64,000 nucleotides of DNA from Microbotryum violaceum (taxonomy: Eukaryota), in the NCBI GenBank assembly GCA_001244265.2, contig CDLV01000014.1, positions 434,001 through 498,000 of the forward strand, read 5' to 3'. Shown piece after piece: positions 1 to 64,000 of the stretch; the first letter of the stretch is position 1, and each line of letters begins with the position of its first letter. Made by a program: the position numbers and the translations under genes. The notes under the pieces were generated by a model. The model searched no databases and had not been told where the DNA came from. It saw only the letters and a list, made by a program, of their open reading frames with translations.

Positions 1-3000
1 TTGAAGAGGTGCGCGCCTTTAATCGTAACGATTTGAGCGTGTAAGTCCGAACGCGTTCAATGACCGACGCTTCGGGGTAATGCACGACGAGCCCGTAGTT
101 TTCTTCCGGATCCCGCGTCGTTGCGTCAAGGGCAGAGAGAATGTACGCCTGTGTTCAAAGTGCATCAGCAAAGCAAGACAGGGCCAAGCCAGACGCATCA
201 AGTACCAAATGCTCACCCCCATGCGGATCGACGAGATATCCTCAAGCGCGATGCGGAGAAAGCTCGTCACTTTCTGCAGTGTAAACTCATACGAGACGAT
301 GTACAACGCCCCCTTCGTCCCTGGCTTGGTGGTGATAAGCACGATCTTTTCTTCATACTTGCCGGCCGAACTTCTCAATGTATTCGGCTCGACGGGACTG
401 AGCATACTCCATCCACCTAATCGTTCCTCACCAGGACTGAGGCAGTATTTCGTACTCGTTTCTATCGCCTCTTCGCGGATCTTGGCGAGGCGCAAGAGTT
501 GTCCAGGGTCAGAGGTATCGAGGCGTTCCGAGAACTCTTGGAACGCATTGGGGTTCACGCCGAGGACGAAATCGAGAGTCGCTTGGCGGAAGAAATCAGT
601 GACCGTCGATTGCAGCAATCGAGCGACCGAGTTGGACGCGTCGTTGACTGCTCCGAGCCAATTGCGTCGGCCTGTTCGGACGAAGTCGCCTTTGAGCGCC
701 GAAGTACCGGCATACTGTGGGCCTCTCTAGGCCGGTCAGCATCGTCCGACTGGCTGAACTAAGATTGCTGAAGAATGACCCACCTCTCTTGAAATGGCAT
801 CCCCATTGTCGGCAAACATGGTGTTGAAAGCCGTGTCGAGCCCATCATGGGTCGCCAACTCTTCCTGTGCGATGCCAAGATGGACCAAGTGCCGATTGAG
901 GACGAATCGAGCGATAGCGGACTGGACGACGTTGGTGCGATCGAGGCAATCGATGCAATTCGTGCGAACGACCCCTTGTTGCGTCGAAAACACCTGATCG
1001 GTACCTTGATCGGTCGTCCAGAAGCATTGCATGTCCTCGAGGTCGGGTTGGACCTGCGTGATGAGTTTGCCAATGTTCTCGTATTTCATCCCTTTGGTCT
1101 CGTGGTGAAAGTCAAAGTAAACGTATTTGACCTTGTCCTCGGATTGGGTCAATTCGACCCCTTTCCGGAACGCCTCGACGACGACGCCTTCCTTGCCCGC
1201 CGCTTCGGCCAAGTTGACGACGACGACTTTGCCGTACAACTTGTTTTGGCTTTCAAAGTGCTTAACCAAGGCGGCGTTCCTGTCTTCCTCGGTTCGGTCG
1301 AGAACAGGTGCAGGCTTGAGAGCCCAAGGTGATTGTGACCAGTAGACGGGAATCGAGCCACGAGTTTGAACGAAAGAAGCGACGTGTTGCTTCGAGTCCC
1401 GCACGGCACCGACCAAGAACTCGGTCTCGACGGCATTGGCGACTTGACCGAGTGAGTTAACGCCGCGCCTCTGATATCGAAGCCCAGGTCGCTCGATCGA
1501 CCGCCGAGAGATGAGAACCATATCGAGCTCCACGTGGGAAGGGCCTTCGGAGTTACTGGGCGAAGCGAGCGTCGTGTAGGGTTGCAGTGGGACCGAAGCC
1601 GAGCTGTGGGCGACGAAACCTTGCTGAAGAACCAAGATGAAAGTATGCAGTCCGGCGTCGATGAAAGTCGACATGATGTGAGCGTTCCAAAAGAAGCGAC
1701 GATCGGCACGCCTCCACAGTGGCAGATGCGAGCTCGGCTCGACAAGACCAATCATTCCGCTGGGTCCGCTTTTGCCGTGAGTAGGGGAAGGTAGTCCAGC
1801 GACTACAAGCGAGGCTTCGTATTTGCGCTGGTGGGATCGCGTGATGTCGATGTCGTACGAGAAGGCCATGCCTCGCAGTGTCCGCATCGTCTCGGCGACA
1901 ATCTTGGCATCGAGCTCGGTCTGCGACCGAACCGTCTCGGCGTTGTCTCGATCGAAAACGGCAGAGGTCGACGCCTCGGCAAGTGCTACGACTTCCTTGC
2001 CTTGGGTCAGCTCGTCCGGTTTATTCGGGTCCGGTGAGCTGGAGGCGCTTTCGGCCGTGTCGGAGCTGCTTGGCGGCGTCGGATTGCCCGAGTCTGCCGT
2101 CGGATTTGCCGGGGCGGGAATGGCAGCCTTGGGTTTGATAGCAGAGAGTGATATTTTGGGCATTCTTTTTGGTGTCAGTCGCTCCCAAAAGGGGCTTTTC
2201 TTGGGTTGCTTGATGGGTGTGTCCGGTCTCGCATCGGCATCGACGTCCGTCGTTTCGCCCCCGTCATCGGTGTCGCCGTCGTCATCATCGCCGTCCTCGT
2301 CCTCGTCCTCGGATGAAGTGCCGGCTCCGTTGTCGCTCGTCGAGGCTGAAGTCGTCGCTGTCGAAGAAGAAGCAGCAGCAGCAGCTCTTCTCGCTTTTTG
2401 TGCGAACTGCTTGACGGCATGACGCGTCAGGGCGGTGTTGGCGGCTTGGTAGTCGCTGAGCGGGATCGACACGAGCTGGTCGACCGAGTGGATCTTGGAG
2501 CGTTTCTCATCCCACAGAGTCGCTGAGACAGTCGAGCTGACGATCAAGATGATGTGAGAGCCTATTTGTGAAAATGAGGACGGCGTGTGTTATTAGCGCC
2601 TGGGAGGTAAGAACTCCCCCGAGCAGGCGTAAGGGCCGAAAGGGGTCACAGCCATGTGGGGCCGTGCCCAAGCAAGACCAGGCTCAACCTCAACGACCCT
2701 CGACGCCGTGCACACACACACGTACCTTGGAACCCATGCACGATACCGGCCACCCCTTCCACGACGATACCGTCCTCCTCCGTGCCTCTATCGAGATCGT
2801 TCGCAGCCACAGGTTGAGCTCGTTTGGCCCACGGGATGCGTACGCCCGCGTTGGAGTTGGTGTCGGCGCGATCGACGACGATCGACTTGGTCGTCGGCGA
2901 CGGCGCGATCGGTTGCAGGATCAATCCGTCCTCGTGCGCGTGTACGACCAGTCGACGGTGGAGGCGATGCGCAAAGGGCGAGACCGTCGCTGAGAGTGGC

Positions 3001-3020
3001 AGCTGGGCGGGCCGATGCAT
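1..3020 (-). CDS. Sac-domain phosphoinositide phosphatase, Sac2/INPP5F-like with C-terminal hSac2 region; spliced; 3' end runs off the window
   Basis: ORFs 2646-3020, 736-2547 and 19-618 join across GT-AG introns. Motifs: LISRRS..RPGLRYQRRG, SFVQTRGSIPVYWSQ, FDFHHE, catalytic CX5R VRTNCIDCLDRTNVVQ, DNGDAISR, YAGTSAL. The reading frame is still open at position 1. Confidence 0.9.
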
Positions 3021-3949
3021 GGAGTGGATGTGTGCACTGCCGAAGTACAGCCAGTCGCGTGTGCGAGGGTGAGTACCGGCGAGGGCAACGAACGATCGTC
3101 ATTCGTGTGATCGCTCGATCGCACCCAATTCCGAAAAAAAAATTGATGCAGTGCCGTATACCCCGCCATATTAAGTACATATTTTTAACACCGGGTGACA
3201 GAACAGATCAAATTGAACCGGTGCTGACAAAGCTGATGAGTAGTGCAAGACCAAAGTAAAGTCTACGCTCGGCGAACTTCGTCCCACCAAAACGTCAATG
3301 GCTTTTCTCTCACCGCCGGCGCGCTCGCAGTGTCCACGTTATTTGATCAGCCTTGCCTTCTGCCAGGCCTTTATAGTGTGTCGGAGGTGCATAAAGTGGT
3401 CGGCAAAAGCCGAATAGAGCCAAAGAATGAGGCTGTACTGTGGGTGTACAGCCCTCACCGACAGATGACCGAATTTTTAATTTTATCCGGGAGCACGCAG
3501 TGCACCTGGCTCTATCATGATCACTTGCATCTGATGGGTCATTCGTACTTTCAAACATCATCTCAGTTGAACCAGGTTTTGGAAACATTGACCTCCACGG
3601 CCACCGCGGTGCAAGAGGCCAAGTCGTCGAAAATACTTTGCAGACTTTCGCCCGAGACCGATCCCTCCGACCGGACGGGTTTCCCTTCCAGCAAATCTAC
3701 CCAGGTACGATTCTCTCCACCGCTCGAGTGATGTTCGACTTGATTTCAGGCGCTACGGACCTTTTCTGATCAACATACAGACAAAGATCAACTCCGATCC
3801 CATCAAGAATGAGACCCGAATGGCACCGGAAGAGTTTGTGACGTGGGGATGGTGTGTCAAGGACTTGGAGGAGCAAGCGATATAAAAGGCATGGCCATTT
3901 CACATAAATATACCTGATTTACTAATTATTCGAGGAGAGTTTGGTACTG

Positions 3950-6058
3950 TCATTCTATGTGCGCTAGCAACGGCTCTCGTTCACCGTTCTCCGCGTCGGT
4001 CTCAACCCTTTGCCCCGAAGGTGTAGCCGCGACGGCCCCTTCTTTCTTCGTCTCGAGGGAAAGCACTTCGATCTGAGAACAAGTCCCCTCAGGAACGCAT
4101 CATCAGTCTCCAATTCTGGAAGAGTCCGACACTCCAACCCCCAATCACTCACGCAAGCATAACTACAAACCGTGAGCACCGATCCAACAAAAGCGACCGT
4201 AAAAGCGCCCCTAACCGCCACTCCAAAAGCCTCCCTCACCGTCTCCCTCAACCCCGGTTCTAACGTATTCAAAATTGAAGAATCCTCTCTGATCCTATTG
4301 ATCAGTTCTGCGGCACCTGGTCCTGTGATGCGTTTCTTCAACGCAGGGACGAGTAGAGCTTGAAAGACTGCTGAAGCGCCCCCTACGCCGATGACTTGAC
4401 CTGACGCACGGAAGAGCCATATCGCGCCGGTGACGGTTGGGATAGTGGATTGGGGGACTGAAGCCATGATGGCTGCTAAGGAGGTGGTGATGGAGGTGGA
4501 GAGTGCGAAACCGAATGGTAGTATTTGGAGCCATTTCACCCATGCAGGGGAGGCGGGGTGGAGGAAAACGATGGAGAGGATCGAGAGGGCTGAAGGGGGT
4601 GCAGCGGTTTGCAAGATGCAATGATCAGCCGGAAGAGAGACACTACTCTCGAACAAGTTGTTCACTTACATCCCATCATAGTCGCCGTCACCCCTACCTC
4701 CCAGTACCTTCCGGTCTTGTGAATGATCCACCCACTCGAAACACCCCCTAAAGCAGCAGCCGCACTGGTAGGTAACAAATGCGCACCCGCGGACGAAGCC
4801 GTACTCCCCTCAACGGCAAGGAAGTAGATGGGGAGATGATATAATAGTGTCCAGTTGGTGACGGCTTGCAGCATGATGACACCTAGACCTGCTAGAGGCG
4901 TGCGTTGACGGAGGAGACCGAGAGGAAGGAGGGGTTCGGATGCGATGCGTGCTTCAATGTAGAGGAAGAGGAGCATGAAGACGGGTGCGAGACAAGTCGG
5001 GACCAGAACTCGCCTATCCGACCAGGGTATAAGCTCGTTGTTGTGTAGTGCGAGGGAAAGGAGCAAACTTCCGAAGGTGAGGAACAAGCTTGCGCAGCCG
5101 AGCCAATCGATCCGAGCGAGTTTCTCACGATTCGTCTCGACGCGCGTGCAAGGGGTCGTGTAGTTGAGGTTGTGGAGACCGCTGAGGAGGGCAAGGATGA
5201 GGAGCGGAACTGTGGAATTTGGAGAGGGATCCGGTCAGCTTTTGGTACTCGGAATGGGAATTCCTAGAGTGATTGTTTCACGTGATCAGATAAGCCCTTA
5301 CCTTGTCCCATGAACGCGGTTCTCCATCCGAACAGATCATTCATGAAGCCACCCAACGGACCGCCCAAAGCGCCACCGACCTGAAAGGAGAACGAAACCC
5401 CTCTCCGGTCTCATCAGCTCCGGACCGAACGGGAGATCCCGTCCTCACTCACCGCCCAAACCAGACTCGAAATCCCCGTCACGAACATCCTCTCTTTAAG
5501 CTCAAACAAATCCGATATCACAATGGCCGAAGTCGTCATCATACCTCCCCCACCACAACCCGCCACGAACCTCGCCCAAATCAATTCATTCATACTCCTC
5601 GCCATAGCGCATCCCATCGTCCCCAGAGTGAAAATCCCAATCGCCGAGGCGTTCGCCATCCGTCTGCCAAGAATTTCGGAAAGGCGGCCGTACATGGGAG
5701 TGAAGGTGAGAGAAGCGAGGAGGTAGGATGTTCCTAGCCAGGAGGCTTCCTGCGATTTGTTGAAGGTTGAAGAGATCGGTTGCATCAGGGAGGCGGTGAC
5801 GGTTGCGTCGAGGGAGCCGAGGAAGGTTGCAAGGAAGGTGCCGACGAGGATGACGACCTTTTGGAAGTGGGGGAGGTTGACACCTAGAGGACGTGAGGTG
5901 TTGCTACTGCTAGTGGTGATGTCGTGTCCGTTCGGCATGGTCGCGAGTGTGTGGAGGGTCGCATCGGTTTGAGACACTGAGACCGACGTGTCATCGCGAT
6001 TTGCCTGAAGAAGAGGTGTACGTTCATCCACTCGAGGAGCTGAAAGCGCATCCATCAT
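3950..6058 (-). CDS. MFS drug/H+ antiporter-type transporter (Vba/DHA2-like, about 14 TM), spliced
   Basis: FLGSLDATVTA, WLGTSYLLASLTFTPMYGRLSEILGRR (MFS motif A), ARFVAGCGGGG, EPLLPL, many hydrophobic segments. N-terminal DERTPLL dileucine-type vacuolar sorting motif. Stop at 3950-3952 after a last intron. Confidence 0.88.
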
Positions 6059-6479
6059 ATTTGCTAACAAGAGCTGAAGCAGACGGAATGAGGACAAGCA
6101 CCACCCGGAGCACCCTCGTGTACAGCGCCGTTCCAACTCGAACCTTTAGCCCGTGTTCCGGCCGAACCGAACACACAAAAAGGAGCTAGTGTCGACGCGG
6201 GCCCGTGCTGCGGACGGCCTTTATAAATGCCGGCATCGGCTACAAGCCGGAGAAATGGCTTGTATCCTTTCTCCCTTAAGGAGATGCCGATGGATCTGCG
6301 AAACTACGGCCAGAAAGTAACGACTGCAATGACCAGTGACCGGCCATTTCAGGCGACACCGATAATTATTAACACAATACATCAAACCCGCACAGACCCA
6401 CAAACTATAGATTCGCGAGATGAGGGATTGCAACCCTGTACGAACCTTAGTTTCACCGGCCACGACAGTAGCCATCGGC

Positions 6480-7180
6480 GGTGGAACGAAACATCCTCCC
6501 CCCCAATTAAAAACAAAGTGCCAACCATCCGTGCGCCGGAGAAACGCTGACAGCGCGCTCATCCCTATGATGAAGATCTTCGGTGAGCAATTGGAAAGCA
6601 GGCGCCGTCAAGCATCAGAACACTTCGGGAGGTGCGATGAAGGGAGGTCTGCCCTGACCAGGCTTCGTTTCCGAAGAATACGAGCTGAACTCCTTAATGG
6701 GAAACAGGTCCCCAGCATCTTCCATCACGAGCACGAAGCCTCCCCCATCCCAGCCGCTCCGATACAAGCCGGAGAATTTGAGGAGGTAGGCCTGCGCAGC
6801 AGGAGACAGTCGCGGCACGACCTGAGTGTACATGAAGTACTCGCGTGCGACCGAGGACACACACTCGGCGGGAACAACTTTGGCGACGACTGAGATTTCA
6901 CCTTCATCGCCGAGTTTTGTCCACGTGCTTGCAATTTCTCGTTTCGAGCGATCCGACCACCTGGCTCTCCTCACTGTGCACGTGCGACCACGCCCGAGCG
7001 GAGTAATGAGATCGAGGCGATCGAACTTCGTCCCGTCGGCGAGTGACACGAGGGTGGACCACGTGCCAGGACCTTGTCTGAAGTTGCACAAAGAGCGACT
7101 TTACGGAGATGGGACCCAAAAACTGCCAAACACGTTAACACCGAAGGAACCCTGCAGGGGCATCAACAAGTCAGAAAAGC
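6480..7180 (-). pseudogene. Degenerate fungal protein-kinase-like gene fragment
   Basis: LGRGRTCTV (Gly-rich loop), SVVAKVV (VAIK-like), VAREYFMY (alphaC Glu), LVMEDAG (hinge). Frameshifted LHHRD (catalytic loop) and a decayed DG..F.(D)WG segment near 6500-6570. In-frame stop upstream of 7091 and no proper start. Confidence 0.6.
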
Positions 7181-7189
7181 TGATCACAT

Positions 7190-7223
7190 TACCCTATTAC
7201 CCTAACTAGTTACCCTAACTAGT
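7190..7223. repeat. Tandem 13-mer TACCCTAACTAGT x2 plus a partial copy
   Basis: taccctat-taccctaactagt-taccctaactagt, read directly. Confidence 0.85.
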
Positions 7224-7736
7224 AAATAAAAAAGTGTGAGTTAAGGAATGTACCTAAAATCGCTGTTTTTAACTCGGTTGAGGCCCTCCGGACCGCCTGT
7301 GGTGGATGTACCAGCACACTGTTGTGTTTGCCGCACCTGCCTGTGGTGTCGGGGTTCCGATCAGAAGTCATGTACAAGGCCTGTGGTGACTTTTGTATTT
7401 TCCGCGCCGTTCCAACGAAGCTACAGCGCTCCCAGTATTTTCCTTCTTTTTTTCGCTCACATAAAACAATGCTTCCACTCATATTGCATTTAATGAACCG
7501 CAAGCGCGTGGCTTTGCATGATATTGCTTCTACAGCAGAGCTCTGCCTGACGCGCGAGGCGAGGGCTGGCGTTTGTCACGTGATGCGGTGCGCCGGCGGT
7601 GGAGTGTCATTCCGGCAGTCGACCAGCGGCATTAGGGGCTGAACAACAAATCAAACCACCCAAATAATCCTGCGCCACTCCCTCGGACCTTTCCTTTCTC
7701 CCTCCCACTCTCATCCAATTTTAGTGACACTCATTC

Positions 7737-10700
7737 AAGAACAAACCTTCGCTACTATGCCCCGGCCCCAAGGTCGCCAGGGAGGGCCATCGCAACCTCG
7801 CCAAGTCTTGGGCGCGAGGATAGCGCCGTACCATGGGCTACCATGGGCCAGCTCGAGCGCCCGCTGCTGGGCGCCCCGCGGCTCGACCCTCCTCTTCGTC
7901 CCGCACCGATCAACAGAATCAGCCCCCCGGCGCGTCATGACAACAAGTCAACCGATCTTGGCATTGCGACACGTATACGGGCCCGCCGTGCAGCTGTGCA
8001 GAACGGACAGCGTCGTCAGCGCGATGGCCAACTCGACGCTGGGCTCGCCCCACCACCACCTCCGCAAAGGCGAGTGCGCCGGGCTCGAATCGCGCTCAAA
8101 CCCCTCAAGCCCCACGTTTTCGCAGGGCAAGGTGCGGCTACCTCCCCCTCCCCAGCCCAATCTCGAGTATCGGCAGCTTCTTGAAGGCTCGGATAGCGGT
8201 CAGTTGCTCCGTCCAACAACATGCGTCTGCACTGTACTCACATGCTGAACTGTGCGACCCACCTACACAGACGCTAAAGCATTCCGCGAGAATGCCCGGT
8301 CTTACAACAACGCACTATCCTTTACTTCGCTCGCTGCCCACTGCGACCAAACCCAAGTGGGCACTCTAGGACCTCCCGTGTTTCGTGTGTTCGGCCGCCT
8401 CTACCATCGACTCGGCGCCCTGATCCCTGCCGTGACTCAACGCCCAACCTTTGCTCAAACATGGCTGATCGACCCGGCCGAGGCCACCGACACACGACTT
8501 CAAGGACCCGACAGCACAGAGACTCGCATACAAAGTTCAACGCTGACCAAGCTAGAGTCCATGTTGCGCACCGGCAATCGCTTTGTGAGGGAGTTCGCAT
8601 CGGCCAAAGCCCGCGCGGGTTGGGATACAGCCAAAGAGTGGGTCCTGCGCCTCTGTCTACCACCAGGCCGAGACCGACGCACCCACAACCTTCCTACGTC
8701 AAGCACGGAAATGGCGATGCTTATCTGCGATTCCGACACCAACACGGGAGATCGTGGACCTTAAGACCGTATTCTCCAGGTGCACGGTGATCGATGTCCC
8801 GATGGTCGGCCCAAGTACCAAATCGTTAGCTCGCTCTCGCTCCATCCGTCTGCGATGCCTCTCCGGTACCCACTACTCTTCCCCGCGGGGGAAGATGGCT
8901 TCCACCCCAACATTCCTCTTTGCGGGTTCCACCAAGCCGGGCCGCCAATCGCCAGAAACCGAGAGCAGATCGACAATGGTGTCCAATTGCGCGAGCTACT
9001 TGACGGCCTTGGTCCAGATGAAGAAGACGAAGAGGAGGACGATGAGGATGAAAGCGACGAGGAGGACGAAGAGAATGGTGATGGTGAACGTAAGCTAAGC
9101 GTCTTCGGCTCATTCTCATATACCTCTCTGTTGAGACGCACCCTCAGACTGACATAAATTGTTCGAAAATCTAGGACGAAGATCAAACAAGAGGGGTCGA
9201 GGTGGATCAACCCGAGTTTCGCGTTCCCAATACTTTGCATATCACTTGCACGAACGCGACGACTACTTCTCCATTCCGCATGTCACCCAGCGTCTCTTCC
9301 TCGGGTTCGTGATTGACGGATACTCCCAAGTCGAGACCGATCGACTCAACTACATCCGGTTGCATCAAGAAAGTCTGCGCCTCACCACGGCCCAAGGCAT
9401 CACCGACGCTGTTGCCAACGGCCTGACCCCGGATCAAATTGGACGTTCGGTGATTTTGGGCTCGGCGTTCAAGAATAGCCCGCGCGAGATCGCGCAGCGC
9501 TACCAAGATGCGATGGCTTGCGTCGTCAAATATGGAAAGCCTTCGCTGTTCATCCCGGTGACGTGCAACCCGAATGGCCGGAAATCAAGGCTGCACTGGG
9601 GCCGAACGACAAAGCATGCAACCGTCCGGATCTCATTGCACGAGTGTTTGAAGCCAAGCTGAACCGACTCTGCGACGACGTTTTTGGCAACAAGCAACGT
9701 GCAGGCTGTTTTAGCGTGGTTCTGACGCATACACATGTGATTGAGTATCAGAAGCGGGGCCTGCCACATGCCCATATCCTCATCACCCTCGCGCCGGACG
9801 GTCATCCTTTGTCGACGGAAGCGATCGACAAGATGATCTCGGCCGAGATACCCGATCCTTCGCGCTATCCTGATCTCCACGAGACCGTCACAAAGCACAT
9901 GCTGCATGGCAAGTGTGGCGGAAACTCGACTCAGCCCTGCATGGAGAACGACAAGTACGGGCATCCGAGGTGCAAGCGCCATTTTCCTCGCGAACAGAAC
10001 CCCCACACCCGCATGCACCCTGAAGGCTACCCGTTGTATCGCCGACGCTTTCGCCACGCCGTTGTCAAGGGGGGTGTTATCTACAACGATGGTGACTGCG
10101 TGCCGTACTCGCCTTATCTCTGCGCCAAGTACAATGCGCATATCAATGTGGAGGCTGTGACAACGATCGGCGCGATTAAGTACCTCTTCAAGTATGTGTA
10201 CAAGGTTCCGGATCGAGCTGTGGCGCGTGTTGAGCGTGCAGCGAACGGTGAAGGGGCTCGCGAGGACGAACCGGTTCGAGATGAGATCAACGAGTTCGTC
10301 GAAGGTCGCTACATCAGTGCTCCAGAAGCGGTCCACCGCCTATTCGGATTCTCGGTCGGTAGAGTGTGGCCACCCGTCAATCGACTACCGGTCCATCTGG
10401 AGAATCAACAATCTGTGCAGATCAATCCCAATGAACCGCTGCCCTCGACACTCCGCCCACTCGCTCCAAACTGACCGGCTTCTTCGACCTGTGCGCTGCA
10501 GCTCCCGACGGCGAGCTCACTACCACGTTGCTCTACACGAATGTGCCGCGCTACTACTCCTGGAATAAGGAGAAGTTGCGCTGGAAACGCCGAGTCCATG
10601 ATCGCAATGTCATTGGACGAATCTACACCGTCTCACTGCGTAGTGGGGAGCGCTTTTACCTCAGACTGCTCCTCGAGGTCGCCATGGGCCCGACATCGTT

Positions 10701-12832
10701 TGCGGACCTGCTCATGTTCGAAGACGTCGTGTATCCTTCCTATCGCGCCGCTCGCGGACTTCTCGCCGACGATGGCGAGCATCACATCTGTCTCAGGGAA
10801 GCTGCACAGATTGAAACCGGTGACCAACTACGCCGATTATTCGTGTTCATGCTCGTCCATGCGACGGTTGCCAACCCACCAGCTTTGCTGGATCGTCACT
10901 TTGCTTCTCTTAGCGACGATGCCCGTTATCACATCAAACGCTATGAAGACGTGCCCGTCAACGATCAAACCATCCGCCTGTGGACCCTCAACAAGATTCG
11001 TCTCCTCCTTGCGGCAAACGATCGAACTTTGGCCTTCTTTGATCTTCCCGAGCTGACCGAGGACGAAGTGCGGCTGTTTGATCGTTTCGAGGAACGGCTT
11101 CCCCGTTTTGATCGCCAGCAATGCGCGCAAGATGCCGAAGCGGCGCATGCCCGTCTGAACCACGACCAACGAATTGCATTTGACGAGTGTCTTTGCGCGG
11201 TCGAGCTCGATGTCGTCGATCAGATGCGCGACAACAACCTTGGGCCGCAGCATGTGTTTTTCCTGCTAGCACCTGGGGGTACTGGCAAGACTTTTGTGGA
11301 AAATGCCCTTCTCGATACTGTGCGAGCTCTAGGCGACCAAGCGATTGCGGTGGCGTCGTCCGGAGTAGCGGCGTTGCTTCTCTAGGGAGGACACACGGCG
11401 CATTCAACTTTTCGAATCCCACTCGACACCTTGCCAACCTCGACGTGTCCAGTCGACAGGGAGAGTGATCTCGCGCTGATGCTGCGTACCACCAAGCTCA
11501 TCATTTGGGATGAAGCCCCAATGGCGCATCGATTCGCAGTGGAAGCTGTCGACCGTTTACTGCGTGATCTCCGAGAGACCGAGGAGCACTTCGGCGGGGT
11601 GACAATGATCTTTGCGGGTCAGTTGGGCTCTTCCGCCTCCGCTCTGAACAGCGGCATGCTAACGAGGTTTCCAATTTGTAGGGGACTTTCGCCAGTGCCT
11701 TCCTGTCGTTCCCAAAGGAACTCCCGGTCAAATCGTCGATGCATCCCTCATCAAGGCAGACTTCTGGCGCGACATTCGTGTCTTGCGACTTACCGAGAAC
11801 ATGCGTCTCAGCTCGAACGCTGATGCGATGGACGAGGCTCAATTGGCTCGAACGCGCGACTTTGCGGAATGGCTACTCACCGTGGGAGATGGAACTGCCA
11901 ACATGCACCCATACGACAAGATTGCAGTACGTTTGGCTCCCCTCTTTTACCCAACCAACCGACACTAAGACCCCTTCTATCCGTTTCGCAGCTGCCTGAT
12001 TACCTGCTGCTTCCGGACGGTCAAAGAACGGCCGAAGGGTTGATCAACTTTGTCTACCCCGGTTTAAGGACCGTGAACAAGGAGTCCCTCGAAGACCTGA
12101 TTCAGCTGTTCTCACGTCAGGCAATCCTAGCTCCGCATAATGCAACGGTCGATCGCATCAATGCCAAGCTGCTGGAAGAGTTCAATGGCGACTACATCGA
12201 GTATCGCAGCGCAGACGAGGTCGTTGAGGCAGGCGAAACTGGGGGTGGAATGGCGCCGGAACTGATTTCGCCAGAGTATCTACATTCAATCAACCCATCC
12301 AACTTCCCCGCGCATCACTTGCATCTCAAGGAAGGGATCCCCGTCGTTCTTCTTCGCAATTTGGACCCAGACGCGGGCCTCTGCAACGGTACCCGCCTGA
12401 TCGTGTCGCACGCAAGATCGAGAGTCATTCAAGCCATCATCTTGACCGGAGATCGAGCGGGCACCACGGTCTTCATCCCTCGCGTGCGACTTGAGACAAA
12501 TGCGACTGGCAGTTGCCAACTTGGTTTCACTATGCGCCAGCTCCCAATTCCCGCTTCGCGTTGCCTTGGCCCTGACGATCAACAAAGCCCAAGGTCAATC
12601 ACTCGATCGTGTTGGCGTCGATCTCTCCCTACATCCCGTCTTCACTCATGGGCAGCTGTATGTGGCATTGTCTCGAGCCATGAGTGTTGATCGAATCAAG
12701 GTGCTACTGCCCTCTCGCGACCCCGCCGATGATGACGACGACCTACAAGCCGTTGATCGAGCGGCAGCGGCAGCCACCGCGACCCCAAACCCAGTATTCC
12801 GCTCTGTTCTCAGAGCAATGAATGGGGAATAG
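7737..12832 (+). mobile_element. Helitron Rep/helicase (RepHel) gene, pseudogenised, with about 4 introns
   Basis: GKVRLPP, FRENARSYNNALSFTS. Rep motif 1 LFIPVTCNP(E)WPEI, HUH motif 2 VIEYQKRGLPHAHILI, motif 3 IKYLFKYVYK. PIF1 motifs [89 protein letters not shown]. Stops at 8762 (TAA) and 11383 (TAG); frameshifts near 9572, 10445 and 12543. Confidence 0.96.
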
Positions 12833-13728
12833 TTTTGAAGCTGTCCTTTGTATTGTGTGTTTTACCTTCAACTGAGATCACGATTCTGCTATTTAATTTT
12901 CATCCTCCCGTTAATTTAACGGGTTCCCACTGGTCTGAGGCAAAAGAGTAAGTCGCACTCACGTTATCGCACTCAAGCTCGACGCCTGTCGCGATCATGG
13001 ATGGCACGGTCTCGATTTTGAGATCGTAAATGAATTGTCGTCCGAGTAAAGCGCTCACAGAGCACTGGCTTCGAGGATAAGACGGGGCGCACTCACTGCC
13101 TTGGGTACCCGGACGCCCGACGTTCGACAGAAATATATCCCCTGTATCATCGACCATGGCTCCTGTGCGGAGCTTTCTGCTGAAGACAGCTGCTCTTCGT
13201 CAAACAGCTTTGATTCGTTACGCAGAGATGGGCTGTGGGGTAGCACGAGCTCGAGAACGTCTTGGAGCGTCATCGGAGCGTTCGAGGTGGGAGTCGCAGC
13301 AGGCACTGCAGAGAACGCCGTTCATCGTGAGGTGCAATATGAAGTGGAAGCGGGGTCGTATGGAGCCTGGTAACAGTCGGCAACAGTAAACCTAGTGCGG
13401 TATCCTTGGCAGTATCGGTGTCCACGCGACGACAGAGCATGTTGTGCCAGAGTCGTCGCCCAAGTCGAAACCAAGTACGTGCCCGGCGCGGCGCGGCCAA
13501 GCAAGCGACTTCTAGGCCAGTGCTGGAGTGCTAATCTCTGCTGCATGCTGGTCAGTAGCAACTCAAGAAATTTGCCCAGAGTAGGTTATACAACAACAAC
13601 AACATATCTCATTCCACAAAATGTTACGAAACCCTAAGAATCAGATCCAAAGACCCACCCCTTCCCTGTCGTCCGGCGCAGGGTCCGTTCCCGTCTGTTC
13701 ACCCTTTCGACCGTTGGACTCGTCAAGG

Positions 13729-15468
<1,740 letters not shown>

Positions 15469-15846
15469 AGTGAGCGATCGAGGGTGTGTGGGAGGGCGTA
15501 TGTACGGGGAGAGAGAGAGAGAGAGAGAGACGCACAAGGAAATCCGGGCGGCGGGTTCGGCTGCCAGTGAGTTTAGGGTTTTTGGGTGAGCTCAGATGTT
15601 CAGTATGAAACGAGTGGTTACATTCATTCGAAACAAGAGGTTCAAACAGACAAAATGACATTCTCCCGTCTCAAGCGCTGCAGGCAATCCCAAACCCCTC
15701 GGAACGACGGCGCGCACGGACCCAGTCGTAAACTTGCCCCAAGCCGAGGCGCGTCGCTACGCGTCCTCTTCCCTCTAGCTGGAATTCTCATTCTCATTCT
15801 CATCCTCATCCTCCGCAGCACCGCACCGCACCAGCCCACGCCCACG

Positions 15847-17126
15847 ATGGATTCCGACGACTCTGACGTATCGGCCGTTCGTCTCCACCGTCGGCAATCC
15901 AACGCTCGTCTCTTCCACGCGTCGTCCGATGGCTCCGATGGCTCCGCCTCTGCCTCGAATGCCGACGTGCGTTCCGTGATCGCGTCCAAACGAGCTCGTA
16001 ACGAACGTGAAGCCTCTGCTGCTTCTTCCACTTCGAGGAGGACCATCACCACGTGTGACGGGAGGAAGTTGACTAAACGAGCTTTACCGAGATTCTTAGG
16101 GGATGAGGATGAAGGCGGTGGTCAGAATCGGGTACTGGATGATTTGTTCGGCGATTTGGAGCGCGTTCCCGCGTTCAATAAGGCGACCGATCGGGATAGG
16201 GCCAATGCTCGTGACAGGGAAAGCGGGGGGGGCAGTGCACAAGTGGAGGTGCTGGCTCCGGTGGAGGAAGATCCCTGGGCTGAAAACCTCAATGGGATCG
16301 ATCCTGTCGGTGGTTTGGCGTCCACTTTGGGCGTCGATGGGGTTTCGGCCAAGAAACAACGACAACCTCTGGCCAAACTCAACGACGTTCGACTACTCGG
16401 TCCCTCTGGTTTCCCCAAACTCCTGGACAACGTTCAGAAATTCAAGATCAAAGGTGTCAAGGGGGAGGAGACGAAGGATCTCAAGAGGGTGTTGAGGATG
16501 TATCAGTTGTGGTGTCACCAGATGTACCCCAGGACCAACTTGACCGATACGTTGAAGGTCGTCGAAAAGCTGTGTCATAAGCGGTCCGTGCAGGTGAGTT
16601 GGCCGGGGGAGCGGTCGTGCGTTCCAGGAAAAAAAGTGGGAAAATGTAACTCATACCTATTCGTTGTTCACAGTCGGCCCTCAAACAATATCGAGAAGAA
16701 CACAAACTCGCGACTCAACCCCCACCCCCCGCCGAAGCCCTCCTCGACACCGAAGATCAAGACGGCCAAGCCTTTGACCAGACACACGGACTCTCATCGC
16801 CCGGTTCTGCGGGCCCTTTGACGAGGCTGGATGCGGATGAAGTGTTGAAGGAGATGAATGACGGTGAAGGGATGGATGAGGCTATGGAGGATGATTGGGA
16901 TGAGGAGGCGTTCGAAGCCATGTTGGCGAATGAAGAGGAGGTGTTGGAGAGTTTGGGGAGGGAGGCGAGCACGACGGAGACGCAGGGCGGAGCGAGTGCG
17001 GAGGTGAGGAAGGATGTACGGCTAGCACCGGCTGCGCAGGAGGAGGAAGATATCCCGGATGACTTGAACGAAAATGACTGGATGGACGATGAGGCTGAAG
17101 CGGCGATGAGGGAATTGGAGGGATGA
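15847..17126 (+). CDS. CSM3: Replication fork protection complex subunit Csm3/Swi3/Tipin
   Basis: Swi3-domain-like KLNDVRLLGPSGFPKL...DLKRVLRMYQLWCHQMYPR...VEKLCHKRSVQ. One intron at about 16594-16673. Acidic C-terminus ending AEAAMRELEG. Confidence 0.85.
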
Positions 17127-17281
17127 GAGCAGAGTTTGCGCAGGATGCTTCTTGAAATTGTTGTAATGTAGTGCTCCTCGGGTACTTTCGAAACGACGTA
17201 ATGCAGAAAACGTATTAGCCATTGCATGGTGTTCCCCCTTTCCTAAACCAACCCCAAACGCCTCTATTAATTCGGTTGTCT

Positions 17282-18832
17282 CTACGCCACATGAACTTTA
17301 GCGAACGCGTTGACCAAATCGTTCGTCAAACTATCCTCTTGCTCCTTCTTCTTCTCTCCCTCCCCGCTCTCACTCTCCCCGTCCTCCTCCCCGTCTTCCT
17401 CCTCCTCCTCTTCCCCTTCATCCTCCTCCAACTCGTCCAACTCGTCCAAACCCTCTTCATTGCCCCACTTGGCCAAAGCCTCCCTAATCTTCTCATAACA
17501 CTCATCCCCTTCCTCGCCCAAATTCCCATTCAATTCCAAATCCTTCAATTCACGCAAATGGCCCTCGATCGCTCTCGCGAGTTCGAGTAGGGGCACGGCG
17601 TTCATTTCGTTGGATTGGAGTTTGAGCGATCGCAAGTGCGGGTTCGACCCGGTGGAGAGCGTGGTGAAGATGGAGAGCGCGCCTTTGGGACGCAGCAGAC
17701 AGTCCGAGAGGTTGAGGGTGTGTAGATTGGGCCAGCTGTAAAAGGCCCACCAAGTCAGGGAGAGGGTGCGGCGTCAGTTTTTCGGTTCGGCTCGAGAGAT
17801 CGCGGGGGCTCGGAAGGACGTACAAAGGTAAACTCCTCGCAATCGCTTTGGACCCTCTCTGCGTCGCCGTATTGTCCTGCAAATCCAACACCTCCAAAGC
17901 CTTGTTTTCCCGCAAACCTTCGACGATAGCTTCGATGCCTTCCATACGAATTCCATTTTGGGGCATGCGGACTTCCTTCAAGGATTTGAGAGCGGCAAAG
18001 GCTTTGGCGAACGCGGTAGAGGAGCCGTTCTCGAGTCGGTTGCGGCCTGATCAAAATGGTCAGAGGTCTAGCCCCAGAGCTGGAAAAGAAAAAGCTCTAC
18101 TGCACTCACCACAGATGATGGTCGTCAACGTGCTCGGTCGATTGTGCTTGTTGTGGTTCGCGGCATTGTCGAACAATGCGCCAGCGATCATGGCTCCACC
18201 CGCGGGTCCCATACCGTTATTGTTGAGTTTGAGGACGCGCAAGTTGGGGTGAGTCGAGATGAACTCCAACCTGTTGGAAGGACATTACATTAGTGAATGG
18301 GGTGGCCGGTTGGAGAAGCGACAAGCTTTACGGCTGAACTGACATGGGTTCAGCGGACCTGCCCCCAAAAGCGTTATCACTCAAGTTCAGCTCGGTCAAG
18401 CCATCGACCTTCAACAAACTCGTACACAAACTCTTCAACGCCAACGGGATCTCGGAGATCAACCTCGAGGTGAAGATGTCACTCAGGTCGACCGTTTGGA
18501 GATCTTTTTGGGTCTCGAGCGTGGAGGCGAGTCCGATGGAGGCGGGAACGCCGAGGGTGTTGCCGCCGAGGATGAGGGTCGTGATGGGGGGTGAGTGGGT
18601 CGAGATTTGGGTGAGGTACGGTTCGATCGAGGGGAGGTCATCGAATTTGAGGGCGCGGCCTTGTAGACTGAACGTCGAGGAGGGCGTCGACGTGGAGTCT
18701 TGAGAGGTGGGACAGGGGGGGGGGGACAGGGGGTTAGGTGATGCGAAGCATGCGCGTGGGGGAGGAGGACTTTGAGGAAGGTGGGGGGAGCTCACCCTTT
18801 GGTGTGGAGGTGGTCTCGGGCGTGGAAGCCAT
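17282..18832 (-). CDS. RNA1: Ran GTPase-activating protein (LRR)
   Basis: LGGNTLGV, DLSDIFTSRLISEIP, LNLSDNAFG, LNNNGMGP.GG, ICGRNRLENGS, MPQNGIR, LDLQDNT, acidic tail. Several introns. Confidence 0.93.
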
Positions 18833-18898
18833 GGTGGGCTGGGCGAGAAGGGAGGCTGGGCGACGTGGCTGAAGGAACGGAAAGCGGACTGATGACGA

Positions 18899-18940
18899 CA
18901 AGGCAGCACAAGGCAAGCACAAGGCAGCAGAAGGCAGCCG
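18899..18940. repeat. Imperfect CAAGGCAGCA tandem repeat (about 4 copies) in the RNA1/MRPL9 divergent promoter
   Basis: caaggcagca-caaggcaagca-caaggcagca-gaaggcagcc. Confidence 0.7.
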
Positions 18941-19096
18941 TGGCAAAAGCGGATTAGAAAACCCCAATTGGACCTTACACCGTCGCTCCGCAAGCGCGAC
19001 TCGCGAGGCGGCCTCTCCCGCAAGCTTCACTGATAGTGAAGGTTGTTTTACCGTGAGCTTCCTCCTGTTTCGCACCTTCAAATCTACCCGGCCAAG

Positions 19097-20363
19097 ATGC
19101 AGTCCCTCACCTCAACTCTACGCTCCGTATCCCTCGTCTCTCGACGATGCATCTCTTCCACCTCCGCTGCGACAGCGACCAGCTCCACCTCACCCACAGC
19201 GACGGAACGCACGTCCACTGCCTCCGATCCGGTCTGGACACCTTACACCAAACGGACCGGTGTGTTGGCGAGAAAGCTGGGCATGACCGCATTGTGGCAA
19301 CAGGGGGTCAGGGTACCTGTTACGGTGTTGCATGTACGTTCCTCAAGGGCCGCGATTGGGTGTGGCTTTCTCCTCTGCCGGTGGTTTGCTTGCTCTCTTG
19401 GGATGCCTCGAGAGGAGGAACAGAGGGCGGGACTGATCCACCGAGTGCTAACGTTTCCTATTCCTATTGCATGCAGCTCGACGACGTCCAAGTGATCGAA
19501 TCGCGTTCCTACCCCGCGACGTCCAAGTCCCCCGCGCACCACTCTGTCATCGTCGGTGCCAGTCCCCGAAAGCGGAAAACGACCCATAACGCTCTTCTCG
19601 GTCAATTCAAAAAAGTCGGTGTCGAACCCAAGATGAGGTTGGCCGAGTTCGAGGTCACCGAAGACGCGTTAGTGCCGAGTGGTAAGTTCTTGACGCGCAC
19701 CCCTTCCCCAACAAGCTTGGTGGTTAAGAGGGGGAGCTTACTCTTGGTTGAACTTGGGGTACAGGCACTCGTTTTTCGGCGGCGCATTTCGTTCCGGGAC
19801 AACATGTTGATACGCAAGCACCTTCGTGAGTCATTCAATTTGGGATCCCAGCCCCCACGAAACCCCACCCCAATGCTGAACAACCCCCTTTTCTGAACAG
19901 GATCGGCAAAGGTTTCCAAGGTCCGATGAAGCGTCACGGATTCAGAGGTCTTCGCGCCTCGCACGGTACCTCCGTATCCCACCGTTCGCACGGTTCAACC
20001 GGTCAACACCAAGACCCCGGTCGGGTCTGGCCGGGTAAGAAAATGGCCGGTCGAATGGGAGGCAAGAACGTCACGACGCAGAATTTGCTCGTGCATAGGA
20101 TCGATACGTTGCATAACGTGCTTTACGTCAAGGGGTGTGTACCCGGCGCTCCCGGGGGTTTCGTCAGGGTCGTGGACGCGAAGAAGAAAGTGGGGTGGAA
20201 GGCGTTGAGTAGGGAAAAGTTTGGGTTGGGGAGGGAGGAGGGGGAGGTGTTGGAAGGGGTCAAGGGGTTACCTATGCCCGCTGGGAGTGTGGAAATGGTG
20301 CAGAGGTTGGGTTTGCCGAGGGAAGTTGAAGTCAATCTGAAGGTCGTTCTGAAGGATGCGTAA
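19097..20363 (+). CDS. MRPL9: Mitochondrial large ribosomal subunit protein uL3m
   Basis: R/S/T-rich presequence; [73 protein letters not shown]. Three introns. Confidence 0.93.
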
Positions 20364-20982
20364 GAGGGACGAGAGGGGGGGGGGGAGGTTGTAATTTCGA
20401 TCGGCGGCCTAAGATTCGAGAATAGAACGGGCAGCGATCGTGGACGACCGAGGCGACATGAGGTCGTGCGATAAGGTCAAGGCTCTAAGATAGTAGAGTG
20501 TTTTTGTTCTCGCGAGACATGACCAGCGCAGGAGGTAGGAAGACACGAGGAGATCGACGGCACGCCTTTCTTCTTCCACACGATTAACCGACACGGGCCG
20601 AATGAGAGACGTATTTGGTGGTGCAGAGATCCTTGCTATAAAGGCATTTCAATGACGTTGTTTCACGCGCAAAGAAAGCACAAGACCGCATGTAGTGGTC
20701 TAGCTGACAAAGAGGGGGGACCGATGCGCCGTATTCACGCGCCGCGCGCTAGTGTGAAATGTGAAACGTATTATTCAAAAAGTGCCATAATCACACGGAT
20801 TTGGAGAGCGCGCTTATACGCTGCTCGCTCGGGTATTACGTACGCCTCTTGGTTCCGCTCGTGCAAAGCAACACAGCAAGCCTCTCCACAACATGGTCAG
20901 TACGCCCGACTCGGTCACGAAGGAAAGCTGCAGGATGCTGACACCGCGTGAGGCGCTCGTAGGATCCCACATCGCCAGAACA

Positions 20983-21034
20983 TGGTGGTGGTGGTGGTGG
21001 TGGTGGTGGTGGTGGTGGTGGGAATGGTGGTGGG
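20983..21034. repeat. (TGG)n microsatellite upstream of the UBP15 start; a second (GGT)n tract at about 21686-21710 lies in an intron
   Basis: About 13 perfect TGG units, read directly. Confidence 0.9.
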
Positions 21035-21214
21035 AATGCGACTCCCACCGCCAATCTGACCGCCAACCCAGCCGCGCACGCCCAGCCAGCGCCGCCGCAG
21101 CAACCGGCCGCGGGCGTCCTAGTACCAGCTGACGAGTCACAGGCACAGACTGGCGGTGGTCGTGGCTCGGTGTCCCCGTCTTCTGGCACAGCGGGTCCGC
21201 CGACGGTCGCCCCA

Positions 21215-25321
<4,107 letters not shown>

Positions 25322-25948
25322 ACGGCGAAAGATCGTCACTAGGACAACGTCTTCGCGTTTCTCGTTCGATCGTCGGTGGGCTGGGATGTCTGTGTGCATG
25401 TGTGTGTGATATTCCGAACCCGTCTCTTCCCCCTTCGCCTTCCGCCCACTTCCGCCTTGTTTTCTTCCTTATGGTCGCCACGACCTCCGACCTCTTCCTC
25501 GCAGGTTTGCTTTTTTTGATGCCGATACACACGCCTCCCCCTTATGCAACTCACAAAACACCCTGCCCTTGCAAACGTCAGCATCGATCGGGATTGCAAC
25601 CTTCCCTTTTTCTCTTCCCCCGTTTTATCGAAAGCGTTTCCCTTGTTCATCGCGTAGTTTTCTTCTTCCATCTGCTCTTTCTTTTTCCCTTCTTTTTTTC
25701 TTGCCTGTCTTCTGGCTCTTCTCGAGAGATTTTTTTCTTGTATGAAATAGCAACAACTGCCTCCTTCCGAACACTCTTATGAAGCAGCATGCTCCTGGCT
25801 CCGGGCATTTCTGACAACATGGGTCGAGCCAGGGATTACTGTTTCGCCAAAACATAACTAAGGAGCAAGGACTATTAGAGCACTTCTACTAGGGGAATAT
25901 GACCAGAAGGGGCGGTATATGAAAATGAGAGACGAGCACAAGGCGTCG

Positions 25949-28900
25949 TTAATCGACCTTGATCTGGGACCAATCGCGCACCGTTCCCGCGCCGGGACCG
26001 AACCTCCGATTCTTCTTGATCTGAGCGACCTGTTCGGCATACACCTCATCGCTCTGTGCGTCATTCGTAAGGACAAGGTTCCCGTACCGACCTCGTCCGA
26101 CGCCAACCCATTTCAAAGCGTGCGTCTCGTCACCGCCTCTGACGGCCTCGGATTCAGCCACGGAGCGTAGGCCGATCCCACGCGTCGCATTCGCGAAGCG
26201 AACGCGGTAGATGCGCTTCTCTGCTGGAGAAGTGGGCATGGCGTCTTCTCCACCTCGTCCGAAACGAGGTTCGGCACGTAGACTCGAACGACGTACCGAG
26301 GCGTCGTCTTCGGTTCGAGGCAGGAACGCCTCCCCTCCGACTGGGGAGAGCGGGTCACTACTCGTTGACGAGCCCCTTCGAGCAGCGCTTCGACCTGACG
26401 AATAGGAGACGTAGGTCGTATCGCCGACAGATGACTCGATGGAGGCGCTACTGACTTTCTTGGGTTTGAAACCAAAGAACGATAGACGCTTGGTTTTAGT
26501 ATCACTGGTGATAAAGGAATCACCGTCCCCGCCTTCGATCGACGTCTCAGACGCGAGTGAATGGATCGATCGAGAGCGGCCGGTCGAGCTCCCGGATGTC
26601 GAATTGATCGAGGGCGAGGAAGACGAGGCTCGCATGAGGTTGCGGGAGGTACCGACCGAGTCGACCGTTAGCGCGGGGGCGCCGAGTTGCGAGTTCGTCT
26701 TCTTGCGACCGAAGCCGAAGATGGCGCTGCTGCGTTTCGAAATGGAGCCCGTGGACGAGTTGATCGAACCGGTCGAGGAGCGCAGAGAAGGCGAAATGTT
26801 GGACGTCGCAGATGAGCTGGACATCATCGATACGGAGCGAGCGATCCCCGATGGGGCCAAGCCAGGAGGAGAACGATATCTCGACTTGGCCTCGGGGTTG
26901 CGATCGTCTTGGTACATCGGTGTAATGAGGTCGACAATCTCATCAAAGTCGTCGTATTCACGTTCGGTGCCTTCGTCGTCGTCCTCTTCGATCGCGTCAT
27001 GTCGAACGTCACTTGGAGAGCTTGCTGAGCTGACTCTCCTCTCCTTGCGTGCACGAGTCGGGAACGTCATGCGTGGTGGAGGGGGACTGCTGACGTCAGA
27101 AGCGGAGTCATTCGAGTCATCTTCGCTGGCGCCATCGCCGGCCGTGGCGTTGTGCAATGCGTTGGCTGCATCGTAAGCCGCCTGTTGGGCAGCGAACTCG
27201 ACCTTCTCGTGGGCGGCAAAATCCTCCGGCCCAAGCTCGGCCATGACTTTTTGGAGCTCTTCCAGGAAGCCTGTGAAAAAGTGAAGCCAGACTAAGCTTC
27301 CATTCTGTAACAAGGAAATTCCTCGAAAACGACTGACCTTCGGGCGCCGGAAACTCGAGGTCTCCCCATTCCGTCTTGGCGTTGGGTGAGCTGACGAGGC
27401 GCGCACCATCGATCACGACGACTTCCTCGGCCACAGGCACTCCTTCTGTCTGCCCAGCCTGTTCGGCTTGGAGCCTCTGTCTTCGGCGTGCACCGGCAGA
27501 CGAGTAGTCGACTTCCCCTTCGTTTAAGAACAAGGCCTTCTCGGACTCGCCGTTGCCTTCCGATTCGACGTTCGAGAGTGATCCGTTCCCGCCCTTGGTC
27601 CCAAAAGCACCAGGCAGGTCGTCGGTTTCGTTGTCAGAAGTCTCTGGCGAAGTAGTATCTTCCTTCGGCGCGGCTCGTGACTTGGGTCCCGCCGTTCCCC
27701 ATCCCCAACTAGCAACAGCGCCGAGACCGCGCCACGCTGTGTACCCAACGGCGAGGCTACCAGTCACAAGGGCTCCGACCGCTGCCACGCCAATGTCAGT
27801 CGCCGTACTTCCACCGGCTTCTCCTGTGGCATTCGAAGAATCTGCCGACTGAGCTTTGGGGTTCGCCTCTTCCACCGTCGCACGTGCCTCCGGAGGTGTG
27901 ATTGTGCTTTTGGTCGAATTGGACGAGGGCGCCGAGAAGAGATTGATGGTCGGGGTGCGCGTGCCAGAGTCAGATTCTACATCGTTGCTGATACTCGGGC
28001 GAGGGGTGGCGAAAGTCTGGTCGGAAGATCCAAAACCGCCCTCATCCTCCTCCTCTTCTTCCTCTTCTGACGAGGGCTCGGGGTACGCAGGACGAGCCGA
28101 AACGGCGGCGGCGGCGGCAGAAGCAGCCTCCTCCTTGCGACGAGTCTCCCGTTCGCGTTGTGCTTGCATTTCACGCTTAAGATCCGATGCGGCACTTGGA
28201 GAAGGCTCCGACGAAGCTTGAGGTGCAGTGGGAGAGGCGAAAGTGGCAAGAATTTCCTTGGGAGGCTGGACAACCACGGGTGCAGGCGTAACCATTGCCG
28301 ACGCGGCAGCGGTCGCGCCGGGTGCAAATGAACCAGCTTGCATAGAGGTACGCCTCGAGGTCCGGCTGAGCGTCGAGGGCATTCGAAGACCGAGGCCGGC
28401 GTATGAATATGAAGAGGCGGAATCATTCGAGCCACCGGTAGGCACAGTCGTTGAGGTTGGCTCAGCGGAGGTGTATATTGTCGCGCTCGAGGAAGCCGTC
28501 GATAGTGAGGGTCGGTCAAGACTGGCACTGGCTGCTTGCGACGGTGCAGGCTCGGCTGTTGGCTCGACTACAAGCTGAGACTCGACGCTGGGAGGAGGCT
28601 TGCGCGAAGGTGAAGGATCACTGTCACGACTGGTGGCGGGCGACAGATCCGAGAACGATCCATCGCTGAGAGCAGGTGACGCGCCGAGCAGTGGGGTTTT
28701 GGCCCCTGGAGCTCGCAACCTCTTGGGCCGCGGTGGGGCCTCGGACGATTTCTTTCGCGAGTCAGAAGAGTTCCTCGACGTCGAGCGACGAGGTAACACG
28801 GCAGAGGAGGACTCGGCTCCGGATTGATGCGCATCCAAGGTGTCTGACGAAACAGAGCGAGGTACTTGGGGCGGTGGCTGCGAAGGGGCCAATTGAGCAC

Positions 28901-30405
28901 GGTCGACTTTCTCGCTCGAGCGTCCTTCGGGTTCGACAACGCTGTCGCCCTTACACACGGCTTCATCCTCGGCCTCGGAGAGTTTCTGAGATTCGGTGTT
29001 TATAGTGGAAGTGGGTCCTGCAAGCTCGCTTTCCGTGAAGAACGATCGCGGCGAGTCCATGGAGGTGACGACCGGCGGTGGGGACACGGCGCGCTCATCC
29101 AGGCTCCCAAGACCATCTTTCTCCGCAAGAGCCGAATTCTCATCGATGGTTGTTGGTGCTTCCTGATACAAGAACGCCGAGTCGTGGGAATTGTCGTACT
29201 CGCTCGAGGCGTCGTCGTCGGTCGTGGTTGACGTCGAAGATGTCTGTCGAACACGCGACTCGACCGGGGCGGGTTCGGACAGCTTGCGGCTCAAATACTG
29301 GGATGCCATTGAGGATGACTTCGAAACGGGGACGTTCGTGATGGCTTGGGTGAAGTGACTGAATCCGGCCTCCATCGAAGAATCGGGCGAGTCGATACCT
29401 CGTACTAAAGTTCGCAGATTGTCATCGGCTAAATGGTTCTCGTCATACCCGTCGACGGTCGGAGACAGCTCTTCTTCCTCGAATGAGTCGTCGGCATGCG
29501 TCGAAGCTACTCCATAGTCCGGTGTCGGTCGATCAAGAGCAAAGGCTTCCGACCTGATGCTAGGCTTGGTCATTTCGGGCGAAAGGAACGGTCGCTCGAC
29601 GGTCGCATTCGCTGCTGATTGAGATGGCAGACCCGCAGGGATTTGCTTAGGGCGTTGGTCCAAGTTGGTCGTGTAGGTGGCTCGCTTCGGAGAGCTCCCC
29701 TTGCGCGATTTGGAAGGTAACACTTGGCTCTTGGCGTAAACGGATCCAGTTCCCGAATCTCCGTTTGAAGATGAAGGAGTGGAAGAGTTGGGGACCCTCG
29801 AAGGCGAAGAAGGGACTCGCGAACTCGCGGAAGCTGGGCTTTTGGCGCGCTCCGAGTTGATCGGCAATGACTTGCCGACTAGTGGTCCTGGGGACGGCTT
29901 ATTCACATTGGCGCCGATGCCGCCCAACCCCAAGCCACCGAGGCGGGGTGCGCCTCTGACTCTTGATGAGGACGACGAGAGCGGGGTTACTGGTGACGAG
30001 CTCGCTCCGGTGGTGCCGTTGGACGAGGTGAAGGCATTCGAATTGGTGCCTGCCCCGCCGTTCGAAATGGCGGAGGCGGGGGTGGGCGACGAGAGCCCGT
30101 ACTGGCCTCCTGCAGGCGCTCGGTTGTTGGACCGAAAGAAGGCACCCTGTGTATTTCAACAGTGCATCAGCATGTATTTCCAGCAGGCACTGCTCTTCTC
30201 AGCGCGGGCCGAGGGTGGCGAGGGGTGGCGGGGAGCGATCGACCCAGTGACGCTAAAGCGAGCAGCGGCGCAGCCAATATCGTAAAGGGGAAGGCCGGAT
30301 GATGGCCGTCGGCGGGCGGGTTCCTAGCTCTGGGCCCAGGACAGAGCAACTCACATACTCGGGCCCAGACTCGGGCTGGTCATAGCCTTGAGGGCGGTAT
30401 GCCAT
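25949..30405 (-). CDS. Large (about 1400 aa) Ser/Pro-rich protein of unknown function with a short globular-looking C-terminal domain
   Basis: Exon 1 MAYRPQGYDQPESGPEY (30405-30355) splices in phase 0 to GAFFRSNN.. (about 30146). Long ORFs 27117-29933 and 25949-27409 are joined by an intron at about 27272-27337. One hydrophobic segment IGVAAVGALVTGSLAVGYTAW. Confidence 0.75.
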
Positions 30406-31112
30406 GGTTTAAGGTATGTCGGACCCCTCACAGTCGAGGCAAAGCTGCTTATGGTGCCGTTATCGTGTGCGAGTGGGGTGAGGACGGACGGAGACATGGG
30501 AACGCGCTGACCCCGCGAGAGCAGCAGGCTTGAGGAGGCTACTAGTTGGGCGGCGGCGGGCGCCGCGTCGGAACAGTTCGGCCGGCGACGCACCTCGGCG
30601 ACGGCACTGCGGGGGCGGCTACAGTACAGTGAAACTACTCGACCTGAAGCTACTAGACTCAGGGGGTGAGAAGGGTGGGGTGTTTTACGCCTTCTTCTCG
30701 AGAAATTCAAGTCGTTCGTGTCCTGAGTGACAAGCGGTGCTTTGCGCACTGCCTTTCGACCTCAAGTAGTTCTTTCTCATCTCCGAAAGCTGGTTGCCTG
30801 TGGCTGCGGAGCCGGCGGCGACTCGAGCCAGCGTGCTCGTTGAGTGTGGGGCCCTCGCTTTCGTCGGCGGCTCGGTCGTAGACTCGGCTCAAGTCCGTGC
30901 ACGGCGACCCATCAATCGGGCCGATTTTCGGGAAGCCCTCATCGGCCTCCAAAAGATGAGTGTGATCAAAGGATTGTTCTCATCACCGTCCTCCCAACGG
31001 AGCAGTGAGCTTGCAAGAGCACTGCGCGGATTTGAACGGAACAACGTTGCGGCATATATATGAAGACGCGAAGCCGTCGCTGAGAACTTGCATATGATAA
31101 CGAATCTTCCTT

Positions 31113-33347
31113 TTAGTCTACAACCCCTCGGAGAACGCTTCGACCCCATCGCGGACCCAGTTTTTGATTCCTCCAATTCCGAGGATCGTTCAGTGCCAGC
31201 TCCAATTGATGAATCAAGTTCTGCGCATACATCACACCACCGGGAATGAGAACCGGATGCACCTTCTCTTGGAAGTGTTGGTACCCTTCCAAAAGGTGTC
31301 CAAAATCTGTGATGGACAGATAAGAGAGGGCGGACGATGTTAGAGAGCACGATCGGGTCTGCTGCGGAGCATGAGCCACTGACCAAATAACGGCAAGCCT
31401 TCGCTCCGAGCCACTTCTTCTTGCAGATGTCGCAATTGGTTCACGCGCCTGCCCCGATCCAGCAACTGTTACTCTGAGCCCGTACAACGGAAAGCGTGAC
31501 CGCCTGGCTATGCTTACACTGCGAGGCAGAAGGAGTAGAGGGAACTTAGTCAAGGCCTGGAAAAGGATTCGCCAATCGTGCGAAAACTCACAATTCGTGA
31601 TATATTGCGTCCCTACCACCGCATCATCCGTTCTATGCAGCTTGCGATAAACGACCCTGGCCCTCGGGAAGAGCCATCGTACGTATCGGATCGTTTGTCT
31701 CATCCGTTCTTGCCACCAAGCGAGCTGATCGGGCGTCAATGGCACGGTTAAGGACCATTTTGTCTTGTCGTCTTGCATACCGAACAGAGCCTGTACGATA
31801 CATCAGGAAATATAGTATTTTGGTGAACAACTGGAAATGCCTGCTGAGGTGAGTGTTCGTTGAGATCGTACCAAGTCCCACATCCCACTGTGCAATTGCA
31901 CCACATCGATCTTGTCCAGTCCTCCAAGCTGTTCAATGAACGGCACAATGAGTTTCTCCAGTCGATCCTCCACCCTCCCTGGCTTGTGCCAATCCGTATG
32001 ATCAGGGGTGTTGAACTCGTCCAAAGCGTCCATCCCGTAATGGAACCCATTGACGACTCGCATCGCCACTCCATCGGTCCCAGATTCCCTCGTATCCGAA
32101 TGGAATGGGATCTCGCAAATGTGCGGCAAGCCTCGTTGATCCCATCCATCGAACTTGGGTCCATGACCTTTGGTCAAATCGGCCGGTAATGCACCGGGTG
32201 GATGGGAGTTGATGTCGTGGTAGTGAGATATCGACAGCTCGCGCTTGAAAAGCTGGCAAAAATGTACGAGTCCATTTCGATCGACCGAATCGCCAATGAC
32301 GAGGACTGTAGGGGGTTGTGACCGCTTTCTGCGCAAGAAAGAGACCGGATCATTGGGATTCAACGAGGCCGAGGAGGTGCGGTTCGAGAGGGTGACCCAG
32401 TGGGACGGATAAGGGTCGGAGGCGAAGACTCGGTGTTCGGCAGAATAAGCATCGACGGGGAACTTGGGCTGGGTTCGATCGGGCCCATGGGTGAGTGTCC
32501 ACAACGCAGAGAGGTACTTCGGCAGAGGAGGACATCGTTCCTCGTCGATTGGTCGCCATTCGGTCTCGAAGGGTAACTCGAGGTCGACGAGCAATCGTCC
32601 AGGTGAACCAAGAGCGTCACACATTTCGGAGCCGCGCCTTGTGTTCAAGCTCGGGCCTCTGTAAGGTGGAGGTAAAGTTTGTAACACTGTAAGATGAACA
32701 TGCAAGTATGGATATCACAATGTCGTTTGAACAGTAGGGCAGGACGCGGCGACGAGTCATCCTCTCCGCGGGGCGGGCCGGTGCCCTTCGTTGCCTCTCG
32801 GAGTCCGACTGAACCCTTGACGGAAGCCAATGAATTTGCGTCGCCACGTGCGAAACAATTCCACCAAATTTGCTGCAGCAAATTAACATCGCTTTCCGGC
32901 TCGTCCCATTTGAACAAGAGATCGCAATCATTCATGCATGAGGACTCACAGCATCGATCTGACCAGCCACGCGACGACGACCGTCCCGCCAAGCAGCATC
33001 GCGAACTTTGGGCCTTGAACCTGCAACTCCCGTCTCCTCATCTTCCACCACCCCGACTCCATCAAAGCCTCTGACATCGATTGTTCCCTATAATGACTTG
33101 GAACCTTGTTGCTATTCGCGCTATTTCCATTTTTGAGGATACCCCGGAGAGGTACGCCAGTGCTCGTCGTCGTCGTCGGTCGGAGGCTCGTCCGATTGGT
33201 CGTGGACGTGGTCGCCGAACCTAATAGCGGCGAGGCCGACGGTGAGGCCGTACCGAAGTGTAAAGAGGTGCTGGATGCTGCTGCGGTGTCTTCTTCGAGA
33301 AGTGGATCGTCACCTGCAAGGGAACTGCGTCGTCGTACTGTCGACAT
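31113..33347 (-). CDS. Cap64/Cas3-like SGNH (GDS-type) polysaccharide-modifying protein, type II membrane
   Basis: TM FAMLLGGTVVVAWLV; VLVIGDSVDRN, FHYG, LHSGMWDL, DFGHLLEG, C-terminal EKVHP. Resembles Cryptococcus capsule-associated CAP64/CAS3 proteins as recalled. Several introns. Confidence 0.7.
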
Positions 33348-33649
33348 CGCAAAGAGGGAATGTGGGTGAGAATGACTTCACCGACGGGTCGCAGGCGGAG
33401 ATAATGAAGGAGGGAGCAGGGCGTTGTCTCGCCAGCATCGGCTTGAGCGCTGCTTGAGCGAGCCACCCCCACATTGACTGACGCTCTCGGGTACGGACGG
33501 GTTCCGGCCAACACGCCGCCCGAGGGCCCAGAATCGATGAAAGTGAGTTGGGGAATTACGGCGTCTTACAAATTACAATCAAAAAAGAGTTTGAAGGTTC
33601 TTAATATTTACAGCACTTCACTTAAATCCACTCTCCTTCCCCGATCACC

Positions 33650-35770
33650 TTAAGCCGTGATCGACCCGATCTTGGCATTGACCCTCTTGAGCCCTTGCTC
33701 CGCCAACTTGAGCCCCTGATAATCCACCACTGACCCCGCCTCATTCTTAGCAAACGCCACAGCCTGATCCAACAACGATTTACTCTTGCTCAAGCCTCCC
33801 TCCGCCCATGTCTTGGTCTCCTCCCTCCTGACTCCGGAAACCTCGATGATTCTCGATACATTTTCGACGACAAAGCCGGACAGGTTGCATGCCATGGCCG
33901 CGGTGACCCTCGAATCCCTGACGAGTCCTTGTGCGGCCTTGGAGAAGGGTCTCATCTTCCTCGACGATTCCTTGGTTAAAGGGGACTGCATCAACGCGAC
34001 GAGTGTCGAATCGCACGAGTGGATCGCTGAAGAGAGCAGACTCAGCGCGTACTCCTCGATGTTGGACATGCGAAGCGCGAGCGACACTTCGGCCAGATGG
34101 GTGCGAAGAACGGCAGCTCGTGTTGAGTAGTAGTACGAGGTCAAACTAGGGCCCAGCACACTCGCTGGTGTCGCGCTTGAAAGTGTCGGACCGCCCGACG
34201 AGGTGGATGGCGAGGGCAACGATGACGGACCCATCAACGACTCGGCGTAGCTAAGGGAAGCATTTTGCACAGCATGCGCAGCCACCAGAGCCCGACGTCG
34301 AGCTAGGAATGTCTCGAAGCTGATGAGAGAGGATAGAAGCGCTCGTTGCGTCGCAGGTGAGGCCTCGTGTCGCGACGAGCCTCGCTCGAGCAGGTTCACC
34401 GCCTTGGCGATCTCGGGTCGAATTAAGGATGAGCTGGCGTCCCCAACTTTCATCACGTTCGAGCTCGATATAGCGTTCGAAGGTGGATGAGAACGCGACC
34501 AAAAGCCAAAGAAGGACGACGAAGGCGAGACAGCCTTTGTGACCTCGGCGACTTCGGGGTTCAGAGCTTCCCGCTTGTCCGGCTGGGCCGCTTCGGTCGC
34601 TGCTCCAAGTGCCGGCAAGATCCCATCAAGATACCATCTCTCTGCGCGCAGGTTCTCGTTTGCGTGCTCCTCACTGCCCGTTTGCGCGCTCTGAGCCAAT
34701 CTCGCCGACAGGTCGCCGAGTTTGCGCGTCGCTTTGAGCTTCTCCCGCTGGTACCAGTCCGCCGTCGATGGAGAAGCAGGCGACGACACTAGGGCGTAGT
34801 AGATGCGTTCCCACCCTTCTCTGGCGGCTTCGAGTCGATACCGACCTCCAATACGTTCCCGGATGTTGGCGAGGCGCTGCTCGAGTTCGAGTGCTGCCCG
34901 ATCGACCGTTGCTTTTGTCGAGCTAGACTCGGTGCGGTCGACAAGTGAGATGCCCTTCTTCGCGGCCTTCGCTAGTGCATAGACGAGAAACTCTTCCGAG
35001 AGTTGCCAGCCTGCGTCCCTAATTTCTCCTTGCGAGAGTCCAGCTTGCACCGCACCCTGTCGATCCTGATCCGACCCGATCATCGTCCCGCCCGCACCAG
35101 AGAAAGGAGTTCGCATCGAGACCGGACCCATCGTCGACGACGCCGAGGAAGCTGGTCCGAGTGGGTCTTCAGCGCTCCAGTTCTGTGCCGCCCAAGCTCC
35201 TCGAACAGCCAAGCGTGTTATGAGACCCAGTCGTGGGTCGGTGCCGCCGCCGAGATGACCACCGGTCCATCCTTCCAGCTCCGAAGCCCACTCGTCGGGA
35301 TCCTCACGTGCGGCGAGTACGCCCTGCTGGCCGAGCGCGAAGTACTCAACGTAGGCATGCACGCCTACAAATGTGGCGACGACGACGACGACGACGCTCA
35401 CCGATCCATAGACGGCGTAGCGGAAGATGGAGCCGAAGAAGGAAGCGGTGTGGAGCAGTGGAGAAGCGTAGTCCTCGACGGGTAACGCAGCGGGGTCCAA
35501 GGGCTGCCTGGAATCGTGTTTCGGTTGGCTAGGCGAGCTTGACGAGGCAAGGGATGGGTCTGGTGTCGAGAAGGATGGCGGGCGATCGACCAGTATTCGC
35601 GACGACGAGGAAAGGTTCAATTGGTGCGACCGAATTGGACCGCGGGGTGCGACGACGATCAAAGGCGACACAGACCACGACCATGATGCGAGAGCAAAGC
35701 GACTTCTTGGTCGCGTTGTACCAGCACGTAGAAGTACCGATGCGGTTGTCCCGGTCCTACAACTCGCCAT
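33650..35770 (-). CDS. Uncharacterised 706-aa protein, probably mitochondrial, single TM
   Basis: Uninterrupted ATG-to-TAA ORF. Arg/Ser-rich acid-free N-terminus, TM AVYGSVSVVVVVVATFVGVHAYVE, then GWTGG..GGTDPRLG and helical repeat-like segments. Confidence 0.75.
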   Translation of the reverse strand: MASCRTGTTASVLLRAGTTRPRSRFALASWSWSVSPLIVVAPRGPIRSHQLNLSSSSRILVDRPPSFSTPDPSLASSSSPSQPKHDSRQPLDPAALPVEDYASPLLHTASFFGSIFRYAVYGSVSVVVVVVATFVGVHAYVEYFALGQQGVLAAREDPDEWASELEGWTGGHLGGGTDPRLGLITRLAVRGAWAAQNWSAEDPLGPASSASSTMGPVSMRTPFSGAGGTMIGSDQDRQGAVQAGLSQGEIRDAGWQLSEEFLVYALAKAAKKGISLVDRTESSSTKATVDRAALELEQRLANIRERIGGRYRLEAAREGWERIYYALVSSPASPSTADWYQREKLKATRKLGDLSARLAQSAQTGSEEHANENLRAERWYLDGILPALGAATEAAQPDKREALNPEVAEVTKAVSPSSSFFGFWSRSHPPSNAISSSNVMKVGDASSSLIRPEIAKAVNLLERGSSRHEASPATQRALLSSLISFETFLARRRALVAAHAVQNASLSYAESLMGPSSLPSPSTSSGGPTLSSATPASVLGPSLTSYYYSTRAAVLRTHLAEVSLALRMSNIEEYALSLLSSAIHSCDSTLVALMQSPLTKESSRKMRPFSKAAQGLVRDSRVTAAMACNLSGFVVENVSRIIEVSGVRREETKTWAEGGLSKSKSLLDQAVAFAKNEAGSVVDYQGLKLAEQGLKRVNAKIGSITA

Positions 35771-36997
35771 GCTCGATGAGGTGTGTGGGACGCGTGGAAA
35801 GGGACAACTCGAAAGGCGAGTCCCGGCGAGTCGCGAAGCTGCAAATCCAGCATTATAAAAGTCGAATTAGGATTCGGCGGGGCTTTTTTCCGGCGCCCCA
35901 GAGGAGTACTGGCCTAGTAGCCAGTGCGCTTAACTGCATTCCTGCCGACTTTTCCAAAGGTTTCTCGGTATTGAATTATACTGTTATCAAGATCTATCAA
36001 ATAAATAAATAAACAAAAAGAGTTACCGACCTGGCCCCGCGGTTCCTCCAAGGCGAAAGTGGGCCCTTCTAAATCGGGTGCAGTGTATAACTTTAGTGAT
36101 GGGAGATCCTGCAGATGATTCTTTATTTCTCGCTCTTTGGCAGCAGCTAGCCACTATCTCAACCGTCGGACTTGATCTCACTGCTTAACAGAGGTTCTGC
36201 TTCGCAACTTCGGAGTTAGCTCTATGTTACAGGCTCCCAGCGTCAGTTGCCAAGCGTGGCGTGGTGGTGTGTAGCGCCGGCCACCCCAGAAGGCGGCAGT
36301 CGGCAGTGAGTACGTCAGTGGCGCGCCGACCATGCACGGCAAGGTTGGCAAGAGGATTTCTGCCAGTTTTCGCCCGCGCCAAAATCGCTTTCAGGATGAG
36401 TATTGGCCACTATGGGGACAACTCCCAAGCTCCCCAGAGTCATTCCGTTGGTGGCTGGAAGAAGCCGGATCAAGTTCATACAACACAAAACCCTGGTCAG
36501 CAATTTACTAATCCACAGCGATGCACCCGCATGCACCGGAGTAAAGTCCCGGCGTCTCGAACCGCCGGAGTTCTAACGCGAGCCACTCGGATCCGATTCC
36601 CCGCCATGCACCACTGTGTATGACCGTGCATGATAGTGCATACCCGTGCAAATCAATGATATGACCCAAGATGCCCAGATGCCAATGAAGAAGCCTGATA
36701 CACTCGAAAAATCGAGTTACTATCTCTGCCGCCTGTGACCGATTTCCTTTCAAGCAGCCGAATTACCTCTTGAGCTGACGGTGTCTACTTGATCTAGAGC
36801 CCATTTATCATGGTATTCAGATATCACTCTTCCTTTTTTTTGCGTTTACTCGCCGTATCGGAGCTTTCAAGTCACCGTGACCCTGCACCACAACCCAGTT
36901 CCGTGTCAGAGTTCGCAATCGCGGTCGAAGCGAGGCCGCCCCAGCTCGAACGAAGCTGCTGGAGCAACAATCACTCTGTCGATCGCGGCGAGCTCAA

Positions 36998-37069
36998 CTC
37001 TAGGGTAATTATTAGAGCTGAGCCTACTTGCTGCTCTAGGGTAATTCTTAGAGCTGAGCCTACTTGCTG
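36998..37069. repeat. 36-bp direct tandem duplication (35/36 identical)
   Basis: ctctagggtaatt(a/c)ttagagctgagcctacttgctg at 36998-37033 and 37034-37069. Confidence 0.92.
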
Positions 37070-38866
37070 AGACTTGAACGAGCTTGATTGACAAGGTGTT
37101 CCTTCTTTTCGTTGAACTCGATGTGGGGTGCTCGGTCCCCTGTCCGCGATTTCGCTTCAGATCGGCGCCGCGCCGCGCCCCGCTCAGTCGCCTTCGGCAT
37201 TCCGCACTCAGCGCTTGGCAGAGGTGGAGAAGATCGGAAGCGGTGGCGTCATCGAAGTAAATTATCCTACCCAAGTCACTGACGAGCTCACACACCTCTC
37301 TCTTCTTCTTTCTTTTCGGGCGGCGCGGCTCCGCACTTTTTGGGCCGTACCAACGCGCCGATCCTGCTATGCGACCAATCGACCTGTGCGGCAGCAACGT
37401 CGCACGACACTCTGACTTACCATAGTTGAGCAGTAGGTTAAATGACTCAGGTTGAAGGTGAGATCATTGGGGATGAAGTCTATTGACCATCGCGGGGCTG
37501 TGAAAGGTCGGGTGATCATGTAGTGCGAGGCTTGGGGTCAGCATGAGTCCGAGCCCCACGAATAGATCAGAGACGACCGTTCCACTCGATCGACAACGAC
37601 CGAGCAAGAGCAGGAACAAGCAGCAATTGATGAGAAGGGAAACCCTCGCGGGTCGGGAGTATGAGCCCAGACGCGGTCAAACGTGATCAAGGTGGTGCAC
37701 GGCCGTTGCACAGAATAGGTTGTCGAACGTCGTCGAACTCCCTCGACCTGATGGTGCTCACCCTCGGCGACCCTGGTGATTAACACTGCCATATGTCCTT
37801 TACTCTGCACTAGACTGATCTAGGGGTTTTCTACATCGATACCGTTCACGCTCCGTCCACCTCTTGAACGAGCACCTGCACGTGTTTGGCGTAGAATAAG
37901 TGATCGACCTCGACAGACCTTGCCAGCCTCGGCTGACCCACCCTCAAGCGCCTTCGGACTTGTGTTTAGATCTTCTAAAAGAGATGATGGGCTTTGGCCC
38001 GTCGGTTAGAGATGTCGCAAGTGTAGGGTGCTCTGCTGGTGAGGTTCACAAGACGTCGAAGTATGGTGACTCAGCCCGTGCGACGTTCCCCTCTTGCCCT
38101 CGGTCCGTCGCTTAAGGGGGGGGGGGGGAAGCCGAGTCGAATTGATCTCGACCTCGCTCTCATTCTCATGGCCATTCATCATCGTACTGATTATTGTAAT
38201 TAGATTTCTCTCGACCTTCTTCAGATACTGGGAGGATCATCAAATGGGATTCTTTCACCGTGGGTCCTCGAGCTGATCATTCGAAGGTCTCATTAAAAGG
38301 CGTGGCGCTGACCGAAAACGCCGCGCGAGCCTAGGGCAAGTTTGGTTTCATTTTGCCAGACCTGGCGGAATCAATTGCGCAATTTTGTCGTAGACTTTTG
38401 GACGGGCCACGCGCCCCAGGTTGCCCCCCGAGCAGGATCTGGTGGTGATCGGCCGAGGTGCCAGCCCAAGTCTCCGAGCTCGTTCGGAAAAAACCTCTGC
38501 GTGTTGGTTGCTTGGGCTTGCTCACCCACCAACTTGAACCAACTTTTCAAAGACTGTGAATGTGGCTGAAACCATTTGACAGCCAAGTACTTTCCAGAGC
38601 TAGGGCTCAATTTGAGCGGGCCGCTAGTAGCCCTCCACTACGGTGGCCCGGATGCTACAGCATGGTACTGTACTCCAGCGTATCTATTCGTCGACGTAGG
38701 CTCGCGGCTGCGGGCAAAGAAGCGGCCAAGCGCCACGCCCTCAAAAAACGAGCTGAGAAATCGCGCGTCGTCTCGGACAAGAGATCCTTCCCGTCTTTCG
38801 GTCACCACTTGCTCGCACGGCAACCCTGTCAGACCTCAGCTCGCACCCACGCTGGTCGACGCGGCT

Positions 38867-41800
38867 ATGTTTGCGGCCCTCCCAATCCAGGCAACGGCAC
38901 TTTCCCCTCGGGATGAACCCGTGTTGCCACCACTGCTGACGACGCCGACCGCGGCAACGGCAGCGACCGTGACAGCGACGACCATCATGCCGCCGGCTGC
39001 TACCGCCGCCTCCGTCGCCTCTTCCTCCGCCTCGCCAACGACTACAACGCTCGCCAAGACGATCGACCCTTATTCAGACTCGGCCTTGGTTGGCAAAGGA
39101 CACAAAACCGTGCGAGCCATGCTCGCTAGGGGTGCTGCGTGAGTAGAGCATGTCGCCGATCCAGCATTTCTCGCCCCGGGTTCGGGTTGTGTCTCCGACC
39201 GCCGACCGATGCGCCCTCTTTGGCTGCCCTGCCCGCACTTTCTGTCTAGTCGCGCGGCATGGGCATGCTGCACCCTCGAATCCCGAGTCGTCGTCAGCTT
39301 TCGCGCGCGCGGCGCCAAATCCATCCATCCCCCTTCGGCGTTCTATCGACTTCTGCGGGCATGGATGCGCACTTGTCGAGACCCGAGGCAGCCCGCAGGT
39401 AGACGAGGCCCTGCGCGATCCGCCTGACGGCTCGGTTGACGGATATCACTGGGCTTGCTTCGGTGATCGTCACCCACCGCTCAGGCTTGCTGACCAGACA
39501 CTCCCATCTTTGTTCCCTCTTCACCTTCACTTAGATGTGACCTCTGTCGAGCACGCAAGGTCAAGTGCACTGGCGAGAAACCCATCTGTGCCCGTGAGTT
39601 GGTCGTGTCAAAAATTCCCCGAATTCATTCGTCTGCCCTCACCGGCGCGAGAAAAGCCCGAACGCCCAATGCGCGCCCGTGCTCCGACCCAGCTTCATTC
39701 TCGAGCCAGCCGCCAGCCAAATGCCGCCATTGATCACCTGCTAATCAAATAAATCCTCGCTCGTGCTGTCCGGCGCATTGTTCTTTCCGCACTCTACAGA
39801 ATGCCTAAAATCGGCTCGTGGCAATGCCTCTCTGTGCAACTGTGTGTACGATGGCTCCTCGACGCCCAAGCTCGGTCCCAAGAAACCGCGGGCCAAGAAG
39901 GCAGCACAACCGACGACCTCGGAGGACGACGCGGACCAACTCGCCGAGTCAGCCACAGCTTCCGCCGGCGGGCCGGTCTCAGCCTCGCCCGCGTCGGGCA
40001 CGCGAGAGGCAACGGTCGAGGCGGCGTCTGTCACGGCCACCAGTCCTGCGTCCGCCAGCCCTGCTCTGCCAGCCCTGAGAGCGTACCAACAAACTCATCC
40101 TTTTCAAAAAACCAACTTCGTTGGTCCTCCCCTCGGTCCTGCCGGTGCTGCTTCTTCAGCCACCTCGCCCTTGCTGGTCGCCGCCGAGGGAGCTGCCAAC
40201 GCTCCAGCATACCCGCTTGGGGCGTCACAGCCGCTCTCGCTCCCGACACTTCCACAGCCACACTATGCCCCACCGCCACCTTTCGCGTTACCGGGTGCGT
40301 CCATGTCGGATGCGAGTGCTGGCACTATCAAAACCGCGGCACTGCCCTCGCTTTCCGCGCTCCAGGCGGTCGGAGTAAAACGTTCTTTCGCCGAGATGCT
40401 GGCCCACGCCGCACCCAAGCCCAACCTTGTACCCATAGTCCCATCGATTCACGACAACGAGGACGAGGAGGACGACATCGACGAGGATGAACAGCTACTT
40501 GCGGGCCCTTCATCGACGAAACCGCACCAGTCTACCCACGAGGGACCAGTACCCAAAAAGGTGTTGACCGAGACCGACGTCGAACACCTCGTCGATCGCA
40601 TCTCGGAGCTCGAACGGCGTCTGAAGGTACAGAGCCAGCCGTCGATTGCGCCACGTGTTTCGGTTGCGTCTCCGTCGTACTTTGCACAGGCGACGTTCCC
40701 TTCCGCATCGGGCTATGGCATCCCGACCTCGCCGTACGCTGGCCCCGGATCCCCTTACGCTCGCTCGTATGCGATGGACCATCGCCGGTCCTTGTCCCGT
40801 AGCGGCGAGGTTCCGATAAGTACGGACATTTCATCGGCTTGGACCCCCGAGTCGAGTTGTCGCTTCGATGCGGACGGTCCCATGGACCCCAATGGCGGTC
40901 GAGGACGATCAGGCTCCTCAGCAGGGGCGTACGCGAGCTTCATCCCAGCTTCCTCGTACGGCGAGGCGATGCCTTCCGCTTCGGCGAACCGCGGCTCCGC
41001 TTTCAGCAAACACATCCTCCCTTCCTACGCCAACAGCAGCTCATACCCACCTCTCGACTATGACAACTCGGCTGCGCCGCTGGCTTCCTCATCCACGAGC
41101 GGAGGCCCATCCCCGCCGTCCATCACGCGCGTCAACTCGTTTGGTTCCAGTTCGCTCGCGAGAAGCAAAACCTCGGCCGCTACTTCGGAAAGCGAGTACG
41201 GTAACAAGCTGTCTTCGGCGATCGACTCGATATTCGCCGCCTCGGACTCGGGATCCGCATCGCAATCGCCGATGGATGCGCTTAACTTGGACGCCTCGCT
41301 GTTCCAGATTCTCCACCCCGCGTGGGACATGAGCCTTCCTGGGCCTGTGATCGTTCGACACGTCGTTTCGGTTTTCTTCAACCGGGCAATGCGTGCAAGA
41401 GGAATGTTTGACCGTGCCCGCTTGATGGAAGCGCTGCGCAAGGCCCCCTCGGAACCTGACTTCCCTGAGACGGCGCTGCTGCACGCCTTGATGGCCTATG
41501 CCGTACTGTTTGTCTCACCAGAGAGCTTGAAAGATGATCTCGGCTCCTCCCCGTACTGGGCGTCCGAGAAGAGCGCTCGCGTATACCACTACAAGCAGGC
41601 CAAGAAGCGCATCATGGAGGCGCCGCAGTACGCCAATCAACTACAGATCATCCAAGCAAGCATTGTAGCCAGCTGTAAGTGACCACTCTCTTCCAGTTTG
41701 TGTGACCGAGAGTACTCGGCACTGACCGATTGTATGGCTTGGACTTTGCAGACGTCGCATACCAGGAGGGCGAGTTCCACGATCTCTGGATTCTGGGCAG

Positions 41801-42851
41801 TCATTCGATGCGTTTGTGTACCCCGCTCGGTCTCCACGTCATGTCCCCGTCTGGCATGCCCGAATACTCCGACTGGCCTAAGATCGTCAAGGGAGGTCAG
41901 ATTGTGTCCGGCGCCGCCCTGTTTCCGGGGGTCGCGACTCCGCGCGAGCAGTGCGAACGCGAAGCGACGTTTTGGACAGCATTCGCCGTGGACCGCCTGT
42001 TGAGCGCCGCCACAGACTGGCCCGTGTCGATCGACGAGAAGGACATCTCGACGCACTTGCCTTACATTCGTCTCCCCGACGGATCCAACGCGATCGATCC
42101 GACCATCGACGATGCGACGGGCCAATTGACCGCCCTGTCGATCCGCAATCCTCGTCTGTTTGTCGAAAAGTCCCCGGCCATGGACTCGTTCGGGTTGTAC
42201 ATCAAGAGTGCCATTCTTCTTGGTCGCGTCGTCAACTTCCTCCAACGCTTGCCCCGATTTCACGCCTTGCCCAAGAACGAGACGTGCATTTCTCTGCGCC
42301 ACAAATTTATGTCATCGCCCGACTTTGTTGAGCTCGACTATAGCATCGCACGCTATCGCACTCTGATCGTAACCGACTCGGACTTCCTCGACGAAGATGG
42401 CTTGATGGACCACTACCTCGCTTCGGCCTACTGTTTGCCGCATCTCGCTTCGATCCTGTTGCAGGAGGCGATGGTCTCCTTGGAGGATGAAGGCGACGAC
42501 TCGCCGCTCGAGAAGTGCCTTCGTTCGGCCAAGTGCTTGGTCTCGACGAGCGTGCTGATCGCCGCCATGTCGACAGATTGTTCCGGCGCTGATCCCTTCA
42601 CGCCCTTCGTTTGGTCCGTCGTCGGTCGAGCCCTAATCCGCGACTATGCAATTCGTTCATATCGGGGCCAGACCGAAGCCGCGGCCGCCTCGCGAGCGAT
42701 GGCCGAGCAGGTCCTGTTGCTCTCGGAGATGGGTGGTCGCTTTGTGCAAGTGTGCAGGACGGTGTCGTCGACGTTGCGCAAGTTGATGGCCAACCCCGAG
42801 TGCCTCATACCTTTCAACAGTCCGAACGACTGTCCCTTTTCGGACGTTTAG
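38867..42851 (+). CDS. Zn(II)2Cys6 transcription factor with fungal TF middle-homology region
   Basis: Splicing 39138/39535 and 39593/39800 restores ARGAACDLCRARKVKCTGEKPICAQCLKSARGNASLCNCVY. Coiled coil LVDRISELERRL. MHR motif EREATFWTAFAVDR..SAATDWPVSIDEKDISTHLP. Confidence 0.9.
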
Positions 42852-43336
42852 CTGCTCTGCGCCCACCGTTTGATGACGTAATGGCACAAGTGGCGTACAG
42901 TTGTAGGAAAGTCTGGGAGATGGAGTTGGATAGCGATGTATTGTTCGCATTAGGTCAAGTCTCGTTTTTGCTCTCTTGTCGTGTTGTTTTCTTGCGCAGG
43001 GTCCGAATCGTGGTCCAGCCTTGGAGTCTCTATTTCGCATGTAACGACGTACCAGCCGTCCTCGTCACAGTAGATGTGTCCAAAAAAAAAAACGAGCAGA
43101 TATAGGAGTGCCCCGTCTCTCTCGGCGTTTCTAGATTGAATACATCTTGAACGAAACGGAATAAGTGCCGAATGGCACTCAGCAAAGACTTGGTTGCGTT
43201 GCATGACTGCTTATTGAAAGGCAAAATGCGTATGTACTATGTACGACAAGGGTAAGAGGGGAAGGCAGAAATTTGACTCCACTGGGAGTGCATGTCTAGG
43301 AAGGGGGGGGGGGGGGCAGATGGGGGGGGGGCAGAT

Positions 43337-45822
43337 CTAGCACTGCAGGGCCTGTCGCGTCTCATCGGATACCTCCCTGATAACGTTCCACAAGTGGTCG
43401 ATGTGTTGCTCCTTGGTCTGCGTACCGCCGATCGCGACCCTGGTGCACGACTTGCCCCCAACGATCGTCGATGTGAGATGAATGTCCTTCCTCTTCGCGA
43501 TGCGAGCAATGAAGGCTTTGTTGAGCGCTTCCTCATCGCCGCCGTTGGGCTCGAGAAGCCTAATCACGATAAGGGCGAAACGACGGGGCACGAACAGCTC
43601 AAAGCCGTTTCCACGGTGTTCGAGGACGAGGTTCTCGAGGCGCTGGGCAAGTGCGATTCCCTTGTTTAGATGCTCTTGGAACTTCTTCTGGCCGTACGAC
43701 CTCAAGACGAACCACACCTTGAGCGAGCGGAAACGACGACCGAGCGCGATTTGCCAATTGCGATAATCGACGACGAGGCCCGAGTCACTCTCAGCGTTGC
43801 GCAAAAAGGGAGGCGTGATGTCGAATGCCTTGGTGAGGAGACGACGGTCTCGGATGAATAGGAGCGAAGCGTCGAGAGTGACGAGCCCGGACTTGTGGAG
43901 GTTGGTACAAAACGAATGGACTTCGCCGGAGCCGCAAATATCCTTGGCGAGCTTGCCTCGAGTCGAGCGGCGGTTGATGGCCTCGAGATGACACTCGGCA
44001 CGGAGTTCAGGGATGGCGAGGTAGACTCCGCCCCACGCAGCGCTGCGGGAGCAAACGAAGACTCCCGGTCTCAGCTCGGCAGTCGTCTAAGAGGAAGAGT
44101 CAACATGCACTTACTCGACATGGAGGAAAATTGCAGGATAGTCGGCAGCTATGAGAAGAGCAGACGAGGTGTGGATTTAAGATTGGCACTCCGGGAGCAG
44201 ATAACAGCAGATAACACGTCTACGCACTGACTGCCGTGATCTCGGAAATGTTGTCGATCGCCCCGGTGCTCGTCGTACCGACGGTAGCCACTGACCGTCG
44301 ACGACAGCAGGAACTGCCGATTAGTGCATGTGGCGTGGTTAGGAGACCCTGGTGGCGAGTGCTCACAGAAAATGAAAGGCACCTTCCCCTCACTCTCGAG
44401 TGCCTCGAGGGCCTCCCTAAGCTCGGTACCGCGAATCGCCCAGCTGTTCTCTTGCTTAGTGGGAACGGGATGGAAGTGGATGCTCAGCAAGAGGGCCGCT
44501 TTGGCGCCGAGGGAATGTGTCTGCGTCGTTGCGACGATGACCAAATCTTCGTGCTTGGTTTCGGGATGCATGCGCATCACGCGCTCTCGCGCAGCGATGC
44601 AGACGGAGAGGCACGCCTCCGATGCCGAGCCCTGTGAAGACAGAGACATTATGTCAGACGACGGGTGAGGCTATTATTCGTGAGCTTAGGAGTGGGAAAC
44701 GTACGTGGATGATTCCGCCGCCTTCCTTTGACGAGTTGTGAAAGCTTTCGTCGAGGCCGAATAGGGAAGCGCACCAGTCCATCATGCGGACTTCCAACTC
44801 GGTGCAAGCGGGAGAACCTGCAAGAAGCAGAAGGACGTCAAGGTCCGCACGTTCCGAAAAACAGGTGGCAGCCACAGACTAGATGCGATTCGCCTCACAG
44901 AGCCAGTTAAAACCGGGGTTCGACACGCCACCGACCATGATATCGGCAATGATCGATTCGAACGTGGTGTTCGCGGGGAAGTATGCGTAAAAATTTGGTG
45001 ACTGCCAGTGGGTTAATCTTGTATATGAGATCGTGGGAAGCGAAAGGTCCGGTTAGTACTAGTTAGTTCGCCCATAGTAATGTCGCCGAGAGTCTGCCCG
45101 CTCGAATGCCTACGAACGGAAACCTCGCCTCGTATGAAACCATGTTCGGAGATCACTGGACGAAGGGAGCGCTTGATTTTCTTGGACGAGTCGAATGAGA
45201 CACGACTACCGGACGGTGTTCGGACCCCTCTCAAGGACACGCGCGGGGGTGGGGCGGTGCGGTGGGAGAACTCACCCAGGCATGATAATTTTATCGAAAT
45301 CGTCGGCAATATCTTGCCACGCTTCACCCTCGACTGGGGCAGTGTCTGTACAAAGGAGACATGTTTCGCTCAGCGGGTCGGGCATCCGTCACCCCTGACG
45401 GGCAACCGGCGAAGTGGTTGTCTCGTACGCAGGATCCGGGGGCGCCCTCTGAAAGGGACTCAGGAGGCAACGCCGACTCACCAGGAATCTGCTTGCCAAT
45501 GTCATCTGGCTGTACACTAGGCATAACATCGAGCGTCTCCAGGTTTTCGAAGTAGTCACAAACCCTACGAGACGATTATGGACGCCAGGGCATCAAGTGC
45601 GATAACATGGTCAGCGATGACAATTCTTGGCTGAGACTTGGGTGCGCGCCGAAAGAACCGCGCTCCGGTCGTCTGAACATTGAAAGGTGAAGCACGTACC
45701 AGTCGATGGCAGCATAGCCAGCCTTCCGAAATCTGGAATAAATCAAGCCAAAAGCATACGCTTGGTGCTCAGCGGTCGGCATCGTCCATCAGACTACGTG
45801 GCACGTACTGCTCGCGATCCAT
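43337..45822 (-). CDS. Group II PLP-dependent aromatic L-amino acid decarboxylase homolog; probable aromatic acetaldehyde synthase
   Basis: MDREQFRKAGYAAID, IMPGLTHWQSPNFYAYFP, GFNW..SPACTELE..MMDW, TTQTHS, GTTSTGAID, HVD.AAWGG, PLP-Lys NLHKS, ITPPFLRN, DYRNWQIALGRRFRSLKVW. About 8 introns. Confidence 0.93.
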
Positions 45823-47667
45823 GTTGTGCGGGCTGCGAAGTGGAGGTGGACGATGTGCATACAGCCAGCCCGGGTGATCGAGAGGCTCAGGGACAAGTAC
45901 ACAGGTAAAGAGAGAAAGGGGTTTCGATGCGGATTTGGTAGATGGTAGACTCAAGTTGGAAGCGGAAGTGAGAATGAGGAAGCAAAGAGTAGATAGAGCC
46001 GATCGTCGATCTCGGCGGATATGATCACGTCCTGAGGATTGCCGTTGCGGCCGCTCGCTCAGGCCTCAGGCCTCAGGCTAATAATAGGCGGGCCGGCACG
46101 CTCGGAGACGCCTGGCCGGAGAAACCCCTGAGTGGTGGAGCTGTGTCAAGCCTTATGGAACGAGCTCGGGGGTCGGCTCACGATAATATAGCGCGATCCA
46201 GGATGACAAAGATAGATGTGCGCCGCGTATATTCCCCGTGATCAGCGTGGGGCGGTTGGCGGTGCTCTCGCGCTTGGCAGTGCGCTTGCGATCAGGCCCG
46301 TATCGTGCCGAGGGGAGATAATGAAAGAGGTCATCCTTTCAAGACCATTTCACGCTGAAGCACATGCCGGGGGGAGGGGGGACAGCGAGAGAAAAAAAGG
46401 GGGAAAAAAGAGAAAGAAGAAAATCTGGAAGAAGAAGAAAAGACGAAAAGTAGCGAGACCTAACAGGGAAAAAAGAACAAGAAGCAAAAATATGGGAAGG
46501 CGAAGCGGGCTGGCGCCAGGCCTTCGTTGTACCAAGCATGTCAGGTCTTTCCTCGTTCTTCTTTTTCCTAGCTCAAATGAACATGATTTGGCAGCGTTCG
46601 GTTGAACTGTGTGAGACGTTGAGGCATGCAGATCCGACTCAGTACTGCCCGTTCGACATGATCGAAGATCCCCGACACGCGGCACGACCTACTCAGCTCA
46701 TCGATCTCTGCCACCCTTCAGGAGACAGTCAAATTTGCAACCGAACTATGAAACTCAAGCTGGATGACTGTCTTTCTGGTCGATTTCCGCACTGGAATTC
46801 AAGCGATAATCTGCCGAAAATTGTACTGCGAAAGAAAGGAAAATTGCCGTCGCAGAGCGTCGGCCGAAGGCACTTCGTCAGGTGTATTTTATCTCTCCCA
46901 TACAGCAATTCTTGATCAGCAAATGCCTTGCAACTCCCATACTACAGATCATTTACACGGACACTATGCCGGCTGACGCACTAGCGACCTAGAATGAGAC
47001 GGCCATCCGGGTGGGAACCGGCATGGAAACCGAACACTTGCCGATCGTTTGCAGTCGCCAAGGTGCAGTGCAGTGGAAGCCGTCACCGAGTCGACGCCCC
47101 GGCCTCTCCGCGTCACTGCAGTGCAGGCGCACCGGGGAATAGCATATCAAGTATACTAGTACGTGACCGAAGTTGTTATGAAAACCGGAATCGCCTATTG
47201 GGGCCTATCCGCACGCTCTTGCCAGACGAACAGCTTGCTCCGAGTCGAGAGTCGTTGGCGGACACTCCTCGGAGTATCAAGCAAACCTCGAAAAGAATTG
47301 CGTCTACTCCAGACTCAACTGACCACAGACTGGGCTCTTATAGAACCACACGTCGCTGGATCATGATCACATGACAGACGTTGCCTAAACTGAAAGCACC
47401 TCTCAGGTAGATCGATTTGGACATGTTGTGTGTCCAATCCGAGTGCCATACTGGACGCAGTGAAAGATCAGCGACCTTAGGCGAGAGCAGGCAGTGAGTA
47501 GTAGTCGAAGGTAATAGGCGAGCTCACTTGGAGTCACATGAACGTCGCGCGGCTGTCGGTGGTCTCCGTAAGTCTCCGCCGCGGTCTTCCTCAGCTCTGG
47601 CCGCCGCGCACGACTGTTTAGCCACTACCACCGAATATCTATCAGGCGTCAAAGTTGAAACTGGGCC

Positions 47668-49636
47668 ATGGTACAACCACGTCGAAGACACCGACCATCG
47701 GATGCAACCCATCCCGCTTCCCAAGCCTTCGACCTAAGGGACTTGGAATCGTTACTTCGGACATGTACGACTCGACGACAATGGTTCATCGCAGCTATGA
47801 CCTCCCTCGCTGTGATCGTTCTCTATCGAAGTGGATCTTCAACAAGAAAACACCACCGAGCCCTCAAGTACGATCGGGATAGAGGAGCGGAGAGGCCGAC
47901 GTTCGCTGCGTTGCCAGAGTTGAGCGACAGGAGGAGGCTGTGGCCACCAGATCCGAGTAGGTCTTGCTTTTCGGGCAGTAATGAGGTGTACTTGATCTGC
48001 ATACGTATCAGACAATGCATCCTGACTGCGACGGCATTCCATCATGCGGCACGTGACCGGCCGAGTTGGCCGTTCTCGCTGCGGAGTACCACTCGCACTC
48101 TGATCCTCCCCCGACCTCCGATGCACCCGGCATCGCTGAAACATGTCCACGAATGCCGAAACACACAGGATTGACGCTTTTCATTTTCTTCGATTGGGTC
48201 CAGATGACCCCATTTGTCAACCCAAGATCTACGTAAGCACTCTTTCGTCTTTTTCCCCACATCTGCCCCCACGCGGCGAATCCTGATACTACCATACTCG
48301 ACCCCTGCAACAACAGGTCCACGATCTCCCTGCCGGACTCGTCCTACCCGAAGCGACGATCTCTCAATGCCGCTGGTCGGCGTACAACTCGGAGCTAGCC
48401 CTCCATTCCCTACTCACTTCTCCGGACGGCCCAGCCTACCCCCGCTCACTCCTCACCACGGACCCAGCCTCAGCGGACCTCTTCTTGATCCCCATGTTTC
48501 CGGCATGTTACCTCTTCGATTGTTGGGTCAAAGCGGGTTGGATCAAGACCGAACGGTGCGACGTCGATGCGTCTTACATCCAACCCATCATGGATTACAT
48601 CTCCACCTCACCCGAGACGAGCGAATACTGGCAGCGTAACGACGGCGAGGATCACCTCATTTTTCATCCTATGGATCACGGAGATGGGTACTACACCGAG
48701 AAATCTCGTGCGGCAATGAACTTGAGTAATTACCTCGTTACTGTGGGCGATCTTCGACCCCCTCCTTACTCGAAGCATTTCAGAAGGTACAAGGATCTCG
48801 TCATCCCTTCCTCGACGCATCTGCTCAATTCGTACCACTTCAACCCAATGGACTATCTCGACGAGTCAGGAAACCCTTTGTCGACGCCGAGGGAAGCTGC
48901 TGATCCCAAGAAACCGACCCCACCTCGAACTCGGGCAGAGATCTTTGTCCCCTCCGCTCCCGCTCCCGCTTCAGGCTTCATCTCTCGCTTCTTCTCGTCC
49001 TCCCCCTCCAAACAAGCCAAAATCGCAGCCTTCTCACGCTCCCATCGTCCCACCACAGCGATCTTCCGAGGTGGAGTAGGCGAAGCAAAAGATGGGGAAT
49101 CGTATGCTTTGGGTATCCGCTCCCTCTTCTTCCCTTCCGATGGGGATCCCACAACCCCTCCCTTTTCCTCCTCGATCCATGACGGTTTCTCCTCCCTCCC
49201 GGATTACGACCTCGCTCTCCAATCCGAGAACCACGATTATGCCCTCGCATTATCCCGAGCTAAATTTGGCCTAGCCCCACCCGGTTACACCTTGGACACG
49301 ACGAGGATTTACGAATACCTCGCTTTCGGCGTCGTCCCCGTCTTCATTGGGACGGGTCAGATCGCGGGTCAAGTTCTTCCGTTCCAGAATGATGTAGATT
49401 GGTCATCGTTCTCGATTGAGATCCCGAGGGATCAAGCGCATCGAGTCCCGGAGATCTTGCAAGGTATTCTGGACGATGGAGGGAGGTACGAGGTATTGAG
49501 GGAGAAGGTTTGGAAGGTGGGTAGGTTGCTCGTGCTTGAGCAGGGGCAAGGGAACGTTTGGAAGTGGTTGGCGAGGGATTTGTGCAGGCTTAGGCGGATC
49601 GGTACAGGCGCGGGCTCTGAGATCGCCAACAATTGA
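47668..49636 (+). CDS. Exostosin-family (GT47) glycosyltransferase, type II membrane
   Basis: N-terminal TM WFIAAMTSLAVIVLY. YWQRNDGEDHL, KDLVIP, FRG, ALSRAKFGLAPPG..DTTRIYEYLAFGVVPVFI, LPFQNDVDWSSFSI. Confidence 0.88.
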
Positions 49637-49751
49637 TGTAGCATCCGTTGTTTACTTATTTCAACTGCAACTTGTCATCGTCGAGAACGATGTATTATGT
49701 GCTATGTACAGAAAAGAGAGACAAACTCAAGCCCAAAAGAAGAGTTGTGAT

Positions 49752-51090
49752 CTATTGGAAGTCGCCCGTGGCCTGGTCCTTCTCGACACGGGGTTGGCCG
49801 TAACCCTTGGCACCCTCGTACGATCCTCCACCCTCGTAATCGTTGCCCGATTCACGAGTCCTGGAGCTTGAAGATTTGAAGTTGGCGTTGTCTTGGTCCT
49901 CTGAAGGGAATTCGTTATTGACATCTGCGAGACAAAAAGCCGGGAACATCAGCATTGCCGATTTGCAGCGCAGACCCCAGTTTTAAAGGGTATGCGTACT
50001 CGGCTTTGAGGACTACGAGACGGATCAGGAAAAGGTACCGATGTGTCAGTGTGGGAGTGTCTACCGGTGTCTCTCAAGATGTGGGACTCACCGCATCACC
50101 GCTCATGGTGGCATAGTCGTCGCCCTGGTTCCTCCCTCCCGAACGACTCTCGTAGGCGCCACCGCGGCCCTCGCCCGAGTTGTCGGAAGTCGAGTACGTC
50201 TCGGTCTGCTCGTTGTCGTCTTTTTTTAGAACCCGATCACAAATATTCGACCATCAGCTAGCTATTCTTGTTCTCGGGGCGACCCCTACGAACCGAGAGA
50301 ACTTACACTTCGATCCACCCTGGACATCGCTGTACTTGCCCGTCGAGCCGATACCCCCAGCGGTTCCCGATTGACCGGCCGAAGTAGCGGAGGATGCACC
50401 ATCGGCGGAGAATTGGTCCGACGAAGCGTCGGAAGAAGAGAAGGACTTGTTGGTGATGTCGCCTTCGTTGTTGACGTCTGGTGAAGTGGATGAGAGAGTT
50501 CGACGTCAGTCATCGAGACACCGGCCAGAAGCCAGCTCGAACAAAAATTTGTCGATGGCGACTCACTGTCGCGCGACGACTGAAGTGGGGGAAACATGAT
50601 CATAAGTGAGTGAGCGAATAGCACCGAAGCATAATTTCGTAGTCGTTCAAAGGCAGCCACAACCCATCTACCACCACACCACTAATCACCGCCAACCAAC
50701 TCCAAAAAATCAACTCGTCGGCGGCGCTCCACGTCATTCCTTGCGCGCCGACGTCAACAATTCGACTGCTAACGCCGTCGGCTCAACCAAACTCGACGGG
50801 AGCTCAACGGAGCGAAGATAGGAAACTCACGGTATCACCACTCATGCTGGCGTTGCCGTCGTTCATCTGACGACCTCCGGAAGAGTTGGTGTTTTGTTCG
50901 TCTGTTGGTGTTTAGTGGGAAAATGTCAGGCATGGTCGTTGTGGGGTTATCGTTGCCAGCAGGAGCACGACTCTTTTTAGTGGAGCTTTAGTCCGAGCGA
51001 CCTACAGTTGTCGGACCTGTAGAGAGGACGGGCATTCAGCTTCAGCACGTGTCAGGGGTACACCTCATGAGGAATCATATCGCCTTACAT
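49752..51090 (-). CDS. Small hydrophilic G/S/D/N-rich protein (hydrophilin/LEA-like composition) encoded by 8 short exons
   Basis: AT(51090-51089)|G-SDN-t(51016-51006)|YEQNTNSSGGRQMNDGNASMSGDT|SSRD(50579-50567)|NVNNEGDIT...GGSK|YDNEQTET...SGGRNQGDDYATMSGDA|SSKP(50012-50000)|NVNNEFP...ATGDFQ*. All GT-AG junctions, with consistent phases. Confidence 0.8.
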
Positions 51091-51557
51091 TTTGGATAGA
51101 TGGGTTGGGAGCAATAGTGGATTGAGCAAGTTGGGGGAAGGAAGTCGACGTGTGGCCGCTCCTCGTCGCTCTCCGCCCGGAAGCGAGCGGCATCGTCATC
51201 ATCGATCGATGACGCACACGCACGCCCCCGGCGGCCTTCGATTGCACCCTCGGTATAAGACCCCGACAAGCTTCGAGCCATGGCAACAGGCGACGTTCTT
51301 CGTGGAATCGAACAACCGCTGGTTTTTACAACTTGGTTCCATACATCTCTTCACACGCGAATGAATATCTCGCACCCCTATCCTGTCCCCATTTCAGGGG
51401 CTTCGGATTCCGCCTACGAATGGGAAGTCCAAAGTAGTCTTTTCTTCTTGTGAGCCTCATGAATAGCACCCAAAATACCCAGGGGAGTTTACACAGATTT
51501 TGAAAAGAAGATGAAAAAATTAAAGTGAAGGAGAAACATTTTTAGTGGGCAGGGCAT

Positions 51558-54306
51558 CTATCGCCTCGCCTTGGTCTCGGCTTGCTTTGCGCTCTTCTTG
51601 ATCGTCTTCTTAGATCGTTCGGAGGCTTCTCGGATAGCCCATGAGCTGGTGACAATCAAAAGGGGGCGTCGGTCATCTCATAAACCGAACTTGACACCCT
51701 GATTGGCGGTACTTACAGAGCATACGACTTGACGGCATCGTCAAAGCTCGAAAGGACCTCGATCGAGTCGTCATCATCGACGATCGCGCTGGCAGGGGCA
51801 GGCCCTTGGTCGTCATCAGCGGCATCGATGAAGGCTTGCATCTGTGATCCAGAGATTCAGAAAGCGCCTGTCAGCCTTGCTGCTCTCTGTCTTGAGTTTC
51901 CAAGTCAGAACGCACCTGGCCAAAATAAGGATCGTCACCGGAGAAGGTGTGTACCTCCTCATCGTCACCACCGGGGTGTCTGAAAACAGTACGGGATGAC
52001 AGGTCAATTTCAGAAAGGCGCCATACTTTCTTGGGTGAGTGCTCACCGGACGCGAAGCTGAGGGGCGTTGTAGGGATCGATGAGGCGCAACTGGTCTAAG
52101 GTGGGAGAGAAGAGGGGTATCGTCAACCACTATCCACCGTCCGGACACGCCGATCACACGTCAAAGTCTTACATCCATCGGTGTCTAGTACCAAAGTTTC
52201 GAGAAGGTATCGAAATCAGCCATGTTGTCCTTGCTAGGAACTGAGTAACCTTGAACGTACAAATCTCGAGCTCAGTCGAGTACTTAGTACCCTGAAGGAC
52301 CAAGGCGTGGGTGAGCGATCCCACAGCTCCCGTCTTGTATTTCCTGCGAAAAGTAATCGACTGCAAGTCAGAAAAACGTGGTGCGAATATCAGGTTCATG
52401 GCTCGGCAGCTTACCAAGTCGCACTCGTGACACGAGGAATACGGTCATCCTCGGCGATCTTGCCTTCGTCGACTGGAATGACGGAAAGTTCTCCAGCTTC
52501 CTCGTACCATTCTGATGCAAAGAGCAAAGTGATTTCTGGTCTATATTCATTCCTGTTGGCTCTCATCTTCCGCTCATCGACTGACCAAGGGCATGAGCCT
52601 GAACCGAGTCCATCTCGACGTCACCACCAAAGTAGCGCGACAGATCGATAAAGTGCGTAGCCTGTTCGACGATGGGCCCGCAATCACGCGACTTCATCCA
52701 CCAAGCCGGTTTGGCGATCTTGGCGTACGAGGAGATGTAGCGCGCGACGGTCGCCATGACGTGGAGGTCGTTGTCCTCGATGATGGAGCGCATCTTTTGG
52801 ACGACTGTGAGTTGGAGTCGTGGTATGCAAGAGTCTGGTCAATCTCATGATCACTCTGCCTGTTGGAGTCCTTCTCACCTTTGAGGTACCGGAGGAAGTA
52901 GCCGACCGAGACGACGGTCTTGCTGTCGACGAGCATGCGGCTCACTTCCACAGCATCCTCGACGCTGCCGGTTGAGATGGGCTTCTCGATGAAGAGCTGA
53001 GCACATACGGCCGCTGTCAACATCCTATATACTATTAGCTTCACCGGTGGAACGTAAGCTCACAGCAGGTGTGTTGTTGGGGAATGCCTTCAAGATTTGA
53101 ACCTCGATATCCTTCCCGGGCTGCAAACTTCCACGGAAAGCGGGCGGCGAACCGACGATAAAGGCGTGGGGTCGCTCGTCCTCGGACATGGTCGAGACGA
53201 AACCATCGAGATTATTGCAGATGCGCGTGTCTTGATAGGCCGAAACAACGAACGAAGAACGCTTGCGGTCGAGAACGGCTTCGGCGGTCGCGGCGTTGGG
53301 GTCGATGATGGCCACAACTTTGAGGCGGGGGCCGAGCTGAAGAAATGCGCGACAGATGAGCAACGAAGTGTTTTTTCCCTTCGTTCGGGGTCTGAACCGA
53401 CCTTGTGCTCAATTCGGAACGAGTGGTCCCAAGGTCCTGTGAAGGTCGTTCGCAGTGATCAGTCCGGAGCTGATCGTCGATAGGGGCTGCCTGTAGCGCG
53501 CACCTTCGTCACTTCCCTACAGAGGAGAACGATCCGGATAAAAGCACAGAAGGATCAGCACATTCACTTCACGGTGAGGACTTCCAGACGTGGCCCCGGG
53601 TCAACCGTTGGGGCAGTTATCGCTGCCCAGACGCCAAAGGTGATTGATTACGTCATGGACGAATCGACCTCCTTCGCGGCGGCGGTGTCGTGGCATAAAG
53701 CGGGGCCGTGCCCACCGAAGCATATGCGCACAAAGTTGATGTTCTTTTGGGAGATTGGGGAGAAGACTTTTGGGTCAGCATTGTTGCATAGGAGGCATAT
53801 GCCCGTTCGGCCAGGGGTCAACCGGTAACGTGTTCCCTGAGGTGCGCAACGGAGCTCATGAATGCTTTGGATGGGGAGAGGCGCTCACACCAGCTCCGAC
53901 GAAGACGAGGTTGAAGTTGCCACCGGCCCTGGGCGGCTTGCTCATCGTCTGAGGGAGGATGACGTGGCGAGGAGGGTCCACATCAGTATACGGAAGGCGC
54001 TGTACTGGGGCTGTGATGCCGATTCATTGGGTCGGTCGGGGTTCCTACTGACCATCGGACCCAAGCGGTCCGCGGCGATACTGGGCCTGCGGACACTCGA
54101 ACGACGACGAGATTCCATAGGCTGTGCACATGAAGGAATGCAATATGCCAGTCAGTATCGGGGACTCGGGCGAAGTAAATCCGGGTCGGGTTTTGCAAGG
54201 GGCAGGCACGGCGACTGGTAGTGGTAGCGCGTCGGCGCCCGTGGAGCTCGGTCGGGAGCGGGAGCTGTTCAGAGCTGGTTGGAGTGGACACGGCCTTACT
54301 GACCAT
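51558..54306 (-). CDS. Gfo/Idh/MocA-family NAD(P)-dependent oxidoreductase (start uncertain)
   Basis: FNLVFVGAG..NFG, GPWDHSFRIEHKLGPRLKVVAIIDP, IVGSPPAFRG, LFIEKPIS, VSVGYFLRYL, GPIVEQATHFIDLSRYFGG, SSFDDAVKSY. Many introns. Confidence 0.88.
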
Positions 54307-55097
54307 TGTGTGTGTTGTATTAGGACGGGAAAAGATAACGACGTGTTCGCTGCAGTGGGGTAGATAGACTCGGTCAGGTGAAGAAAAACGAGCGCGTGCG
54401 ATTAGGCTCTGACCGGGTGCTTTCCCCGACTGATCACAGGCTCCAAGAAGTCGTCAGCTTGAGGAGATCGACTTTCCGTTTGCGATCGATTTCTTCAACG
54501 CAGGGGAATAACCTCGCTGCAAGGCACTGCAAAAGTGCTCGCCGGAGCACAAAGCAAGATCTCGGAAGAAGTAGAAACAATACGGAGAGAAGGAGCAGAG
54601 AATTGCTGATGCTAATACACCCTCGTCGGTCCGAAACGATTTCTGCTTCCGAGGAGCAATCTCAATTTAGGTAGTACGTAGTAGCGCTTCCGAATCTTCC
54701 AGGAACATTGAGCCCAAGACCTGGAAGGTTCTTTCCCATAGTCGTTCTACTTGGTTTTCTTGGTTCTTGATGGGGATGAAATTGCCTCGCCTGGTCGCAG
54801 TCGCCGTGCACCGAAAATCAATGAGAATTCACCCGAAAGGATTTTGTGACCATCTACCGCTAGGTTAGAACGGCTGGCCTAGTTCGATTGCTATGCAAGA
54901 AGGGAGTGACTTGAACGGACACTCTACCGATTCCGAGGCAGCAGACCATTTTAAAATTGATTTCATGTGGAACCGCGTGGGACCCGCCGAGCTTGGCCGA
55001 ATTCGCGTCGATGCTCGAATCGACAAATAACCCGTCGACCTCTCTCACCTCATCTCGACACCCCGGTGCACCCCTCGAAACTTGATCGGTTCTCACC

Positions 55098-56274
55098 ATG
55101 TCCAGGACGATCCCCAAGCTACTGATCGTAGGAGGGAATGGATTCGTCGGATCGGCGGTCGCCAAAGCGGCTGTCGCCCGAGGATGGAACGTCGTGTCCC
55201 TCTCGCGATCGGGCAATCCGTTCGTCACACCTGCGGGGCATGAGCCGGCTTGGGCCAGTAAGGTCAGCTTTACGAGTGTTCGCAAGTCGTTTGAGAGACT
55301 ACGCGTCGACCTTCCAGCTGATGGGTCGTTGCATTGGACAGGTCGAATGGAGAGCCGGAACGCCGTTCGATCCGTCGACGTATGCGAGCCTGCTGCCATC
55401 TTGCACAGCCGTCGTATCCACGCTCGGCACACTGCTCGAGACGAACTACAAGGAAAACGGACAGGCAAACCCTTTCGGCGTCTTGAGAGGAGTGGTCGAC
55501 AATGTATTGGGGTCACGCGGGAACCCACTCGCGAAAAGCGCGAATGAACGCAGTTATGAGCGGATCAATCGCGATGCGGGTCAGTTCACGGTCCATATCC
55601 TCGCGATGGACCACCAGACAAGGCTGACGTTTTTTTGTTTTTTTCTTTTTTTTTTCTTTTCCTTTCTCGATGTAGCCGTCATCATGGCCTCGGCCTTTGT
55701 CAACTCCTCTTCTCCATCCGGCTCCCCCTCCCGTCGTTCCCCCTTCGTCTACATTTCCGCCGAGGACATTTTCCGTCCCTTCGTGCCCTCACGCTACATT
55801 TCCACAAAGCGTCAGGCCGAATCCCTCATCAGTTCTCTCTCCCGACCTTCAACATCAACCTACGAAGCAGCAGCCGAATTACCCCCTTCCTCGAATAGGC
55901 GCTCGACTCGGACCTTACGCCCTATTTTCATTCGCCCTTCGTTGATTTATCATCCTCATTTAGCGCCGGCGACGACCTTACCCGCCACCTTGTTCGAAGC
56001 GACGAGTAAGATCCATCGAATGATACCGCCGCCTTTGAGATTCGACACGCTCTTCGCTGTAGGTCCGAATGCGAGATCGCCGCTCCAACCACATCGTTTG
56101 GATGCGCAAGCGGACGAGTTACCTTCAGCTTTCCAATCTATGGCGAGCCTATTCGCGATCCCGCCTATTCATGTCGATGCGGTTGGTCAAGCTGTGTTGC
56201 GAAGTATAGAGGATGAGAGAGTCGAAGGTGTGGTGGATGTGGAGAGGATGAGGAACATGCTTGGGTTTGAGTGA
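55098..56274 (+). CDS. COQ11: Atypical SDR / NAD-dependent epimerase, Coq11/NDUFA9-like
   Basis: LLIVGGNGFVGSAV, VVSLSRSG, AVVSTLGTLLE, SYERINRDA, FVYISA, RYISTKRQAE, IFIRPSLIY. Introns at about 55262-55341 and 55579-55675. Confidence 0.75.
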
Positions 56275-56656
56275 GGCGTGACGAGCTCTCCTTCTAAAGT
56301 CGAACTCAACACTTGTTGTACAACAATTGCTTGCAATCACGAAGACCTCTGTCCCCTGCACCGTTACCATAAATCAGATCCACTGGTATGTATGACCGCA
56401 GACACTCGGCAAAAACAGCTTCAAGATGTGTAGACAAACGAGGATCTGCGCGCACGAACCAACCGGTAAGGCTTGCTGTGACTGGTAGGAAGCCAAGCTC
56501 TTGGTGCTCGCGCGCCCGAGGCGGCGAGGCTACGCCAAAGTTCTCACCACCGCATAGCGATCAGAACCTCCGCGCGAATAGTAGGACAAGCTGGACAACC
56601 GAGCACTGGCAGGCGATGTACACGCGACTAGTATTGCACGCCGAAGCGCTCGTGCA

Positions 56657-59544
<2,888 letters not shown>

Positions 59545-59999
59545 TTTCAGGAAGGGAGGGAGCAGGGCGTGGGGAGCAGTGTCAGTGATCTCAAGTCTGA
59601 GCAAACGGGGGGGCGCCTCTGTCCAGCGGAGGGGCCAGGGGGGAGGAAGGGGGCTTGGTCTTGCCGTAGTGTGGTGGGTGGGCTGAAATAAACCCCACTC
59701 GAATCGCAATACGACGTCCGAGGTAGATGCGATGCAGGTACACGCGTTAACGGTGAAGAACGATGACTCGTGCCGCGACGGCGAAGGAAGCCGATAGCGC
59801 TGATGGTTGTGGAAGCAAGCCAACCGCCACAGTGCGTGAGCCCCGCGGGGTGGCAGCACTGCATATGCTCAGGCTTAGTGCCAGCTTCACTCGTACCTGA
59901 TTTGTGCTAGCGTCGTCCGTGCAGTCTGTTTCACAGGACCCAACGTACGACACCGAAACTCGTTTCCATTGGTTCATCCAAGAGTGTCTACAAAGATCC

Positions 60000-61822
60000 C
60001 TACGCCGCCGCGCGAACAGCCGTGTAAACGAACTGCGCGGCGGCACATCCAGCAACCAAGGCCCCCGCTCGCTTGGCGTACTGCCAACGCTGCCACGCCT
60101 TGAGCTGCGATCCGGCAGAGTCGATCGTAGCAACCTCCTTCTCGGTCAGCTCCAAGTCGCCGGCGCGAAGGTAGGCATGCAAACGTTCCTTCGAGCGGGT
60201 CGTCCTGGTTGGCAGAAAATCAGAGACAAGGCATGTTCAGCTGGCTAGTGCTCGAATGATGTAGATCAAAAGTGGAGTATCTACAAATGTCTGAGCGAAT
60301 GAAATGATGAAGCAACTCTCTGACTCACGTGACGATCACCGCTCCCTTGCTCCTCGCCCAGGCAAACAGGACCTCGGCCTCCGTAACCGCAACCTTCTCA
60401 CCCGAATGAGCCTGGGCGATCTTGCGCAGGGGTTTGTCGAGGGGACCACCAGATTGATGGGTCAAGGGGTAGAGACTCGAGTAAGCCTCAGTCACGATCC
60501 CTTCTTGCTCGTGGTAGGCCAACAATGCCTTTTGTTTGTCGTAGACGTAGGGATGAAGCAGCACCTGGTTGACGACCGGCGTCGCCAAGCCGGCTTCACG
60601 CAGCACTTCGAGGTCTTTGATCTCGTAATTCTGTCGAATGCACGAAAATTGAGGTCAGTACATGCGGTGGATGCGCTTTGGCTATCAAGTTAGGGTTTGT
60701 GACTTACCGAGACGCCGACAGAGTCTGATAGCGAGAACAAACAGTGATAAGACGCTCGAACTTTCATTAGCACTGGGCATTGAAACCCTGAGCTTGCAAG
60801 GTGATAACTTACGAGCAAGCCCTTCTTTCTTCAAGACGAGCATCTCTTCCCATGCTGCGACCGGATCGGCTTTCGCGAGTCGTGGGGAGTGCTAAACGTC
60901 ATGTGACATATAACTTGCACCAAGTCAGTTCACCACGACATCAGATTCCGAGCCTCTGAGTCAGGGCAAGAAGAGGATCAACTTACGATAAGATACAAGT
61001 CGACATACTTGAGCTTCAGCTAAATCACGGAAGAGAGTACTTCCTTTCAGCGTCGTTACCCTTTTGTTCAGGTGATATCAATGTAGAACTGACGAATTCG
61101 AGCGATTCGTTGATGCTCGCTCGGATACCCTTGCCGTCCTTGCCACTCCTGAGTCAGGGGAGAACGATGCCCCAGTTAGCAAGTCAGGCCACCTTAGAAC
61201 TAAGAAGTCGATCCTTGACTGACCACTTGGTCGTGACCCAGACGTCCTTCCTCTCGAGACCGCTCGCTTTGAGGCCGTCACCGACCTGATGCGAGGTAAA
61301 GCTTTTCGTCAGTTCAACTACAACTTGGAAGATGGAGGTATGAAAAAGTGTCACACCACTCACCTCGGATTCGTTCCTGTAAATTTGCGCGGTACTGCGG
61401 AGAGTGCAGGAGTCGGGCCAGAGTCAGAAAGGGCATTTAGGTTGGTCGGTCAGATGACCGATCGCGATCGAGCGGGTGTGGGGGGCGCCAACCGGTCCCA
61501 AGTCCCTCCACATCGTCCCCTGGCAGGACCACAGTTCGAGTCCTGTCCTCCCCTCCTGGTCTGCATGACCAGCGAGGGATATTTGAACTAACTCCAAGTG
61601 ATTGAATCCCGTCTCAAGCGCTTGCTCGACCTAACAAAAACAAGCGAACAGACCCACAAAGCCCAGATTAGTTCACACGATGGCGTCACTTCCACGTGGG
61701 CCGGGAGAGATGGCTGTACTTACTTGATCTACGACAGTCGATCCGGATCCGATAAGCCAAGAGCCGTAGCCGATCTCGGGGATCCGATGGCCGTCAAGAA
61801 GCCAAACGTGTTCCCATCCCAT
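60000..61822 (-). CDS. Aldo-keto reductase
   Basis: MGWEHVWLLDGHRIPEIGYGSW, GFNHLDTAQIYRNESEVG, REDVWVTTKW, YVDLYLIHSP, VGVSNY, PVVNQVLLHPY, EAYSSLYPL, EVLFAWARSKG. About 9 introns. Confidence 0.9.
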
Positions 61823-62116
61823 GACTGCGGTGGATTGACGTGAATTGAATCTGGAGGTGGTGGTGGGCGAGAAAGGAACCGCGTGGCCCGCGCGAGAGCG
61901 GAGGACCGTCCTGATGTGGGGCGACGGCAGCAGACGCGGGCGGCGGCGGCTAGGCGCAGGCGGCTAGCGATCGGGGACGAAGAGTTCTTGTGCGGGAAAG
62001 TCAAATTTCAAGACTACCGGTTCCGAACTTCGTCAGGAATAGAGCACCACAAAATTGTATGCAAAAACTAAATGGGCCATTTAGCCAGACTTGTGCCCAC
62101 GTGCAGTGGCCTACAC

Positions 62117-64000
62117 CTACTTCTCTGTGGCCTGCATGCTAAGTCTATGGGAACCCTTGTGGGGAAACGCTAGGTCACTAGACCAGAATGGATGTTCGAG
62201 CTCGCTAAAGTACCCCAACTCGCACCTCTGGCATCCACAAGTCATTGGGGGGGGGGAAAGAAGAAGAGTGGAATACGGTCTTCGTCAGCGTTGCTCAATG
62301 CGCAATGGCCAAACCTAACGTCGCATACTCACCGAATACGTAACCTTCGGCAGCTGGCGAAAGTACTCGTCATACTTCACGTCGAGTGCATCCTTCAATG
62401 ACCTAATATTTTTTTGCGGAAACATCTCATTCCAAGGCCTCTTGCACACCTCCCCGACGCAAGTTTTAAGCACGAGCAATAACGCATCCAGCCGAATCAG
62501 AAGTTTCTGCAGTTCTGACGATTGCGACTGCACCTCAGCGAGATTGTGCATTTGATCAGGGTCGGTGCGGAGGTCGTAGATCTCGTGCTCGCCCGTACAC
62601 CAGACAGCGTAGCTGAGGTCGATTGAGTTACCCTCTACGATTCGGATCGCGCGATAGGTTGTGTTGAGGAAAGACTTGCCTGCGGATACATTGTCAGGAT
62701 AATTCAGCTTACCTGGAACAACGGTGTGGGCAGACCTCTCGGACTGACCTGCGTATATCCCTTCTTCGATCCCGTCCACCCAGTACTCCGCCAAATGATA
62801 CTGCTTGATCCCTTCCGTCTCCACCATCTGCCGCAATTCTTGGGTCAAAGGCACGAGCGAGCCATCATGCTCATAGTCCGACTTGGCGCCAGCCAGATGC
62901 ATGATCGTCGCGCCCAAGTCTGCAAGAGAGTATACTGATTTACTGTCGACCACCCCTTTGGGCACTCCCGGTCCTCGAGCGACGAGGGGAACTCGAATGT
63001 CCTCTTCATAGGGTAGAGTCTTCCCAGGGTTGCGCCGATGCCCGCCATTCGCCTCGAATCCATTGTCCGAGGTGTAGATGATGATCGTATCGTCCAATTT
63101 GTTATTCTTTTCAAGCTCATCGACAACGGCTTCGACCAGCTCGTCGACGGCTTGTAAGGAGCGCAGACGTTGTCGGTAGAACTCTTCGATGTACTCGACG
63201 TGGGCCTGATTCAGTCGTTCGAGTTGACGGACCCAGGAAGCACCACTCGGGAAGGATGGGTTGTGAGAGGCTCGTGAATAGTTCAGGGTCACGTCCTTGA
63301 AGAGATGGGCGTGACGGGGTGCGGATTCGGGGGCTTGAAGCCGGACTGGGCCGAAATCGTGAGAAAGGCTCACGATGTGTGAGTGAGGCGCAATAGGGGC
63401 GACTGCAGCCGAACAGTGCAACTGTCAGAACATCCCCTATATACGACTAAGCTCGACGACGAATGGCGTATACTCACTACCGACGAAGAAGGGGTTGCCT
63501 TGGTGACTTGCATCGCGTATCAGATTCAACGCTTTCTCCTTCACTAGGTCCGTCGAATACGATCCGGCGTGGTACTGTACGGGCGAACCGACGCGACCGA
63601 AAGAGGCATTCACATAGTTGTACGTCTGAGGGTCCAGCAAGAAATCGGCATCTGTAAACGGGAGAACATGCACTTATTATGAATTTCGAGCTATCGTACA
63701 GGGTGCTTTTAACGTCAACTAACCGGTGAAGCCAGCTGGAGCCAATTTTTCATAGTTGTTCACGTTATGCCCATTCATGAGTTTTCCGACGTATCGCGTC
63801 GAATATCCGGCGCTTTGCAGGAAGCTTGGGAGATAACTGAAGCGATGAGACGAGCAGTCAGATCATTGCTCGAAGGCTGTGTCGAATCCTGGATGATCTT
63901 ACTGGCTATTGTACCCCTTCTCGCTAAAGACCCCCCACCCGCCCCAAGGTGGAATGACCGAAGTGACGTTGGTGTTGTGCGCTGCTTGGGCCCTTAGGAA
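62117..64000 (-). CDS. Arylsulfatase (N-acetylglucosamine-6-sulfatase-like); 5' part lies outside the window
   Basis: AQAAHNTNVTS, GKLMNGH, YSTDLV, PFF..APIAPH, RQRLRSLQAVDELV, LDDTIIIYTSDNG, GKTLPYEEDIRVPLVARGPGV, EIYDLRTDPDQMHNL. Confidence 0.9.

Follow-up and report, generated by a model that had tools for sequence, protein, structure and literature searches.

An AAAD-family gene of Microbotryum violaceum with the Tyr-to-Phe exchange: a predicted aromatic acetaldehyde synthase

A gene of Microbotryum violaceum encodes a homolog of aromatic amino acid decarboxylases (AAAD) in which Phe takes the place of the catalytic Tyr. Homologs of this protein are labeled in the databases as 'aromatic-L-amino-acid decarboxylase' or 'tyrosine decarboxylase', and the locus raises the question of whether the encoded enzyme makes amines, as these labels imply, or releases aromatic acetaldehydes instead. 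We analyzed the gene within a window of 64,000 nucleotides (positions 434,001 to 498,000 of contig CDLV01000014.1, assembly GCA_001244265.2); all positions given below are those of the window.

Gene structure and family assignment

The gene is intact and spliced as predicted. Its exons (Table 1) were mapped by tblastn with the ortholog from Microbotryum silenes-dioicae (P0002) as the guide, followed by scripted splicing and translation. The spliced translation contains no internal stops, the reading frame is intact, and 491 of the 499 residues of the product are identical in the M. silenes-dioicae ortholog. For the transcript check, four sequencing runs were used, their kind being guessed as RNA; exon joints over five of the nine predicted introns are present in contigs of three runs (again RNA by guess), with introns 1, 2 and 7 lying outside the contig cover. 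In addition, an X2 contig has an 8-letter loose end at 45346 that equals the start of exon 3. The X3 contigs, assigned to a different organism code, follow the DNA without gaps and therefore contribute no evidence of splicing.

The ORFs of exons 10 and 7 match the Pfam family PF00282 (Pyridoxal_deC) with 97.1 and 33.9 bits, respectively, the curated cut-off being 27 bits. The best match of P0002 among solved structures is AtPAAS (6eei; E 4.9e-101, residues 1-489), and approximately full-length matches were obtained with CrTDC (6eew; E 5.7e-98) and the insect DHPAAS (6jrl; E 2.1e-97), along with matches to human and pig DDC (3rbf and 1js3; E 1e-95 to 1e-98) over nearly the entire length. Judging by these matches, the predicted product belongs to the AAAD/DDC subfamily of the group II PLP-dependent decarboxylase family.

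Table 1 Coordinates of the AAAD-family gene, its exons and its active-site features in the window
Feature	Position	Strand	Evidence or remarks
AAAD-family gene, complete CDS	43337..45822	-	10 exons, 9 GT-AG introns, 1500 nt, 499 aa
Start codon ATG	45822-45820	-	
Stop codon TAG	43339-43337	-	
Exon 1 (MDREQ...)	45809..45822	-	tblastn-guided map and translation
Exon 2	45700..45732	-	tblastn-guided map and translation
Exon 3	45482..45564	-	tblastn-guided map; matching loose end of X2 contig
Exon 4	45276..45345	-	joint 45017/45276 in X2 and X4 contigs
Exon 5	44899..45017	-	contig joints on either side; pocket residues inside
Exon 6	44705..44817	-	contig joints skipping 81 and 73 bases
Exon 7, with His183	44367..44631	-	Pfam PF00282, E 1.9e-08
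Exon 8	44228..44290	-	joint 44148/44228 in X4 contig
Exon 9, ending within Asp265 codon	44115..44148	-	joint 44042/44115 in X4 contig
Exon 10: PLP lysine, catalytic loop, C-terminal domain, stop codon	43337..44042	-	Pfam PF00282, E 1.2e-27; PDB alignments
His183, small-loop His (QTHS)	44517-44515	-	exon 7; aligns to CrTDC His203
Insertion, about 17 residues (289-305), immediately ahead of the PLP-lysine motif	43922..43972	-	alignments
H314-K315-S316 motif	43889..43897	-	H314 43897-43895, K315 43894-43892, S316 43891-43889
Phe344 codon TTT, loop ITPPFLRN	43805..43807	-	at CrTDC Tyr348 column
L365-G366	43739..43744	-	variable pocket pair Thr369-Gly370 of CrTDC; G366 43741-43739

Active-site residues

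The preliminary description of this locus, placed at 43740..43910, had called attention to the loop ITPPFLRN, with Phe at the position of the catalytic Tyr. The loop is encoded there on the minus strand, and in phmmer alignments Phe344 stands without gaps opposite both Tyr348 of Catharanthus roseus TDC (6eew) and the Phe of AtPAAS (6eei); the misalignment that the description had named as one possible refutation did not occur. Thus, where an amine-forming AAAD has the large-loop catalytic Tyr, this protein has Phe344. The small-loop His of the QTHS motif (His183) is intact, as had also been claimed, although the exon that encodes it lies upstream of the above interval. Phe at the large-loop Tyr position together with a retained small-loop His, here F344 and H183, is the residue pattern of the Tyr-to-Phe class of aromatic acetaldehyde synthases (AAS), and the presence of His183 rules out the His-to-Asn class (EgPAAS type).

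The remainder of the active site is that of the family. K315, the PLP Schiff-base lysine, is aligned with Lys319 of CrTDC, and Asp265, located within the conserved HVDAA motif, is presumably the partner of the PLP pyridine nitrogen. The pocket motif WQIALGRRFR is present as described, the final base of its Gly codon falling one position beyond the interval given, and exon 5 supplies the pocket residues W71, Y79, F80, P81, A82, P101 and F103. Altogether, the predicted enzyme retains every catalytic and PLP-binding residue except the Tyr, namely the Lys, the Asp and both His, and the aromatic residues of the pocket are conserved as well. The insertion of about 17 residues is missing in the plant enzymes and in the homologs from Agaricomycotina and Naganishia that were compared. 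Residue numbers were counted along the phmmer alignments and agree with Lys319, Tyr348, Gly370 and His203 as these appear in the available part of bioRxiv 10.1101/404970.

Distribution of the active-site features among relatives

Phe at the catalytic-loop position is the majority state among the basidiomycete homologs (168 of 206). Phe344 is neither a chance nor a private substitution: it is conserved in all four Microbotryum sequences and, in the set compared, in all eight further sequences of the Microbotryomycetes clade from outside Sporidiobolales. Each Microbotryum species has one match among the best 120 of the 1504 homolog matches, and the genus may have an additional, Tyr-bearing paralog. 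In FastTree phylogenies with moderately supported deep nodes, the protein falls into a Phe-dominated basidiomycete clade that also holds PcDHPAAS and CsTDC, at approximately 50% identity.

Two further features that had been highlighted along with the Phe have a different distribution. The HKS motif, pointed out as unusual, is indeed present, but Ser in place of Trp after the PLP lysine was found in 32 of the 120 homologs, every one of them in the Microbotryomycetes clade, and HKS is common to all 32 sequences of that clade, the Tyr-bearing ones among them. Because HKS occurs with Tyr as well as with Phe, we rejected it as a component of the Tyr-to-Phe switch. The Ser and the 17-residue insertion are retained throughout the class Microbotryomycetes, and the Tyr-bearing paralogs have them too. 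The pocket Gly, in turn, had been described as admitting indolic substrates. It is found in 201 of the 206 basidiomycete homologs irrespective of the known substrate, including the L-DOPA-preferring PcDHPAAS, and is shared by AtPAAS, which uses Phe; given this near-invariance, Gly366 predicts no particular substrate, and this part of the preliminary description is not supported.

Predicted reaction and alternative interpretations

We read the gene as encoding a PLP-dependent AAAD-family enzyme that is cytosolic and homodimeric. Taken together with the behavior of assayed relatives, its active-site residues make it, with good probability, an aromatic acetaldehyde synthase with the Tyr-to-Phe switch, for which a mechanism has been set out (bioRxiv 10.1101/404970, in the part available). 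The aromatic L-amino acid would form an external aldimine with the PLP held on Lys315, and this aldimine would then lose CO2. At the position of the large-loop residue that protonates the C-alpha carbanion, the enzyme would present Phe344 rather than Tyr, and we propose that, lacking the protonating Tyr, the quinonoid would be diverted to reaction with O2, with release of an arylacetaldehyde, ammonia and H2O2, and no amine. We infer the aldehyde-synthase activity of this particular protein from its residues and relatives; Trp, 5-hydroxy-Trp, DOPA, Phe and Tyr would all be candidate substrates that the sequence does not distinguish. The enzyme could serve to free nitrogen from aromatic amino acids or to supply precursors of aromatic alcohols and acids, for example, indole-3-acetic acid.

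External evidence comes from two basidiomycete homologs with the same Phe that have been shown to act as aromatic acetaldehyde synthases in vitro (PMC11046786, as far as its text was available); this article on IasA is the only one in the literature found on acetaldehyde synthases in Basidiomycota. IasA of Psilocybe mexicana, with Phe329, yields indole-3-acetaldehyde, and its substrates comprise Trp, 5-OH-Trp, DOPA, Phe and Tyr (Seibold et al. 2024; PMC11046786); with the F329Y exchange, IasA acts as a decarboxylase (PMC12099186, portion available). The reading of the protein as an aldehyde synthase, which the preliminary description had put forward, is supported by the intact, spliced gene, the Phe at the Tyr site, the retained His and the assayed Phe-bearing relatives; against it stand the 17-residue insertion and the Ser for Trp beside the PLP lysine in the Microbotryomycetes proteins, as well as CsTDC, a Phe-bearing protein published as a decarboxylase, and hence the Phe rule is not proven to be absolute in this clade.

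CsTDC also speaks for the rather unlikely alternative that the Microbotryum protein acts mainly in the ordinary way, decarboxylating aromatic amino acids to amines such as tryptamine or serotonin, with another proton source replacing the Tyr. This homolog has the same Phe and is approximately 52% identical to the Microbotryum protein; both its database entry and the works that cite it name it an L-tryptophan decarboxylase, with specificity for Trp and 5-HTP (Kalb et al. 2016, as cited in the sources available). AtAAS, a Phe enzyme of Arabidopsis, is likewise reported to have some decarboxylase activity and to convert 5-HTP to serotonin slowly, indicating that Phe does not abolish amine formation for all substrates; however, the rate is very low, with Vmax of about 3 nmol/min/mg (PMC13619621, portion available). 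Also contrary to ordinary decarboxylation, the Phe-bearing IasA and PcDHPAAS of the same clade give aldehydes, and for IasA the F329Y exchange was required for decarboxylation, in this case of 4-OH-Trp (according to the available portion of PMC12099186). Slightly less plausible is a bifunctional enzyme in which the substrate and oxygen set the ratio of amine to aldehyde, so that neither label fits alone. Such an enzyme would reconcile CsTDC with IasA, and the activity of AtAAS on Phe with that on 5-HTP, but the literature found contains no quantitative product ratio for the fungal members. Finally, a catalytically dead protein or one acting on a non-aromatic substrate, a change of function that the Microbotryomycetes-specific insertion and HKS could be taken to signal, is very improbable considering the conserved catalytic and pocket residues, the intact, spliced gene with 98% conservation between Microbotryum species, and the persistence of both peculiarities across the whole fungal class, Tyr-bearing paralogs included.

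Genomic context and the auxin question

In a Pfam scan of the 21 long ORFs at 31-60 kb of the window, the only matches besides the AAAD-family gene were a protein kinase and an exostosin-like ORF (GT47). Aldehyde dehydrogenases, oxidases and other genes of aromatic metabolism were not found among these 21 ORFs and, with no partner genes nearby, the idea of a gene cluster was dropped. When matches with E up to 1 are admitted, the upstream neighbor shows a sub-threshold Pfam match to Fungal_trans.

The enzyme could in principle produce, in a single step, indole-3-acetaldehyde or phenylacetaldehyde that is oxidized to an auxin in Silene flowers and aids the reprogramming of host floral organs, a scenario that we regard as doubtful. 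The portions of the Microbotryum-auxin literature that were available make no mention of this gene. Furthermore, the Phe is common across Basidiomycota, saprotrophic yeasts included, and so is not an adaptation specific to a plant-associated fungus.

Possible evolutionary and functional implications

A more likely interpretation than the auxin scenario is that the aldehyde-synthase state may be ancestral and the default in Basidiomycota. If so, true decarboxylases would have re-arisen in Sporidiobolales alone by Phe-to-Tyr exchange at least four times, twice after recent duplication, and most of the 'aromatic-L-amino-acid decarboxylase' labels on basidiomycete genes would be wrong. Rhodosporidiobolus odoratus and R. 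lusitaniae, with two proteins each, are examples of natural Phe/Tyr pairs of paralogs. The broader value of the analysis lies in the survey, in which about four-fifths of the basidiomycete homologs bear Phe. For the Microbotryum gene itself, the current labels would misstate the product if the prediction holds: an aldehyde synthase frees ammonia and H2O2, and its aldehydes lead on to aromatic alcohols and acids, not to biogenic amines. The gene would then be a candidate for the step that opens the way to auxin-type compounds in Microbotryum.

Comparison with characterized enzymes

Canonical AAAD/DDC enzymes (pig and human DDC, 1js3 and 3rbf; CrTDC, 6eew) share the fold, the PLP site and the aromatic pocket with the Microbotryum protein and differ from it in having the catalytic Tyr. 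The insect DHPAA synthase (6jrl) and the sawfly PonAAS2 belong to the same family and carry out the same net aldehyde-synthase reaction. The insect enzymes differ in the small-loop His, which is intact in the Microbotryum protein (H183); in insect DHPAAS this position is presumably occupied by Asn. That the second class of AAS is changed at the small-loop His rather than at the Tyr is described, with insect AASs aligned among its members, in bioRxiv 10.1101/404970 (part available), and PonAAS2 is reported to make the indoleacetaldehyde from which a gall-inducing insect obtains IAA (PMC10380194, part available).

AtPAAS/AtAAS (6eei) has the same class of Tyr-to-Phe switch and the Leu-Gly pocket pair; in contrast, it is a plant enzyme with an independent origin of the switch, and it has Ser and Phe opposite Ala82 and Leu321 of the Microbotryum protein. 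CsTDC (Gelatoporia/Ceriporiopsis subvermispora, ALS05357 = P0068) is 51.9% identical, belongs to the same clade and has Phe329, as stated in the available part of PMC11122143, and Gly351, but differs in being a reported decarboxylase, the sole published case in the clade that is at odds with the Phe rule.

The Psilocybe enzymes IasA and PcDHPAAS offer the nearest functional parallel. They are AAAD-family proteins of about 500 residues that share the large-loop Phe, the small-loop His, the PLP Lys and the pocket Gly with the Microbotryum protein, and PcDHPAAS (P. cubensis, AYU58583 = P0207) is 49.7% identical to it and lies in the shared basidiomycete clade. Unlike the Microbotryum protein, they have HKW without the 17-residue insertion, and Thr and Phe opposite Ala82 and Leu321; these residues were taken from the P. 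cubensis and P. cyanescens proteins, which stand in for IasA. Because substrate preference differs between IasA and PcDHPAAS, it is not transferable to the Microbotryum protein. The Tyr-to-Phe switch itself is already described in fungi, and the gene analyzed here adds another member rather than a new switch.

Gene structure and splicing

The sequence that drew attention to this locus (43740..43910) falls inside the last exon of a ten-exon gene on the minus strand (45822..43337). The exons were mapped by tblastn guided by the closest database protein, the orthologue P0002 from Microbotryum silenes-dioicae, and their borders were set by eye on the sequence. Splicing by script yielded a 1500-nt reading frame without internal stops; the nine introns, 72-258 nt long, are all of the GT..AG type, and the 499-aa product is identical to P0002 at 491 of 499 positions, which marks the source as a Microbotryum anther smut. 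Two deposited Microbotryum models, P0003 of M. saponariae (529 aa) and P0004 of M. intermedium (536 aa), exceed this product by 30-37 residues. Both include stretches resembling retained introns, and P0003 also skips a small exon; the extra length probably reflects annotation errors.

Four sequencing runs, presumed to represent RNA (none is recorded as such), were compared with the gene. In contigs from X1, X2 and X4, which belong to a single study, exons are joined exactly at the predicted borders of introns 4, 5, 6, 8 and 9; the joins skip 258, 81, 73, 79 and 72 bases, respectively, in each case with CT..AC on the plus strand. Thus, five of the nine introns are bridged; a loose contig end at 45346, whose 8 letters match the start of exon 3, hints at a sixth, and introns 1, 2 and 7 lack contig coverage. 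Spliced RNA is the simple reading of these contigs, their origin from an intron-less DNA copy being formally possible. The fourth run (X3) is filed under a different organism code, and its contigs follow the genomic sequence colinearly, with no exon joins. An X3 contig differs from the window by a 20-base insertion within intron 2 at 45639 and by a G>A difference at 44605, which probably points to a related strain or species as its source.

The catalytic switch and the active-site pocket

Both long exons matched Pfam family PF00282 above the cut-off in a profile search, and P0002 aligned over nearly its whole length with the structures of Arabidopsis AtPAAS (E 4.9e-101), Catharanthus roseus CrTDC (5.7e-98), an insect DHPAA synthase (2.1e-97), human DDC (about 1e-96) and pig DDC (about 1e-95). 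All motifs named in the preliminary description were recovered, ITPPFLRN, NLHKS and WQIALGRRFR in the translation of exon 10 and QTHS in exon 7, and its observation that Phe occupies the position of the catalytic Tyr is confirmed by a phmmer alignment with CrTDC (6eew) and AtPAAS (6eei) that is gap-free from the HK motif through Gly. Counted along the printed alignment, K315, F344 and G366 correspond to Lys319, Tyr348 and Gly370 of CrTDC, and the Phe of AtPAAS aligns with F344; H183 corresponds to CrTDC His203 in the alignment of the full-length orthologue P0002. The same CrTDC numbers are assigned to catalytic residues in the plant AAAD structure paper (10.1101/404970).

At the aromatic pocket positions listed in that paper, the protein keeps the residue or has a conservative replacement (W71, Y79, F80, P81, P101, F103, H314 and L321), and the variable pocket positions are A82, L365 and G366. 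Gly at position 366 had been proposed to admit indolic substrates; of 206 basidiomycete homologues, 201 have this residue, Psilocybe cubensis PcDHPAAS among them, as does AtPAAS, and it does not appear to point to indole substrates in particular. Both A82 and L321 are shared with CrTDC, most basidiomycete relatives having Thr and Phe at these positions, which hints weakly, and no further, at a more spacious pocket.

The unusual HKS motif is indeed present but is not tied to the switch, being found in Tyr and Phe forms alike. Among the best 120 of 1504 matches, each of the 32 sequences that make up the Microbotryomycetes clade has Ser directly after the PLP Lys, and nearly all other homologues have Trp there; the position is absent from the pocket residue list as given in 10.1101/404970. 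Equally specific to Microbotryomycetes, and likewise found in both Phe and Tyr forms, is an insertion shortly before the PLP-Lys motif.

Features of the gene and its surroundings
Feature	Position	Strand	Remark
Phe344 codon	43807-43805	-	TTT; position as in the preliminary description
Ser of the HKS motif	43889-43891	-	Trp in most relatives
Insertion of ~17 residues (289-305)	43922-43972	-	Microbotryomycetes clade
Long G runs (roughly 19 and 10 nt)	43296-43335	+	Short repeated 'cagat' motif between the runs
Convergent neighbour	39745-42851	+	Contains long ORFs of 645 and 381 aa
ORF with exostosin GT47 domain	48287-49633	+	Pfam E 4.4e-26; unrelated to the finding
Exon with protein kinase domain	57297-57932	-	Pfam E 9.3e-21; unrelated to the finding

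Genomic context

A Pfam scan of 21 long ORFs in the 31-60 kb portion of the window detected no aromatic-metabolism partner gene. The convergent neighbour, located upstream by window coordinate, produced no significant Pfam match, its sole hit being a sub-threshold one to Fungal_trans (E 0.0056; 16.2 bits against a cut-off of 23). The G runs lie directly past the stop codon, in the 3' region common to the two genes. The accessible portions of the literature on Microbotryum and auxin yielded nothing on this gene. Given the lack of both a nearby partner gene and a literature tie, the auxin link raised in the preliminary description is speculation.

Distribution of Phe and Tyr

Among the best 120 of 1504 homologues of exon 10, basidiomycete wherever named, 98 carry Phe, 21 Tyr and one Ile at the switch position; 86 further relatives of a Hebeloma protein include 70 with Phe and 16 with Tyr. 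In the combined set, Phe is present in 168 of the 206 sequences (Tyr in 37, Ile in one) and is the majority state in Basidiomycota. In the broader family, sampled as 149 representatives of 50% clusters, Tyr stands at this position in 110 cases and Phe in 20 (gap in 11, other residues in 8).

A FastTree tree was built from 290 of 356 rows, namely those 430-600 aa long that have Lys at the PLP column and no gap at either the Phe or the His column. The protein belongs to a clade of 204 tips (165 Phe, 38 Tyr, one Ile), and the successive sister groups outside this clade have mostly Tyr. The minimum number of Phe/Tyr changes on this tree is 35, a value inflated by quick-tree errors. A quick IQ-TREE tree of 44 rows comprised the window's protein, its homologues P0002-P0033 and P0090, and 10 outgroups (the partial P0048 was omitted); its alignment retains the Phe column, one of 504. 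Phe is present in every one of the 12 ingroup rows that lie outside Sporidiobolales (four Microbotryum, one Leucosporidium, two Phenoliferia, one Meredithblackwellia, three other Microbotryomycetes and one other record). Within Sporidiobolales (P0013-P0033, P0090) at least four Phe/Tyr changes occurred, two of which split close paralogues, with Rhodosporidiobolus odoratus and R. lusitaniae each possessing one Phe and one Tyr copy; these pairs are natural experiments for the switch between decarboxylase and aldehyde synthase.

Taken together, the counts and trees show that Phe is old and conserved in this lineage and is the usual condition across Basidiomycota, including saprotrophic yeasts; it is probably ancestral there, with repeated returns to Tyr. 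This survey result may be new: within the literature covered, a search for acetaldehyde synthases in Basidiomycota retrieved only the paper on IasA (PMC11046786).

Predicted activity and comparison with known enzymes

In the mechanism described in 10.1101/404970, the large-loop Tyr, aided by the small-loop His, protonates the C-alpha carbanion after decarboxylation, and an aldehyde synthase arises when Tyr is replaced by Phe, as in AtPAAS, or His by Asn. With Phe344 in place of the protonating Tyr and His183 retained, the protein belongs to the first class. The O2-dependent route of such enzymes yields aldehyde, ammonia and H2O2. In the Psilocybe study, it is termed decarboxylation plus oxidative deamination (PMC11046786).

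Strong as it is, the Phe rule may not be absolute. Homologue P0068 is identical to ALS05357 of Gelatoporia subvermispora, deposited as 'L-tryptophan decarboxylase' (CsTDC), and has Phe at the switch position like the protein studied here. This enzyme, with Phe329, is reported to be strictly specific for Trp and 5-HTP (PMC11122143), and a second paper cites it likewise; this case is either an exception to the rule or a reason to re-examine the CsTDC product. Furthermore, the Phe-bearing AtAAS is reported to slowly decarboxylate 5-HTP (PMC13619621). Both cases would favor a decarboxylase despite Phe, which we consider unlikely here, and an enzyme yielding mixed products, amine along with aldehyde, seems similarly unlikely. 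With these alternatives retained, the protein likely functions as an aromatic aldehyde synthase.

Such enzymes are known from Psilocybe. P. mexicana IasA (500 aa, Phe329), produced in E. coli, forms indole-3-acetaldehyde, detected as tryptophol following borohydride reduction, and accepts 5-OH-Trp (132%), Trp (100%), DOPA (68%), Phe (61%) and Tyr (43%) (PMC11046786); its F329Y variant is described as a decarboxylase on 4-hydroxy-Trp (PMC12099186). An earlier fungal aldehyde synthase cited in the IasA paper, PcDHPAAS, prefers DOPA; a cluster look-up identified it (AYU58583) with homologue P0207, which is 49.7% identical to the Microbotryum protein across 475 aligned columns. The switch, the mechanism and the occurrence in basidiomycetes are thus already in print, and the gene described here would be a further member of this group.
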